From contig OZ219786.1 in the NCBI GenBank assembly GCA_964291285.2, positions 768,001 through 832,000 on the forward strand: a stretch of 64,000 bases of DNA, in the 5' to 3' direction. The DNA is from Alphaproteobacteria bacterium. GTDB lineage: Bacteria; Pseudomonadota; Alphaproteobacteria; Bin95. The notes below the pieces were generated by a model that searched no databases, had not been told where the DNA came from, and worked only from the letters and a program-made list of their open reading frames with translations. Position numbers and translations under genes: made by a program. This document shows positions 1-64,000 of the stretch, piece by piece; the stretch's first letter is position 1, and the number at the start of each line of letters is the position of its first letter.

Positions 1-593
1 TGTTCCCGGCGCCCACGACCCTCGACGAGGTCCGCCCGCTCGACTTCCGCACCGTCGTGCACAGCACCCGCGAAGGCAGGCTCTGGAACGAGTTCATCGC
101 CCGCTACCACTATCTCGGACACAAGACACTGGTCGGCGCCCAGATGCGCTATGCCGTCCACGACCGCAACGGCTGGCCCGTCGCCATGCTCGGCTTCTCC
201 ACCGCCGCATGGAAGCTCGCCCCGCGCGACCGCTTCATCGGATGGACGCCCGAACTGCGCGAAAAGAACCTTCCTCTCGTCGTCGACAACCCGCGCTTCC
301 TGATCCTGCCCTGGATCGAGATCCCCAACCTCGGCTCGCACATCCTCGCCATCGTGCGCCGCCGCCTGCCCATCGACTGGACCGGGCGCTACAACATCAC
401 GCCGGTGCTCATCGAGACCTTCGTCGAAACGCCCCGCTACACCGGTGCCGTATACCGCGCATCGGGCTGGACCCGCGTCGGGACCACCCAGGGCCGGGGA
501 CGCTACGACAGGCACAACAAACGAGACCAGCCGAAAAAGGACATCTGGCTCCGCACACTGCGAAAAGACTGGCAACGCACCCTCAATCGGTAG
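1..593 (+). CDS. DUF4338 (DruA-like) domain protein, 5'-partial; typical accessory gene of IS elements
   Basis: Frame is open from position 3; motifs YHYLG, GAQMRY, GFSTAAWKLAPRDRFIGW, NPRFLILPW, PNLGSHIL, LIETFVE, YRASGW, GTTQGRGR are characteristic of DUF4338. Confidence 0.8.
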   Translation, partial: FPAPTTLDEVRPLDFRTVVHSTREGRLWNEFIARYHYLGHKTLVGAQMRYAVHDRNGWPVAMLGFSTAAWKLAPRDRFIGWTPELREKNLPLVVDNPRFLILPWIEIPNLGSHILAIVRRRLPIDWTGRYNITPVLIETFVETPRYTGAVYRASGWTRVGTTQGRGRYDRHNKRDQPKKDIWLRTLRKDWQRTLNR

Positions 594-672
594 AAGCACA
601 ACCGTCGCCCCGGTGTGAAAATGCCGACAAGCGGATAACCCAATCCTCATCCCCCGGAACCCGAACGGATAC

Positions 673-769
673 CCGCCTCTCGCTCATCCGCGAGGAGCGC
701 GATACCAACGCCCAGGCCCTCGACTACGACCGCAACCGCGCCGAACTCTCCTTCGTGCGACAGTTCTGA
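673..769 (+). pseudogene. C-terminal remnant of an outer-membrane beta-barrel protein (Slam/DUF560-like)
   Basis: RLSLIREERDTNAQALDYDRNRAELSFVRQF*: alternating beta-strand pattern ending in a terminal Phe; no start; begins right after a possible IS end CCGAACGGATAC (661-672). Confidence 0.4.
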
Positions 770-810
770 CCGGACACGACGATAGCGGCAGCATCGGGCC
801 GGGTCGTGCA

Positions 811-1955
811 TCAAGCCTCCAGCACGGCGCTCATGGCCTGCCCGACGCGTTCCGCGGCGGCTTCGATGTCGCGGTCGGCGAGATGGGCATAGCGCAGCGT
901 CATCCTCACATTGGAATGCCCGAGCAGGCGGGAGACCACCGGGACGGGCACGCCGTTCATGACGGCATGGCTCGCCATGGTATGCCGGAGATCATGAAGG
1001 CGGACATCCCCGATGCCGGCTTCGCGTCTGACGCGGTACCAGAGCGGCAGGTCCGGGCTGCGCGGGCGGGCGGGGTCGCACGGCGAGGGAAACACGAACG
1101 GGCTGCCCGCGCGCGGCTGCCGGTCGAGAATGGCCCGGGCCCGGCTGCCGAGCGGGACCGTCCTCGGCCTCGTCTTGGCATCGGTGAGCGCCAACCCGTC
1201 CTCGCGGACTTCCGACCAGCCGAGGCCCGTGATCTCGCTTCTGCGGCAGCCGTCAGCAGCAGGAGGCGGACGATGTCGGCCTGCTGCCGCGCGCTCTTCC
1301 GGGTCTGCGCGTCCAGGGCGGCATGGAGGCGTGCGAGTTCCTCCCGGGACAGGAACCGCGTGAGCGCCGTGCGACGGTTCGGGGCGATGCGCCCGACGGG
1401 ATTGACCTCGATGTGGCCGCAGGCGAGGGCGAAGTTGATGATCTGGTGAAGGAGGGCGAAAGCGCGGTTGGCGCCGCCCGGCGCGGTCCGGCTGTAACGG
1501 TCGAACCATTGCCGGACATGGCCCGGCGCAATGCGGTCGAGCGGCTTCGGGCCGAATGCCGGCAGGAGCTGGCCCGCAAGCTGATAGCGGGCGGTCCTCT
1601 GCGTCGAGGGCTTGCAGCGGTCGAAATGCGCCTCCTTCCACGGGCCCGCGACGAAATCCCGGAACAGCGGGACCGGCCCCGCGCGCACGGCCCTTGCGCC
1701 GGGCTCGGGGTTCGCCTTGCGGGCATGGCGTTCCCTGCGAACCTCCTCCAGGCTCTTCACGCCGACCGGGCCGAGCGAGACGCGCCTGGTGCGCCCGCCG
1801 CTGTCGAGCAGCAGCACCCAGCTGCGCCCGCCGGTGGGCCGCACCCGGACGCCAAGGCCGGCGATGCGCGTGTCCCGGACCGTATATTCCCGCCCGCGGG
1901 GGCGGAGACGGGCGACGGCGGCGTCGGTGAGTTTCATCCGTTCCCGGCCCGCCAT
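811..1955 (-). pseudogene. Tyrosine recombinase/integrase with N-terminal arm-binding domain, frameshifted at about 1250
   Basis: N-term KLTDAAVARLRP..YTVRDTRIAGLGVRVRPTGGRSW; LLLLT/GCRRSEI is split by a 1-nt loss (ACG GC TGC); C-terminal frame has HDLRHT, LLGH and TLRY. Confidence 0.85.
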
Positions 1956-1958
1956 CGC

Positions 1959-2655
1959 TCAATCCCCCACCAGCGCCGCGCCGACGGTCTCGGCGGCGTC
2001 CTGCACCATGGCGTCGGCGACATGGGTATATTTCAGCGTGGTTTCCGGCCTGCGGTGGCCCAGCAGCCGGCCGATGGCGAGCACCGTCTCGCCCTGCCTG
2101 AGGGCAAGGCTCGCATGCGTATGGCGCAGGTCGTGAAGGCGGGCGTCCTCCAGGTCCGCCTCGGCGCGGACCCGGTTCCAGAAGTGGAACAGCCAGCTTC
2201 CGCTCCGGGGCCGGTCGCCCCTCGATGCCGGGAATATCCACCGCCCCTTCCGCTCGAGACGATCAAGCACCGTCCGGGCCGGCTCCGACAGCCAGACTGT
2301 CCGGGGTTCCGTCTTGGAATCGCGCAGGAACAGGCGGCCTTCGCGGTAGTCGGACCATTGCAGGGTGAGGATCTCGCCCTTGCGGCAGCCGGTCAGCAGC
2401 AGCAGGCGGATGACGGCGACATGCTGCGGCCAGCGGGCCTCATGCGCCTTGAGCCTCCCGGACAGGCGGTGGATTTCCTCGTCCGGGAGGAACCGCTCAC
2501 GGCCCTTGCGGCGGTAGCGCCTGATCCCCCGGCAGGGGTTGGACCCTTCCGGGCGCAGGCCCATGGCCTCCGCCTCCCTCATGATGACGGACAGCACCGG
2601 CATGGAGCGGTCCGCCGCCACCGGCAGCGCGCAGGCTGGCGAACCAGTTCCTTAC
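1959..2655 (-). pseudogene. Second tyrosine recombinase, N-terminally deleted, with a frameshift near 2625
   Basis: LLLLTGCRKGEI, DSKT, HDLRHTHAS, LLGH and TLKY are intact; the upstream VRNWFASLRA is out of frame and the arm domain is absent. Confidence 0.8.
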
Positions 2656-2958
2656 CTCCCGCGCGATCGCCGCCGGCCTGAGGCCGGCCTCGAAGGCGGC
2701 GAGGATCGGCTTTTCCTGCCCCTGCGTCACCGGCGCGGGCCTGGCGTGCACCCTTCCTCCAGCCGTCTTGCCGGCCTGCCGCCCGCGCCTGCGGGCCTCG
2801 GCTGTCGCCGCTTCGACCGGCCGGTCGAGGTCCGCGTCGTCGAGATGGCGGAGCGAGCGGTCGAGGTCGGCGGGCAGGGCGAATGCGCCCGACCGGCTCC
2901 CGCCGCGCTTTCCCGTCTCGCCACCCGGGCGCGCCGTCCTTCCTGCGCGTTGCCCCAC
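2656..2958 (-). pseudogene. Truncated small hypothetical (possible HTH) protein fused by deletion to the integrase remnant
   Basis: LPADLDRSLRHLDDADLDR..VTQGQEKPILAAFEAGLRPAAIARE runs directly into integrase sequence VRNWFASL. Confidence 0.4.
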
Positions 2959-3223
2959 CTCCGCGGTTTTTCCTGTCGCCAGTGAGCGCGTCGCGTGTGC
3001 GCTGGTCGATTGCAGCCCGAACGTGCCGGTGTGGCCATGGCCGGGGCGCTTTCCAGCTACCCGTCACCCGTGCCGCCGGCCTGCCGCCCGACGCCGGGAA
3101 CACCGCCTCCCCCGCTCCGCGCCGGCAGGAGGGAAGGTCTGGCCGTGAGCGGGGCGGCGGTCGGCGCTTCGGAGGGCGGGGCGCTGCCGCCGGGTTTCAC
3201 CACGGCACGATGGAGACGGCAGC

Positions 3224-3556
3224 ATGACGGCAGCAAGGATGGCGATGCCCGGCAATACGGCGAGCACGTTTCTGGTCCACTATTTCGGCGGCGGCCTCGA
3301 CGGCGACGACCGCTTCGTGGTCGAGCGGTTCCGCGCCCTGGCCTGCGGCGACATTCGTCCGGTCCGGGACGGCGAGGAGAACGCGAAGGGGCGGCGCAAG
3401 GTCGGGCGCACCGTGGTCTCGCGCAAGGAAGCCGAGGCGATGCGCCCGGAGCGCACCGAGATCATCATCTGCACCGGCCTTCGCACCCGTGGCGGGAAAC
3501 AGGCCTGGGGTTCGGTTGCGGCGGGCCTCCTGTGCGACCGCAAGCAGCGCGGCTGA
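3224..3556 (+). CDS. Hypothetical protein (110 aa)
   Basis: GGAG RBS upstream of ATG; protein-like composition; co-oriented with the next gene. Confidence 0.55.
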   Translation: MTAARMAMPGNTASTFLVHYFGGGLDGDDRFVVERFRALACGDIRPVRDGEENAKGRRKVGRTVVSRKEAEAMRPERTEIIICTGLRTRGGKQAWGSVAAGLLCDRKQRG

Positions 3557-3643
3557 GCGCTTTCCCGAAGGACGTCCCGCCGGCCCGGCCGGGTCGGCCG
3601 GGCGTCCCTCTTCCGTTTTCCCCACGGCAAGGAGAACGCTCCC

Positions 3644-4621
3644 ATGTGCGAGCAGCAGGACATCGGGGCCCGGCGCGCGCGCGACAAGTGTATCGGGTGC
3701 GGCAAGCGCGAACCCGCGCCCGCACGGACCCTGTGCGCGTCCTGCGGCAAGAAGCGGAACCGGGCGAGCCGGGCCAGGGACGCAAGGCTGCGCACCGCCG
3801 GCCTCCCCCGGAGAGACCCCGACAAGGCCCGCGCCCAAGAGCGCGACCGGTCCCGCCGCGAGGCTGAAATGCGCCGCGACGCCGGGCTCTGCATCCGGTG
3901 CGGCAATGCGCCGGCCGTGGAGGGCCGCGCGTCGTGCGAGCCGTGCCTGGAGAAACGCCGCGCCGACGACCGCGCCCGCTACGCCGCCTGCAAGGCTGCC
4001 GGGCTGCCCTATGGCGGCGCCAATGCGGAGGCAAAACGCAAGGCCGCCCGCCTCAAGAGCAGGCGCCGCCAGAAGGCAAGGGCCGAGGCCGGCCTCTGCA
4101 TCCGCTGCGGCAGGCAGCCCCCCGTCAAGGGTGGAACCACCTGCCAGCCCTGCCGGGACAAGAGGCAGGCGGCGGAACGGCGGCAATATGACGAACGCAG
4201 GACCGGGGGCCGTTGCACACGCTGCGGGCAGCCGGCCTTCGACGGCCTCTCGCGCTGTGGCCCCTGCGCCGCCATCGAAAAGGCCAGCCGGAAACCGGAG
4301 CGCAAGAACGCACGCTCCCGGCAGTTGTACGCCCGACGCCGGGCCGCCGGCCTGTGCACGGCCTGCGGGGCGCCGTCACAGGGGGCGGCGCGCTGTGCGA
4401 ACTGTGCCGAGAGGTCGTATCAAGGGTCGGCGCATTTCAGGGGCATCCCGGTCCACGAGCCGGTCTGGACCGTGATCGAACTGGAGACCGGCCGCGAGCA
4501 CGGCCCGTTCGACGATCCGGCCGATGTCGCCCTCTGCCTCGCCTTCGGGAAGCTCGACCGCAACCGCGTCGAGATCGTCGCCGACGCCCCCGTCACCGCC
4601 TCCTTCACCGCCTGGACCTGA
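3644..4621 (+). CDS. Basic protein with five CxxC-x9-11-CxxC zinc-finger-like repeats
   Basis: AAGGAG RBS; CIGC/CASC, CIRC/CEPC, CIRC/CQPC, CTRC/CGPC and CTAC/CANC separated by Arg/Lys-rich helices. Confidence 0.75.
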   Translation: MCEQQDIGARRARDKCIGCGKREPAPARTLCASCGKKRNRASRARDARLRTAGLPRRDPDKARAQERDRSRREAEMRRDAGLCIRCGNAPAVEGRASCEPCLEKRRADDRARYAACKAAGLPYGGANAEAKRKAARLKSRRRQKARAEAGLCIRCGRQPPVKGGTTCQPCRDKRQAAERRQYDERRTGGRCTRCGQPAFDGLSRCGPCAAIEKASRKPERKNARSRQLYARRRAAGLCTACGAPSQGAARCANCAERSYQGSAHFRGIPVHEPVWTVIELETGREHGPFDDPADVALCLAFGKLDRNRVEIVADAPVTASFTAWT

Positions 4622-4701
4622 CATGCTGTCCCGGGCGGCGATGGCGGCGCTCGCCTGGCCGCGATCCGCCGCGCCGTCCCTGTGTCGTGGAGAGGAGTGA
4701 A

Positions 4702-6397
4702 CCTAAATCCGGCATTTGAGGATGGCGTGGCCTTGCCGAATCCCTTGTAGTCTGCGGATATGAGCGGCTTTTCAGGGGCCGAAGAGGCTCACCCTGTGGG
4801 TGATTATCCTGGCGCTGTGCGGGATGTCGCCCGAGCGTCGGTGAAGGTGGACACCTTCGGCGGCGCGGTTCATGTGGAATGGGACCCTGATGCGGCGGTA
4901 ACGCCGCTGGGCCATCTGGCGTTTTTCGCGGAATAGCTGAAGGTGAGCGGTCGCTTTGACGCTTTGGTTGCGGACTGCCCGCTGCGGTACACGAGCCCGA
5001 ACGCGCCGTCGAAGCGGGATGTCCTGGGGACGGTTCTTCTGTCGGTTCTGGCGGGGCAATCGCGGTATGCGCACATCACGTCGCTGCGCGGCGACGGGGT
5101 GAACCCTGCGCTGCTGGGTATGGACAAGGTTGCGAGCGAGGATTCGGTGCGGCGCGGTCTGGAGCGGATCGGTGCGGAGGCCGGCACATCGTGGCTTCAG
5201 GGCCATCTGGACGAGGTGGTCCGTCCGCTGCTGAGGGAGCCGTGGGTTCTGGACTGCGACACGACGATCAAGGCGCTTTACGGTCGTCAGGAGGGAGCGG
5301 TTGTGAGCTACAACCCGAAGAAGCCGGGCCGCCCCTCGCATGCCTGCCATGCGTTCCTGATGGCGGGCACGCGGCTTGTTCTTGATGTCGAGGTGGCGCC
5401 GGGCAACCATCACCATTCGAGGCGCGCGGCGCCGTCCTTGTGGGCGTTGCTCGACCGTCTTGGGCGGGATCGCTGGCCGCGTCTGGTGCGGGGCGACAAG
5501 GACTGGGGCAGCGAGGCCAACATGGCGTCGTGCGAGGCTGCGGGTCCGGACTATCTGTTCAAGCTGCGCCTGACGAAGGGGGCGCGCCGGCTTGCCGGGC
5601 GGCTGATGGCGCGGGACGGCTGGGAGGATGCGGGCCAGGGCTGGTCGGGGATCGGGGCCGATCTGCGTCTGCAGGGCTGGAGCCGGACGCGCCGGGTTGT
5701 GGTGCTGCGCCGGCGGCTTCCTGCGACGCTGGCGCTGACGCGTGGCGACAAGGCCCGGGGCGAGCTGTTCCGGACCGGGGCGCAGCCCGGCACCGGGGTG
5801 TGGGAGTTCGCGGTGCTGGCGACCTCGCTGGACCTGGAGATACGCTCGCTGGCCCGGCTCTACCGCGACCGGGCGGACGCGGAGAACGGCTTCGACGAGT
5901 TGAAGAACCAGTGGGGCTGGGGCGGCTTCACCACGCGCGACCTGACGCGCTGCCGGCACATGGCCCGGCTGGTCGCGCTCATCTGCAACTGGTGGAGCCT
6001 GTTCGTGCGCCTCGCCGACCCCGACCATCACCGCGAGGCGATCACCAGCCGGCCGCTGCTCCTGCACGGGGTTGCCCGCCAGACCCACCACGCCGGCCAG
6101 ACCCGGCTGACGGTGACCTCCCATCACGGGCGTCGCAAGACGGTGATGGCGGCGCTGCGCCGGATCGCCGGCTTCTTCCGGTCGCTGACGCAAACTGCGG
6201 AGCAGTTGAGCGCCGGGGATCGCTGGCGCCGCATCCTCGCCGAGGCGCTCAGGAAATACCTCCATGGCCGCGAACCGGGGCGTCAACCCTGGCTGCCGCC
6301 ACCCAGGGCCGCGACCGCGTGCTGAAATCCACGCCCAAATCCGGCCGTTCACACTACCCCGAGACAGCGATCAAGCCCGTCAAATGCCGGATTTAGG
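4702..6397 (+). mobile_element. IS1380-family element, copy 1
   Basis: Perfect 18-bp terminal IRs CCTAAATCCGGCATTTGA / TCAAATGCCGGATTTAGG; flanks GTGAA and TTTAC (no target duplication). Confidence 0.9.
4760..6325 (+). pseudogene. IS1380-family DDE transposase with a nonsense codon
   Basis: Near-identical to copy 2, but Tyr TAC is TAG at 4934-4936; motifs LDCDTT, VRGDKDW and YRDRADAENGFDELK. Confidence 0.85.
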
Positions 6398-6399
6398 TT

Positions 6400-6576
6400 T
6401 ACGGGCTTTCCTTCCGCGCCGGCCCGGCGCTCGGCGCGCTCACCATGGGCGCGCTCGCCGACCGCATCGGGCTGATCCTGCCGGTGCTCGGCGGCGCCTG
6501 CCTCTGCCTGCTCGCCATCCTCCTGCTGCTCCGCCGCCTGCGCGCCGTCCGCACGGCGCTGGAGCCGGGGCGGTAG
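6400..6576 (+). pseudogene. 3' remnant of an MFS transporter cut by IS1380
   Basis: YGLSFRAGPALGALTMGALADRIGLILPVLGGACLCLLAILLLL...* resembles the last two TM helices of an MFS protein; starts right at the IS end. Confidence 0.65.
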
Positions 6577-6640
6577 GCACTTGCCGAAGGCGCCGCCGGG
6601 AGCGATAATTCAATGTCGGCGGTAAGTCGGGAGACGGCCC

Positions 6641-6865
6641 ATGGGGTTCGCAATTGCCATCGTCGCGATAGCCGTCCTGCTGTTCGTCCTCGCGTCCCGC
6701 GATTACCGGAAAATGGAAAGAGGCGACGCCGTGCTGGCGTCCGCCGGCCTTGTCGCCGCCCACGACCATCTGAGCCACGGCGCCGCTTCGGAGTCGTTTT
6801 TCGCGGGCGCGACCTCCCATTCGGCCATCGACCACCATCACTGGGGCGACTCCGGCACCTATTAG
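6641..6865 (+). CDS. Small membrane-anchored His-rich hypothetical protein (74 aa)
   Basis: GGAG RBS; N-terminal hydrophobic helix; HDHLSH and DHHHW. Confidence 0.5.
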   Translation: MGFAIAIVAIAVLLFVLASRDYRKMERGDAVLASAGLVAAHDHLSHGAASESFFAGATSHSAIDHHHWGDSGTY

Positions 6866-7091
6866 GTCCGGGTCTCAACGACTCTTCAACGTAAGGTGAG
6901 AAGCGGTTCGAGCCCGATCCGTCGGCTTGAATCAGTCTCCCGGCAGAACCTCAACCACCACCCCGGACGGAGCGGAGCGCAGGTCTTGGCCGCCATCGTC
7001 CTGCCCGCCGCCTCCTGCGGACCGTCCACGTCCGCCTTGGTTAATGTTTATATTTTCATATAATAATTATTAGAAAAGGAGGCCTGATCGC

Positions 7092-8303
7092 ATGCATTGC
7101 ATAACCCGTTCGTTTGTCATGCCTATCGCACTGCTCCTGGCTCATCAGATTGTCGGTATCGGCGCAGCCGGCGCGGACGAAAAACGGGTCGAACGCAACT
7201 TTACGGCAGCAGGCGCGCCGGGTCCGAAAGCGCCCGCCGTTCCGGCCGCCGCGCTCCGGACCGCCAAGGGAAAGCTGGCAGTGCGGATCGGCTCAAGCGA
7301 CTACGAACTGGAGACCCTGACCGTCACGCCGCCCGGCGACGGGCCGTTTCCCCTGGCCGTCGTCTCCCACGGAACGCCGACGAGGGGAGGGAAATCGGCG
7401 CGGAAGAAAGTTCGCATCCGCGCGATGCTGGCGGTAGCGGAGGACTTTGCCCGCCGGGGCTACAAGGCTGTGATCTTCGCGCGTCGGGGCTATGCCTCGT
7501 CCTCGGGCGCATTCAAGGAGGGGTACGGCAGGTGCGAGGACGCGAACAAGAGGTCCTATGTTCGTGTGGCGCGCGCCGGCGCGCAGGACTTTGCCGCGGT
7601 CATCGAAGCGCTCTCCGCCCGGCCGGACATCGATGGATCGGCCGTGATCGCCGCCGGCCAGTCCGGCGGAGGCTTTGCGGCGAGCGCGCTGGCTGCGAAA
7701 CCGCCGCAGGGCCTCCTTGGAATCATCAATTTCGCGGGCGGACGCGGCGGACAGAAGAAGGGCGGAAATTGCAGCAAACACGGCTTCGTGCATGCCTTCG
7801 GTGCGTTCGGCGAGGGAGCCCGGGTGCCGGCGCTCTGGCTGTATTCGTCGGCCGACAAGCTGTTCTGGCCTGAACTGGTGGACCGGGCTTTCGACGCCTA
7901 TGCGGGCAACGGAGCGCCGGTCCGTCTCGAACGGGTCGGCGCCATGTGGTTCAGCCGCAGCGGACATAACCTTTTCGAACTCGGCGGGCGCGAATTGTGG
8001 CGTCCGCGGATCGATGCCTTCCTGGACGCGATCGGGGCGCCGAATTGGGAAACGGCGCCGGACGACGCGGCCGTCGCCAGGCCGCCGCCCCCTTCCGGAC
8101 TCGGCAGAAGTGGCAAGGGAAACTGGAAACGCTACCTCGGTTCCGTCGGACACAAGGCATTCGCCCGCGGAGACGGCACCCGGTTCGGGTATGCCACGCG
8201 GCGGGATACTCCCGAAGAAGCCATGAAGGACGCAACCCGGTTCTGCGAGAAAAAGGGCGACAAATGCCGCGTCGTCTCGGTCGATGGAGCGGAGGCGCGC
8301 TAG
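7092..8303 (+). CDS. Secreted dienelactone-hydrolase-like alpha/beta hydrolase
   Basis: AAGGAGG RBS; signal peptide; GDGPFPLAVVSHG, nucleophile elbow GQSGGG, INFAGG and late GH. Confidence 0.75.
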   Translation: MHCITRSFVMPIALLLAHQIVGIGAAGADEKRVERNFTAAGAPGPKAPAVPAAALRTAKGKLAVRIGSSDYELETLTVTPPGDGPFPLAVVSHGTPTRGGKSARKKVRIRAMLAVAEDFARRGYKAVIFARRGYASSSGAFKEGYGRCEDANKRSYVRVARAGAQDFAAVIEALSARPDIDGSAVIAAGQSGGGFAASALAAKPPQGLLGIINFAGGRGGQKKGGNCSKHGFVHAFGAFGEGARVPALWLYSSADKLFWPELVDRAFDAYAGNGAPVRLERVGAMWFSRSGHNLFELGGRELWRPRIDAFLDAIGAPNWETAPDDAAVARPPPPSGLGRSGKGNWKRYLGSVGHKAFARGDGTRFGYATRRDTPEEAMKDATRFCEKKGDKCRVVSVDGAEAR

Positions 8304-8426
8304 ACACTGCGGGCGCAAGCGGGGGGACAGGCTTCAACGACTCTCCATGTGAGGACAGCCGGGCCTTGCCGGGGGCGGGGCGATGGCGCACCATCGGCTG
8401 CGTTCCCGACGCGGATATGCCCTCCC

Positions 8427-9626
8427 ATGGACCTCGACTACCGGCCCGACGCCCCCCGCGCGCTTGAAGGCGTGCGCGTTCTCGATATCTCCCGGCTCGT
8501 GGCCGGCAACGCGATCTCCCACGTGCTGGCCGACCACGGCGCGGAGGTCGTCAAGGTCGAGGACCCGGCCGAGGGCGACGCGCTGCGCCACTGGACCGCC
8601 GCCGGGGTCGCCTGCAGCTGGAAGGTGTATGCGCGCAACAAGAAGAGCATCTCGCTGAACCTGCGCAGCGAGAGGGGCCGCGAAGTCCTGCTGGAACTCC
8701 TGCCGACGGCGCAGGTGCTGGTCGAGAACTTCAAGGCGGGCGCGCTGGAGCGGATGGGGCTCGGGCCCGACGTGCTGCTCGCCCGCAACCCGAAGCTGGT
8801 CGTCGCGCGGGTCAGCGGCTACGGCCAGACCGGCCCCTACGCCCACAAGCCGGGCTTCGGCACGCTGGTCGAGGCGATGTCCGGCTTCGCCTACAAGAAC
8901 GGCTTCCCCGACAAGCCGCCGGCCCTGCCGCCGCTCGCGCTCGCCGACAATGTGGCCGGGCTCTACGGCGCGTTCGGCGTGATGGTGGCGCTCCGGGAAG
9001 TCGAGCTGAAGGGCGGCGAAGGCCAGGTGATCGACCTGTCCCTGCTTGAGCCGCTGGTGTCGATCCTGGGCCCGGACGCCGCGATCCACAGCGCGACCGG
9101 CGAGGCGCCGGCCCGCCTCGGCAACGCCTCCAACACCACCTCGCCGCGCAACGCCTACCGGACCAGGGACGGCGAGTGGATCGCCATGAGCGGCTCCATG
9201 CAGTCGATGGCGATGCGCATCTTCCGCACCATCGGCCGCGCCGACATGTGCGACGATGAGCGCTACAACACCCAGGCCGCGCGTTCGGAAAACCGCGAGG
9301 AGGTGGATGCCATCGTCGGCGGCTTCATCGCCGAGCGCACGCTGGCCGAAGCGATGGAGGTGTTCGAGCGCGAGGGCGTGACGGCAGGGCCGATCTATTC
9401 CGCCGCGCAACTCAGGGAAGACCGCCACGCGAAGGAGCGCGGCGTGATCGTCAACCTGCCGGACGGCGAGCTCGGCAGCCTGCCGATGCACAATGTCATT
9501 CCGCGCCTTTCGGGCACGCCGGGCGCCATCCGCACGCCCGCGCCCGAAATCGGCGCGCATAACGAGGAAATCCTGGGCGCTCTCGGCCTGGACCTCGACC
9601 GGCTCAAGGAGGAGGGGACGATATGA
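8427..9626 (+). CDS. CaiB/BaiF family III CoA-transferase
   Basis: LEGVRVLDISRLVAG, GAEVVKVE, RNKKSISLNL, VENFKAG and SGYGQTGP. Confidence 0.9.
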   Translation: MDLDYRPDAPRALEGVRVLDISRLVAGNAISHVLADHGAEVVKVEDPAEGDALRHWTAAGVACSWKVYARNKKSISLNLRSERGREVLLELLPTAQVLVENFKAGALERMGLGPDVLLARNPKLVVARVSGYGQTGPYAHKPGFGTLVEAMSGFAYKNGFPDKPPALPPLALADNVAGLYGAFGVMVALREVELKGGEGQVIDLSLLEPLVSILGPDAAIHSATGEAPARLGNASNTTSPRNAYRTRDGEWIAMSGSMQSMAMRIFRTIGRADMCDDERYNTQAARSENREEVDAIVGGFIAERTLAEAMEVFEREGVTAGPIYSAAQLREDRHAKERGVIVNLPDGELGSLPMHNVIPRLSGTPGAIRTPAPEIGAHNEEILGALGLDLDRLKEEGTI

Positions 9627-10507
9627 GCCTGCCCGTCTGGCGTTCGCTGCTGTTCATCCCGGCGACGGCGCAGAAATTCATCGAGAAGGGCCCGGGCGTC
9701 GGCGCCGACGGGCTGATCCTCGACCTCGAGGACTCGGTCGCGGCCAACGCCAAGGAGGCCGCCCGCGCCGCCGCGCCGGACATCGTGCGCGGCTTCGCCT
9801 CGCAGGGCATCGACACGCTGGTGCGCATCAACCGGCCCTGGCGGCTGGCGGTGCGGGACCTGGAGGCCATCGTCATCCCGGAACTGACCGGCCTGCTCTG
9901 CCCGATGGTGGACAGCGCCGAGCATGTGGTCGCGCTCAGCCAGACGGTCGCCGAGCTTGAGGCCGAGCGCGGCATCCCGGCGGGGCAGGTCCGGCTCTGC
10001 ATCGCCGTCGAGACGGCGAAGGGCTATCTCAACCTGCGCGGGATCGCCCATGCCGACCCGCGCAGCGTCTCGCTGTCGCTCGGCTCGGAGGATTTCGGCC
10101 TCTCCATGGGCATGACCGCCGACGAAGAAACGCTCTACGGCCTGAAGCAGCAGGTGGTCGCCTGCGCGCGGGAGGCCGGCATCCTGCCGATGGGCTTCGT
10201 CGGCTCCATCGCCGAGTTCCGCGACATCGAGGGCTTCCGGCGCATCGTCCGCCGGTCGAAGAAGATGGGTCTCTGCGGCGCGTCCTGCATCCACCCGAAC
10301 CAGGTGCGGGTCTGCAACGAGGAGTTCGGCCCGACCGAAGCGGAGGTCGATGAGGCCCGGCGCGTGGTCGAGGCCTATGACGAGGCGCTGGCGCGCGGCG
10401 AGGGCGCGATCACCGTGGACGGCAAGATGGTGGACGTGCCGGTCGCCGAACGCGCCAGGGCCGTGCTCCGCATCGCCGACGCCATCGCCGCCCGCCAGGC
10501 CCGCTGA
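9623..10507 (+). CDS. CitE-like CoA-ester lyase (HpcH/HpaI aldolase/citrate lyase family)
   Basis: RSLLFIP, ILDLEDSV, VRIN, VET, GSEDF, CIHPNQV and GKMVDVPV; ATGA overlap with the CoA-transferase. Confidence 0.9.
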   Translation: MSLPVWRSLLFIPATAQKFIEKGPGVGADGLILDLEDSVAANAKEAARAAAPDIVRGFASQGIDTLVRINRPWRLAVRDLEAIVIPELTGLLCPMVDSAEHVVALSQTVAELEAERGIPAGQVRLCIAVETAKGYLNLRGIAHADPRSVSLSLGSEDFGLSMGMTADEETLYGLKQQVVACAREAGILPMGFVGSIAEFRDIEGFRRIVRRSKKMGLCGASCIHPNQVRVCNEEFGPTEAEVDEARRVVEAYDEALARGEGAITVDGKMVDVPVAERARAVLRIADAIAARQAR

Positions 10508-10578
10508 CGGCTCAGACCAGCGGTTGTCGATAGGAACCCATGACGGATTCGACGCCCGCCGCCCCGCTCGCCCCTCTT

Positions 10579-10707
10579 CGTCACCCCGGACTTGATCCGG
10601 GGTCCATCTCCCGCTCTCTCGGCAGCCTCGACGGTTGGCCGGCTCTCCACCGGCCGCGGCAGGCGCAGACAGTCAGGGATGGACCCCGGATCAAGTCCGG
10701 GGTGACG
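10579..10707. repeat. REP/RPE-like palindromic element
   Basis: Perfect 30-bp inverted repeat CGTCACCCCGGACTTGATCCGGGGTCCATC (10579-10608 and 10678-10707); each arm is itself a hairpin. Confidence 0.85.
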
Positions 10708-10751
10708 GTTGTGGGTCCTGCGGTGCAATGCCGGCGCCACAGACGTGTGAA

Positions 10752-12447
10752 CCTAAATCCGGCAGTTGACGAGCTTGATCGCTGTCTCGGGGTAGTGTGA
10801 ACGGTCGGATTTGGGCGTGGATTTCAGCACGTGGTCGCGGCCCTGGGTGGCGGCAGCCAGGGTTGACGCCCCGGTTCGCGGCCATGGAGGTATTTCCTGA
10901 GCGCCTCGGCGAGGATGCGGCGCCAGCGATCCCCGGCGCTCAACTGCTCCGCAGTTTGCGTCAGCGACCGGAAGAAGCCGGCGATCCGGCGCAGCGCCGC
11001 CATCACCGTCTTGCGACGCCCGTGATGGGAGGTCACCGTCAGCCGGGTCTGGCCGGCGTGGTGGGTCTGGCGGGCAACCCCGTGCAGGAGCAGCGGCCGG
11101 CTGGTGATCGCCTCGCGGTGATGGTCGGGGTCGGCGAGGCGCACGAACAGGCTCCACCAGTTGTAGATGAGCGCGATCAGCCGGGCCATGTGCCGGCAGC
11201 GCGTCAGGTCGCGCGTGGTGAAGCCGCCCCAACCCCACTGGTTCTTCAACTCGTCGAAGCCGTTCTCCGCGTCCGCCCGGTCGCGGTAGAGCTGGGCCAG
11301 CGAGCGTATCTCCAGGTCCAGCGAGGTCGCCAGCACCGCGAACTCCCACACCCCGGTGCCGGGCTGCGCCTCGGTCCAGAACAGCTCGCCCTGGGCCTTG
11401 TCGCCACGCGTCAGCGCCAGCGTCGCAGGAAGCCGCCGACGCAGCACCACAACCCGGCGCGTCCGGCTCCAGCCCTGCAGACGCAGATCGGCCCCGATCC
11501 CCGACCAGCCCTGGCCTGCATCCTCCCAGCCGTCCCGCACCATCAGCCGCTCGGCAAGCCGGCGCGCCCCCTTCGTCAGGCGCAGCTTGAACAAATAGTC
11601 CAGACCCGCAGCCTCGCACGACGCCATGTTGGCCTCGCTGCCCCAGTCCTTATCGCCCCGCACCAGACGCGGCCAGCGATCCCGACCGAGACGGTCGAGC
11701 AACGCCCACAAGGACGGCGCCGCGCGCCTCGAATGGTGATGGTTGCCCGGCGCCACCTCGACATCCAGAACAAGCCGCGTGCCCGCCATCAGGAACGCAT
11801 GGCAGGCATGCGAGGGGCGGCCCGGCTTCTTCGGGTTGTAGCTCACAACCGCCCCCTCCTGACGACCGTAAAGCGCCTTGATCGTCGTGTCGCAGTCCAG
11901 AACCCACGGCTCCCTCAGCAGCGGACGGACCACCTCGTCCAGATGGCCCTGAAGCCACGATGTGCCGACATCCGCACCGATCCGCTCCAGACCGCGCCGC
12001 ACCGAATCCTCGCTCGCAACCTTGTCCATACCCAGCAGCGCAGGGTTCACCCCGTCGCCGCGCAGCGACGTGATGTGCGCATAGCGAGACTGCCCCGCCA
12101 GAACCGACAGAAGAACCGTCCCCAGGACATCCCGCTTCGACGGCGCGTTCGGGCTCGTGTAGTGCAGCGGGCAGTCCGCAACCAAAGCGTCAAAGCGACC
12201 GCTTACCTTCAGGTATTCCGAGAAAAACGCCAGATGCCCCAGCGGCGTCACCGCCGCATCAGGGTCCCATTCCACATGAACCGCGCCGCCGAAGGTGTCC
12301 ACCTTCACCGACGCTCGGGCGACATCCCGCACAGCGCCAGGATAATCACCCAAAGGGTGAGCCTCTTCGGCCCCTGAAAAGCCGCTCATACCCGCAGACT
12401 ACAAGGGATTCGGCAAGGCCAAGCCATCCTCAACTGCCGGATTTAGG
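10752..12447 (-). mobile_element. IS1380-family element, copy 2 (intact)
   Basis: Perfect 18-bp IRs CCTAAATCCGGCAGTTGA; 5-bp target duplication GTGAA at 10747-10751 and 12448-12452. Confidence 0.92.
10824..12389 (-). CDS. IS1380-family DDE transposase (521 aa)
   Basis: Uninterrupted ORF filling the element; D..D..E motifs as in copy 1. Confidence 0.9.
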   Translation of the reverse strand: MSGFSGAEEAHPLGDYPGAVRDVARASVKVDTFGGAVHVEWDPDAAVTPLGHLAFFSEYLKVSGRFDALVADCPLHYTSPNAPSKRDVLGTVLLSVLAGQSRYAHITSLRGDGVNPALLGMDKVASEDSVRRGLERIGADVGTSWLQGHLDEVVRPLLREPWVLDCDTTIKALYGRQEGAVVSYNPKKPGRPSHACHAFLMAGTRLVLDVEVAPGNHHHSRRAAPSLWALLDRLGRDRWPRLVRGDKDWGSEANMASCEAAGLDYLFKLRLTKGARRLAERLMVRDGWEDAGQGWSGIGADLRLQGWSRTRRVVVLRRRLPATLALTRGDKAQGELFWTEAQPGTGVWEFAVLATSLDLEIRSLAQLYRDRADAENGFDELKNQWGWGGFTTRDLTRCRHMARLIALIYNWWSLFVRLADPDHHREAITSRPLLLHGVARQTHHAGQTRLTVTSHHGRRKTVMAALRRIAGFFRSLTQTAEQLSAGDRWRRILAEALRKYLHGREPGRQPWLPPPRAATTC

Positions 12448-12538
12448 GTGAAGCCGGCAGGGCGTCAACCGGGCAGCAGTGGAACAAGTCCGGGCATGAC
12501 GAGAAGAAGACATGGGTCCCAAATCGAGGCCGCCGGTA

Positions 12539-13858
12539 TCAGACGCCCGCGGCGAAGAGCGCGAGGCCGGCGAGCGCGGCGGCGGCCAGCGTACGGAATG
12601 CGCCGAGCTTCAGCACGAAGAGCGCGACGGCGGCGAGGGCGGCCAGCGCGAGCGCCTTGAGGTCGAGGCTTGCCGGGTCCGGCAGATAGACGGAGACGGG
12701 GCCCGCTTGCGCGCGCGCGCCCTCTGCGAACAGCACGTTGAGCGCGAACCAGGCCGAGAGGTTGGCGATCACGCCCACCACGGCGGCCGTCACGCCGGCA
12801 AGCGCGGCCTGCAGTCCGGGCCGGCCGCGCAGCCGCTCGACATGCGGGGCGCCGGCGAAGATGAACAGGAAGCAGGGCGCGAAGGTGACCCATAGCGTGA
12901 GCCCCGCGCCGAGCAGCCCCGCGACCAGGGGGTCGAGCCCGCCCGCCTCGCGCCATGCCGCGAGGAAGCCGACGAATTCCACCACGAGGATGAGCGGCCC
13001 CGGCGTCGTCTCGGCGAGCCCGAGCGCATCCAGCATCTCGCCGGGCGCCAGCCAGCCCCTCGCGGCGACGGCCTCCTGCGCGACCCAGGAGAGTACGGCG
13101 TAGGCACCGCCGAAGGTCAGCACCGCCATCTTGGAGAAGAAGACCGCGATGCCGGAGAACACATGCCCGCCGCCGAGCCAGGCCAGCAGCAAGGCGGTCG
13201 GCAGGAGCCAGGCCGCGAGCAGGACGAGCGCCGCCCTGCCCGTGCCGGCGGCGGCTTGCGACCGGGCCGGGGCCGCCGCCTCCCCTGCCCCGCTCCCGCC
13301 GCCGAAAAACGCCCGCGCGCCGCCCAGCAGCGCCGCCGCGGCGATGACGGTCGGGAAGGGCGCGTCGAACAGGAAGAGCGCGGCGAACGCCCCGCAGGCC
13401 AGCAGCCAGGCGAAACCGTCCCTGAGCGCCCGCGCGCCGATCCGGAGCAGCGCTTCCACCACCAGCGCCAGCACCGCCGCCTTGACGCCGAGGAAGGCCG
13501 CCTCGACCGCCGGCAGCCGCCCGTAGAGCGCATACACCGCCGCGAGCGCGGCCATCACGACCGCGCCCGGCAGGATGAACAGCAGGCCTGCCGCGAGGCC
13601 GCCGCGTATGCCGTGCAGCAGCCAGCCGGCATAGGTGGCGAGTTGCTGCGCTTCCGGCCCCGGCAGCAGCATGCAGAAATTGAGCGCATGGAGGAAACGC
13701 GGCTCGTCGAGCCAGCGCTTCTCCTCCACCGCGACGCGGTGCATGAGCGCGATCTGCGCCGCCGGCCCGCCGAAACTGGCGAACCCGATCCGCGTCCAGG
13801 CCGCAAGCGCCTCCCGGAACGGGACGGGCGCGGCCGGCGGCGGCGTCTCCGCGCTCAG
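12539..13858 (-). CDS. chrA: Chromate efflux transporter (long-chain CHR family)
   Basis: IGFASFGGPAAQIALMH, LLPGPEAQQLA, TFGGAYAVL and ETTPGPLI; homology extends upstream of the track's ATG, so a CTG start overlapping the upstream TGA is inferred. Confidence 0.9.
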   Translation of the reverse strand: MSAETPPPAAPVPFREALAAWTRIGFASFGGPAAQIALMHRVAVEEKRWLDEPRFLHALNFCMLLPGPEAQQLATYAGWLLHGIRGGLAAGLLFILPGAVVMAALAAVYALYGRLPAVEAAFLGVKAAVLALVVEALLRIGARALRDGFAWLLACGAFAALFLFDAPFPTVIAAAALLGGARAFFGGGSGAGEAAAPARSQAAAGTGRAALVLLAAWLLPTALLLAWLGGGHVFSGIAVFFSKMAVLTFGGAYAVLSWVAQEAVAARGWLAPGEMLDALGLAETTPGPLILVVEFVGFLAAWREAGGLDPLVAGLLGAGLTLWVTFAPCFLFIFAGAPHVERLRGRPGLQAALAGVTAAVVGVIANLSAWFALNVLFAEGARAQAGPVSVYLPDPASLDLKALALAALAAVALFVLKLGAFRTLAAAALAGLALFAAGV

Positions 13859-14607
13859 CCGTCCCAGACCTGCTCGGGAAGCGGCAGGCCGCGGAAGTCC
13901 CCGGCGCCGAGCGGGCCGTCGGTCTCGATGCCGAGCATGTCGTGGATCAGCATCAGCTGCCGCACATGCTGGGCCGGGTGCCAGACCGTGCGCTCGAACA
14001 CCTCATGCAGCGCGTGCGCGCCGTAATAGGTGTCCACCGGGTCCGGTTTCGGCCCCGACTCCCACCAGCGGGCGACCCGCGCGCGCACCTCCTCGCCATA
14101 GGCCACGATGTCCGCCACGGTTTTCATGTCGTCGGGCGGCGGCGCGGTCAGCGCCTCGTAGTTGACGGGCTCGCCGCTCTCCATCGCCGAGATCGTTGCG
14201 TCCGCAATGTTGAAGATGTGGTGGAACAGGACCCGGTAGGCGCGGTCGCGGCCGGGCAGCTTGTCGCCGAGCCGGTCGTCCGGCACCTGGGCCACGTAGC
14301 GCGCGGCGGCAGCGAGCACCATGTCGAGCTTCGCCGCCAGCTCGGGCATGGAGAGCGCCGGCCCCACATCCTCGTCGAGGCCGAGAAACGCCACCACGTC
14401 CGAGATCGCCTGGGCGAAGACGAAATCCCCGCCGCGCGAGACGACCGGGATGGAGCGCGCGCCAAGCTCGCGCAGCATGTCCATGCCGGTCGGATGGGTC
14501 GTCACGTCGATACTGTCGAACTCGATCCCACGGACCGAGAGGAACTCCTTGGTTCTCAGGCAGCTGGTTCAGCCGGGCCGCCAGAAAACCCTGATCGCCT
14601 CGCTCAT
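13855..14607 (-). CDS. Putative selenoprotein: UxxC glutaredoxin/NrdH-like domain fused to a DinB-like domain (250 aa)
   Basis: GAGGAGG RBS, ATG 14607, MSEAIRVFWRPG-TGA-TSCLRTKEFLSVRGIEFDSIDV..GARSIPVV; TGA at 14571-14569 lies at the first Cys of the Grx CxxC; C-terminal LFHH..WHPAQHVRQL DinB-type His motifs. Confidence 0.85.
14535..14559 (-). promoter_or_regulatory. Candidate bacterial SECIS hairpin
   Basis: Starts 9 nt after the UGA: CUGA-GAAC-[CAAGGA]-GUUC-CUC-UCGG, with G residues in the apical loop; folded by eye only. Confidence 0.5.
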
Positions 14608-14857
14608 GCGCGTTCCTCCTCAGCCGTTGCGCGGCCCATCATAAGCGCATCGCCCGCCCCCGGCCACGGTTTCCCGGCAGGCCCCGTCCGGCAGCGGGCC
14701 ATTGCTGCCCCGCCCGCTTCTCCCTCCGCGCCGTGTTCCTCCCCTCCCGCCGCCAATTTGGTACAGACCGGCGGCGCCAACGCCGCCAATCGTAACGTTC
14801 GCCGCGTCCAGCGCGGCGGCGGGCGAAGCCCCGCAACCCTCTGCGCGCGCCGCGAGG

Positions 14858-14893
14858 CCCTCCCCCGACCCCTCCCGCCCAGCGGGAGGGGAG
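14858..14893 (+). repeat. Alphaproteobacterial REP-like hairpin
   Basis: CCCTCCCCCGACCCCTCCCGC-CCA-GCGGGAGGGGAG in the divergent intergenic region. Confidence 0.55.
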
Positions 14894-15001
14894 AAAAGCC
14901 GGCCGACCCCCGCTCGGCTTCGACAATTCGACAAGCCGATTGCGGCCCGCCCCTCCGTGCCCTAACCTCGCCCCAGGTGCGGAGAGGGGGTTCCCGACGC
15001 G

Positions 15002-15568
15002 ATGTCATTCCCGGCAATGCTCGAAAGGCTCGAGACCGGGCTTGCGTGGGTAAACGACCGCATGATGGTGGGCCTGAAATGGCTCGCGATCGTCCTGCTC
15101 GCGATCATGCTGATCATCGTCGATATCGCCGTGTTCATGCGCTACGTGATGAACGACGCGCTCGCCTGGTCGGAAGAGATCGCCAAGTTCGTCATGGTGT
15201 GGCTGACCTTCTTCGTGGCGCCCATCGGCTTGCGCATGGGCGCGCATGTCGGCATCGAGGTGATCCTCGGCCAGCTGCGCGGGCGGCTTCGCCAGTTCCT
15301 CATCATGATGATCTTCGCCGGCATCATCGCGCTCATGGTGGTGTTCATAAAGGAAGGGGCGTTCATGACCTGGAACGCCCGCATCCAGCGCGCCTCCACC
15401 ATCGATATCTCGATCTTCTACGTCTACATCTGCATGCCGGTCGGCAGCTTCGCCGTCGCGATGGTGGCGCTGGAATACATGGTCAACGCGCTCCGGGGCG
15501 TCATAGACCCGGCCAATGCGAAGCCGACGCTGACGCAGACGCAGCAGGACGCGGTCAGGGCGGACTGA
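15002..15568 (+). CDS. dctQ: TRAP transporter small permease
   Basis: VFMRYV, WSEEIAK, HVGIE; four TM helices. Confidence 0.9.
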   Translation: MSFPAMLERLETGLAWVNDRMMVGLKWLAIVLLAIMLIIVDIAVFMRYVMNDALAWSEEIAKFVMVWLTFFVAPIGLRMGAHVGIEVILGQLRGRLRQFLIMMIFAGIIALMVVFIKEGAFMTWNARIQRASTIDISIFYVYICMPVGSFAVAMVALEYMVNALRGVIDPANAKPTLTQTQQDAVRAD

Positions 15569-15589
15569 CGGAGGCAACGGGCGGAACCC

Positions 15590-16900
15590 ATGGGCGTCAC
15601 CTTCTTCTGGATATTCCTCGCCGCGATGTTCATCGGCATGCCGATCGTCTTCGCGCTCGGCTTTGCGCCGATGGTGGGCTTCCTGCTGGCGGAGAAGCCG
15701 ATCTTCCTGAAGATGCTGTTCCAGCGCACCTTCGCCGGCATCCACCAGTTCCCGCTGCTCGCGATCCCCTTCTTCATCCTGACGGGCGAGGTGATGAACC
15801 GGGCCGGCATCACGATGAGCCTGGTCAATTTCGCCAACACGCTGGTCGGCCACCTGCGCGGCGGCCTCGCGCACGTGAACATCGTCACCAGCATGCTGTT
15901 CGCCGGCATCAGCGGCTCCGCTGTCGCCGACACCTCGGCGGTCGGCTCGATCCTGATCCCGGCGATGGAGAAGGACGGCTACAGCCGCAAATTCGCCGCC
16001 GCCATCACGGCGGCCTCCTCGGTCATCGGCCCGATCATCCCGCCGAGCCTCATCATGGTGGTCTATGCCTTCATCATGAACGTCTCGGTGGCCGGGCTGT
16101 TCGCCGCCGGGCTCATCCCGGGGCTCATGGTCGGCTTCATGCTGATGTCGGTGACCGGCATCATCTCCAAGCGGCGCAACTACCCGAAGGCGCACAGCCG
16201 CGCGACCGTGAAGGAAGTCGGCACTGCGGCCTGGGGCGCGGTGCTGCCGCTGATGACGCCGGTCATCATCCTGGGCGGCATCCTCGGCGGCATCTTCACG
16301 CCGACCGAGTCGGCGGCGGCGGCGGCCTTCTATGCGCTGTTCATCAGCCTCATCGTGCTGCGCACGCTGAAGTTCCGCGACCTGCCGGACCTGTTCCTCC
16401 ACGCGGCCGTCACCTCCGGCGCGATCCTGCTGATCATCGGCACCGCGACGGCCTTCGCCGCCATAGCCAGCCTCTCGCAGGTGCCGGTCCACCTGTCCAA
16501 CTTCTTCTTCTCCATCACCAGCGACCCGCTGCTGCTGCTGTTCTTCATCAACGTGCTGCTGCTGATCGTCGGCATGTTCCTCGACGCCGGCCCGGCCATC
16601 CTGATCCTCGGCCCGATCCTGGCGCCGACCATGACGGGTCTCGGCGTCGATCCGCTGCATTTCGCCGTCATCATGTGCATCAACCTGACGATCGGGCTCG
16701 CGACGCCGCCGATGGGTCTGATCCTGTTCGTCGCTTCCGGCATATCGCGATTGCGCGTCGAGGTGATCGCGCTCGAAATGCTGCCGCTGCTCGCAGTCGA
16801 AATCCTTGCAATTTTTGTCGTGACCTATTTCCCGGTCATCTCCATGTCGCTGCCTTACTGGCTCGGCTTCACCAGAAACGCGCCGGGTTTCTTCGTGTGA
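15590..16900 (+). CDS. dctM: TRAP transporter large permease
   Basis: LLAIPFFILTG, GGLAHV, SGSAVAD, IIPPS and TPPMG. Confidence 0.93.
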   Translation: MGVTFFWIFLAAMFIGMPIVFALGFAPMVGFLLAEKPIFLKMLFQRTFAGIHQFPLLAIPFFILTGEVMNRAGITMSLVNFANTLVGHLRGGLAHVNIVTSMLFAGISGSAVADTSAVGSILIPAMEKDGYSRKFAAAITAASSVIGPIIPPSLIMVVYAFIMNVSVAGLFAAGLIPGLMVGFMLMSVTGIISKRRNYPKAHSRATVKEVGTAAWGAVLPLMTPVIILGGILGGIFTPTESAAAAAFYALFISLIVLRTLKFRDLPDLFLHAAVTSGAILLIIGTATAFAAIASLSQVPVHLSNFFFSITSDPLLLLFFINVLLLIVGMFLDAGPAILILGPILAPTMTGLGVDPLHFAVIMCINLTIGLATPPMGLILFVASGISRLRVEVIALEMLPLLAVEILAIFVVTYFPVISMSLPYWLGFTRNAPGFFV

Positions 16901-16991
16901 CGCAGCGCCTGGAGGACATCCGGCCCGAAGACATCTGGCCGGAACACCGCCGCAATCCCGCGGCTTCGACTACTCCGAAGGGAGGAGGAAG

Positions 16992-18047
16992 ATGAAAAAA
17001 CATCTGGAACTGCTTGCTTCGGCCGGGCTGGGCCTGGCCGTCGCGCTCGGCGGAGCCGGCATGGCCGGCGCGGCGGATACGACGATCAAGATCTGCCATA
17101 TCGGCTCGACCGACGACGAGGACCACAAGGGCTCGCTCGTCTTCGAGAACTTCGTCGAGTCGCAGACCAACGGCGCGGTGGAAGTCGAGATCTACCCGGC
17201 CGGGCAGCTTTGCGGCAATTTCCGCCAGTGCCTCGAATCGGTCCAGCTCGGCACCTGCGAGATCACGGGAACGACCGTCGGCGGCATCGCCAACATCTTC
17301 CCGGAAATCCAGGTCACCGACCTGCCCTACATCTTCCCGAACGACCGCGTCGCCGAGAAGGTGATGAAGAGCCCGTTCATGGACGAGGTCCGCAGGGCGG
17401 TGCTCGAGAAGACCGGCACGCTGAGGCTCATGGGCCTCAACAATACGGGCGGCTGGCGCGACTTCTTCACCATCGACGTCACCATCAAGACGCCGGCCGA
17501 CCTTGCGGGCGTGAAGATGCGCACCATCGAGTCGCCGCTGCAGGTCGAGATGGTCAACCTGATGGGCGGCAACCCGACGCCGATTCCGTGGCAGGAGCTC
17601 TACACCTCGCTCGCCACGGGCGTCGTGATCGGCACCAAGAACGGCATCACCGACATCGTGAACATGAAGTTCCACGAATTTCTGAACCGGGTGACGCTCG
17701 ACCACCACGCCTACATGTTCCTGTTCTGGTGGATGAACGACGACTTCCTGCAGGGCCTTTCGCCCGACCTGAAGCGGGTTGTCGCGGCCGGCTTCCACCA
17801 CATGACCTCGATGGCCTCGGACGACCCGAAGTTCACGGCGCTCGCCGGCTATGCGGCCTTCAAGGAGAAGGGCGGCCAGGTCTATGTGCCGACGCCCGAG
17901 GAGAAGGCGCAGTTCGTCGAGTCCGTCCAGCCGCTGAAGCAGTGGTATGTGGAGCGCTTCGGCGACAAGTGGCTGAAGCTGCTTGAGGAATCCATCGCCC
18001 AGGCGGAGAAGGAAATCGAGGAAGAGGACGCGAGGCTGCTCAACTAG
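16992..18047 (+). CDS. dctP: TRAP transporter substrate-binding protein
   Basis: GGAGGAGG RBS; signal peptide; VEIYPAGQL, DLPYIF, DLAGVKMR and ELYTSLATGV. Confidence 0.9.
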   Translation: MKKHLELLASAGLGLAVALGGAGMAGAADTTIKICHIGSTDDEDHKGSLVFENFVESQTNGAVEVEIYPAGQLCGNFRQCLESVQLGTCEITGTTVGGIANIFPEIQVTDLPYIFPNDRVAEKVMKSPFMDEVRRAVLEKTGTLRLMGLNNTGGWRDFFTIDVTIKTPADLAGVKMRTIESPLQVEMVNLMGGNPTPIPWQELYTSLATGVVIGTKNGITDIVNMKFHEFLNRVTLDHHAYMFLFWWMNDDFLQGLSPDLKRVVAAGFHHMTSMASDDPKFTALAGYAAFKEKGGQVYVPTPEEKAQFVESVQPLKQWYVERFGDKWLKLLEESIAQAEKEIEEEDARLLN

Positions 18048-18072
18048 ACAGCCGCCCCTCTTCCACCGACTT

Positions 18073-18108
18073 GCCCGCGGCCGGTCCCACCGGCCGCGGG
18101 CTTTCTTT
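18073..18108 (+). terminator. Rho-independent terminator after dctP
   Basis: 13-bp stem GCCCGCGGCCGGT-CCC-ACCGGCCGCGGGC followed by TTTCTTT. Confidence 0.75.
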
Positions 18109-18127
18109 GCGCGGGCCGGGGCGGCCC

Positions 18128-19051
18128 TCACGCTCCGGCCAGCAGCGCCTCCACCTCGGCGCGGTCGGGCATGGAGCCCGCCGTGCCCGCGCGCGTGACG
18201 GAAATGCCGGCGGCCGCGCAGCCGAAGCGGACGGCCGAGACCGGCTCCCGGCCCTCCGCCAGCGCGACGGCGAAGGCGCCGTTGAAGGCGTCGCCCGCGC
18301 CGTTCGTCTCCACCACCGGCCCCGCATTGAAGGCGGGCACCAGGGCCATGCCCGCCGGGCCGTCGAGCAGCGCGCCGCGCGCGCCGAGCGTGATGACGGC
18401 CGCGCCGGCGCCGCGCTCCCGGAGCGCGACCGCCGCCCGGCGCGCGCCCTCCTCATCTTCCACGGACAGCCCGGTGAGCGCCTCGGCCTCGGCTTCGTTC
18501 GGCGTCACATAGTCCGAGAGCCGGAGCATCTCGTCAGGCGCATCGGCAGCCGGCGCGGGATTGAGCACCGTCACCACGCCCGCCTCCCGCGCGATTGCGA
18601 GCGCCCGCGCCGCCGCCGGCAGGGGCTGCTCGAACTGGGTGACGAACACGGCGGCGGAGCGGATTGCGTCTGCCGCCGCATCGACATCCGCCCCGGAAAT
18701 CTCGGCCGCAGCGCCCGTGCAGACGACGATGGCGTTCTCACCCGAAGCCGCTTCCACCAGCACCGCAGCCGCGCCCGTCGCGGCCGTGTCGGAGCGCGCG
18801 ACCAGGGGCTCGACGCCCGCCGCCGCCCATGCCGCAAGCCCCATATCGGCGAAGGAATCGCGCCCGATCCGGGAAATGAACCCGACCTCGGCGCCGAGCC
18901 GGGCGGCCGCCACCGCCTGGTTCGAGCCCTTGCCCCCGGGGCTGAGCGCCACGCTCTCGCCGATGACCGTCTCGCCCATACGGGGCAGGCGCGGCGTGCG
19001 GAAGGTCGCATCGACGACGAAGATGCCGAGAATCGCAATCCGCGCGGTCAT
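18128..19051 (-). CDS. rbsK: Ribokinase (PfkB family)
   Basis: PGGKGSNQAVAAARLG, LNPAPA, TPNEAEA and ETNGAGDAFNG. Confidence 0.88.
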   Translation of the reverse strand: MTARIAILGIFVVDATFRTPRLPRMGETVIGESVALSPGGKGSNQAVAAARLGAEVGFISRIGRDSFADMGLAAWAAAGVEPLVARSDTAATGAAAVLVEAASGENAIVVCTGAAAEISGADVDAAADAIRSAAVFVTQFEQPLPAAARALAIAREAGVVTVLNPAPAADAPDEMLRLSDYVTPNEAEAEALTGLSVEDEEGARRAAVALRERGAGAAVITLGARGALLDGPAGMALVPAFNAGPVVETNGAGDAFNGAFAVALAEGREPVSAVRFGCAAAGISVTRAGTAGSMPDRAEVEALLAGA

Positions 19052-19235
19052 GGAAACACCCTCAGGCCCCGGCCCGCAGAGGATGCGGCGCGGCACCCGC
19101 TGACGGCTTTGCGCTCATTGACATGGGGAGGGCCTCCGGGCTGTATTCCCGGCCAACCTAGCGGCTCGGGGCGCCGGCGAGAACCGCCCCGGCCCTTCGC
19201 ATACCGAAACGACGGAAACACGGGAGAGACGAGGC

Positions 19236-20204
19236 ATGGCCTATCGCGTAATGCTGCAGATGCCCTACACGGCGGGGCTCAAATCGGTGTTCGAGGGGCG
19301 CGACGATATCGCGGTCGAGCGCTTCACCGAACTCACCGAGGACAACATCCTGCAGCATATCGGCAATTATGACGCGGCGATCCTGGGCGTGGCGCCCTTT
19401 ACGCGTCGCATCATCGGCAACGCCGAACGGCTGAAGATCGTCGCCCGCCACGGCGTCGGCTACGACGCGGTCGATGTGCCGGCGCTGACCGAAGCGGGTG
19501 TGCCGCTCGCCGTCGTCGGCACCGCCAATTCGGTCACCGTCGCCGAGCACTCGCTGTTCTTCATGATGGCGCTCGCCAAGCGCGCGCTGCTCTACGACCG
19601 CGAGCTGCGCAAGGGCAATTGGGACATCCGCTTCGCGACGCCGGCCTATGACATTGCCGGGCGGACCGTGCTGATCCTGGGGTTCGGGCGCATCGGCCGC
19701 CGGCTGGTGCCGCGCTGCGTCGCCATGGGCATGAACGTGCTGGTCCACGACCCCTATGTGATCCAGGACGCGATCGCGACCGCAGGCGCAACGCCGGTGG
19801 AGGACTGGCGGGCCATGCTGCCGGAGATCGACTTCCTGTCCGTCAACTGCCCGAAGAACGAGGAGACGGACGGCATGGTGGGCGCCGCCGAACTCGCGGC
19901 GATGAAGTCCACGGCCTTCGTCGTGAACACGGCGCGCGGCAACATCGTCGATGAGAAGGCGCTTTACGACGCGCTCAAGGGCCAGGTGATCGCGGGCGCG
20001 GGCATCGACCCGTTCGTTATCGAGCCGGCCACGGCCGACGAGCCGCTGTTCGAGCTCGACAACATCATCGTCTCACCCCATTCGGCGGGCGTGAGCGAGG
20101 AGTCGATGTTCCGCATGGGCGCGGCCGCCGCGCAGAATGTCGTCGATTGCTTCGACGGCCGGCTCGACCCCGACAATGTCATCAACCGGGAAGTCCTGGG
20201 CTGA
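19236..20204 (+). CDS. D-isomer-specific 2-hydroxyacid dehydrogenase (SerA-like)
   Basis: RHGVGYD, VAEH, GFGRIG, VNTARG and SPHSAG. Confidence 0.9.
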   Translation: MAYRVMLQMPYTAGLKSVFEGRDDIAVERFTELTEDNILQHIGNYDAAILGVAPFTRRIIGNAERLKIVARHGVGYDAVDVPALTEAGVPLAVVGTANSVTVAEHSLFFMMALAKRALLYDRELRKGNWDIRFATPAYDIAGRTVLILGFGRIGRRLVPRCVAMGMNVLVHDPYVIQDAIATAGATPVEDWRAMLPEIDFLSVNCPKNEETDGMVGAAELAAMKSTAFVVNTARGNIVDEKALYDALKGQVIAGAGIDPFVIEPATADEPLFELDNIIVSPHSAGVSEESMFRMGAAAAQNVVDCFDGRLDPDNVINREVLG

Positions 20205-20210
20205 CCGTCT

Positions 20211-21203
20211 TCACTGCATCCGCTCTTCCGGCCGGATGAGGTAGAGGGGCGTCTCGCCGCGAACCGCGCGCAGGCAATTGGCGACGGCGCGGCCGAGAAC
20301 GACCGGGCGGCGGCTGCCGCCGACCGAGGCCGAGTTGTGCGGCGAGCCGATGACGTTCGGCAGGTCGAGCAGCGGCGTGTCGACGCGGAAGCTGCCGTGG
20401 CGGACCGGCTCCACCCACCAGGCATCGAGGCATGCGGTAAAGGACGGCCGGGCGGCGAGGTGGTCGTAGAGGGCGCGCTCGTCGATGATCTCGCCGCGGG
20501 CGAGGTTCACCAGGATGGCGTTGTCCTTCATGCGCCGGAGCGCGTCCGCGCCGATAACCCCTTCGGTCGCAGTGCTGAGCGGCGCGGTGATGAACAGGAT
20601 GTCGACGGCCTCCAGCAACTCGTCCAGCCGGTCCGGCGTGCCGATCCAGTCGGCCGGCTCGTCGCTGGCCCCGCGCCGGTTGATGGCGTGGATGCTCATG
20701 CCGAAGGCGCGCATCAGCCGGGAAACCGCGACGCCGATGCCCCCGAAGCCCAGTATGCCGCAGACGCCGCCGGCCAGCCTGATATTGGGCTCGAACTGGT
20801 TGAAGCGCCCGGCGCGGAGCTCGGCATGCTCGACGAACAGGCGCTTGGCGGCGGCCAGCGCCAGGGCGGCGCCGTGCTCGGCCATCGGCTCGGCGGAGGC
20901 GCCGCCATTGCCGGCGACCGGCAGGTCCGGCGGCAGGTCCCTGAGCGGCATGAAGTCCACGCCGGCAGGCAGCATCTGCAGCAGCCGGGCGCCGGCCAGC
21001 AAAGGCCACTCCTCCCGCCGGAAGTCGTTGCCCGTATGCCGGGCCAGCAGGGCCGCCGCACGTTGCAGCATGCGCGCGCGGGCCTTGGGCGACGGGGCCT
21101 CGGCGAGGTAAAGGAGGGGGCCTTCTTCGCCCCAGGCTTCGGCGATGATGCCGCGGTCCCGCTTGCTGGCGTCGAACGCGACGACAAGGGCGTCTCTCGT
21201 CAA
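20211..21203 (-). CDS. D-isomer-specific 2-hydroxyacid dehydrogenase
   Basis: 3' end of the 1203-aa track ORF: AGVD, MAEH, GFGGIG, VNLARG, LDAWW and SPHNS; TTG start inferred from a GGAG RBS. Confidence 0.82.
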   Translation of the reverse strand: MTRDALVVAFDASKRDRGIIAEAWGEEGPLLYLAEAPSPKARARMLQRAAALLARHTGNDFRREEWPLLAGARLLQMLPAGVDFMPLRDLPPDLPVAGNGGASAEPMAEHGAALALAAAKRLFVEHAELRAGRFNQFEPNIRLAGGVCGILGFGGIGVAVSRLMRAFGMSIHAINRRGASDEPADWIGTPDRLDELLEAVDILFITAPLSTATEGVIGADALRRMKDNAILVNLARGEIIDERALYDHLAARPSFTACLDAWWVEPVRHGSFRVDTPLLDLPNVIGSPHNSASVGGSRRPVVLGRAVANCLRAVRGETPLYLIRPEERMQ

Positions 21204-21220
21204 GGTCTGCAGTCTCCGGG

Positions 21221-22108
21221 TCAGGGCGCGCGCCTGGCCAGCACGGCCTCGCGATAGCCGATATACATGCCAGACGCCACAATCATGCCCGCCCCGACCC
21301 AGGTCCAGAGGTCCGGGAAGTAGCCGAAGACGACGAAGCCGAGCAGAGCCGCGAAGATGAGGTGGCTGTAGTTGAACGGCGCGATGACGGATGCGGGGCC
21401 GCTGCCGAAGGCGATCGTGTACAGATAGTGGCCGAGGCCCGAGAGCAGGCCGAGGGACACGATCATGCCGATTTCGACGGGGGCGGCGGGCGTTCGCCAG
21501 TCGCCCCAGACGACGAGGCTGAGCGCGGCCGTTCCGACCACGGTGGCGATGGTGGCCGACGTCGCCGCGTCCTCGCCTGCGGAGAGCTTGCGCGTCAGCA
21601 GCGAGTAGAACGCACTGGTGAAGGCCGAACCGACCGTGAAGACGATCTGCCAGGGCGTGTCGCCGAAACCGGGGCGGATGATGACGAGCGCGCCGATGAA
21701 GCCGACGACGACCGCCGACCAGCGGCGCGGGCCGACCCGCTCGCCCAGTACCGGTCCCGAAAGCGCCGTTATGAGCACCGGCCCCAGCATGGTGATGGCC
21801 GCCGCGGTCGCGAGCGGCACCCACTTGATCGCCAGGAAGAAGCACAATGACGAGGACAGCAGGCAGGCGCCGCGAAGGATCTGCGCCGCCGGGCGCGCGG
21901 TCCTGAGCAGCAGGAAGCGCCGCCCGCGCACCGGCGTGAAGACCGCGAGCATGAAGAGCAGCGCGCCGGCATAACGGGCCCAGACGAGCTGCACGGGCCC
22001 GTAATCCGCCCTCAGCATCTTCACCTCGACATTGAGGATGGAGAAGAGCGCGACGGCAGAGACCACGAGCAGGATCGCCAGTCCGATGCGGTCGCGGGGC
22101 CGGTCCAT
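21221..22108 (-). CDS. DMT/EamA family transporter
   Basis: About 10 TM helices; VPLATA, LGERVGPRRW, IIRPG and IAPFNY. Confidence 0.88.
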   Translation of the reverse strand: MDRPRDRIGLAILLVVSAVALFSILNVEVKMLRADYGPVQLVWARYAGALLFMLAVFTPVRGRRFLLLRTARPAAQILRGACLLSSSLCFFLAIKWVPLATAAAITMLGPVLITALSGPVLGERVGPRRWSAVVVGFIGALVIIRPGFGDTPWQIVFTVGSAFTSAFYSLLTRKLSAGEDAATSATIATVVGTAALSLVVWGDWRTPAAPVEIGMIVSLGLLSGLGHYLYTIAFGSGPASVIAPFNYSHLIFAALLGFVVFGYFPDLWTWVGAGMIVASGMYIGYREAVLARRAP

Positions 22109-22129
22109 GGGATGCAGGCGCGGGCCGGG

Positions 22130-25100
22130 CTACTGGGCGGCGGCTGCGCTTGCGAGCTGGCGGTGGACGAGCGCGGCGTAGAGGCCCCGCCGCGCCAGCA
22201 ATTCGCCGTGCGTGCCGGTTTCGACCAGCCTGCCGCCGTCGAGCACGACGATCTTGTCGGCGTCCCGGACGGTGGACAGCCGGTGGGCGATGACGACGGT
22301 GGTCCTGTCGGCCTTCAGCACGTCCAGCGCGCGGCGCACGGCGAGCTCGTTGAGCGCGTCCAGATGGCTGGTGGCTTCGTCCAGGATCAGGATGGGCGCG
22401 TCCTTCAGGAACGCCCGCGCGATGGCGACCCGCTGGCGCTGCCCGCCGGAGAGGCTGGCGCCGCGCTCGCCCACTATCGTTTCCAGCCCGTCCGGCAGGG
22501 TCCGGACCAGCGGGCCCAGCGCGGCATGGTCGAGGGCTGCCGCGAGCTCGGCTTCGCTTGCCGAGGGCCGGGCGATCATGACATTCGCGCGCAGTGTGTC
22601 GTTGAACAGGTACGTATCCTGCGAGACCAGCGCGATGCGGCTGCGCAGGTCGTCGAGCCTGTAGTCGCGCAGGTCCACGCCGTTGAGCATGATGCGCCCG
22701 GCATCCGGGTCCCAGAAGCGCATCAGCAATTGCGCCGTGGTGGTCTTGCCCGCACCCGATGCCCCGACCAGCGCCACCGTCCTGCCGGCCGGGATGGTCA
22801 CCGTCACCTCGCCGAGCGCCCGCCGGTGCTGGCCGGGATAGGCGAAGCTCACGCCCTCGAGCGAGAGGCCCGCCCCGGCGTCGCCGCCCTGTTCCGCGCC
22901 CGGCCCGTCCGCCACCGGCACCGGCTCGTTCTCCAGCGCGTAGTAGCGCCGGGTGGCGCCCAGCGTGTCCGCAAGCCGCCGGCCGATATGAGCGATTTCC
23001 GAGACCGGCAGGAAGGCGGACATGGCGAGCAGGGCAAGCAGCGGCAGGAGCCCGGCATCGACCGCACCGGCCTGGACCAGCAGCGCCCCGCTCACCACCA
23101 CCGCAAGGCCGCCCAGGCCGGTGAACACCTCCAGCAGGCTTTCCTGCAAGGTCACCTCGCCGAAGAAGGGCAGGCGAAGCGCGATATGCCGGTCGGCCAG
23201 CCGGTCGAAGCCGTCCGCGCGGCGGCGCTCGTCCTGGAAGGAGACGATTTCGCCGAGCCCCTGGACGGAATCGATGGCATAGGCGCCGAGCTCGCCCGCC
23301 GCCTCGCGCGCCCGGGAGCCGAGCCGGTCCACCCGGCCCCGCATCAGGAAGGGGCTGAGGCCGACGGCCGCGAGGAACGGAACCAGCGCGAGCGCAATCC
23401 ACGGGCTCGCCGCGCCCAGCACAAAGATGACGATGGCCGGGACCAGCACCGCGACGAAGGCGGGCGCCACCGTGTGGGCGAAGAAATACTCGATGAGCTC
23501 GATATCGTGCGTGGCGAGGTTCATCAGGTCGCCGGTCCGCCGCCGCACGAGATAGGCCGGCGCCAGCTTGTCCAGCTTGCGGAAGGCGTCGATCCGCATC
23601 TCCGCCAGCAGCCGGTAGGCCATGTCGTGCGCGACCCAGGATTCGAGCCAGTGCACGATGCCGGCCAGGGGCGCCAGCACCCAGAGCCAGACCAGCAGGT
23701 GGTCGTAAGCCTGGCCGTTCTTCAGGCTGAAGACGATGAGCGCGCTCACCGCGCCGACGCCGATGAAGGCAAGGACGCGCACGACGCCGAACAGGAAGGT
23801 GAGGCCGAGGCGCCCCTTCCACGGCAGGATCACGCGCATCAGCGCGGCGACCACCTGGAGCCAGGACAGGCCCTCCGCCCTGATGACCCCTTCGGTGGGC
23901 GCCAGCTTCGCCCCGCCGGGCGTCGTGTCCAGGGTCTCGGTGGTCGGGCGGTCCGGGGCGTCGATGAGAAGGTCGCCCTCCCGCTCCTCGGACTCGCGCG
24001 CCTGCTCGCGCATGAGCGAGGCATAGACGCCGCCCGGCAGGCCCATGAGTTCGCCGTGCGAGCCGCTTTCGACGACCCGCCCCTCCTCCATCGCGAGGAT
24101 GCGGTCGCAGTCGATGACGCTGGAGAGCCGGTGCGCCAGGATCAGCACCGTGCGCCCCTGCATCAGCCGGTCGAGCGCCTCCTGGATCACCGCCTCATTG
24201 TCGGCATCCACGGCGGAGAGCGCCTCGTCCAGCACCAGGATCGGTGTGTCGCGCAGCACCGCGCGGGCAATCGCGACCCGCTGGCGCTGCCCGCCCGAAA
24301 GCTTGATCCCCTTCTCGCCGATGATCGTGTCGTAGCCGTCCGGCAGCGTGTCGATGAAGCCCCTGATGTTGGCGATGCGCGCCGCCTCCTCGACCTCCTC
24401 GCGGCTGGCGTCCGGGCGGCCCATGCGGATGTTCTCGCCGATGGTGCCGTGGAACAGGAAGGTGTCCTGGTTGACGACCGAGATGTTCCGGCGGATCTGC
24501 GCGAAGCTCATGTCCCGGAGGTCGATGCCGCCGAGCGTGACGCGCCCGGCGTCCGGATCGAAGAAGCGCAGCAGCAGGCGCACGATGGAGGTCTTGCCGC
24601 AGCCGCTCTGCCCGACCACGCCGATGCGCTCGCCCGGCGAGACCGAGAAGGAAAGCCCCCGGTGCGCCGGTCCGCGCGCGCCGGGATAGCGGAAGGTCAC
24701 GTTCTCGAAGGCGATGGCCGGCTCCAGCGGGTCCGCCTCTGTATTCTCCGGGCCGTCCGCGACTTCCGGTTCGGCATCCAGGATGCCGTAGATGCCCTGG
24801 GCCGCCGACATCCCGACCATGCCCTGGTGGAGCACGGCGCGCAGATCCCGCATCGGGCGGAAAATCTCCACGCCCATCATCAGGATGACGAGCAGGCCGA
24901 CGAGTTCCATCTCGCCGGAAACGACTCTTGACGCGCCGAGCGCCAGCGCCGCGGCCGCGCCGACGGCGATCATGCAGTCGGTGATGCCGCGCGAGAGCAC
25001 GTTCGTGCCGAGCACCCACATGGTGCGCCGGAACAGCTCGCGCGCCTTCGCAGTCAGCAGGTCGGCGCGCGCCGCGCTCTGCCCGAAGGCCTTGAGCGTG

Positions 25101-25717
25101 CCGAGGCCTTGGATGGAATCGAGGAATTCGGCGGCGAAATCGGCGTAGGCGCGCTGCCGGCTGCGCGAATTCATCACGTCGCGGCTGTGCCAGGCGGCAG
25201 GCAGGAAGAGCGCGGCGAGCGCGAAGGCGAACAGCACCGCCGCCACCGGAAGGTCGATAAACGCCACGAAGGCAAAGATGAGCAGCGGCGTCAGGAACGA
25301 CACCAGCAGCTGCGGCAGATATTGCCCGAAATAGGTTTCGAGCTGCTCGACGCCGTCCACCAGCGAGAGCGTGAGCGCGCCCGAACGCCGCTGCCCGGCA
25401 TAGGAGGGCCCCAGCGCCGCGATGCGGTCGAACAGCGTCCGGCGGAGCCGCTTCTGGACGAGTGCGGCGGTCCTGTGCGCGACGATGGTCCGCCAGTGCT
25501 CGCAGGCGCCGCGCGCCGCCATCACCGCGGCGATGCCGAGTATCGGCCAGACGAGTTCGCCTGCCGTGTCGCCCGCGAACACGCGCCCGATCAGCCAGCC
25601 GAGCAACGCCAGCCGCGCCACGCCGAGCGCCGCCGCCAGCAGCCCGACCGACATGGACAGGAAGATGCGCCCGCGCACGCCCTCGGTGAAGCGCCACAGG
25701 CGAAGCTCTAGATGCAT
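22130..25717 (-). CDS. Full-length fused ABC transporter (TMD-NBD-TMD-NBD; CydDC/YbtPQ/IrtAB-like)
   Basis: Two Walker A motifs (GQSGCGKT, GASGAGKT), two LSGGQRQR signatures, LDEALS and LDEATS. Confidence 0.9.
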   Translation of the reverse strand: MHLELRLWRFTEGVRGRIFLSMSVGLLAAALGVARLALLGWLIGRVFAGDTAGELVWPILGIAAVMAARGACEHWRTIVAHRTAALVQKRLRRTLFDRIAALGPSYAGQRRSGALTLSLVDGVEQLETYFGQYLPQLLVSFLTPLLIFAFVAFIDLPVAAVLFAFALAALFLPAAWHSRDVMNSRSRQRAYADFAAEFLDSIQGLGTLKAFGQSAARADLLTAKARELFRRTMWVLGTNVLSRGITDCMIAVGAAAALALGASRVVSGEMELVGLLVILMMGVEIFRPMRDLRAVLHQGMVGMSAAQGIYGILDAEPEVADGPENTEADPLEPAIAFENVTFRYPGARGPAHRGLSFSVSPGERIGVVGQSGCGKTSIVRLLLRFFDPDAGRVTLGGIDLRDMSFAQIRRNISVVNQDTFLFHGTIGENIRMGRPDASREEVEEAARIANIRGFIDTLPDGYDTIIGEKGIKLSGGQRQRVAIARAVLRDTPILVLDEALSAVDADNEAVIQEALDRLMQGRTVLILAHRLSSVIDCDRILAMEEGRVVESGSHGELMGLPGGVYASLMREQARESEEREGDLLIDAPDRPTTETLDTTPGGAKLAPTEGVIRAEGLSWLQVVAALMRVILPWKGRLGLTFLFGVVRVLAFIGVGAVSALIVFSLKNGQAYDHLLVWLWVLAPLAGIVHWLESWVAHDMAYRLLAEMRIDAFRKLDKLAPAYLVRRRTGDLMNLATHDIELIEYFFAHTVAPAFVAVLVPAIVIFVLGAASPWIALALVPFLAAVGLSPFLMRGRVDRLGSRAREAAGELGAYAIDSVQGLGEIVSFQDERRRADGFDRLADRHIALRLPFFGEVTLQESLLEVFTGLGGLAVVVSGALLVQAGAVDAGLLPLLALLAMSAFLPVSEIAHIGRRLADTLGATRRYYALENEPVPVADGPGAEQGGDAGAGLSLEGVSFAYPGQHRRALGEVTVTIPAGRTVALVGASGAGKTTTAQLLMRFWDPDAGRIMLNGVDLRDYRLDDLRSRIALVSQDTYLFNDTLRANVMIARPSASEAELAAALDHAALGPLVRTLPDGLETIVGERGASLSGGQRQRVAIARAFLKDAPILILDEATSHLDALNELAVRRALDVLKADRTTVVIAHRLSTVRDADKIVVLDGGRLVETGTHGELLARRGLYAALVHRQLASAAAAQ

Positions 25718-25804
25718 GGCCCCCTTCCAGACGCGGCCGAAACCGGGCCCGCAAAAGCCGGACGCGGCCCCGGCGGCCCGGTTTGGGCGGAAACCGCCGC
25801 CGTG

Positions 25805-26455
25805 TCAACGAGGTCCGGGGGAAGCCGCCGCACCGGCAGCCAGTCCTCCGGCGGCCGTGATGAACCCGACCACGTCGGAGAGGCCCTCGCCGGTCTTGAG
25901 GTTGGTGAAGACCCAGGGGCGGCCGCCGCGCATCCGGTCCGTATCCGAGCGCATGACATCGAGATTCGCGCCGACCAGCGGGGCGAGATCGATCTTGTTG
26001 ATGACCAGGAGGTCGGAGCGCGTGATGCCCGGACCGCCCTTGCGCGGGATCTTCTCGCCGGCCGCCACGTCGATCACATAGATGGTGATGTCGGCCAGTT
26101 CCGGACTGAAGGTGGCTGCGAGATTGTCGCCGCCCGACTCGATCAGGCAGAGCTCGGCGGAAGGAAAGCGGCTGCACATGTCCGCTATCGCGGAAAGGTT
26201 GATCGAGGCGTCCTCACGGATCGCGGTATGCGGGCAGCCGCCCGTCTCCACGCCCTCGATCCGCTCCGCCGGAAGCGCGCCCGCCTCGGTCAGGATCCGC
26301 TGGTCCTCCTTGGTGTAGATGTCGTTGGTGATGACGAACAGGTCGTGGCGGTCGCGCAGGCTCTTGCACAAGGCTTCGGCCAGTGCCGTCTTGCCGGAGC
26401 CGACGGGTCCGCCGATGCCGACGCGCAGCGGTCCGTGGGGAGAGGGGAGGGTCAT
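25805..26455 (-). CDS. ureG: Urease accessory GTPase
   Basis: [31 protein letters not shown] and NKID. Confidence 0.97.
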
Positions 26456-27129
26456 GATCTGAAGATCCTCGAATACTGGGTTTCGTGGCGCATGGAGAAG
26501 ATGTCGGCAGCGGGAGCGGCGGCGCCGGTTTCCTCCGGCGGAGTCGCGGCGGCAAGCGCGGCAGCCTCGAGAACTGCAGGCTCCAGGGCGGCCGTGATCT
26601 TCTGGCCGTCGGTCTGGCCGAGCGGCACGAGCCGGACCCCCGCCGAGACGATCATGGCCGCAAAGGCGTGCAAGTAACAGATGAGCGCCGGCTCCAGCGC
26701 GACGCCATGCGCGGAGGACGCGAAGCCGGCGGCTATGCATAGCGGCGGCCGCTCCTCCAGCACTTCGGCGAGCATATCGATGGCCGGATGGGGCCACGCA
26801 GCGCGAGTCGTGTTCAGGAACGCCTCGCCCTGGCGTTCGGACTCAAGCGCGAACTCGGCGGTTCCGGTCCAGGCGCGGGCCTCGTCTGCCAGCGCGGCCG
26901 CCGCGACGGCATCCGGCGCGGCCCTGTGTGCGGCGGCGAAGAACACGCCGTCCACCTGCCCCGCGCCGTGTAGGAGCAGCCATTCCGTCCAATCGGCCAA
27001 GCTCTGCCGGTCGTGTATCGATCCCGCCTCCACCGCCGCTTCCAAGCCGTGGCTGTAGGCGAAACCGCCAACCGGGAAGGCGGGCGAGAACCAGGCCTGG
27101 AGCCGCAGCAGGTCGCCGGGGCCGGTCAT
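26452..27129 (-). CDS. ureF: Urease accessory protein
   Basis: [28 protein letters not shown] and [11 protein letters not shown]. Confidence 0.96.
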
Positions 27130-27602
27130 GAGTGATCGTGTCCGTGGCCATGACCGTGGTCATGGCTGTGGCCGGAATAGGCGCCGCCCTCGGGCTGGAA
27201 GGCCTCGACCGTCTCCGTCACGGCGCCCCCGAGATTTCGCAGCATGTCCGCCAGCACATGGTCGGGGCGGATGAGAATCGCGTCCGCGCGGATTTCCGCC
27301 GGCGTGTGCCGGTTGCCGAGATGCCAGGCAAGCCGCGCCGCCAGTTCCGGCGTGGCGGCGGCTATCCGCAGGACCGGCTCGGGCCGGGCGGCGACCCCAA
27401 TCCAGCCGCCGTCGGCGCAGCGGAGGCCGTCCCCTTCGGCCATCGCGACCGCCTTCGGCAGGTCGAGCAGCACCGCCTCGCCCTCGACCGTCTCCAGCCT
27501 GAGGCGGCGGCGGTGCCGGTCGTCGAAGGCGAGGCTGACGCGCCCTGCCGCCTCGTGCTCCGGCCAGTGCCCGCGCGGGCGGTGTTCGACAGCGCGCCGC
27601 AT
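27126..27602 (-). CDS. ureE: Urease nickel chaperone
   Basis: DDRHRRR, AWHLGNRH, FQPEGGAY and a His-rich tail. Confidence 0.95.
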   Translation of the reverse strand: MRRAVEHRPRGHWPEHEAAGRVSLAFDDRHRRRLRLETVEGEAVLLDLPKAVAMAEGDGLRCADGGWIGVAARPEPVLRIAAATPELAARLAWHLGNRHTPAEIRADAILIRPDHVLADMLRNLGGAVTETVEAFQPEGGAYSGHSHDHGHGHGHDHS

Positions 27603-27606
27603 CGCC

Positions 27607-29304
27607 CTAGAACAGGAAGTAGCGCTGCGCCATCGACAGCACTTCCGCCGGCTCGCAGGTAAGCAGCGCACCGCCCGCGCGCACCTCGTAGGTTTCGGGA
27701 TCGACTTCGATATCGGGCATGAGGTCGTTCAGCACCATGTTCCCCTTTCCGATGGTCCGCGTGCCGCGCACGGGCTCCAGCCGCCGGGCGGTGTCGAAAC
27801 CCGCATCGAGCCCGGCCTCGCTGACGAAGGTGACGGAGGTCGCCGGCCGCGCCCGCCCGAAGCCTGCGAACATCGGACGGAAATGTTCGGGCTGCGGCGT
27901 CGGGATGGAGGCGTTGGGGTCTCCCATGACGGCGGCTGCGATCATGCCCCCCTTTATCACCAGGTCCGGTTTCACGCCGAAGAAGGCCGGCGACCAGATG
28001 ACGAGATCGGCCAGCTTGCCGGCCTCGACGGAGCCGATATGGTCCGCCATGCCGTGCGCGATGGCGGGGTTGATGGTGTATTTGGCGATATAGCGCCGGG
28101 CGCGCAGATTGTCGTTTTCGCCGCTCTCGCCCTCCAGCCGGCCGAACTGGCGCTTCATCTTGTCGGCCGTCTGCCATGTGCGGATCGGGACCTCGCCGAC
28201 CCGGCCCATCGCCTGGCTGTCCGACGCGATGATCGAGAACGCCCCCATGTCGTGCAGGATGTCCTCGGCCGCGATGGTCTCCTTGCGGATGCGGCTCTCG
28301 GCGAAGGCCACATCCTCGGCGATGCGCGGGTCCAGATGGTGGCAGACCATGAGCATGTCGAGATGCTCGTCCACCGTGTTGACCGTGTAGGGGCGGGTCG
28401 GGTTGGTCGAAGAGGGCAGCACATTGGCGAGCCCGCAGACCTTGATGATGTCCGGCGCATGGCCGCCGCCCGCCCCTTCGGTGTGGAAGGCGTGGATCGT
28501 GCGGCCCTTGAAGGCGGCGACGGTGTGTTCGACGAACCCCGACTCGTTGAGCGTGTCGGTGTGGATCATCACCTGGACGTCCATCGCGTCGGCGACGCCG
28601 AGGCAGGCGTCGATGGCGGCCGGCGTCGTGCCCCAGTCCTCGTGGAGCTTGAGTGCGCAGGCGCCCGCCCGCACCTGCTCCTCCAGCGCGGCCGGCAGGC
28701 TCGCATTGCCCTTGCCGGCGAAACCGAGGTTCATGGCGAAACCGTCGGCCGCCTCGATCATCCGCTGCAGGTGCCAGGGGCCCGGCGTGCAGGTGGTGGC
28801 GTTGGTGCCGGTGGCGGGGCCGGTGCCGCCGCCCATCATGGTCGTGATGCCGGAGGCCAGCGCCTCCTCGATCTGCTGCGGGCAGATGAAGTGGATATGG
28901 CAGTCGAAGCCGCCGGCGGTGACGATCTTGCCCTCGCCGGCGACAATCTCGGTGCCGGGTCCGATGACGATGTCCACGCCGTCCTGGATGTCGGGGTTCC
29001 CCGCCTTGCCGACGGCCAGGATGCGCCCGTCGCGAATGCCGATATCGGCCTTCACGACGCCCCAGTGGTCGAGGATCAGCGCGTTGGTCACCACCGTGTC
29101 GGCCGCGCCCTCGGCCCGCGTCGCCTGGGACTGGCCCATGCCGTCGCGGATGACCTTGCCGCCGCCGAATTTCACTTCGTCGCCATAGGCGGTGAAATCC
29201 CGCTCGACCTCGATGAAGAGTTCGGTGTCGGCAAGGCGGACCCGGTCGCCCACGGTCGGCCCGAACATGTCCGCATAGTCCCGGCGGGAAATCGCATAGG
29301 CCAT
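27607..29304 (-). CDS. ureC: Urease alpha subunit
   Basis: [34 protein letters not shown] and SDSQAMGR. Confidence 0.98.
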
Positions 29305-29305
29305 G

Positions 29306-29623
29306 TCAGCGCTTCCCGTCGAGCGCGCCCATGACGCGCCCGTTGAAGCCGACGGCGCGCCGGGTGCCGCGATAGGGGACCAGAGGCGCAAGGCGCGTCT
29401 GGCCCGGCTCGAAGCGCATGGCGGTGCCGGCGGGGATGTCGAGGCGCCACCCCAGCGCCCGCTCGCGGTCGAACTGCAGCGCCGGATTGACCTCGAAGAA
29501 ATGGAAGTGGCTGCCGACCTGGACGGGCCGGTCGCCGCTGTTCGCGACTTCGATCTCGACGGTCTCGAGGCCCTGGTTGAGCAGGAGCTCGCCCTCGGCA
29601 GTCAGGATTTCGCCCGGAATCAT
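29306..29623 (-). CDS. ureB: Urease beta subunit
   Basis: [20 protein letters not shown] and [15 protein letters not shown]. Confidence 0.97.
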
Positions 29624-29634
29624 CGCATCCCCCC

Positions 29635-29937
29635 TCAGCGGATCGGGTTGTGGACGGTGACCAGCTTCACCCCGTCGGGGAAGGTCGCCTCCACCTGTAC
29701 GTCGTGGATCATCTCGGCCACGCCCTCCATCACCTGCTCCCGCGAGATGACATGCGCGCCCGTCTCCATCAGCTCGGCGACGCGCCGCCCGTCGCGCGCG
29801 CCCTCGACGACGAAGTCGGAAATGAGCGCCACGGCTTCGGGATGGTTGAGCCGCACGCCGCGCTCCAGCCGGCGGCGGGCGACGATGGCGGCCATGGCGA
29901 CCAGCAGTTTGTCCTCTTCGCGCGGGGTGAGACGCAT
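29635..29937 (-). CDS. ureA: Urease gamma subunit
   Basis: [17 protein letters not shown] and [14 protein letters not shown]. Confidence 0.97.
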
Positions 29938-29954
29938 GGGCTAACCGTCCTCCT

Positions 29955-30815
29955 TCAGCAAAGCCAGACGCGCGGTGCCAGCGCCGGACGGCCGAATGCG
30001 GACGCGCGGAACAGGCCGAGCAGTTTCGCAAGTTCGCGCTTGAACGCGCCGCCCTCGCGGGCGAGGAACCGCACCGCCACCAGCCCCCGGACCGCGCTCG
30101 CACCCGCGAATGCCGACATGCCCGCCAGCAGGCCGCGGAGCTCCTCCAGGCGGTCCGGCGCATCCGGCGCGGCATAGATCAGCGTCGCCGATACGCGCGC
30201 GCCGCGAAGGCCGGCCTCCGACGCGGCCGCAGGCCCGAACGCGCCGCTACCGATGCGAAGCGTATCCCGCCAGACGGGCCGGCCGTCCCGGTCGATCCGC
30301 CAGCGGTCGGCGAGGCCGCCCTTCGTCATCCGCTCGCCATACGCGGCGCGGCCGAACACCAGCGTCTCGACCGCCAGCAGCCGCGCATCGCCCGCCATGT
30401 CCACCTCGATCCGGCGGTTGAGCCGCGCGCCGTCGAACAGGATCGTTTCCTGCGGCAGCCATTCCAGCGCAGCGCCCGGCCCGAGGGTGAGCCGCGTCAC
30501 CCACTCCGCCGGCGCGTCGATGGCGCGATACACCTTCTCGGCCGCCTGGCCGGACACGATAGCCTCCGCCCCCGGCCCGGCCGCTATCCCGACCTCGCAC
30601 CGGTCGCCGCCTGCGATGCCGCCCGCCAGGTTTGCGACCACCGCTTCCGGCACGCCGTTCGCAGGGCGCGGTGTCAATATCCGCATCGGCGCGCGGGAAT
30701 AACGCTCAACGAGCGCACTGCCGCCGTCCTGCGCCTCGAAGCGCAGCACCGCCCGCCCCCGGCTCCGCTGGAGCGCGCGGTCAGACGCTGAGACGGCGCT
30801 GCAATTCGTCTTCAT
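29955..30815 (-). CDS. ureD: Urease accessory protein (start uncertain)
   Basis: [18 protein letters not shown] and [11 protein letters not shown]. Confidence 0.92.
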
Positions 30816-31476
30816 CGAGCTCCCCCGGACGCCCCTGCATGACGACTTCGCCCCGGTCCATGACCACGAACCGGTCGGCGAGTTCCCGTGCAAAATCGAA
30901 AAATTGCTCAACAAGCAGGATGGCAATGTCGCCCCGCGCGGCCAGCTGCGAAATCGCAGCGCCGATCTGCTTGATGATCGAGGGCTGGATGCCTTCGGTC
31001 GGCTCATCCAGCACCAGGAGGCGCGGGCGGGTGGCCAGCGCCCGACCGATAGCCAGTTGCTGCTGCTGCCCGCCGGAAAGGTCGCCGCCGCGCCGGTTCA
31101 TCATGTCGCGCAGGACGGGAAACAGATCGAAGATGTCCCCGGGCACCGTGCGTTCGGCGCGCGGCAGCATGCCGAGGCCGGTCCTCAGGTTTTCCTCGAC
31201 CGTGAGCAGCGGGAAGATCTCCCGCCCTTGCGGCACGAGGGCAAGACCCGCGCGGGCGCGGTCCGCCGCGGTGAGTCCGGTGATATCGGCGCCCTCCCAC
31301 TCCACCTTTCCCCGGCGCAGCGGAACATGGCCGACAAGCCCCCGGATGAGGCTGGTCTTGCCGACGCCGTTGCGGCCGAGCACGCAGGTGACCTCGCCCT
31401 TCAGCGCGGTGAGCGACACGCCCTTCAGCGCCTGGCTGGCGCCGTAATAGAGGTCGGCATCGTGGATCGTCAGCAT
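30781..31476 (-). CDS. urtE: Urea ABC transporter ATPase
   Basis: GRNGVGKT, VPQGREIFP, LSGGQQQQLAI and DEPTEGIQPS. Confidence 0.93.
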   Translation of the reverse strand: MLTIHDADLYYGASQALKGVSLTALKGEVTCVLGRNGVGKTSLIRGLVGHVPLRRGKVEWEGADITGLTAADRARAGLALVPQGREIFPLLTVEENLRTGLGMLPRAERTVPGDIFDLFPVLRDMMNRRGGDLSGGQQQQLAIGRALATRPRLLVLDEPTEGIQPSIIKQIGAAISQLAARGDIAILLVEQFFDFARELADRFVVMDRGEVVMQGRPGELDEDELQRRLSV

Positions 31477-31491
31477 GGTTTCGCCATCGCC

Positions 31492-32253
31492 TCAGCGCCC
31501 CAGATAGACTTCGATCACCGACTCGTTGGCCGAGACCGCGTCGAGTGTGCCTTCGGCCAGCATCGCGCCCTCGTGCAGCGCCGTTACCCGGCAGTCGAGC
31601 GCGCGCACGAACTCCATGTCGTGCTCGACCACGATGACGGAGCGCTCGCCCCCTGCGATCCGTTTCAGCAGCCGCGCGGTCCGCATGGTTTCCGCATCGG
31701 TCATGCCGGCGGCAGGTTCGTCGATCAGCAGGATGCTCGGGTCCTGAACCAGCAGCATCCCGATCTCGAGCCATTGCTTCTGGCCGTGGCTCAGGAGGCC
31801 GGCACGGTCGCCCGCCCGCTCGCGGAGCGCGATGAGGTCCAGCACCTCTTCGATGCGCTCGCGCTGCTCGCCGGACAGGCGCGCAAACAGCGTTCGCCGG
31901 GCGCGGCGGTCGGCGCGGCAGGCGAGCTCGAGGTTCTCAAACACGCTATGCGCCTCGAACACGGTCGGGCGCTGGAATTTGCGTCCAACGCCGAGCCCGG
32001 CAATGGCGGCCTCGTCGAGGCGGGTCAGGTCGTGGCGGCCGTGCAGCAGCACCTGCCCCTCATCCGGCCGCGTCTTGCCGGTGATGACGTCCATCATCGT
32101 GGACTTGCCGGCGCCGTTCGGCCCGATGACGGCCCTGAGTTCGCCCGGCTCCAGATAGAGGCTGAGCCGGTTGAGCGCCCTGAAGCCGTCGAAGCTGACG
32201 GTGATCGCATCGAGATAAAGTGCGGCATTGCTGACGGAAGGATGGTCAACCAT
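31492..32253 (-). CDS. urtD: Urea ABC transporter ATPase
   Basis: SFDGFRAL, GPNGAGKS, GRKFQRP and LSHGQKQWLEIGM. Confidence 0.93.
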   Translation of the reverse strand: MVDHPSVSNAALYLDAITVSFDGFRALNRLSLYLEPGELRAVIGPNGAGKSTMMDVITGKTRPDEGQVLLHGRHDLTRLDEAAIAGLGVGRKFQRPTVFEAHSVFENLELACRADRRARRTLFARLSGEQRERIEEVLDLIALRERAGDRAGLLSHGQKQWLEIGMLLVQDPSILLIDEPAAGMTDAETMRTARLLKRIAGGERSVIVVEHDMEFVRALDCRVTALHEGAMLAEGTLDAVSANESVIEVYLGR

Positions 32254-33343
32254 CGCCAACCTGCCTTTCCCGCCAGCGGGCGCGGAGGTTTGAAATTTCT
32301 CCGAGAACACCCTTGGGAACGAACAGCGTGACGGCGATGAACAGCCCGCCGAGCACGAAGAGCCACATCTCCGGAGCGGCGCCCGTCAGGAAGCTCTTGG
32401 CGTAGTTGACCAGCACCGCGCCGAGCGCCGCGCCGACCAGCGTGCCCCGGCCGCCGACCGCCACCCAGATGACGATTTCGATCGAATTGGCGGGCGAGAA
32501 TTCGCCGGGGTTGATGATGCCGACCTGCGGCACATAGAGCGCGCCGGCCACGCCCGCCATCATCGCCGAGACCGTGAAGGCGAGGATCTTGTAATGCTCC
32601 GGCCGGTAGCCGAGGAAGCGCGTGCGCTGCTCGGCGTCCCGGACCGCGACCAGCACGCGCCCGAACTTGCCGACCGTCATCCAGCGGCAGAGCAGGTAGC
32701 CGCCGGCGAGCGCAGCGGCAGAGGCAAGCAGCAGGCCGGCCCGCATGCGCGCGTCCTTCAGGTCGAGGCCGAACAGGTCCTTGAAGTCGGTCAGGCCGTT
32801 ATTGCCGCCGAAGCCCATGTCGTTGCGGAAGAAGGCGAGCATCAGCGCGAAGGTCATCGCCTGGCTGATGATCGAGAGGTAGACGCCGGTGACGCGGCTG
32901 CGGAAGGTGAGCCAGCCGAACAGGAAGGCCAGCGCGCCGGGCACGACCAGGCACATCGGCAGCGCGAACCAGGCCGAATCGAAGCCGTGCCAGTACCAGG
33001 GCAGTTCCTTCCAGTCGAGGAACACCATGAAGTCGGGAAGCTCGGGGTGTCCATAGACCCCGCGTTCGCCGATCTGGCGCATCAGGTGCATGCCCATGGC
33101 ATAGCCGCCCAGCGCGAAGAACGCCCCGTGGCCGAGGCTGAGAATGCCGGCGAAGCCCCAGACGAGATCGACGCTGAGCGCCAGCAGGGCGAAGCAGAGA
33201 TATTTGCCGATCAGGCCGACCACGTAGTTCGGCACGTGCAGCGCAGTGCCTTCCGGGAACGCGAGGTTCAGCAGCGCCGCGCCGGCCGCCAGCACCGCCA
33301 GCGCCGCCAGGAAAATGCGTCCCTTGAGGTCGAGCAGGCGCAC
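32246..33343 (-). CDS. urtC: Urea ABC transporter permease
   Basis: GILSLGHG, LPDFM, GGNNGLTDF and WVAVGGRG. Confidence 0.93.
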   Translation of the reverse strand: MRLLDLKGRIFLAALAVLAAGAALLNLAFPEGTALHVPNYVVGLIGKYLCFALLALSVDLVWGFAGILSLGHGAFFALGGYAMGMHLMRQIGERGVYGHPELPDFMVFLDWKELPWYWHGFDSAWFALPMCLVVPGALAFLFGWLTFRSRVTGVYLSIISQAMTFALMLAFFRNDMGFGGNNGLTDFKDLFGLDLKDARMRAGLLLASAAALAGGYLLCRWMTVGKFGRVLVAVRDAEQRTRFLGYRPEHYKILAFTVSAMMAGVAGALYVPQVGIINPGEFSPANSIEIVIWVAVGGRGTLVGAALGAVLVNYAKSFLTGAAPEMWLFVLGGLFIAVTLFVPKGVLGEISNLRARWRERQVGDG

Positions 33344-33347
33344 GGGA

Positions 33348-35033
33348 TCAGTGCTCCGCCGCCCGCCCGCGCATGGCGAAGAGGCCCTGCGGACGGCGTT
33401 GGATGAACAGGATGAGCGCGACCAGAATGACGATCTTGCCGAGCACCGCGCCGGAGAAGGGCTCGATGAACTTGTTGACGACGCCGAGCGACATCGCGCC
33501 GACCAGCACGCCCCAGAGATTGCCGACGCCGCCGAACACGATGACCATGAAGCTGTCGACGATGTAGGCCTGGCCCAGATTGGGGCTCACATTGTCGATC
33601 TGGCTGAGCGCCACGCCGGCCATGCCCGCCACGCCCGAGCCGAGCGCGAAGGTCATCGAGTCCACCTTGCGCGAGCGGATGCCCATGGCGTTCGCCATCG
33701 GCCGGTTCTGCGTCACCGCGCGCATTTCAAGGCCGAAGCTCGTGAAGCGGATGACGGCCATGACCGCGGCCAGCACGGCGAGCGAGAACAGGATGATCCA
33801 GATGCGGTTGTAGGTGATCGCGACGCCGCCGGCGAGCTCCACGGCGCCGCTCATCCAGTCGGGATTTCCGACCTCCCGGTTGGTCGGCCCGAAGATCGTC
33901 CGGACCGCCTGGCGCAGGACGAGGCTTACGCCCCAGGTGGCGAGCAGGGTTTCCAGCGGCCGCCCGTAAAGCCACCGGATGACGGACCGTTCCAGTCCGA
34001 CGCCGAGCGCCGCTGCGGCGAGGAACGCGGCCGGCACGGCAACCGCAAGGGACAGGCCGAAAAATTCCGGCGCGAAGGTGCGGAACAGCTCCTGGACCAC
34101 GAAGGTGGCGTAGGCGCCGACCATCACCATCTCGCCATGCGCCATGTTGATGACGCCCATGACGCCGAAAGTGATCGCGAGCCCGACCGCCGCCAACAGC
34201 AGCACCGAGCCCAGGCTGATGCCCTGGAACACCGCGCCGAACTGGCGGTAGAGCTCGAGCCGGTCCTCGATCTGCTGCAGGGCGGCCCGGGCGGCCTCCC
34301 TGACGGCGCCGTCGGTCTTCGCGTCGCCGACGACCCGCCCGAGAAGCGCGCGCGCCTCCGGCGATTCGCTCGCGCCCAGCCGCTCCGCGGCCGCAATGCG
34401 CACCGGCGGCGTCGAATCCGGGCCGATATCGACCGCCGCCAGCGCAAGCTCCATGGCGGCCCGCACATCCCCGTCGGCTTCGCGCTCCAGCGCGGCGCGC
34501 AATGCCGGACGAAGGCCGGGGTCCGCGGATTTCAACAGGCCGGCCGCCGCTTCGAGCCGTACGCCGCGGTCGGCATGAGTGAGGTTGAGACCGGCGAGCG
34601 CCTTGCGGATCGCCCGTCTCAGCCGGTTGTTCACCTTGACCTTCTTCAACGATTTTGACGGCGCCGTCCCGGCCTGTTCGCCCGCGACCGGGTCGAACAG
34701 GTCGAATTCGCGGCCCCGCTTGGACACGACGAACAGCCGCTTGTCGTCCTTGCGGTAGTAGAGCTTGCCATCGACCATGGCCGAGATGACCGGCGCGGCG
34801 GCCGGATGTCCGGACGCCGCCAGCGCCTCGACGCCGGCCTGGCGCTTCCTGGCCGACTTCTCGGCCAGCAGGACGAGCGCCGCATCGAAACCCTCGGACG
34901 CGCTGCCGCCGCCGGGAGCCAGGCAGGCTCCGGCGGCGAACAGGACAAGGACCATACGGAAGATAGCGTTGCGGACCGCCAAGGCTCCACACCCCGTGTC
35001 GCGGGAAGGCTGCGGCGGCCGGAGCCGCCGCAA
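33348..35033 (-). CDS. urtB: Urea ABC transporter permease with a long periplasmic N-terminal domain (start uncertain)
   Basis: GLAITFGVMGVINMAHGE, RPLETLLATWG and DSFMVIVFGG. Confidence 0.93.
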   Translation of the reverse strand: MRRLRPPQPSRDTGCGALAVRNAIFRMVLVLFAAGACLAPGGGSASEGFDAALVLLAEKSARKRQAGVEALAASGHPAAAPVISAMVDGKLYYRKDDKRLFVVSKRGREFDLFDPVAGEQAGTAPSKSLKKVKVNNRLRRAIRKALAGLNLTHADRGVRLEAAAGLLKSADPGLRPALRAALEREADGDVRAAMELALAAVDIGPDSTPPVRIAAAERLGASESPEARALLGRVVGDAKTDGAVREAARAALQQIEDRLELYRQFGAVFQGISLGSVLLLAAVGLAITFGVMGVINMAHGEMVMVGAYATFVVQELFRTFAPEFFGLSLAVAVPAAFLAAAALGVGLERSVIRWLYGRPLETLLATWGVSLVLRQAVRTIFGPTNREVGNPDWMSGAVELAGGVAITYNRIWIILFSLAVLAAVMAVIRFTSFGLEMRAVTQNRPMANAMGIRSRKVDSMTFALGSGVAGMAGVALSQIDNVSPNLGQAYIVDSFMVIVFGGVGNLWGVLVGAMSLGVVNKFIEPFSGAVLGKIVILVALILFIQRRPQGLFAMRGRAAEH

Positions 35034-35039
35034 TCCCGG

Positions 35040-36323
35040 TCAGAACATCGGCTTTTCGCAGTTGCCGCAGACCCAGGGATAGGTCCAGTCGGCGGTGAGC
35101 TTGGCGCTTTCCGGGATATAGTCGGACCAGGCGTCGCCCACCACCGGACCGTCGGTCTCCCAGACGACCTCGAACTGCCCGTCATCCTGCACCTCGCCGA
35201 TCAGCACCGGCTTGGAGAGGTGGTGGTTGACGTTCATCAGCGCCGTGGTGCCCGTCAGCGAGGTGACGGTCTGGCCGTACATGGCCTGCCGGACCGCATC
35301 GACATCGGTGCTGCCGGCCTGGTTCACCGCCTGCACCCACATCCTGAAGCCGATATAGTGGGCTTCCATCGGGTCATTGGTGACGCGGTCCTCATCGCCG
35401 ATGAAGGCGTGCCACTTCTCGATGAAGGCCTCGTTCTCGGGCGTCTCCACCGACATGAAGTAGTTCCACGCGGCGAGATGGCCGACCAGCGGGGCGGTAT
35501 CGATGCCGGCAAGCTCTTCCTCGCCGACGGAGAAGGCGACCACGGGCAGGTCCTCGGCCATTACGCCCTGGTTGGCGAGCTCCTTGTAGAAAGGCACATT
35601 GGCGTCGCCGTTGATCGTCGAGACGATGGCGGTCTTCTTGCCCTCGCTCGCAAACGCGCGGACCTTCGAGACGATCGTCTGCCAGTCGGAATGCCCGAAG
35701 GGCGTGTATTCCTCGAGGATGTCATCGTCGGAAATCCCCTTGGAATGCAGGAAGGCGCGCAGGATCTTGTTGGTCGTGCGCGGATAGACATAGTCGGTGC
35801 CGAGCAGGGCGAAACGCTCGGCGCCGCCGCCGTCCTCGCTCATCAGGTATTCGACGGCCGGGATCGCCTGCTGGTTCGGCGCCGCGCCTGTATAGAAGAC
35901 ATTGCGGGAGGACTCTTCGCCCTCATACTGCACCGGGTAGAACAGGAGCCCGTTCAGTTCCTCGAACACCGGCAGCACCGACTTGCGGCTGACCGAGGTC
36001 CAGCAGCCGAAGATAACGGCGACCTTTTCCTTTTCGATCAGTTCGCGCGCCTTCTCGGCGAAGAGCGGCCAGTCCGACGCCGGATCGACCACGACCGGCT
36101 CCACCTGCTTGCCGAGCAGGCCGCCACTCTTGTTGACGTCGTCGATGAGCATCAGCATGGCGTCCTTCAGCGTCGTCTCGCTGATCGCCATCGTGCCCGA
36201 AAGGGAATGCAGGATCCCCACCTTGATCGTCTCGGCCATGGCCGGCACCGCCGACACCATTGCCGCTCCGGCGAAAAGGCCGGCCGCCGCAAGGTTCCGA
36301 ATACGGCTCATCATCGTGTTCAT
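35040..36323 (-). CDS. urtA: Urea ABC transporter substrate-binding protein
   Basis: IKVGILHSLSGTMAISE, GCWTSVSRK, YPVQYEG and GTDYVYPR. Confidence 0.95.
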   Translation of the reverse strand: MNTMMSRIRNLAAAGLFAGAAMVSAVPAMAETIKVGILHSLSGTMAISETTLKDAMLMLIDDVNKSGGLLGKQVEPVVVDPASDWPLFAEKARELIEKEKVAVIFGCWTSVSRKSVLPVFEELNGLLFYPVQYEGEESSRNVFYTGAAPNQQAIPAVEYLMSEDGGGAERFALLGTDYVYPRTTNKILRAFLHSKGISDDDILEEYTPFGHSDWQTIVSKVRAFASEGKKTAIVSTINGDANVPFYKELANQGVMAEDLPVVAFSVGEEELAGIDTAPLVGHLAAWNYFMSVETPENEAFIEKWHAFIGDEDRVTNDPMEAHYIGFRMWVQAVNQAGSTDVDAVRQAMYGQTVTSLTGTTALMNVNHHLSKPVLIGEVQDDGQFEVVWETDGPVVGDAWSDYIPESAKLTADWTYPWVCGNCEKPMF

Positions 36324-36365
36324 CGCGTTTCGACTCCACGCACAGGTTTGCACTGCAACATGAAA

Positions 36366-36382
36366 AGCAAGCCGCATGCCAA
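36366..36382 (-). promoter_or_regulatory. Sigma54 (-24/-12) promoter of the urt-ure cluster
   Basis: Minus strand TTGGCATGCGGCTTGCT, with exact GG-N10-GC spacing. Confidence 0.85.
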
Positions 36383-36467
36383 ACTCCGGAAGCGGGCGCC
36401 GGAACCGGTGGAGCAGTGTTCCCGAGAGCAGCAAAGACTGATTTTCAGGCGGCCGCTCCGTAAAATT

Positions 36468-36484
36468 TGCTTAATATATAGGCA
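36468..36484. promoter_or_regulatory. NtrC-type upstream activator site
   Basis: TGC-TTAATATATAG-GCA (TGC-N11-GCA with an AT-rich core), about 90-100 bp upstream of the sigma54 promoter; weaker similar site adjacent. Confidence 0.6.
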
Positions 36485-36511
36485 GAGACAAAAATTAGGC
36501 GATTCTGGAAC

Positions 36512-36868
36512 TCACCAGCGGCGCCAGGCTTCCACCGCCAGCGCCACGGCGACGGTCCAGGCGAGGGCGGCGGCGATGCGGAACGCCCACTGCACCCGGC
36601 GCGGCCAGCGGCGAATGGTCCTGCGGCTCCAGTAAAGCAGGGGAATGCACCAGGGCGCCGCCCAGCTTACCGCGATGGCGGCCGGCCATCGGGCCTCCTC
36701 CGGCGCGGGCGCGCCGAAGAAGAACCGGGTCACGGCGTCGGAGACGAGGGCGCCCGGGATCGAGAGCATGACGAGGCCGAACAGGAATCCCAGCCCCAGC
36801 GCCACGAGCAGCACATAGCAGCGCGGCGAGAAGACGAAGAGCAGAATGCGGAACCAGAGGTCGTTCAT
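36512..36868 (-). CDS. Small hypothetical membrane protein
   Basis: GAGGG RBS; about 3 hydrophobic segments. Confidence 0.55.
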   Translation of the reverse strand: MNDLWFRILLFVFSPRCYVLLVALGLGFLFGLVMLSIPGALVSDAVTRFFFGAPAPEEARWPAAIAVSWAAPWCIPLLYWSRRTIRRWPRRVQWAFRIAAALAWTVAVALAVEAWRRW

Positions 36869-36942
36869 GCCGCCCTCTCGGCTTGCGGCGCGGGGCCGGC
36901 TGCGGCATGAGTCGGGGCAATGGAGCATCGGAGGCCTGTCCC

Positions 36943-37502
36943 ATGACGCCCGAACGCATTCTGGCCGAACCGCCGCGGGTCCTGCCGCAACAGGCGCGCA
37001 TCGACTATTTCGAGAAGGGTTTCGCGCTGGTCGAGGATGCGGTGCCGGAAGTATGGATCGACCGGCTGCTGGCGGTCACCGGGCGCATGGTGCAGGCGAG
37101 CCGTTCGGAGCGGGAGGCGGGGCATGTCTTTGACATCGCTCCCGAACACGGCCCGGACAATCCCCGCGTGCGCCGCATCAAGCGCCCGGACGAGCAGGAC
37201 GAAGCCTATTGGGCCTTCGTGCAGGAAGTGCTGGCCGATATTGCGGCCGACCTGCTGGGCCCGGATGTCGTGTTCCACCATTCCAAGCTGAATTTCAAAT
37301 GGTTCGAGGGCGGCGACGAGGTGCAGTGGCACCAGGATATCCAGTTCTATCCGCACACCAATTACGACCACCTGACCATCGGCGCCTATCTCGCCGATAC
37401 CGGCCCCGAGAACGGGCCCATGTCGATGCTGCCGCAGAGCCACAGGGGACCGCTTTACGACCTTTACGCGCCGGACGGCAACTGGGCAGGGCACCTGCGG
37501 GC
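36943..37502 (+). pseudogene. PhyH-family Fe/2OG dioxygenase, 5' part (interrupted by IS21)
   Basis: FHHSKLNFK, WHQD and PQSHRG; frame breaks at GHLRA. Confidence 0.88.
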
Positions 37503-37562
37503 TGTTAGCGACGGTTACAGAGCGCGCCTATTCGCTGACATTTTTCGGCCGGTTGCGGTTTT

Positions 37563-38435
37563 TCAGTTGATCTGTTGGTCATCGGTTTCGATTGGTTCGC
37601 CGGCTCGGTCGCGGATGAGCATGTCGTTCCAGTCCCGGTTGTCGAGTGCGGGTCGCAGCCGGACGATTCTGGTGTCGTTGCGGGCGAGGCGCCTTGCGGC
37701 GTGATCGCCGTTTGTGGTGGCGTCGTATGCACAGAAGATGAGGCGCGGGTTCCATGCCTCGATCCATTTGGGGACTTTGGTGGCGACGGCGCCGGTGGAG
37801 ACGGTGGCGCATTCGGTGCGTTTTACCGGGCCGAGGTGGAGGGAGAGGATGGAGAGTGCGTCGAGGGCGTTGCCGGCCAGGATGACGGCGTGTGGCCATT
37901 CGGTCTCCCAGGACATCCAGAAGCCGCCGCCCGCGGTCGTTTTGCGGTCAGCGGTGACGGTTTCGATGCCGGTAGCCTCGCCGGCGGCGTTTCGGCGGAC
38001 GAACACGGGGTTGCCGTGAGGGTCGGCATGGACCAGGCCGAGGTCGCGGCACAGGATGACGAGCGCGTCCGCGAGGCCGCGCCGCTCGACGAGGTATCGC
38101 CGGAGGTTGGGCCAGCGGGGGTCCTTGGCCGGCGCCTGCCGGCGGCCGCCTGGGGGCATTGAGAGGTCGGACAGTTCGGCGAGGAAGTCGATGGCGTCCG
38201 GCGGGGTGCATCCGAGCGCATGGACCGCCAGTTCGATAGCCCCGGCTCCCTCCTCTGCGCGCAGATGGTCGTAGAACATGAAGCGGTTGATGGAGAGGAC
38301 CGATCCTGGCCGTCTCCAGCGCACGGCATTGTCGGGATCGCTGCGGTAGCCGAGGGCTCGGGCGACGGGTTCGAGGGGATAGCCCCGCAGGCTCTCGGCC
38401 CGCACCCGCCGCTCGCGGGGGCGGGAGGGATGCAT
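37563..38435 (-). CDS. DUF3991/Toprim primase-like protein
   Basis: FYDH..GAGAIELAVH, RRYLVERRGL, VFVRRNAAGEATGIE, NALDALS, CAYDAT..GD and DWNDML. Confidence 0.7.
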   Translation of the reverse strand: MHPSRPRERRVRAESLRGYPLEPVARALGYRSDPDNAVRWRRPGSVLSINRFMFYDHLRAEEGAGAIELAVHALGCTPPDAIDFLAELSDLSMPPGGRRQAPAKDPRWPNLRRYLVERRGLADALVILCRDLGLVHADPHGNPVFVRRNAAGEATGIETVTADRKTTAGGGFWMSWETEWPHAVILAGNALDALSILSLHLGPVKRTECATVSTGAVATKVPKWIEAWNPRLIFCAYDATTNGDHAARRLARNDTRIVRLRPALDNRDWNDMLIRDRAGEPIETDDQQIN

Positions 38436-38437
38436 GG

Positions 38438-39232
38438 CTATGGCGACGGGACCGGGTTCGCCTTTCCAGTGCTTTGCCCGGCTTTCGGTCCGCGCCGGCG
38501 GCGGCGTTCGGCGCTGCGCTGCTTCTGACGTTCCTCGGCTTCCTTGCGGCGCCAGGAGTCGCCGTCGATGGCGACGATCTCGGCGTTGTGGACGAGCCGG
38601 TCGACGAGGGCGACCAGGCAGGCGGCGTTTGGGAAGGCCTCGCTCCACTCGGCGAAGGGGCGGTTCGTGGTGATTATGGTTGAGTTCTGCTGGCTGCGGC
38701 TTGAGACGATGTTGAACAGCAGGTCGGCGTGGCGGTTGGAGTAGGAGAGATATCCGACTTCGTCGATGACCAGCAGGTGCTGTCGGGCGTAGAAGCGCAG
38801 CCTGCGCTGGAGCAGGGTGTCGGAGTCGATGGCGGCGAGTTCGCCGAGCAGGCTGGCGGCGGTTGCGAAGCGCACGATGTGGCCTTCGAGGACGGCGCGG
38901 TGGGCGATATTGGCGGCGATGGTGGACTTTCCGACGCCGTTGGGTCCGACCAGTACGAGGTTTGCGGCCTCCTTGAGGAAGTCGAGGGTCATGAGGTCCT
39001 CGACGGCCATGCGGTCGCAGCGCCTTGGCCAGTCCCAGTCGAAGTCTGCGAGCGGCTTGAACTGTCCGAGGCGGGCGTCGGCGAGGCGGCGTTTGAGGCT
39101 TCGGGCGCGCTTCTCATCTTCTTCCCACGCGATCAGGGAGGCGAGCCAGTCGCGCTCCGCGACTTCGCCCCAATGGGCGAGGAGGCCGTGCAGGCCCAGC
39201 GCGCGGGCGCGGTTCATGAGGGTGTCGGTCAT
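38438..39232 (-). CDS. istB: IS21 helper AAA+ ATPase
   Basis: LADFDW, GPNGVGKS, LLVIDEVGY, ITTNRPF and VDRLVH. Confidence 0.93.
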   Translation of the reverse strand: MTDTLMNRARALGLHGLLAHWGEVAERDWLASLIAWEEDEKRARSLKRRLADARLGQFKPLADFDWDWPRRCDRMAVEDLMTLDFLKEAANLVLVGPNGVGKSTIAANIAHRAVLEGHIVRFATAASLLGELAAIDSDTLLQRRLRFYARQHLLVIDEVGYLSYSNRHADLLFNIVSSRSQQNSTIITTNRPFAEWSEAFPNAACLVALVDRLVHNAEIVAIDGDSWRRKEAEERQKQRSAERRRRRGPKAGQSTGKANPVPSP

Positions 39233-40734
39233 TCTTCGCTGTCCTTTTCATGGTAGCCGGCCAGCCCGTCGTATCCGCCGAGATCGTGATCGCGCACGGC
39301 GATGTCGCGCACGCGCGGGTCCCTGGGCAGGTCGATGGGGATCGGCGGCGGCCTGTCCTGCAGTTCGCGCCGCCGTGTGAGGCTGAGGCGCACGGCATTG
39401 GGATGGGGGACGCCGCGTTCGAGGGCCTCGTCGATGGCGGCTTCGAGCTCGGCGGCGCCGTATTGGTCGAGCAGGCGCAGCAGGGCGGCGACGGTGGCGC
39501 CGATATAAGCGCCGCGGGGGGCGGCCTCGGCGATCAGGCGCTCGCTGTTGGGCGCGGCCTGGAGCAGCCGGCTCTGCCCGCGCAGGCTGCGGGCGTGACG
39601 CTTGCGCCTGACCAGCTCCTCAATGTGTTCGGGGTTCTCGATGCGGGCCGCCTTGTCGAAGCTGCGCGGATGGCGGGCGATGACCTCCATGCCGTCGAGG
39701 ATGCGCACCTCTTCCAGCGTCGCGGCCACGGTGAGGGTGCGCCGGACATGGGTATGCGGGACGCTGTAGTCATTGAGGTCGAACCTGGCATAGGGGGTCT
39801 TGGCGATCCTGACCTCGACCCTCTCGTCGACGGGGGGACGGTCGTCGGGCAGCGCCATCAGGGAGCCGCGCTCGCGCTCGAAGGCCTCGCTCACGGTGAG
39901 GGAGCGGTCGTCCGGCCAGGGGCGGTCGGCGGCGACGCCCTCGCACCACTCCCGGGCCTGGGCGTTGAGATCGTCGAGGTCACGCCAGGCGCGGGCGGCG
40001 AAGAAGCTGTCGCGCACATAGCGTATGGCCCGCTCGACGCGGCCCTTCTCGTTGCCTCGGGCGACCGCGACCGGCTTCGGCAGGAAGCGGTAGGCGCCTG
40101 CGAAGTCGAGAAGCCGGGGATTGAAGCGGATGGCGTCGCCGCGCCGCTCCAGCACGACGCTCTTCAGATTGTCGTACCAGAGCTCGCGGGGCACGCCCTG
40201 CCAAGCCTCGAAGGCCTCGACATGGCCGCGCAGGAAGTTGTCCATCCCGGCGTTGAGGTAGAAGCGCAGGAAGAGGCGGCGCGAGTGGCCGAGCACCATC
40301 ACGAAGGCCATCAGCGGGCGCTCCGCACGCCCGATCCTCACCTTGCCGAAGTGGGCCCAGTCGACCTGGGCCTGCTCGCCGGGCAGGGCCTTGAGGCGCA
40401 GATAGGCCTCGGCCACCGGCCGCGGACGCTCGGGCGCGATCATGCGCCGGAAGTGGCTCTCGCACCCCCGGTAACCGCGCTCGACCGCCATCCGGTAGAG
40501 CCGGCTGGAGGGCAACTTCGGCCAGACCGCCAGGGTCTGGCGGACGAAGGGCAGGAACGGATCGATCATCGAAGATCTGCGCCGCTTCTCAGGCGTGGGC
40601 GCCCCGGCGGCCGCCACCGCGCGCTCGACCGTGCCGTGGTGGACGCCGAGCTGGCGCGCGATCGTGCCGATCCGCCACTTCTCGGCAAAATACAGCCGCA
40701 GGATCTCGGCCCGGGTCTGCTGGTCGATCGCCAT
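39229..40734 (-). CDS. istA: IS21 DDE transposase
   Basis: N-terminal HTH (IARQLGVHHGTV), PGEQAQVDW, YDNLKS, EKGRVER and NDYSVP; ATGA overlap with istB. Confidence 0.93.
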   Translation of the reverse strand: MAIDQQTRAEILRLYFAEKWRIGTIARQLGVHHGTVERAVAAAGAPTPEKRRRSSMIDPFLPFVRQTLAVWPKLPSSRLYRMAVERGYRGCESHFRRMIAPERPRPVAEAYLRLKALPGEQAQVDWAHFGKVRIGRAERPLMAFVMVLGHSRRLFLRFYLNAGMDNFLRGHVEAFEAWQGVPRELWYDNLKSVVLERRGDAIRFNPRLLDFAGAYRFLPKPVAVARGNEKGRVERAIRYVRDSFFAARAWRDLDDLNAQAREWCEGVAADRPWPDDRSLTVSEAFERERGSLMALPDDRPPVDERVEVRIAKTPYARFDLNDYSVPHTHVRRTLTVAATLEEVRILDGMEVIARHPRSFDKAARIENPEHIEELVRRKRHARSLRGQSRLLQAAPNSERLIAEAAPRGAYIGATVAALLRLLDQYGAAELEAAIDEALERGVPHPNAVRLSLTRRRELQDRPPPIPIDLPRDPRVRDIAVRDHDLGGYDGLAGYHEKDSEE

Positions 40735-40735
40735 C

Positions 40736-41170
40736 TCACTCCCTTCGCGCCGGGCGCAGGCCCGGATAGACCGCCCGGGCGCAGAACCGCCCGCAGTGAT
40801 CGCAGCGGAACACTCCGGCGGGACGGTCGGGTCCGAAGGGCCTCCTTCCCGAGCGCCCCGCCGGCATGCCCGCCACAACAGGACGGCGCGGTGAACGGGT
40901 CAAAGGGTGATGCGTCACTTTCTGCGCACGGCGCCCCTCCTCAGGCGCACGGACGCGACGGCGCTCGCGGTAGCGCCGCTGGCGTTCGGCATGCTTGTGA
41001 CGGCCCCGCCGGCTGTTCTGGTAGCGACGCCCGGCAAGGCGCAGCGAGCGCCGCCGCGCCCGGCCGCTGCACGGACGCGAGCAGTAGATGTTGCCGTGGT
41101 CGCACCGCCGGCACAGCACAACCTGGCGATGGCACGAAGCGCAGGTGAACAGGCGGGCGGCGTTCCTCAT
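40736..41170 (-). CDS. Small basic Cys-rich (zinc-binding) protein inside IS21
   Basis: CASC..CRRC..YCSRPC, an Arg-rich helix HAERQRRYRER and C-terminal CDHC..C; stop lies 1 nt before the istA ATG. Confidence 0.7.
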   Translation of the reverse strand: MRNAARLFTCASCHRQVVLCRRCDHGNIYCSRPCSGRARRRSLRLAGRRYQNSRRGRHKHAERQRRYRERRRVRAPEEGRRAQKVTHHPLTRSPRRPVVAGMPAGRSGRRPFGPDRPAGVFRCDHCGRFCARAVYPGLRPARRE

Positions 41171-41552
41171 CGCAAAGACCGATGAGAACGGGGTGGACCC
41201 ACGCCCGAACGCCTACGATACTGCGCATACGGGCCGTGCCTTGCATGGCTCGGGGGGTGCGGCGCCGGTCGTTGCCACCTAGCAAACGGGGCCGGCGCCG
41301 CATCGTTCTCAGCAGCCCCAGTCTACCCCCTCGCGCAGCCCGGCGACCCCCGCCGACAGCGCCAGGACACCCTCCCCTCGGCAGGCGAAAATATCAACGC
41401 GACGGGGGCCGGCGACTCCAGTCGGGCTACGCCCTCCTTCCGTCCCAGGCCCCCGTCACAAACACCGCCGCACCACAATCACTGCGATCATCACGCCCCG
41501 CAAAAACGCGCAACGCCAGCAAATAAGCGCCTTTTACGACCGTCACCTACAA

Positions 41553-41888
41553 CGGGCCGAAGACGCCGCCCGGCTGGCGATGGAAGACGCCGAGACCCTG
41601 ACCTGCCGGCGGGGCGCCGTCTCGATCCACAATTGCCGCACGCTCCACTATTCCCGCCCGAGCCGGACCGACGCCGGTCGTCCGCTGCTGCTCAACGCCT
41701 TCGCGGCCGCCGACGCCCGGCCCTACACGCCGCATCCCGACCCCTCCTGCCACACGGGCGAGGTGGTCCGGGGCATGCCGGCCCGCATCGCCCGGCACGA
41801 CCCCCGTCCCTGCCCGATCCCGCCGGACTGGTCGGGCGGCTACAGCTCGATCTTCGCCGCGCAATCCGGCGAAGAAGCGGCGATGTAG
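41553..41888 (+). pseudogene. PhyH-family dioxygenase, 3' part
   Basis: RAEDAARLAMED..GAVSIHNCRTLHYS..RPLLL continues the 5' part. Confidence 0.88.
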
Positions 41889-41966
41889 GGCGCTCGGTCG
41901 ATAGAATCCAATGCGCGTCAAGGGCCCGACAGGCCGCGCTTCGCCACCAAACCCCATTTCTCTGAA

Positions 41967-43234
41967 TCAGGAAGTGGATATACCGCGCTCGAAATTGTCG
42001 ATCTGGTGCAGTACGACCCTGCTGGACACATCGAATTCTCTGCTGAGTTCTTCGACGGCTTCATCGCCTGCATCCGACATGCTCCAGTGGTTATACAGCA
42101 CCTCGGCCGGCGCAAGGAATTCCGCCGCAAAGCTCTGGAACGGGCTTGGCGGTCATTGTGAAGCGACCCCAAAATTCCAAACCGCGGCTCCCGGCGGCTC
42201 ACAAAGTCGCCGAGCGCGCGTGCGATAAGAAACCGCGTGCTGCTGCTATAGCTTCGGGGTGCGGTTACGCAAGCCGGAGTCGCCGATGCCACAAGCCCCT
42301 CAATGCGTCGGCTTGGAGATGCGCGTTCGCAATGGAAAATCGCAAGCGGCCCTTCGGTGTCGAAGCGGAACGGGTCTCGACCTAAGTCGAGCAGGCTGCG
42401 CACCGACTGCGCCAGTTCATACCCATGCCTCCAAGGCTCCTGCGGACGAGCGGCCGGCATACAATCGCGGACTTCGTTCCAGCGATTTTCGTTGCCGACC
42501 GATGCCAGGTCTTCGACAGCGGTTCCAAGCCAATCCCCTAATTGCGCAAGCGAACAAGCGTCCGCAGCCGCCAGAGCCTCTTCGCGGATGGAAGGGTCGG
42601 TGCGGCCCCAGAACGCGGTGATCGCTTCGGCAACGCTATCCTCGGCATTGAAAGGGTCGATCCCGCACATGGCCGCAGCGCGGCTGAATTCCCGCTCTTC
42701 CGGATCGAGGTCGGCGATTGCAGTCCAGGATTCGGACAGGCCACGCACATCGAAATCGTTGTCCAATGTCTCGACCCGCCTGATGACAAATTTAATAAGT
42801 CTCGTGAATTCTCTTTTTAATTCTTCAGCCTCGATATATGTATCAACCTCTTCGACGAAGGCAATGGACGCATGAGTGGGTTCCCAACGTTTGGCATTTA
42901 CATGAATTCGCCCTGATGAAGGAGCGAAATTCAGTTTGGGAAACAGAAAACCATTCCCGGCATATGCAAGATTATGGCGCTGGTCGAAACCAGGCCTTTG
43001 CTTCTGCGTATCCGCAGGCTCGTGGAAGAGATACCACCAATTATCCACAACCCAGTCGGCCAGAAGGAAAAGCGGTACAACAATCTGCTTTCTGTAGCGG
43101 CCGTTCCTGCGGTCCCGCACGGCAGTTACAGTCTTGCCTCCGACCTCAATCGACACTCTGGCCATTGTTCGGCGTATAACGGCGTCCGGCGAAGGACCGG
43201 GATCGACCCAACTGTAATTCAGACGAAAGCTCAA
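41967..43234 (-). pseudogene. Hypothetical protein with a C-terminal ImmA/IrrE-like domain; 1-nt frameshift at about 42130
   Basis: TRFLIARALGD then QARSRA/FAAEFLAP..EELSREFDVSSRVVLHQIDN in the adjacent frame; TTT instead of TTTT; lower GC than flanks. Confidence 0.65.
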
Positions 43235-43638
43235 GGCAGGCCCCTCACTACCTCTTCGGGTTGAAGAGGATATCCGTGATAGTCGCCAGAGCCCGGCGAC
43301 CCTTGTCGAGCTTCGTAAACCGTCGCACCGTCACGGTACCAGACATATTTTGGATAGCCGCCTTCCCAAACACCGGTAGAACCGTTCCGAATACCTTCGC
43401 GAAGCCAAGCCTGAACCAATTGCTGTCGGTTTGCCAAGTGTGCGGGGCATATGCTGGCGTCCGGCCGCGGTTGCGGGACAGGTCCGGCAAAATTCGGACG
43501 GTCCTTGTGATAAGGACTTCCTACATAGCGGCAGGCCTCGGCTACCTGCTGCGGGTCGAATTCGGGAGGCGGGGCGTGAACTTTGCGATGTTTCGCATTG
43601 GACCTCCGATGGCGTGGTTTCTTATGGGGAACAGCCAG
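43231..43638 (-). CDS. Small hypothetical protein, possible nuclease toxin (about 135 aa; CTG start inferred)
   Basis: Frame is open well upstream of the track call: CRYVGSPYHKD..PRPDASICP..GGYPKYVW..YEAR..YHGYP; TTGA overlap with the downstream gene. Confidence 0.6.
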   Translation of the reverse strand: MAVPHKKPRHRRSNAKHRKVHAPPPEFDPQQVAEACRYVGSPYHKDRPNFAGPVPQPRPDASICPAHLANRQQLVQAWLREGIRNGSTGVWEGGYPKYVWYRDGATVYEARQGSPGSGDYHGYPLQPEEVVRGLP

Positions 43639-43686
43639 CTTCGGTGGATCGCCGAAGTGGCGTCCGGTCGAGCGTCTTCAATGATA

Positions 43687-43715
43687 ATACTACGGTGATC
43701 GCCAATTGACGGCAA
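43687..43715 (-). promoter_or_regulatory. Sigma70-type promoter for the low-GC cassette
   Basis: TTGCCG-N17-TAGTAT on the minus strand. Confidence 0.45.
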
Positions 43716-43842
43716 ATTCGGTCGTCGGCCGAAATGACGCAAGCGGGGGGACCTGGACGGCCGGGCGAAAAGAGGGCTGCCGGCTCAGGGCCGGGGTCGC
43801 GGCTGCGCCCCGGCCCGGAACGCGATACGGCCGGCCTTCAGC

Positions 43843-44631
43843 CTAACGGTTGTTGTAGTTCCCTGCCCGTTTGTCGCGCCAGGCGGCGATCGCCTCCTTG
43901 TGGTCCTCGCTGGAGCGCGCCAGCACCATGTGGGACGACACCATGTCCAGCGCGCTGCGCAGGTCCATGTCGAGCCCGGCATACATGGCGCGCTTGATGA
44001 GGCGGATCGAGATCGGCGAGGAGTTCACCAGCTTCTCGACATAGGCGCGGGTGCCGGCCTGGAGCTCGTCGTCCGGGAACACCTTGTTGACCAGGCCGAT
44101 CTCCAGCGCTTCCTGCGCGGACAGGAAATCCGCGCTCCAGAGCAGCTCCAGCGCCTTCGGCACGCCGACGATGCGCGGCAGGAACCACGCCCCGCCATTG
44201 CCCGGCACGAGGCCGACGCGCACATAGGTCTCCGCGAAGCGCGCGCTCTCGGCGGCGAAACGCAGGTCCGCGTGCAGGCTCATGTCCATGCCCGCGCCGA
44301 CCGCCACGCCGTTGACGGCCGCAATCACGGGCTTGTCGATTTCCCGGATCTTGAGCGAGAGCTTCTGGATCAGGTCCCAGAGGCCCGACTTGATCTCCAG
44401 CGGCGTCGGCGGCTTGTCGCTGCCCATCTGCCGGGTGTCCCCGCCGGCGCAGAAGCCGCGCCCGGCGGCGGTGACGATCACCGCCCAGACATCCTCGCGC
44501 GTCCGGCATTCCTCCAGCCGGTCCAGGTATCCCGTCAGCATCTCATGCGTGAAGGCGTTCAGCCTGTCCGGGTTGTTGAAGGTGATGGTCGCGATTCTGT
44601 CGCTGACATCGAAAAGCAGTTTGTCGGTCAC
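43843..44631 (-). CDS. Enoyl-CoA hydratase/isomerase family protein
   Basis: [32 protein letters not shown] and GLVPGNGG. Confidence 0.92.
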
Positions 44632-44764
44632 GCCGTTCCTCCGGTTGTGCAAGCGGCGGCGGCAGCCTAGCCCGGATGTCTCGCCGGTGTCATGCCTGCG
44701 GGCTGGCGAAGAAAAGGGCGGAACTCCATACTGGAGCCATTCTCCGCCGAGAGGAGGAGCCTCC

Positions 44765-46492
44765 ATGTCGACTCTCACCGAAAGCCCGGCTGCCCGCCCC
44801 GCGGCGCCGGGCGCGCCGAAGAACGGCCTGTCCCATGTCGCGGGCGAGCCGGCGCCGCCGCTCGGAAACGAGACCATTCCGCAGGCGCTCGGCGAGGCGG
44901 TTTCCCGCCACGGCCGACGGCGGGCGGTGGTGCTGCCGCAGGAGGGCCGGACGCTGACCTATGAGGAGTTCGACCGGCAGGTGGACGCGCTCGCCGCCGG
45001 GCTGCTCGCGCTCGGCCTCGGCAAGGGCGACCGTGTCGGCATCTGGTCTCCCAACCGGCTCGAATGGATACTGACCCAGTTCGCCACCGCCCGCTTCGGC
45101 GCGATCCTCGTCAACATCAACCCCGCCTACCGGCCGTTCGAACTCGAATATGCGCTGAATGCGGTCGGGTGCAGGGCGCTCATCGCGGCCGAAGCCTTCA
45201 AGTCGTCGCGCTATATCGACATGCTGCGCGAGCTTGCGCCCGAACTGGAAAGCTGCGAGCCGGGCGGGCTCCGGTCGTCGAGACTGCCGCATCTCGAAAT
45301 CGCGGTCGCGATGAGCGATGACCCGGGCCCCGGGATATTCCGTTTCGAGGACGTGGTCCGGCTCGGAGGACCGGCGGAGATGTCGCGGCTGGACGCCATG
45401 ACGGCGTCTCTCAGCCCGGACGACCCGATCAATATCCAGTTCACTTCCGGCACCACCGGCTCGCCCAAGGGCGCCACGCTCACCCACCGCAACATCGTCA
45501 ACAATGCGCGCTTCGTCACCGGCCGCATCCGGCTGACCGAGCAGGACGCGCTGTGCATTCCGGTGCCGCTCTACCATTGTTTCGGCATGGTGATGGGCGT
45601 GCTGGGCTGCGTCACGCAGGGTGCGGCGATGGTATTCCCCGGCGAAGGCTTCGATGCGGCGGAAACGCTGTATGCGGTTTCCGAGGCGCGCTGCTCGGCG
45701 CTCTACGGCGTGCCGACCATGTTCGTCGCCATGCTGGAGGAAGCCGGACGGGGCAATTACGACCTGTCCTCGCTCCGGACGGGCGTCATGGCGGGCGCGA
45801 GCTGCCCCATCGAGGTAATGCAGCGGGTGATCGACGAGATGAACATGGAGGAGGTCACCATATGCTACGGCATGACCGAGACCTCGCCCGTCTCGTTCCA
45901 GAGCTTCGTGGACGACCCGGTCGACAAGCGCGTGACGACGGTGGGGCGCGTCCATCCGCATCTGGAGGTCAAGATCGTCGATGCCGAGGGCCGGATCGTT
46001 CCGGTCGGCGAGTCCGGGGAACTATGCACCCGCGGCTATTCGGTAATGCGCGGCTACTGGGGCGACGAGGAGAAGACGCGCGAGAGCATCGTCGATGGCT
46101 GGATGCACTCCGGCGACCTCGCGACGCTGGACGAGGAGGGCTTCTGCTGCATCGTCGGGCGGGTGAAGGACATGATCATCCGCGGCGGCGAGAACGTCTA
46201 TCCGCGCGAGGTCGAGGACTACCTGTTCCGCCATCCCGGCATCCGGGAGGTGCAGGTGTTCGGCATCCCGGACCGGCGGTTCGGCGAGCAGGTCTGCGCC
46301 TGGGTCGTGCCGCATGAGGGCGCGGCGCTCGCGCCCGAGGACGTGGCCGCGTTCTGCCGGGGCCGGATAGCCCACTTCAAGGTGCCGAAGCATGTGCGCA
46401 TCGTCGGGGAACTGCCGATGACCGTCACCGGCAAGCCGCAGAAATTCGTCATGCGCGACTGGATGGTCGAGAACGGCTACGCCGACGCCTGA
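44765..46492 (+). CDS. AMP-binding acyl-CoA synthetase
   Basis: GAGGAGGAG RBS; [31 protein letters not shown] and TGKPQK. Confidence 0.93.
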
Positions 46493-46578
46493 CCCGTCCT
46501 GCCGCCGCCCCGGACGGCAGGCAGACTTGTCGGTTCGTACCCGTTGGCACCGATACGGGTCCCGTATTGCGCTCGTCG

Positions 46579-47052
46579 TTATGAGCCTGTCGAAGGGGCC
46601 GGCTGCCCGGAACGGGGGGAGGCAAGGGTCTGCGCCTTCCACCGCTTCCGCCTGCGGCGGACGGCGAGGCGGCGGCTGCGCTCCATGCGGTGGCGCTTGA
46701 GGAACCTGCGCAGGGTCGAGTCGGTGAGCCGCACGCCCTCGGCGGCCAGCGCCTCGCTCAGCGCCCGGCTGGACATCTCCGGGCGCGCTTCCAGGAGGCG
46801 GACGATCCGGTCGCGCTCCGCCTCCACCCGCGAAGTGCTGCCGCCCCGCGCGTCCGCCCGCACATGCCCGCGCTCCCGGAAACGCCCCACCCAGCGTCTG
46901 ACGCTCCGTTCGGCCAGCCCGAAGCGCGCCGCCGCCGCCCGGGCGCTCATGCCCTCTTCCAGCACCGCCGCCACCGCCCGGCTTCGCAACGCCATGCCGA
47001 CCGCCCGGCCCTGCCCGGACTTCTCCGGCGCGTCTTCCTTGCCTTCCGCCAC
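46579..47052 (-). CDS. Stand-alone IS630-type N-terminal HTH protein (no DDE domain)
   Basis: LRSRAVAAVLEEGMSARAAAARFGL..SVRRWV..STLRRFLKRH; AGGAG RBS; no catalytic ORF follows. Confidence 0.65.
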   Translation of the reverse strand: MAEGKEDAPEKSGQGRAVGMALRSRAVAAVLEEGMSARAAAARFGLAERSVRRWVGRFRERGHVRADARGGSTSRVEAERDRIVRLLEARPEMSSRALSEALAAEGVRLTDSTLRRFLKRHRMERSRRLAVRRRRKRWKAQTLASPRSGQPAPSTGS

Positions 47053-47281
47053 ACCTTGCTCCTTTCCATTCCCGCCGCTTCAACCCGACCGGCCAATCGA
47101 CACCCTCAACCGGCCTGAAAACGCATCGCCGCCATCTCCGCGCGCGCATCTCGCCTGTTTGCCGCCCGGCCCGCGGCCGCCGGCAGTTCCCCTTGAAAAT
47201 CGCGCCGGAACGGACGCCGCAATGCGCCCGATCCGATAGCCCGTCAGGTCATTCCCCCGCTCTCTCCAGCGCATTGGAATG

Positions 47282-47296
47282 GAACTTATATAGAAC
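47282..47296. promoter_or_regulatory. Alphaproteobacterial LexA (SOS) box
   Basis: GAAC-TTATATA-GAAC, an exact GAAC-N7-GAAC match, overlapping the -10 region downstream of a minus-strand TTGAAA. Confidence 0.7.
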
Positions 47297-47467
47297 AAAA
47301 AGGGATAATTTCAAGCCTGAAAACGCTGCCGCATGCGCATATCCCGTCCCGGCTTGTATCCGGCGCGCCCGCCGGCCCGGCCCGTGCGTTGCGAAGCCGC
47401 CGATGACAGACGGGTGAATCCGGCAGCGCTCGCGGGAGGGGCGACGACCGGCGCGCCGGCCGCCAGA

Positions 47468-48118
47468 TCAGCCGAGCTTGGCCAGCAGTTCTGCCGGGAT
47501 GTGCGGAACCGGGTCGGAGTTCTGCCAGCAGGGCAGCGCCTCCACCCGGGCGATCCAGCCCCTTATGTTCGGATAGTCGTCGAGCGGCAGCTTCTGCACG
47601 GCATGCAGGTGCATCGGCGCTGCGACCGCGATGTCGGCGATGGTCGGATTGCCGGCGCACAGCCATTCGCGCCCCTCGAGCGCCGCCTCCAGGATCGAGG
47701 CGAGACCCCGGAACGCCGGCTCGTGCGCGTCCAGCACCGCCCGGTCCGGCGTGCCGTCCAGAATGGGATTGACGACATTCTGGACCAGATAGACGTAGCA
47801 GGCGTCGAACCACTTGCTGCATTCCCAGAGCAGCCAGCGCGAGATGTCGGCGCGAATCTTCGCGTCGGCCGGATAGGCCGCCCTGTTGCCGGTCTTCTCC
47901 GCCCCGTAGACGAGGATGGCGTTCGACTCCCAGAGCACGAGGTCGCCGTCCACCAGCGCGGGCAGTTCGGCGTTCGGATTGACCTTGCGGAATTCCGGCT
48001 GCTTGTGGTCGCCGCCGAAATAGCTGAGCAACTCGTCCTCGTAGCCGGCGCCGATGAGGTCGAGGCCGGCGACGACCTTGCGGCAATTCACGGTGATCGG
48101 GTCGTAGTAGAGCTTCAT
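47468..48118 (-). CDS. Glutathione S-transferase family protein
   Basis: MKLYY, VNPNAELPAL, LWESNAI and PTIADI. Confidence 0.9.
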   Translation of the reverse strand: MKLYYDPITVNCRKVVAGLDLIGAGYEDELLSYFGGDHKQPEFRKVNPNAELPALVDGDLVLWESNAILVYGAEKTGNRAAYPADAKIRADISRWLLWECSKWFDACYVYLVQNVVNPILDGTPDRAVLDAHEPAFRGLASILEAALEGREWLCAGNPTIADIAVAAPMHLHAVQKLPLDDYPNIRGWIARVEALPCWQNSDPVPHIPAELLAKLG

Positions 48119-48176
48119 TGGAACGGTCTCCGCGCTGGCTTGGATTGCCCTGTTTACCCCGTCCCGACCCCTCCGC

Positions 48177-49184
48177 CTAAAGGAATTTCGGCAGCACCTT
48201 CTCGGTGAAACCGAGGAAAGAGGAATGGCTGAGCGGCGCGCACATCAGGTAGTGCAGGTCGATCTCTTCCTCGAGGCGGCGAAGCTGGTCGGCGACGCGG
48301 GCGGGCGAGCCCCAGATCGCCACATTGTCGAGATAGCGCTCCACCGGATCCACGGCTTCGACGGTGCCGTCGGCCCGCACCTGCTCGGTCGGGTTGGCGG
48401 TGCCCTTGGACTCGTTCTTGTAGGTCGCGACGATCCAGGCGGCGCCGCGCCGGACGATCTCCGCCGCCTCTTCGTCGCTGTCGGCAACCGCCAGAAGCCG
48501 CGCCGTCGGGATGTCCTGGCCGGACGCGGGATGGCCGGCATCGTCGCGCGCCCGCCGCCAGGTCGCCCGGATGCCGTTCAGGCCGTCAAAGGTCGCATGG
48601 GGGCCGAGCAGCGGCGCCAGCCCCGCCCTGCCGGCCCAGGCGGCGGCGTCGGGGGAGCCGCAGGCCGCCCAGACCGGCGGATGCGGCTGCTGCGCCGGCT
48701 TCGGCAGCACTTCGACATCCTCGAAGGACCAGTATTCGCCGTCCCAGTCGAGCCGCTCGTTCCGCCATGCCGCCAGCACGATCTCGACCGCTTCCTGGAA
48801 GCGCGCCCGGCTTTCCCCGATGGGCACGCCGAAGGTACGGAACTCGTCCGGGTCGAAGCCCCGGCCCGCGCCCCAGCTCACGCGCCCGCCGGAGAGCTGG
48901 TCGAGCAGCGCCACTTCCTCGGCGAGCCGCAGTGGATGGTAGAAGGGCGCGAGCGAAACTGCGGTGCCGATGCGCAGCCGGCTGGTGCGCTCGGCCACCT
49001 GCACGCCGATCATGTGGACTGACGGGCAGACGCTGTAATCCGTGAAATGGTGCTCCGCCAGCCAGACGGCGTCGTAGCCGGTCTCGTCCATGATGCGGAT
49101 GCGGTCCATGGCGCGGCGGTACACCTCGGTCAGCGCCGCGCGCCGGCCGGGCCAGGAGAAGAACTGCAGGACGCCGAACTTCAC
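48177..49184 (-). CDS. LLM-class (luciferase-like) flavin-dependent oxidoreductase
   Basis: WLAEHHF, HPLRLAEE, LDQLSGGR and PKPAQQPHPP. Confidence 0.9.
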   Translation of the reverse strand: MKFGVLQFFSWPGRRAALTEVYRRAMDRIRIMDETGYDAVWLAEHHFTDYSVCPSVHMIGVQVAERTSRLRIGTAVSLAPFYHPLRLAEEVALLDQLSGGRVSWGAGRGFDPDEFRTFGVPIGESRARFQEAVEIVLAAWRNERLDWDGEYWSFEDVEVLPKPAQQPHPPVWAACGSPDAAAWAGRAGLAPLLGPHATFDGLNGIRATWRRARDDAGHPASGQDIPTARLLAVADSDEEAAEIVRRGAAWIVATYKNESKGTANPTEQVRADGTVEAVDPVERYLDNVAIWGSPARVADQLRRLEEEIDLHYLMCAPLSHSSFLGFTEKVLPKFL

Positions 49185-49963
49185 GAGCGCCGTTCCCAGG
49201 CCCGCGCGCCGGGCGCCGGCGGGTCGTTGGGCGGACCGGCGAAGCATTGCGCGATCGCCATCCAGGCCCGCGCCGGTTCGCCCGCGACCTCCAGATCGAC
49301 ATCGGCGATATTGCGGCCCTGCGTCACGACGCGGCAGAAATCGAGTGCGGTGCCTTCCACCCGGTCCGTCGCGCTCTCCGCGCCCCGCCGCCAGAGCGCG
49401 CCGGAGGGGAGCGTCAGCCGGACATGGGGCACGGGCGCCGGCGGCTCCAGACCGCGATTGCGGAAGGTCCAGCCGAAGGTCTGGCAGCCGAGAACGCAGA
49501 TATTCGCCAGCCGGTCGAAATGCTCGCGCGGCGCCTGCAGCAGGTCGTAGATGTCCTGCCCGTGCGCCCAGGTCTCCATCTGGCGGGCCGTGGCGAAGGA
49601 GCGCAGCCCCATATCGGGGCCGACCCAGGCGACGCGGCGGTCGGGGTCCTCCCCCTCCATCAGGTCGCAGAGGCGCGAGAGGCGGTCCCACCACTGGTCC
49701 AGCAGCGCCGGGCCTTCGCGCACTTCAGGGGCGTCGTCCGGAACCCCGCCCGCCCGGCGCGCCGCGAGGATGCGCGCGAAACGGTCCGGGTCCTCCAGCG
49801 AGACCGACGCCATCCAGTCGCCGGAGTGGAGATGCTGCATGACGGCGTTGACCGTCCAGCCCTTGAAAGGCGTCGGACGCGCCCAGTCCGCTTCGTCCAG
49901 CCCCGCCAGGAAGGCGCGGAGTGCGGTGCCCTCCTCGCGCAAGTCGATTGCCTGCTGCAACAT
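49181..49963 (-). CDS. TIGR03084-like DinB-superfamily metal-binding protein
   Basis: TPFKGWTV..HL, ARQMETWAHGQD, FCRVVTQGR and IAQCFAGPP. Confidence 0.8.
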   Translation of the reverse strand: MLQQAIDLREEGTALRAFLAGLDEADWARPTPFKGWTVNAVMQHLHSGDWMASVSLEDPDRFARILAARRAGGVPDDAPEVREGPALLDQWWDRLSRLCDLMEGEDPDRRVAWVGPDMGLRSFATARQMETWAHGQDIYDLLQAPREHFDRLANICVLGCQTFGWTFRNRGLEPPAPVPHVRLTLPSGALWRRGAESATDRVEGTALDFCRVVTQGRNIADVDLEVAGEPARAWMAIAQCFAGPPNDPPAPGARAWERRS

Positions 49964-50075
49964 CGCCGGTTCTCCCCCCGCCCCAATATGCCACGGTTGG
50001 CGCACCGGGCGCGAGGCGTGGGACGCAAGCGCGATTGCCGCTATGTTGCCCCATCGCGGAAACGGGAAAGCAGCC

Positions 50076-51242
50076 TTGTTGCGACAGGAATTCGAGACGC
50101 TGGAGCAGAACGGGATCACGGGTGTGGCCCTGCCCCGGATCAACGACCCGAACGTCATCCCCCTCTGGTTCGGAGAGGGCGACCTCGTCACGCCCGCCTT
50201 CATCCGCGAGGCGGCGAAGCGGGCCATCGACGACGGCCTCACCTTCTACAACCACCCCAGCGGGCGCGCGGAACTGCTCGCGGCCATCAAGGCCTATCTC
50301 GACCGCATCTACGACATCGACCTCGACCCGGACCGCGTCGTGGTGCCCGGCTCGACCATGCTCGGCATCTTCATGGCGGCGCGCATGGCGGTCGGCGCCG
50401 GAGACCATGCGCTGATCGTGAGCCCCAACTGGCCGAATATCGACCGAGCGTTCCAAATGACGGGCGCGGCGTTCGATTTCGTGCGCCAGCGGCTCGACCC
50501 GGACGGCTGGACGCTGCATCTGGAGGATGTGTTCGAGGCGGCCCGCCCGAACACGCGCGCGCTGTTCATCAACACGCCCTGCAACCCGACCGGATGGGTC
50601 ATGCCGGCCTCGGAACAGCGGCGCCTGCTCGACTTCTGCCGCGAGCGGGGCATCGTCATCCTCGCCGACGAGGTCTATCACCGGAACATATTCGACGGCG
50701 ATGTTGCGCCCTCCTTCCTCCAGGTCGCCGCTCCCGACGACCCGCTCATCGTCGTCAACGGCTTCTCCAAGGCCTTCGCGATGACCGGCTGGCGGCTCGG
50801 CTGGATGGTGGTGCCCTCCGGCTACCGCGAGCAGATGGCGGCCTATTCGGAATGCGCGAACACGGGCGCGCCGCCCATCGTGCAGAGCGCCGGCATCGCC
50901 GCGCTGGAGCAGGGCGAGCCGCTGGTGCGGGAGTTGCGCGAACGCTACCGCGCGGGGCGGGATTCGGTAATGAAGATCCTGGCGCCCCACCCCCGCATCG
51001 AGCTGCAGATGCCGGAAGGCGCGTTCTACGCCTTTCCGCGCGTCCGGGGGCTGCGGTCCAGCATGGACTTCTCGCAAGGCCTGCTGGCGGAGGAGGATGT
51101 CGGCACGGCGCCTGGCTTCACCTTCGGACCCGGCAACGAGGAGAACTTCCGCCTCTGCTTCGCGCGCTCGGGCGAGCAGCTCGAAGCGGCGCTGCACCGC
51201 ATTACCGGCTACCTGGACCGGCACGACAACGAATTCGGTTGA
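50076..51242 (+). CDS. PLP-dependent aminotransferase class I/II (start approximate)
   Basis: WFGEGD, NTPCNPTG, ADEVY and FSKAFAMTGWRLG. Confidence 0.9.
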   Translation: MLRQEFETLEQNGITGVALPRINDPNVIPLWFGEGDLVTPAFIREAAKRAIDDGLTFYNHPSGRAELLAAIKAYLDRIYDIDLDPDRVVVPGSTMLGIFMAARMAVGAGDHALIVSPNWPNIDRAFQMTGAAFDFVRQRLDPDGWTLHLEDVFEAARPNTRALFINTPCNPTGWVMPASEQRRLLDFCRERGIVILADEVYHRNIFDGDVAPSFLQVAAPDDPLIVVNGFSKAFAMTGWRLGWMVVPSGYREQMAAYSECANTGAPPIVQSAGIAALEQGEPLVRELRERYRAGRDSVMKILAPHPRIELQMPEGAFYAFPRVRGLRSSMDFSQGLLAEEDVGTAPGFTFGPGNEENFRLCFARSGEQLEAALHRITGYLDRHDNEFG

Positions 51243-51269
51243 TTCCCCGCCTGCGGGCCTCCCCGGAAC

Positions 51270-52499
51270 ATGGACAGACACGACATGCCAATGCCGCAAT
51301 CGGGCGCGCCCCCGCTTCAGGGCGTCAAGGTGGTGGATTTCTCGCGCATCATCGCAGGACCGCTCTGCACGCAGGTGCTCGCCGACATGGGCGCCGAAGT
51401 CGTCAAGATCGAGAACCCGGCGACCGGAGACGACACGCGGCGCATGGCGGAGCCCGGCGTGGCCGGGGAGAGCCATTTCTTCCTCGCCTACAACCGCAAC
51501 AAGAAGAGCCTTGCCCTCGATGTCCGCACGCCGGAAGGCAGGCAGGTGGTGTTCGACCTGCTGGCGGATGCCGATGTCGTCGTCGAGAACTTCCGCGTGG
51601 GCGTGATGAAGCGCTTCGGCCTCGACTATGCGTCCCTTGCCGGGCGTTTCCCGCAGCTGGTCTATCTCTCCGTCTCGGCCTACGGACAGGAAGGGCCGAT
51701 GGCGGACCGTCCCGGCTTCGACCCGGTATTGCAGGCCGAATTCGGCATGATGTCGCTGACGGGCGAGCCGGACGGGCGCCCCATGCGCCATCCGCTCTCA
51801 CTCATCGACACGATGACCGCGCTCTATGCCGCCGCCTCCGTCAATGCCGCCCTGCTTGCGCGGCGCGATACCGGCCGGGGCCAGTATATCGAGCTCGCGC
51901 TCGCCGATGTCGCCGTGGCCGCGCTCGGCAATGCGGGCCTCTACTATCTTTGCAGCGGCGAGCCGCCGCCGCGCACCGGCAACAGCCATATCACCTCGAC
52001 GCCGACCAACCTGTTCCAGGCGGCCGACGGCCCGCTCTACATGGCGCTCGGCACCGACCGGCTGTTCGGCCAGCTGTGCCGGGACGTGCTGGGCCGGCCG
52101 GATCTGCCGGAGGATCCCCGCTTCGCTTCCCCGGCCGCACGGCTCGCAAACCGCCCGGAGCTGTTCGCGGTCCTGAACAACATCTTCGGCTCCGAATCAC
52201 GGGAGTACTGGCTATCGAAGATGCGCCACCTGCCCGCCGGACCCGTGCGGACGGTCGCGGAGGCACTCGAATCGGAGGAGGTCGCCCATCGCGGCATGGT
52301 GCGCACCATAGAGCACGCCGCAGCCGGGCCGATCCGCATCCTGGGCTCGCCCATCCATTTCAGCGACACGCCGGTCCGGGTCGATGCCGCGCCGCCACCG
52401 CTCCACGGCAACGACACCGAGGCAGTGCTGCGCAGCCTCGGATACGACGACGCCCGGATCGCCTCACTGCGCGAAAGCGGGACTCTGGGCCGGCACTGA
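51270..52499 (+). CDS. CaiB/BaiF family III CoA-transferase
   Basis: LQGVKVVDFSRIIAGP, NRNKKS, VENFRVG and RPGFD. Confidence 0.92.
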   Translation: MDRHDMPMPQSGAPPLQGVKVVDFSRIIAGPLCTQVLADMGAEVVKIENPATGDDTRRMAEPGVAGESHFFLAYNRNKKSLALDVRTPEGRQVVFDLLADADVVVENFRVGVMKRFGLDYASLAGRFPQLVYLSVSAYGQEGPMADRPGFDPVLQAEFGMMSLTGEPDGRPMRHPLSLIDTMTALYAAASVNAALLARRDTGRGQYIELALADVAVAALGNAGLYYLCSGEPPPRTGNSHITSTPTNLFQAADGPLYMALGTDRLFGQLCRDVLGRPDLPEDPRFASPAARLANRPELFAVLNNIFGSESREYWLSKMRHLPAGPVRTVAEALESEEVAHRGMVRTIEHAAAGPIRILGSPIHFSDTPVRVDAAPPPLHGNDTEAVLRSLGYDDARIASLRESGTLGRH

Positions 52500-52520
52500 G
52501 CAGCCGGACGGTTCACCCCG

Positions 52521-53381
52521 ATGACGCCGCAACACAATCTCTGCGCCGTCGCCTGGATGGTCGGCGCGGCGTCGGCCTTCAGCCTGCTCGTCGTCTGCGT
52601 TCGGGAACTGTCCGCAAGCTTGCCGACGCCGGAAATCCTGTTCTTCCGCTGCCTGTTCACCATGGCGCTGCTGGTCCCCTGGGCGGTGCGGGCCGGCCGG
52701 GACGGGCTGCGCATCCGGCGGCCCTGGCCCAACCTGCTGCGCGGGGTCAGCACCTTCGCCGCCATGACGATGTGGTTCCATGCCATCGGCATCGTGCCAC
52801 TGGCCGATGCGGTGGCGATCCAGTCGGCCTATCCGCTGTTCACGATCCTGCTGGCGATGCTGCTGTTCGCCGAGCGCCCCGGCATCCGCCGCTGGCTGGC
52901 GACGCTCGCGGGCTTCGCCGGCGTGCTGGTGATCGTGCGGCCCGGCTTCGTGGCGGTCGGCCTGCCCACGGCCATGCTGCTCGGCGCGGCGCTCTGCTAC
53001 GCGGTCAGCAATATCTGCGTGAAGGCGATGGCGGACACCGAATCCCCGACGCGCATGGTGTTCACAGTGAATGCGCTGCTGCTCGCCTTCTCGGCCGTCC
53101 CGACGGCGCTCATGTGGGTAACGCCGTCGCTCGACGCACTGCCCTGGATCGCACTGCTCGCAGGCTCCGGCTTCGCCGCGCATATGTGCCTGACGCGCGC
53201 ACTCGCGACCGGCGAGGCCGGCACGGTCATGCCGTTCGACTTCCTTCGCCTGCCCTTCGCCGCGCTGGGCGGCCTCATGCTCTACGGCGAAGTCCCCGAT
53301 ATGTGGACCGTCGCCGGCGGCATCCTCGTCTTTGCGAGCGCGACCTATATCGCCATGCGCGAAGCCCGGCCGGGGCGCTGA
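52521..53381 (+). CDS. DMT/EamA family transporter
   Basis: About 10 TM helices; VPLADA, IVRPG and MPFDFLRL. Confidence 0.88.
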   Translation: MTPQHNLCAVAWMVGAASAFSLLVVCVRELSASLPTPEILFFRCLFTMALLVPWAVRAGRDGLRIRRPWPNLLRGVSTFAAMTMWFHAIGIVPLADAVAIQSAYPLFTILLAMLLFAERPGIRRWLATLAGFAGVLVIVRPGFVAVGLPTAMLLGAALCYAVSNICVKAMADTESPTRMVFTVNALLLAFSAVPTALMWVTPSLDALPWIALLAGSGFAAHMCLTRALATGEAGTVMPFDFLRLPFAALGGLMLYGEVPDMWTVAGGILVFASATYIAMREARPGR

Positions 53382-53428
53382 GCCCGCCCTCGGCGACTTG
53401 CGCCGTCGCCAGTTCGTCCAAAGGGGCG

Positions 53429-54169
53429 CTACCCCGCCTCACGCGCTCCCGCGACGAGTCTGGCAAGGTCTTCCTGCGAGGCCGCGCCGGGCAGGATGGC
53501 GTTCTTCACCAGGAAGGCGGGTGTGCCGCGAATGCCCACCGCCTGGCCGAGAACGCGGTTGCGCTCGATGACCGCCGTGACAGCCTCGCTCTCCATGTCG
53601 GCGCGCAATTGCGCGATGTCGAGGCCGGTTTCGGCGGCGATGTCCATGATCCGATCCTCGTCGAGCGCGCCGGGGGCGGACATGAGCGCGACATGGAACT
53701 CGGCCCATTTGCCCTGCCTGTCGGCCGCGAGCGAGGCGCGGGCGGCGGTCACGGACGCCTCGCCCAGAATGGGGAACTCCTTGAAGACGATGCGCAGCCG
53801 GCCGTCCGCGGCCGCCAGCGCCATCACATCGCCCAGCACGCGCTTGCAGAAGCCGCAGCGATAGTCGAAGAACTCGACCAGCACCGCGTCGGCGTCTTCC
53901 GGCCCGATGGCGGGGTCGCCCTCGGCGCGCGCCAGCGCCTCCCAATTGGCGGCGATGCGCCCGACCTGCTGCTGCCGCCGGAATTGCTCCTGCTCGTCCC
54001 ACCAGGCCTGCACCGCCTGGAGGACGATTTCGGGGTCCTTCTGGCGGAGATATTCGATGACGGCGGACACCTCCTGCTCGGTGTCGGCCCGCGCCTCGCG
54101 GGCGGTCCAGGGCAGGCAGGCGAGCACAGCGAGGAGGAAGGCGAGAACGGCGCGGGAGAGCAGGGTCAT
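53429..54169 (-). CDS. Periplasmic DsbA-family thiol-disulfide oxidoreductase (ScsC/Com1-like)
   Basis: Signal peptide; EFFDYRCGFCK, KEFPILG and GTPAF. Confidence 0.9.
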   Translation of the reverse strand: MTLLSRAVLAFLLAVLACLPWTAREARADTEQEVSAVIEYLRQKDPEIVLQAVQAWWDEQEQFRRQQQVGRIAANWEALARAEGDPAIGPEDADAVLVEFFDYRCGFCKRVLGDVMALAAADGRLRIVFKEFPILGEASVTAARASLAADRQGKWAEFHVALMSAPGALDEDRIMDIAAETGLDIAQLRADMESEAVTAVIERNRVLGQAVGIRGTPAFLVKNAILPGAASQEDLARLVAGAREAG

Positions 54170-54235
54170 GGCGGCCGGACCCCTTTTGCGATGGGAGCCC
54201 CCTTATGACCCCGGCCGGCGCTTTCGGCAAGCCGC

Positions 54236-55642
54236 TCAGGCGGCCGCATCCGCCTCCTTGCCGAACAGGCGGACCCGGGCGCCCGCAAGCAGGTCGGCGA
54301 GCCGGTTGCGGATCGCCCAGAGGCAGACGAGCGAGGGCAGGACCATGAGCGTGGTGATGACGAAGAAGGTCCCCCAGTCGCCTTCCAGCCAGTCCACCAG
54401 CTCGCCCGAGGAGGCGGCGAAGAGCGTCCGCCCGGCCGTGCCGATGGAGGCGAGCAGCGCATACTGGGTCGCGGTGTAGGTCCGGTCCACCAGCATCGAG
54501 ATGAAGGCGACGAAAGTGACGGTGGCGAACGCGCTGGTGAGGTCGTCCATGACGACGGCGATCGCGAACAGGAGTTCCGACTTGCCGGACCATGCCATGA
54601 GCGCGAACAGGAGGTTGGTCGCCGCCATGGCGATGCCGGAGACGAACATCGCCTTGATGAGCCCGATGCGGATGGCGAACAGGCCGCCCAGCACGGTGAA
54701 GACGAGGGTGGTGAGCCAGCCGAGGCCCTTGGAATAAACGGCGATGTCCGACTTCGAGAAGCCCACCTCCTTGTAGAAGATGAGCGACATGCGGCCCATG
54801 AAGGCCTCGCCGATCTTGAAGAGGAAGATGAAACCGAGCACGGCGGCAGCGATGGCGACGCCGTTCTGCCGGAAGAAGCTCATCAGCGGTCCGACCAGGG
54901 TTCCCGCAAGCCAGCCGGAGACCCGGCCTGCCGCGCCGGGGACGCCGAGGCGCGAAGCGAGCGCCTGCTCGTCCCGCTCCTGCGCGGCAACGCGGGCGGC
55001 GGCGGAGGGCTCCGGCACGAAGGCCAGGCCGATATTGCAGAGCACGACCAGTATGCCGAGGACGAGGAAGGTCGCCTGCCAGTAATGCTCGACGCCCGAC
55101 TGCTCGAAATACTGCGCCGCCTCCAGTGCGACGACGCCGCCGAGCTTGTAGCCCGTCCACCAGCCGACGACGGCGACGGCTGCGCCCGCGGCCATGGATT
55201 CGCCCTCGTCCCTGCCGATCTGCTCGATCCGGAGCGCGTCTACGGCGATGTCCTGGGTGGCCGATGCGACGGCGATGGCGAGCCCGATGGCGACCACGAG
55301 GCCGAGATCGACGGAGGGCTCGACCGTGCTCCACAGGATGAGGCAGACGAGGATGACCGCCTGCAGCGCCACGATCCACGACCGGCGGTGCCCGAGCCGG
55401 TCCGCGATCCAGGGCAGGCGGATACGGTCGATCAGCGGCGCCCAGAGGAAGTTGAAGGCATAGACGCCGAAGATAAGCCCCGCCCAGCCGATGGCGCTGC
55501 GGCTCAGCCCGTCCTCCTTCAGCCAGAGGTTGAGGCTGCTGCCGATGAGCACCCAGGGAAAGCCGCTGACAATGCCCAGCAGCAGGATGCGCGCCATGCG
55601 CCGCTCGAGATAGGTTCCGAGCGCGCCCCGAAGCTCCATCAC
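54236..55642 (-). CDS. ampG: AmpG-family muropeptide MFS transporter
   Basis: SGFP, FLWAPLID, SATQDIAVDALRIE and TATQYALL. Confidence 0.85.
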   Translation of the reverse strand: MMELRGALGTYLERRMARILLLGIVSGFPWVLIGSSLNLWLKEDGLSRSAIGWAGLIFGVYAFNFLWAPLIDRIRLPWIADRLGHRRSWIVALQAVILVCLILWSTVEPSVDLGLVVAIGLAIAVASATQDIAVDALRIEQIGRDEGESMAAGAAVAVVGWWTGYKLGGVVALEAAQYFEQSGVEHYWQATFLVLGILVVLCNIGLAFVPEPSAAARVAAQERDEQALASRLGVPGAAGRVSGWLAGTLVGPLMSFFRQNGVAIAAAVLGFIFLFKIGEAFMGRMSLIFYKEVGFSKSDIAVYSKGLGWLTTLVFTVLGGLFAIRIGLIKAMFVSGIAMAATNLLFALMAWSGKSELLFAIAVVMDDLTSAFATVTFVAFISMLVDRTYTATQYALLASIGTAGRTLFAASSGELVDWLEGDWGTFFVITTLMVLPSLVCLWAIRNRLADLLAGARVRLFGKEADAAA

Positions 55643-55675
55643 GCCGCCCCCTCTCGGCCCCCGGTGCGGTTTGCG

Positions 55676-56062
55676 CTAGTCGCCGATCACGGCCATGGCG
55701 GCAATTTCCACCAGGAATTCGGGTCGCACGAGGCCGGCCTGCACACAGGCGCGCGCCGGTGGGCTCTCCGGGAAGTAGGAGGCGTAAACCTCGTTCATCG
55801 CGGCGTAGTCGGCGAGGTCCTTGAGGTAGATTGTGTTGTACACGATGTCCTGCATGGAGCCGCCGGCCTCTTCAAGAATTTCCCTGATATTCTCCAGCAC
55901 CTGCCGGGTCTGCGCGCCGGCGTCTCCCTCGCCGATGAGGGTCCCGGACGTATCGAGCGCCAGCATGCCCGCCGTGCAGACGAGCCCGCCGGACCGGAAG
56001 CCCGGAGAGTAAGGCGCGAGCGGGGGCGGAGAGCCCTTGGGCAATATCGGTTGACCGGCCAT
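55676..56062 (-). CDS. RidA/RutC family protein
   Basis: APYSPG, MNEVYASYF, PPARACV and LVEI. Confidence 0.9.
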   Translation of the reverse strand: MAGQPILPKGSPPPLAPYSPGFRSGGLVCTAGMLALDTSGTLIGEGDAGAQTRQVLENIREILEEAGGSMQDIVYNTIYLKDLADYAAMNEVYASYFPESPPARACVQAGLVRPEFLVEIAAMAVIGD

Positions 56063-56168
56063 GTGGAGGTTCCTCCCCTCGGTTGCAGATTCCGTTCGCT
56101 CGGGCGCGGCGCGGATCGCGGTTTTCTTCGCGAGCGATAGCACCGCCGAAGCCTCTGCGGCAAGCAGC

Positions 56169-57384
56169 CAGGGCAATCGCTTTTGGGCCTGTCATGCGGC
56201 GGCCCGGATCAAGTTGAGGAGCAAGTCGTCATTCCAGGCTGCGCGTTTGAGTTTTCCGCGCATGGCGTCTTTTGTGGGTTCGCGGCGTGCGATGTTGAGG
56301 GCGAGGCGTCGGATCAGGGCGAGGTTTTCGGGTCCGTGGTCCTTGCGGTTTCGCTGTCGGTCCTCGTTCATGGTCACGTCGAGCACCCAGTGCAGGCAGT
56401 TTTCGATGGTCCAATGGGCGCGCGCGGCGTGCTGGAAGCGCTCGGGCGCGAGCGGCGCGCTCATGATGTAGTAGCGGGTTTCGGTTTTGGTGCTCCTTGC
56501 GGTTTCGCGCCTGGCCTGGATCTTGCCGATGGCGGCCAGCCCCGGCCAGTCATGGCGCTCGCGCAGCCATGCAATCTCGTGGCAGACCGAGGCGCGGCGC
56601 GTCTCGATGCGCCCGTGATCGCCATCGACATGCTGACATGATTGGAGTTTGTCCGCCTGGGCGGGATCGTCCAGATACAGGCGCACATCCTCATACAGGC
56701 TGCCCTGATTGCCCTTGAGCGCCAGCACATAGTCCCCGCCCTTGGCGGTAACGGCCTCGGCCGTCGCCCGCTGGGTATGCATCGCGTCCGCCGTCACGAT
56801 CCGGCCCTTGAGCGCCAGCATCTCCAGCAGCTTCGGCATCGCCGCAATCTCGTTGGACTTGTCATCGACCTTCACCTGGCCGAGCATCAGGCGGGTCCCG
56901 GCGGCGAAGGCCTGCACCAGATGCACCGGCGAGCGCGCCGCGGCATCGGCGAAGGAACGCCGCAGCGACTTGCCGTCAACCGCGATCACATCGCCGTCCA
57001 GAACCGCCGCCCAGTCCTCCAGAAGCCGCAGCAGCACTTTCTGCAGGCTGTCGGGATCGAGGGCGTTGAACAGGTCCGAAAACGCATCGTGGCTCGGAAT
57101 GCCGTGCTTCAACTCCATGAAACGGCGCAGAAACCCTTCCTTCGCCCGACCGAAACGCTCCATGTCCGCGCATCCCTCCCCACCGCACAAGGTCGAGAGC
57201 AGCGCGATCATCAGCATCTCGTGCAGAGAGTGGCGCGTCGCATTGCTGCGACGCGGATCCGTAACTCCTTCGAATACTGACGAAAACTCCTCCATCTCAC
57301 ACCCCAACTCACCAGATACGGAAACCGGAGTGTGAATCGAAAACGCAAACTCCTAAAAGCTAATCTTCAAAAGCGATTCCCCTG
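56169..57384 (-). mobile_element. ISAs1-family element
   Basis: 17-bp IRs CAGGG(C/G)AATCGCTTTTG; 9-bp target duplication GCAAGCAGC at 56160-56168 and 57385-57393. Confidence 0.93.
56192..57295 (-). CDS. ISAs1-family transposase
   Basis: DPR, GIPSHD, AVDGK, KSNEI, TADAMH, LKGNQ, HGRIETR and HWTIENCLHWVLDV. Confidence 0.94.
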   Translation of the reverse strand: MEEFSSVFEGVTDPRRSNATRHSLHEMLMIALLSTLCGGEGCADMERFGRAKEGFLRRFMELKHGIPSHDAFSDLFNALDPDSLQKVLLRLLEDWAAVLDGDVIAVDGKSLRRSFADAAARSPVHLVQAFAAGTRLMLGQVKVDDKSNEIAAMPKLLEMLALKGRIVTADAMHTQRATAEAVTAKGGDYVLALKGNQGSLYEDVRLYLDDPAQADKLQSCQHVDGDHGRIETRRASVCHEIAWLRERHDWPGLAAIGKIQARRETARSTKTETRYYIMSAPLAPERFQHAARAHWTIENCLHWVLDVTMNEDRQRNRKDHGPENLALIRRLALNIARREPTKDAMRGKLKRAAWNDDLLLNLIRAAA

Positions 57385-57406
57385 GCAAGCAGCGAGGACG
57401 CCGCCG

Positions 57407-57919
57407 TCATTCCCGGGTCTTTGCCGGACGGGGGCCGGCAAGCGGCTTTTCGAGAAAGAAAACACCCTCCATCGGGTTGTCGTAGTAGGCCGGGATTTCG
57501 TGGAAGCCCATCGACCGGTAAAGCGCGACCGCTTCATGCAGGCGGGTCAAGGTGTCGAGGCGCATGAGCCGATAGCCGGCATCCGCGCCCGCCTGCACGA
57601 GCGCCTCGGCCAGCCTTCGTCCGAGGCCAAGGCCCCGCCAGCGCGGGCGCACATAGAGGCGCTTCATCTCGCAGATGCCGGGCTCCAGCTCTTTCATGCC
57701 GACACCGCCCGCAGCCGAACCGTCCCGGGCGCGGGCGAGCAGCAGCCGGCCTCCCGGCGGCGCATACAGCTTGGCAAGCGAATCCAGTTCCGCAGAGAAG
57801 TCCTGGAAGGAAAGATCCTCGCCGAGCCATTGCTGGTATTCGGTGAAGAGCGCCCGCATTTCGGCGATTTCGGCGGGTGTCGAGGCTTCGACAATCGCAA
57901 CCGGCTCCGCAGCGCTCAT
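57407..57919 (-). CDS. GNAT family N-acetyltransferase
   Basis: CEMKRLYV, RGLGLGR, LDTL and ALYRSMGF. Confidence 0.9.
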   Translation of the reverse strand: MSAAEPVAIVEASTPAEIAEMRALFTEYQQWLGEDLSFQDFSAELDSLAKLYAPPGGRLLLARARDGSAAGGVGMKELEPGICEMKRLYVRPRWRGLGLGRRLAEALVQAGADAGYRLMRLDTLTRLHEAVALYRSMGFHEIPAYYDNPMEGVFFLEKPLAGPRPAKTRE

Positions 57920-57931
57920 GCTCCGGCTTTC

Positions 57932-58915
57932 CTAGCCGGCGAAGGCCCGAAGCCGCTCGACGATGGTCCCGTCCGCCTCGAAGCCGCCGGATGCTCTCGC
58001 CGCCTCGCGCACCGCCCGGGAGCGGTCGAAGGGCATGCGGACGGGACTGGCCGGATCGGCCGGTCTCGCGGTCCGCACGGTCCCGGCATAGTCGGCGATG
58101 CGCTGCTTAAAGCCCTCCGTGTCACCGAAAATATCCGGGCGGATGGCAACGATCACCATGCCGAAACCGGCGAGGTCCGGCGTGATGCCCTCCGAGCCCG
58201 CCAGCACGCCCAGCATCTGCACCACGAGGCCGAGTCCGGAGCCCTTGTGCTCGCCCCAGGCCGTGAACGCGCCGGCAAGCGCCGCGTCGGGGTCGGTAGT
58301 CGGCCGACCGTCGGGTCCGAAGGCGCGGCCCTCCGGCAGCGGCCGGCCCGTGCGGCGGGCAAGCAGCACCTCGGCATGCATGATGGTACTGGTGCCGATG
58401 TCCCAGACGATGGGGCGGTCGGCGGACGGAAAGCCGAAGCAGATCGGGTTGGTGCCGAACCGCCCCTCAGCGGCGCCATAGGGCGCGACCCAGGGCGTGG
58501 CGTTGGACGCGATCATGGTCACGAGGTCATGCGCCGCCCCCTGTTCGGCGAAGTAGCTCAGCATGCCCGTGTACCAGGTATCGACCGCGCCGACGGCGGA
58601 GAGGCCCATCGCGTTCGCCTTCGCGATGGCAATGTCGGTCGCGCGCTGGCCGACGATGTAGCCGATATGGTCGGCGCCGTCGATGCGGGCCGAAACCGGC
58701 GTTTCATGCGTGATCGTGATGGGCCGGGACGGCGGTCCGGTACGCCCGATCCGCTCGGTGATCGACACCGCCCGCGCCAGACCGCCATAGGAAACGCCGC
58801 GCAGTTCGCAGTCGATCAGGTGGTCCACGATGGCCGGGACATCGCCCGCCTCGTAGCCGAGTTTCGCCATCACCCGCGTTAGCAGGGCATGGGCCTCGTC
58901 GATGGCGATGCGCAT
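57932..58915 (-). CDS. Ldh_2-family (malate/L-lactate/ureidoglycolate-type) oxidoreductase
   Basis: ELRGVSYG, GTNPICFGFP, DIGTS and HKGSGLG. Confidence 0.85.
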   Translation of the reverse strand: MRIAIDEAHALLTRVMAKLGYEAGDVPAIVDHLIDCELRGVSYGGLARAVSITERIGRTGPPSRPITITHETPVSARIDGADHIGYIVGQRATDIAIAKANAMGLSAVGAVDTWYTGMLSYFAEQGAAHDLVTMIASNATPWVAPYGAAEGRFGTNPICFGFPSADRPIVWDIGTSTIMHAEVLLARRTGRPLPEGRAFGPDGRPTTDPDAALAGAFTAWGEHKGSGLGLVVQMLGVLAGSEGITPDLAGFGMVIVAIRPDIFGDTEGFKQRIADYAGTVRTARPADPASPVRMPFDRSRAVREAARASGGFEADGTIVERLRAFAG

Positions 58916-58934
58916 GGGGGCGTGGTCCCCGGAA

Positions 58935-59774
58935 TCACCGCCTCCGGCGGCGGCCGCCCGTTCCGTCGAACAGGATCTGCTCGCGCCGTTCGGCGTCGGC
59001 CGCGACCGTCTCGAAATCAGCCTCGTCCATCCGGCGGGCCGGCGGCGGCACGATGGCGAAGTGCCCGAAGCGGTCCTCGCCGGCTACCAGCGCCACTTCC
59101 GTTTCCGGGCCGGAGCGCGCGCGCATGGTCGGCGCGATATAGCGGATGGCCGCGCCGATACGCCGGTCGCCGGTGCCGTTCGGGCCGGAGGCATGGAACA
59201 GGTGGCCATGGTGCAGCGAGGCCTGCCCCGGCTGCAGCACGACATCCACGGCCGCGTCCTCGTCCACCTCGACCTGGATTTCCTGGCCGCGGGTCAGCAA
59301 ATTGTCGGCGGCGAAGCTGTCGGCATGCGGCACGATCCGCTCCCGATGGCTGCCCGGGATGAAGCGCATGCAACCGCTATCCTCCGTCGCCGGCGAGAGC
59401 GCCACCCAGAGCGTCGTCTCCTCCGCCTTGTCGAGGCCCCAATAGGTCAGGTCCTGGTGCCAGGACACGTAGCTCGGCGTGTTCGCTTCCTTGATGAACA
59501 GCCCCGACCCCCAGACCATGACATCGGGACCCAGCACCGCCTGCGCCGCCTCGACCATCTTCGGATGGCGGACCAGCCGGTCGAAGGACGGCAGGAAGCG
59601 GGCCGGGAAGCCGCGCAGCAGGCCGAGCCGCTTCGGGTCGTCCGCCAGTTCGGCCTCGCCCCGCTCAAGGTCGGCGCGCAGCTTCCCAGCTTCCGTCTCA
59701 GTCACGATATCGAGCGGGAAGACGAACCCGTCGCGGGCATAGTCGAGCGCAATTTTCGATTCGGTCATGTTCAT
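58935..59774 (-). CDS. PhyH-family Fe/2OG dioxygenase
   Basis: WHQDLTYW, PGSH, HASGPN and RRIG. Confidence 0.9.
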   Translation of the reverse strand: MNMTESKIALDYARDGFVFPLDIVTETEAGKLRADLERGEAELADDPKRLGLLRGFPARFLPSFDRLVRHPKMVEAAQAVLGPDVMVWGSGLFIKEANTPSYVSWHQDLTYWGLDKAEETTLWVALSPATEDSGCMRFIPGSHRERIVPHADSFAADNLLTRGQEIQVEVDEDAAVDVVLQPGQASLHHGHLFHASGPNGTGDRRIGAAIRYIAPTMRARSGPETEVALVAGEDRFGHFAIVPPPARRMDEADFETVAADAERREQILFDGTGGRRRRR

Positions 59775-59828
59775 GGCGTGGCTGCGCAGCCTTGCGGCTC
59801 CTCTCCCGTTCCTGGGGTTTCGTGCGGT

Positions 59829-60596
59829 CTATTCCCGGTAGCCCGGGTCGTCCCGGTCGAGCAGCTCCAGATAGGCGGACCAGTCGTCGTCCCGGCCGGG
59901 CCGGGCCAGGAACTCGTCGAACTGCCGGGCTGTCCTCTCGCAGACCTCGGCCGAGGGCATGTCGAGCCCGTTGCCGGAGGCATGGGCGGCGGCCATCGCG
60001 TCAAGCTGCGAGGCGCAGGCGCGCTCCAGCGCATGAAGCAGCATCCAGGTGCTCGGAATCGATGGTCCGGCGGCGAGCAGGCCGTGGTTCTTCAGCACCA
60101 GCGCGCGCCCCTTTGGGCCGATGTCCCGCGCAATCCGCTCGCGCTCGTCCAGCTCCGTCTCGTCGCTCTCCCAGTCGTGGTAGCCGACGCGGCCGTGGAA
60201 GGCGAGCGCCGTCTGCGAGGCGGGCAGCAGTTCGGTGTCCAGCGAGGAAAGCGCCATGCCCTGCACGGTATGGGTGTGCGCCGTGCAGGCCACGTCGGGC
60301 CGGGCGTCGAGCACGGCCGAATGCAGCATGATGCCAACCGCGTTGAGCGGGCTGCCGGTCTCCAGCGGGTCGCCACCCTCGCGGTCGGTCTTAACCAGGG
60401 AGGATGCCGTGATCTCCTCGAACATGAGGCCGTAAGGGTTGAGGAGGAAGCGGTCGGGCTCGTCCGGCACACGCGCCGAGAAGTGCGTCAGCGCCAGGTC
60501 GGAGAGGTCGTGCTTCGCCGCCAGCCGGAAGACGGCCGCCAGGTTGACGCGCGCCTCCCATTCGGCTTCGGAAACGCGGGAACGGATATCAGGCAT
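59829..60596 (-). CDS. Class II aldolase/adducin family protein
   Basis: THFSAR, NPYGLMFEEITAS, HSAV, HTHT and NHG. Confidence 0.9.
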   Translation of the reverse strand: MPDIRSRVSEAEWEARVNLAAVFRLAAKHDLSDLALTHFSARVPDEPDRFLLNPYGLMFEEITASSLVKTDREGGDPLETGSPLNAVGIMLHSAVLDARPDVACTAHTHTVQGMALSSLDTELLPASQTALAFHGRVGYHDWESDETELDERERIARDIGPKGRALVLKNHGLLAAGPSIPSTWMLLHALERACASQLDAMAAAHASGNGLDMPSAEVCERTARQFDEFLARPGRDDDWSAYLELLDRDDPGYRE

Positions 60597-60609
60597 GGAT
60601 GCTCCCCGC

Positions 60610-61380
60610 TCAGTACCGCCAGGAGGAATCGGCCCGGTCGAGCAGGCGCAGCTGCGACTCCCAGCCGTCATAGGGGTTGTAGCTGCGGTTGGCCCTCGGG
60701 CGCCTCTCATGCTCGTCGAGGAAGACGTCGGAAAGCGTGGCGAGCGGCGCGCCCGTCGCTTCCGCAAGCATCTGCGTCTTCGCGGCCTTCTCGAGATCGT
60801 AGAGCCGCGCCCAAGCCTCGCGCACGCTGCGTCCGCCGACGAGGAACCCGTGGTTCTTCAGCACCATGACATCCGTGTCGCCCATGTCGGCGATCAGCCG
60901 CTCGCGCTCGTCGAGGTCGAAGGCGATGCCCTCATAGTCGTGATAGGCGATGCGCCCGTGGAATTGCATCGCCTTCTGGTTGAGCGGCCTCAGCCCCTGC
61001 GGCAGCGCCGCCAGCGCAATGCCGGTGCGGGTGTGCGTATGCGCGACGCAGGCGAGGTCGGGCCGCGCCATATGGACCGCCGAGTGGATGGTGAAGCCGG
61101 CGGCGTTGACCCCGTAGCGGTTCTCGCCGAGCAGATTGCCCTCCGTATCCACCTTGACGAGGTTCGACGCCGTCACCTGCTCGAACAAGAGGCCCCAGGG
61201 GTTGAGGAGGAAAGCGTCCTCGTCCCCGGGCACGCGCGCCGAGAGATGCGTGTAGGTGAGATCAGTCATGCCGTGCCGGGCGCAGAGACGGTAAAGCGCG
61301 GCGAGATCGACCCGTATCGCCCATTCCTCCGGGCTGACGCGGTCCTGTATTGAATACTCGGCGGCATGCGAATCGGGCAT
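60610..61380 (-). CDS. Class II aldolase/adducin family protein (paralog)
   Basis: THLSAR, NPWGLLFEQVTAS, IHSAVH, HTHT and NHG. Confidence 0.9.
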   Translation of the reverse strand: MPDSHAAEYSIQDRVSPEEWAIRVDLAALYRLCARHGMTDLTYTHLSARVPGDEDAFLLNPWGLLFEQVTASNLVKVDTEGNLLGENRYGVNAAGFTIHSAVHMARPDLACVAHTHTRTGIALAALPQGLRPLNQKAMQFHGRIAYHDYEGIAFDLDERERLIADMGDTDVMVLKNHGFLVGGRSVREAWARLYDLEKAAKTQMLAEATGAPLATLSDVFLDEHERRPRANRSYNPYDGWESQLRLLDRADSSWRY

Positions 61381-61491
61381 GGCGTGAACTCCTCCATCGC
61401 CCGCGGGCGGACGCAAATCGGCTGCGGTGCTTTCCGGCGCGCGAATTCCGCATAGGATAGCCCGAAATCCGCAAGCGAAGGAACCGCTTCC

Positions 61492-62373
61492 ATGAGCATC
61501 GGCTATGTCGGCCTCGGCAATATGGGCGGGGCGCTGGCCCGCCGCCTCGCGCTTACGCACCCGCTGCGCGTCTTCGACCTGCGCCCGGAGGCGATGCAGG
61601 CGCTGGCGGAGCAGAATTGCACGCCTGTCCAGTCCGCCGCCGCGCTGGGCGAGGAATGCGGAACCGTGCTGACCTGCCTGCCGACCTCGGACCATGTGCG
61701 CCAGGCGGTGTTCGGGCCGGGCGGGCTCGCCGAGGGCATGGCCCCGGGCGGCATCATCCTCGACCAGACGACGGGCGACCCGAATGCCACGCGCGCCATG
61801 GCGGCGGAACTCGCGGAGCGCGGCATCCGGCTGGTCGACGCGCCGGTCTCGGGCGGCAAGCGGGGCGCGGACGCCGGTACCATCGCGATCATGGTCGGCG
61901 CGGAGGAGGCCGACTATGCCGAAGTGCTGCCGATGCTGCACGCCATCAGCCCCAATGTCTTCCATTGCGGCGGCGTCGGCACGGGCCACGTGATGAAGCT
62001 GGTGAACAATGTGACTGCCGCTTCCGCTTATGCGGCCTGCTGCGAGGCGGTGGCCATGGGGGTCAAGAACGGGCTCGACTTCGCCAGGGCCGTCGAGGTG
62101 CTCAACAAGAGCTCGGGCCGGAGCTTCATGTCCGAGGCCATGCTGGCCGCACAGACGGAGGGCCCGCAGCCCTTCGACTTCGCATTGGCGCTGATGCACA
62201 AGGATGTACGCTTGGCGACCCAACTCGGCGCCGACAGCGGCGCGCCCATGTTCGTCGCCAATGTCGTGCGCGAGCTGCACCAGGCCTCGCTCGCCCATCT
62301 CGGCCACGAGGCCGATGTGACCGAGCTGTTGCGCACGGTGGAGCGCAATTCGGATGTGAAGGTCATTCCGTAA
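61492..62373 (+). CDS. Beta-hydroxyacid (3-hydroxyisobutyrate-type) dehydrogenase
   Basis: GYVGLGNMG, DAPVSGG and MKLVNN. Confidence 0.9.
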   Translation: MSIGYVGLGNMGGALARRLALTHPLRVFDLRPEAMQALAEQNCTPVQSAAALGEECGTVLTCLPTSDHVRQAVFGPGGLAEGMAPGGIILDQTTGDPNATRAMAAELAERGIRLVDAPVSGGKRGADAGTIAIMVGAEEADYAEVLPMLHAISPNVFHCGGVGTGHVMKLVNNVTAASAYAACCEAVAMGVKNGLDFARAVEVLNKSSGRSFMSEAMLAAQTEGPQPFDFALALMHKDVRLATQLGADSGAPMFVANVVRELHQASLAHLGHEADVTELLRTVERNSDVKVIP

Positions 62374-62406
62374 GGGGCCAGGCGACCCGGCGGCGCACCT
62401 GCCGGC

Positions 62407-62434
62407 TTGACGCGGCGATGCCCATTCCTAGATT
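62407..62434 (+). promoter_or_regulatory. Sigma70-type promoter of thrS
   Basis: TTGACG-N16-TAGATT upstream of the ATG at 62471. Confidence 0.45.
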
Positions 62435-62470
62435 GCGGCCTTTCCGAAATCCGGAACATCTGCCAAGCCG

Positions 62471-64000
62471 ATGAGCGACATCGCCCTGACAATGCCTGAC
62501 GGCTCCGTGCGCCCCTTCGCGCGCGGGAGCACCGGCGCCGACCTGGCGGCGGCCATTTCCAGAAGCCTCGCGAAGCGCGCGGTCGCCATCCGCGTGGGCG
62601 GTGCGCTGCGCGATCTCGCCGAGCCGCTCACGGAGGACGGCGCCATCGAGATCGTGACCCGCGACGATCCGGACGGCCTCGACCTCATCCGGCACGATGC
62701 CGCCCATGCGCTGGCCGAGGCGGCGAAGGAGCTCTATCCGGAGATCCAGATCACCATCGGCCCGGTGATCGAGAACGGCTTCTACTACGACTTCTCGCGC
62801 GGCGAGCCGTTCACGCCGGACGACCTGGCATTGCTGGAAGAGCGGATGCGCGAGATCGTGGACCGCGATGAGCCGATCGCCCGCGAGGTCTGGGACCGCG
62901 ACGAGGCCGCCCGCTTCTTCGAGGGCGAGGGCGAGCACTACAAGGCGGAGATCATCCGTTCTATCCCGTCGGAGGAACCGATCACGCTCTACCGCCAGGG
63001 CGGCTTCCTCGACCTCTGCCGGGGGCCGCACCTGCCCTCCACGGGGCGGCTCGGCAAGGCGTTCAAGCTGATGAGCGTGGCCGGCGCCTACTGGCGCGGC
63101 GACCACCGCAACGAGATGCTGCAGCGCATTTACGGTACGGCCTGGCGCACCGAAAAGGAGCTCAGGGCCTATCTGGAGCGCCTGGAGGAGGCCGAACGGC
63201 GCGACCACCGCCGCCTCGGGCGCGAGATGGGCCTGTTCCACCTCCAGGAGGAAGCCGCGGGTTCGGTCTTCTGGATGCCCAAGGGCTGGACGCTGTTCCG
63301 CGTCTGCGAGGACTATATGCGTATGCGCCTCGACGCGAACGGCTATGTCGAGGTGAAGACGCCGCAGCTCCTCGACCGCGCGCTCTGGGAAGCCTCGGGC
63401 CACTGGGAGAAGTTCCGCGAGCATATGTTCGTGGCCGAGGCGGCCGAGGACCGGCTGTTCGCGCTCAAGCCGATGAATTGCCCGGGCCATGTGCAGATCT
63501 TCAAGCAGGGCATTAAGAGCTACCGCGACCTGCCGCTTCGCATGGCCGAGTTCGGCGCCTGCCACCGCAACGAGCCCTCGGGCGCGCTGCACGGCATCAT
63601 GCGGGTGCGCGCCTTCACCCAGGACGACGCCCATATCTTCGCCACCGAGGACCAGGTGACAGCGGAGACCGAGCGCTTCTGCGCGCTGCTCACCAGCATC
63701 TACGCGGATTTCGGCTTCGAGGATGTGCTGGTGAAATTCTCCGACCGCCCGGAGGTGCGAGCGGGCGAAGACGAGGTCTGGGACAAGGCCGAGACCGCGC
63801 TGCTGGACGCTGTCAACGCCGCCGGGCTTGAAGTCGAGCTCAATCCCGGCGAGGGCGCGTTCTATGGCCCCAAGCTCGAATTCGTGCTGCGCGATGCCAT
63901 CGGCCGGGACTGGCAGTGCGGCACCTTCCAGGTCGATTTCGTGTTGCCCGAGCGGCTGAACGCCACCTATGTGGACGAGAGCGGCGAGCGGCGCCGGCCG
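62471..64000 (+). CDS. thrS: Threonine--tRNA ligase, 3'-partial (not in the ORF track)
   Basis: TGS domain, [48 protein letters not shown] and AFYGPK. Confidence 0.97.

Follow-up and report, generated by a model that had tools for sequence, protein, structure and literature searches.

On the minus strand of the window, the 64,000-nucleotide stretch of DNA analysed here, an ATG behind a Shine-Dalgarno-like sequence opens a reading frame that meets a TGA triplet at its thirteenth codon. Does this triplet end a short frame, or is it decoded as selenocysteine (Sec) within a longer protein? Judged from the sequence and its relatives, positions 13855-14607 very probably hold a genuine gene for a Sec-decoded selenoprotein with glutaredoxin-like and DinB-type domains.

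Reading frame and conservation of the in-frame UGA

The elements of the reading frame are as follows:
14615-14621, minus strand: Shine-Dalgarno-like GAGGAGG, read directly, 7 nt upstream of the start codon
13855-14607, minus strand: predicted full selenoprotein coding sequence, 250 codons including Sec13, open when TGA is translated as U and with full-length homologs carrying one in-frame TGA
14569-14571, minus strand: putative Sec codon UGA, codon 13; of 111 loci, 67 have TGA here and 43 have TGC/TGT
14560-14571, minus strand: redox motif U13-T14-S15-C16, positions 13 and 16 invariant in alignments A1, A3 and A4
14484-14505, minus strand: false internal starts, GTG 14503-14505 and ATG 14482-14484, used in the ORF list and in database entries

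The first-pass annotation had described a GAGGAGG ribosome-binding site, an ATG at 14607, 12 codons, a TGA and the residues T-S-C, and all of these were confirmed by direct reading. The GAGGAGG is followed after 7 nt by ATG 14605-14607, codons 1-12 (MSEAIRVFWRPG) are all sense codons, and the TGA at 14569-14571 precedes ACC AGC TGC (T-S-C). Translation with TGA read as U gave the single read-through frame of 250 amino acids that had been proposed, unbroken up to a terminal TGA at 13855-13857. The ORF track indeed begins at 14505 and loses the active site: the mechanical ORF list starts at GTG 14503-14505 and yields an ORF of 216 amino acids, while the 209-amino acid forms in the databases start at the equivalent of Met42 (ATG 14482-14484 here). 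Gene callers routinely cut this glutaredoxin–DinB gene short because the Sec codon is taken for a stop.

Homologs were examined for Cys or TGA at codon 13, as the first-pass annotation had suggested, and both occur. Relatives number at least 538, of which 80 were listed, and the codon-13 tally spans 111 homologous loci: 67 carry TGA, 42 TGC and 1 TGT, and in 1 the motif was not found. TGA stands at the identical codon in 30/30 relatives' loci, and conservation of its position is far beyond chance (30/30 and 67/111 loci). Of 61 related genomes, 40 gave a full-length match containing one and only one TGA, at identities down to 47%. Cys homologs have C-T-S-C or C-S-S-C at the site of the redox motif; all 101 full-length database homologs among 120 have Cys there, 100 reading C-T-S (the printed sequence of one ended ahead of the second Cys) and 1 reading C-S-S-C. 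The UGA thus aligns with a Cys codon and is conserved on both flanks, as in other bacterial selenoprotein genes.

The reading used by the mechanical ORF list, and by all 19 of the closest database entries (179-216 aa), is an ordinary UGA stop, with a true product of 209-216 residues made from an internal ATG or GTG and comprising the DinB domain only; the 12 upstream codons would then be a chance ORF or a leader peptide. The internal starts fall within the thioredoxin fold, so that such a product would open with a broken glutaredoxin domain. Moreover, the codons between the ATG and the internal starts are kept as protein and vary synonymously. On both sides of the TGA the amino acids of the flanking codons are preserved with 2-6 synonymous codons in use, and in the alignments the N-terminal stretch of the Sec forms pairs residue for residue with the N-termini of the Cys homologs, the TGA falling on the catalytic Cys. 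We consider a DinB-only product very improbable.

A SECIS-type hairpin and the selenocysteine machinery

If codon 13 is decoded as Sec, a selenocysteine insertion element is expected downstream of it. The following candidate was found:
14521-14539, minus strand: bacterial SECIS-type hairpin, 7-bp core plus an outer C-G pair (8 bp), based on folding, RNAalifold and the freezing of synonymous sites

The first-pass annotation had placed a hairpin 9 nt after the UGA. In the minimum-energy fold that structure proved to be no more than a 3-bp element; shuffled sequences fold as well as the 66-nt stretch does (z = −0.85), and RNAalifold recovers no such hairpin across relatives. A SECIS-type hairpin is nevertheless present and conserved, at 14521-14539. 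It begins 29-30 nt after the UGA, inside codons 23-29, where it overlaps S24-V25-R26-G27-I28-E29, and presents the apical loop GUG (14529-14531) 37 nt after the UGA, with a folding energy of −10.8 kcal/mol. Across relatives it was the only consensus helix returned by RNAalifold, with 95.4% of alignment cells paired versus 17-62% when the partners were slid. A compensatory change from U-A to G-C was seen in 5 of 27 sequences, double compensation being confined to one base pair. Of 50 distinct TGA forms, 49 fold into the hairpin; in the 43 Cys forms no hairpin is fixed at this place. The TGA form L122 folds instead into another, weaker hairpin (−7.4 kcal/mol).

Codon usage under the hairpin follows the same division. 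Among Sec forms carrying the majority residue, a single codon is used at each of positions +11 to +14 (Ser 47/47, Val 45/45, Arg 53/53 and Gly 51/51), and this freeze of synonymous sites is limited to TGA forms. Part of the conservation of the hairpin could be at the protein level, since it sits in coding sequence. The bSECIS criteria quoted from PMC13188914 comprise a loop of 3-9 nt, a stem of 4-16 bp, a distance of 16-37 nt from the UGA, a G within the first two loop positions and a minimum free energy of −7.5 kcal/mol or lower. The GUG loop, the 7-8 bp stem, the distance of 37 nt and the energy of −10.8 kcal/mol all lie within these bounds, the spacing being the longest that the published model allows. 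An Rfam scan of 14400-14700 returned no match, with two sub-threshold hits attributable to chance.

The genome search for selA, selB, selC and selD proposed with the first-pass annotation recovered the complete set. A tRNA-Sec (72.5 bits, anticodon TCA) is present together with selA (535 bits), selB (436 bits) and selD (277 bits), the SelD of this genome being a 737-aa Ndh–SelD fusion. In addition, selA scored above its cut-off in 5/5 other TGA-form genomes versus 1/5 of the Cys-form genomes tested.

Some UGA codons are known to be leaky towards near-cognate tRNAs, and the UGA could conceivably be read through by a Cys or Trp tRNA, at least under low selenium. Near-cognate readthrough does not explain a SECIS-type hairpin conserved in TGA forms only, nor a full Sec machinery in the genome, nor a selA that tracks the TGA forms (5/5 versus 1/5), and we regard it as a very slight prospect next to Sec decoding.

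The accuracy of the TGA itself was assessed in public data. The first-pass annotation had named reads with TGC or TGT at codon 13 as evidence against its proposal; in contigs of four public runs, no base difference from the window falls at the TGA among those listed (41 rows of the difference table lie outside these). Contigs from RNA libraries of two studies span the UGA and extend upstream of the ATG, which is not proof of transcription. TGC or TGT becomes TGA by a change of one base, and the locus could in principle be a Cys-form gene turned pseudogene by a nonsense mutation, or an artefact of assembly or sequencing. Such a reading has a negligible probability, given that 53 distinct coding sequences, spread over several genera and families, share the TGA, that it recurs in an independent contig from a sponge metagenome with 19 differences elsewhere, and that it is everywhere the only TGA of a match whose remaining frame is intact.

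Domain architecture and relation to known families

The predicted protein of 250 residues divides into two domains:
14419-14592, minus strand: glutaredoxin/NrdH-like thioredoxin-fold domain, Pfam PF00462, residues 6-63
13894-14349, minus strand: DinB/YfiT-type four-helix-bundle domain, residues about 87-238, from Pfam, AlphaFold (AF2) and Foldseek
14218-14220, minus strand: His130, first of a putative metal-binding His triad, invariant in A1 and A3 and at least 90% conserved in A4
13966-13980, minus strand: His210-x-x-x-His214 within the motif E-R-x-x-W-H-x-x-Q-H-x-R-Q, conserved in A4

The two-domain reading of the first-pass annotation, a UxxC glutaredoxin-like domain joined to a DinB-type domain with a His triad, was borne out by Pfam, alignments, the AF2 model and Foldseek. 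Residues 6-63 match Glutaredoxin (PF00462; 40.2 bits, gathering cut-off 22.9, E = 4e-10), and both the C/UxxC motif and the cis-Pro of the thioredoxin fold are present. Residues 128-218 match DinB_2 (PF12867; 29.3 bits, gathering cut-off 24.8, E = 1.3e-6), with the four-helix bundle and the H...HxxxH histidines of that family. The AF2 model (pLDDT 94.6, pTM 0.90) predicts an NrdH/Grx-like fold, extending to about residue 76, that packs on a DinB/YfiT bundle with helices at residues 87-106, 124-144, 164-183 and 200-225. In PDB profile searches the N-terminal domain matched Grx 7c10, BC3987 3zij and NrdH 1h75. Foldseek matches to the DinB domain were DR0053 6iz2 (TM 0.83), BH3987 2f22, YizA 2qe9 and YfiT 1rxq, with target TM scores of 0.67-0.83. 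In the diverse alignment A4, whose sequences are 30-47% identical to the query, C13, C16, the cis-Pro P54, H214, R216 and Q217 are invariant, and E205, R206, W209, H210, Q213 and H130 are at least 90% conserved; the putative triad consists of H130, H210 and H214.

Sec-containing glutaredoxins (PF00462, UxxC) are known prokaryotic selenoproteins (Table 1 of PMC13188914; PMC1088965; PMC2398784). As these sources describe them, they share with the window protein a thioredoxin fold, a Sec in the first position of UxxC, CxxC homologs and a SECIS just downstream within the coding sequence. They are described there as small and single-domain, whereas the window protein adds a DinB-type domain of about 165 residues and has an unusual U-T-S-C motif. 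Unlike them, it also falls under every NCBIfam cut-off for Grx, NrdH and UXX-star proteins. The NrdH-redoxin models were missed (TIGR02194, 44.5 versus 85.75 bits; NF007657, 35.2 versus 131 bits), as were the UXX-star models (NF041212, 31.7 versus 66 bits; NF041211, 24.3 versus 100; NF047338, 22.9 versus 97; NF041114, 13.4 versus 72), and scores against the classical Grx models TIGR02181 and NF007923 were far under their cut-offs. The best match, over residues 4-80, is to NrdH-redoxin/BC3987-type proteins (1h75, 3zij/3zit; Foldseek to 3zit, TM 0.85, rmsd 1.5 Å), which differ in that they carry no second domain; the searches made turned up no Sec form of NrdH.

The C-terminal domain shares the four-helix bundle and H...HxxxH metal triad of the DinB/YfiT S-transferase-like (STL) proteins (BstA/YfiT, MST, DR0053), with 12-15% identity to solved members. 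Known STL members differ from the window protein in being single-domain proteins, most of them homodimeric, that rely on a free low-molecular-weight thiol. An STL member that is a selenoprotein or a redoxin fusion was not found in the literature searched, nor was a characterised example of the glutaredoxin–DinB fusion, in agreement with the first-pass annotation. Cys-type glutathione S-transferases (GSTs; omega class, LigG) have the same order of a thioredoxin-fold nucleophile domain followed by an all-helical domain. Membership in the canonical GSTs was considered and rejected, with full-length Foldseek rmsd values of 10.7-17 Å at TM of about 0.3 and no GST Pfam hit; the likeness is at most an analogy because the helical domains are unrelated folds.

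UxxC redoxin selenoproteins are already known, but the two-domain glutaredoxin–DinB family is absent from the selenoprotein lists examined, although selenoproteins named 'Grx' or 'Grx-like' in marine surveys, compared by description only, may include N-terminal fragments of it. Neither the 2026 review nor the GOS paper nor the deep-Sep paper contains the word 'DinB' (0 occurrences in each). Among database proteins, the 19 closest (179-216 aa) start inside the glutaredoxin fold and are called 'DinB family protein' where named. Because no NCBIfam model captures the family, its close database Sec forms are all truncated to 209 aa, with loss of the active site. The family is of some size: clustering at 50% identity gave 125 clusters (E ≤ 1e-30), and among the best 150 representatives 61 start just past the Sec site. 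Its hosts are Alphaproteobacteria that are uncultured and MAGs labelled as Burkholderiales; the version in the window is present in sponge, coral and marine metagenomes. A phylum-wide sample of 401 genomes held one further match, and says little on distribution since it was apparently drawn mostly from the same class.

Possible function and the chrA neighbour

Passages of PMC5815605 and PMC10950700 describe DinB/STL enzymes as metal-dependent thiol S-transferases in which three histidines are the sole invariant residues, and, according to the latter, their physiological substrates are still unidentified. In the favoured account, UGA codon 13 of the window gene is very probably decoded as Sec by the genome's own SelA, SelB, SelD and tRNA-Sec, directed by the in-frame SECIS hairpin with its GUG loop 37 nt past the UGA. 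The NrdH/glutaredoxin-like domain would carry Sec in the attacking position of U-T-S-C. The DinB/YfiT (S-transferase-like) bundle, with its three-histidine metal site (H130, H210, H214), would hold a divalent metal together with a substrate that is electrophilic or oxidised, as mycothiol and bacillithiol S-transferases do. The selenolate/thiol pair of the tethered glutaredoxin-like domain may then attack the substrate or resolve the resulting adduct, and the Se-S bond so formed would be recycled by cellular reductants, which may be glutathione, thioredoxin reductase or others. Overall, the protein could serve as a self-contained selenol-dependent transferase or reductase in detoxification or redox repair.

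Taken as a whole, the explanation that joins Sec decoding, an in-frame SECIS and two tightly packed domains is highly likely to be the correct one. A role as a thiol/selenol transferase or reductase along the lines above, which we infer, has about an even chance. Direct action of the tethered Sec at the metal site is rather unlikely. It is also unlikely, though conceivable, that the protein represents the first selenoprotein of the DinB/YfiT superfamily, in which a redoxin-tethered selenolate replaces the free low-molecular-weight thiol at the three-His centre, as a cofactor-independent, convergent counterpart of the Cys-type GSTs. Larger fusions were uninformative as functional hints, comprising three singletons (MmgE/PrpD, a transposase and GNAT).

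The glutaredoxin-like domain could instead be an electron-transferring, NrdH-like disulfide reductase, with the DinB domain as a non-catalytic adaptor or sensor; the protein would then be a specialised redoxin. In sequence and in fold the N-terminal domain is indeed closest to NrdH, BC3987 and Grx, and many of the UxxC selenoproteins in Table 1 of PMC13188914 are plain redoxins. At 30-47% identity to the query, however, conservation of the His triad and of E-R-x-x-W-H-x-x-Q-H-x-R-Q is as strict as that of CxxC, which argues for a working metal site, and a specialised redoxin is to our minds an unlikely description of the protein.

The transferase or reductase reading must also be weighed against the immediate neighbourhood of the gene:
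12539-13858, minus strand: chrA, chromate-transporter family, Pfam PF02417, downstream of the selenoprotein gene

The chrA frame stays open as far as a CTG, which shares bases with the TGA stop of the selenoprotein gene (C-TGA). In 15 of 17 loci of the window's genus (g1), no ATG, GTG or TTG lies ahead of the conserved ChrA N-terminus, and in the other 2 the sole candidate is too far in. The chrA start in this genus therefore appears to be the CTG that overlaps the selenoprotein stop. Because chrA lies directly downstream in all g1 loci with the C-TGA overlap conserved, and because conserved arginines (R206, R216 and others) could bind an anion, the protein might reduce or handle oxyanions (chromate, selenite, arsenate) jointly with the ChrA-family transporter. 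The linkage is restricted to this one genus: chrA was found in none of the other lineages examined, whose neighbours are unrelated (GST, thiolase, DUF1223, PEP mutase), and a joint oxyanion function seems improbable. A Pfam survey of 69 neighbouring ORFs at 12 loci gave no shared operon partner, although its greedy ORF choice may miss genes in GC-rich loci.

If the CTG start is true, translation of the transporter could hinge on Sec insertion and hence on selenium supply. For the study of Sec decoding, the glutaredoxin–DinB family would supply a clean SECIS example whose spacing, at 37 nt, is unusually long. Recognising the family would correct many annotations and would tie selenium to the poorly understood DinB/STL enzymes.

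The read-through frame and its UGA codon

The start of the selenoprotein gene could be read directly in the sequence, in agreement with the first-pass annotation, and comprises the following elements:

14615-14621, reverse strand: Shine-Dalgarno-like GAGGAGG, 7 nt upstream of the ATG
14605-14607, reverse strand: ATG start codon, opening the selenoprotein frame
14569-14571, reverse strand: in-frame TGA (codon 13), followed by ACC AGC TGC

Twelve codons, MSEAIRVFWRPG, lie between ATG and TGA, and reading through the TGA yields a 250-codon frame that ends at a second TGA (13855-13857, reverse strand). In the mechanical ORF list the frame opens only at GTG 14505 (216 aa), which leaves out the active-site motif, as had been pointed out. 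Both domains of the proposed fusion were recovered above the Pfam cut-offs, Glutaredoxin at residues 6-63 (40.2 bits vs. 22.9) and DinB_2 at residues 128-218 (29.3 bits vs. 24.8). Ribosome-binding site, frame, ORF start and domains being as described, the earlier description was therefore correct except for its hairpin.

In 40 of 61 related genomes (the window's own included), the frame was matched over its full length with a single in-frame TGA, identities ranging from 47% to 100%. In all 30 loci fetched from this search the TGA occupied the identical codon, in the context …VFW[R/Q]P[G/H/A]-U-T-S-C-L…, and the dozen residues upstream were conserved as protein. The best 80 of 538 relatives from a scan of species-representative genomes were also taken into the codon count. 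The proposed check of homologs for Cys or TGA at codon 13 returned TGA in 67 of 111 loci and a Cys codon in 43 (TGC 42, TGT 1), the motif not being found in 1; these loci are partly redundant, some genomes having been fetched twice, and represent 50 TGA and 43 Cys forms as distinct 66-nt stretches. A set of 120 database proteins comprised 19 close homologs, the nearest ones at 79-98% identity, with lengths of 179-216 aa and starts inside the glutaredoxin fold, and 101 full-length homologs (50-58% identity), all with Cys at the site, as C-T-S in 100 and C-S-S-C in 1 (six of the 100 fell outside the search pattern and were read from the printed sequence, one print ending before the second Cys). 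In 53 distinct Sec coding sequences (L122, a divergent TGA form, left out), Val at −6 from the TGA (53/53) is encoded by 4 synonymous codons, Leu at +4 (53/53) by 5 and Arg at +5 (52/53) by 6. Judged by this synonymous variation, the codons on either side of the TGA show coding behavior.

The search of the window's genome (6.1 Mb, 5 contigs) for Sec machinery recovered every component sought: tRNA-Sec (72.5 bits; ARAGORN calls it tRNA-SeC and gives the anticodon TCA), selA (535 bits), selB directly after it (436 bits), and selD (277 bits) within a 737-aa Ndh-SelD fusion. The latter (1351-3564 of the locus from this genome, L018, minus strand) joins an NADH-dehydrogenase-like domain to SelD, and its C-G-G-C motif identifies it as Cys-type. 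Ndh-SelD is common in aquatic bacteria according to a passage of the GOS survey (PMC2398784). In other genomes, selA scored above the cut-off in five of five with the TGA form versus one of five with the Cys form, the completeness of the latter five not being given.

Data from 12 studies (20 public runs), chiefly metagenomes of sponges, corals and marine samples, contained the stretch in whole or in part. For four of these runs, two of DNA and two of RNA libraries, contigs were aligned to it, and among the differences listed for them none fell at 14569-14571. An independent sponge-metagenome contig spans the entire stretch with 19 differences, all elsewhere than the TGA. Contigs (14341-14619 and 14414-14673) from the RNA libraries of two studies span the UGA and extend upstream of the ATG, which is compatible with, though not proof of, a transcript that includes the N-terminus.

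The SECIS-type hairpin

The first-pass annotation had placed a hairpin 9 nt after the UGA. In folding, the 66 nt 3′ of the UGA do not outperform shuffled sequences (z = −0.85), and this small hairpin, 8-9 nt from the UGA and not conserved, was rejected as a conserved element. The conserved element sits elsewhere:

14521-14539, reverse strand: SECIS-type hairpin (C)UCGGUCC-GUG-GGAUCGA(G), conserved in TGA forms

This hairpin (−10.8 kcal/mol) was found in 49 of the 50 distinct TGA forms, the loop-closing pair being open in two of these. At this position the 43 Cys forms encode another peptide (mostly T-R-H-G-V-D), their codons vary, and they lack a fixed hairpin. From +11 to +14, each Sec form that keeps the Ser, Val, Arg or Gly uses a single synonymous codon (TCG 47/47, GTC 45/45, CGT 53/53 and GGG 51/51). 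For the same residues the rest of the gene draws on 3-6 codons, and the Cys forms vary at +11 to +14. Of 51 distinct 78-nt segments, 27 were aligned as RNA (near-duplicates picked by eye, plus L122, account for the other 24), and from this alignment RNAalifold returned the 14521-14539 hairpin as the sole consensus helix. Paired cells made up 95.4% of the hairpin alignment, versus 17-62% with partners slid, and one pair covaries (U-A 19, G-C 5, U-G 3) with a score reached by 0 of 500 shuffles, although both controls, slide and shuffle, exaggerate significance when the sequences are related. The bacterial SECIS model is quoted with a loop of 3-9 nt and a stem of 4-16 bp (PMC13188914, Fig. 2 legend), and with G in the first two loop positions, a spacing of 16-37 nt and an MFE of at most −7.5 kcal/mol (PMC13188914). 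The hairpin lies within the four constraints quoted there, its 37-nt spacing being the upper limit. Rfam matched nothing at the hairpin region.

The sole TGA form lacking the usual hairpin, L122 from a Rhodospirillaceae-labelled MAG, has one of its own (GUU loop, 23 nt after the UGA, −7.4 kcal/mol) and forms a long branch beside the Cys clade in a quick tree; its SECIS may have been acquired independently. Short contigs of other organisms that have nothing but the hairpin core in common with the stretch raise its depth in the bin 14513-14543, by about 2.6-fold and 6-fold. These sponge metagenome and metatranscriptome contigs (41-88 nt) match within 14513-14551, and their loose ends read as the Sec context of another homolog.

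Protein fold, proposed function and gene neighborhood

An AlphaFold2 model from a 102-sequence alignment (mean pLDDT 94.6, pTM 0.90; 251 residues, the last an artefact of the terminal TGA being read) predicted a β-α thioredoxin fold at residues 5-75 and a helical bundle (helices 87-106, 124-144, 164-183 and 200-225). With Foldseek the bundle matched the DinB/YfiT proteins DR0053 (6iz2, TM 0.83), BH3987 (2f22), YizA (2qe9) and YfiT (1rxq), and the N-domain matched BC3987 (3zit, TM 0.85) and Grx2; full-length matches to GSTs had an rmsd of 10.7-17 Å and resemble the selenoprotein in domain order only. A PDB profile search retrieved Grx 7c10 (E 1.3e-9), BC3987 and NrdH, and no NCBIfam model reached its cut-off (NrdH 44.5 vs. 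85.75, UXX-star 31.7 vs. 66). Among 52 diverse representatives (30-47% identity with the query, from 53 covering both ends; P0147, 201 aa, omitted), C13, C16, P54, G196, H214, R216 and Q217 were invariant, and S15, K20, E21, H130, W181, E205, R206, W209, H210, Q213 and a G-L-P-x-P motif were at least 90% conserved. The redox motif and the His triad (H130/H210/H214) are therefore both under selection.

Passages of PMC5815605 and PMC10950700 describe the DinB/STL superfamily as holding a divalent metal with three histidines, the sole invariant residues of eight B. subtilis enzymes that are all metal-dependent bacillithiol S-transferases; in MST, mycothiol is bound at the metal. The simplest reading of a redoxin joined to a DinB-type domain, with Sec attacking, would be a selenol/thiol-dependent transferase or reductase. 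The metal site of the DinB domain would bind a substrate that is electrophilic or oxidised, Sec would be the attacking position of UxxC, and the adduct would be resolved by Cys16 as a selenenylsulfide; the tethered Sec could either act at the metal site itself or only recycle the product.

Neighbors gave no functional hint among the loci compared and differ by lineage, with chrA in the window, a GST (L038), an AIR-synthase-family gene (L071), DUF1223 (L081), and elsewhere thiolase, PEP mutase and others. Larger fusions of the family were singletons only. In L071, from a Burkholderiales-labelled MAG, the AIR-synthase-family gene (PF00586/PF02769; 2338-3927, forward strand) lies directly upstream of the TGA-form gene (~4001), which an AhpC/TSA gene also adjoins; the AIR-synthase family includes SelD.

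In the window, chrA (12539-13858, reverse strand) lies downstream, with the conserved N-terminus …FREALAAWTRIGFASFGGP…. No ATG, GTG or TTG precedes this N-terminus in 15 of the 17 loci of the window's genus (L021-L037), and in the other two the single such codon lies too deep in the frame. All 17 conserve a CTG that overlaps the TGA stop of the selenoprotein gene (C-TGA; 13855-13861), and extending the chrA frame to it recovers Pfam profile positions 4-165, versus 27-165. Speculatively, chrA may be translationally coupled from this CTG start, and ChrA synthesis would then be tied to read-through of the Sec codon. Just beyond chrA is a DDE transposase (PF13701/PF01609, 521 aa; 10827-12389, reverse strand), and the long ORF antisense to it (10797-12377, forward strand) is probably an artefact of high GC content. 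Divergent from the selenoprotein gene runs a TRAP transporter operon (DctQ, DctM, DctP; 15002-18044, forward strand), and the intergenic stretch 14608-15001 (~390 nt) would contain the promoters of both, provided that they do not share one.

Evolution and annotation of the family

For a quick maximum-likelihood tree, 96 distinct proteins (53 Sec, 43 Cys) were used, with the site masked and L088 dropped as too short. Sec and Cys labels were split by one branch (100% SH-aLRT), so that one switch suffices in this unrooted tree of the best 80 loci plus relatives.

No description of a glutaredoxin-DinB fusion selenoprotein was found in the literature searched on prokaryotic selenoproteins and DinB/YfiT S-transferases. 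Sec-Grx and Grx-like families are given in passages of a 2026 review of prokaryotic selenoproteins (PMC13188914) and of the GOS, Sargasso and deep-Sep papers, and neither "DinB" nor "PF12867" occurs in those of the review, the GOS paper and the deep-Sep paper. We therefore rated the protein as having a new two-domain architecture among UxxC redoxin selenoproteins. Fragments of the glutaredoxin-DinB family could be present among the marine selenoproteins classed as "Grx" in these surveys.

The representatives library contains 1020 matches at E ≤ 1e-3, of which 125 also pass E ≤ 1e-30. Two of its proteins, P0224 and P0151, have Gly or Leu at the Sec/Cys position and keep the SECIS-encoding peptide S-V-R-G-I-E; they could be errors, products of other gene-calling codes or decayed Sec forms. 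Among the best 150 of the 1020, 79 cover the site with C..C and 61 begin just after it, 51 of these reaching the C-terminus; the remainder are 5 DinB-only fragments, 2 with another residue at the site and 3 other cases. Such starts just after the site are the signature of gene callers restarting past the TGA. The annotation of the glutaredoxin-DinB selenoprotein family is systematically wrong.
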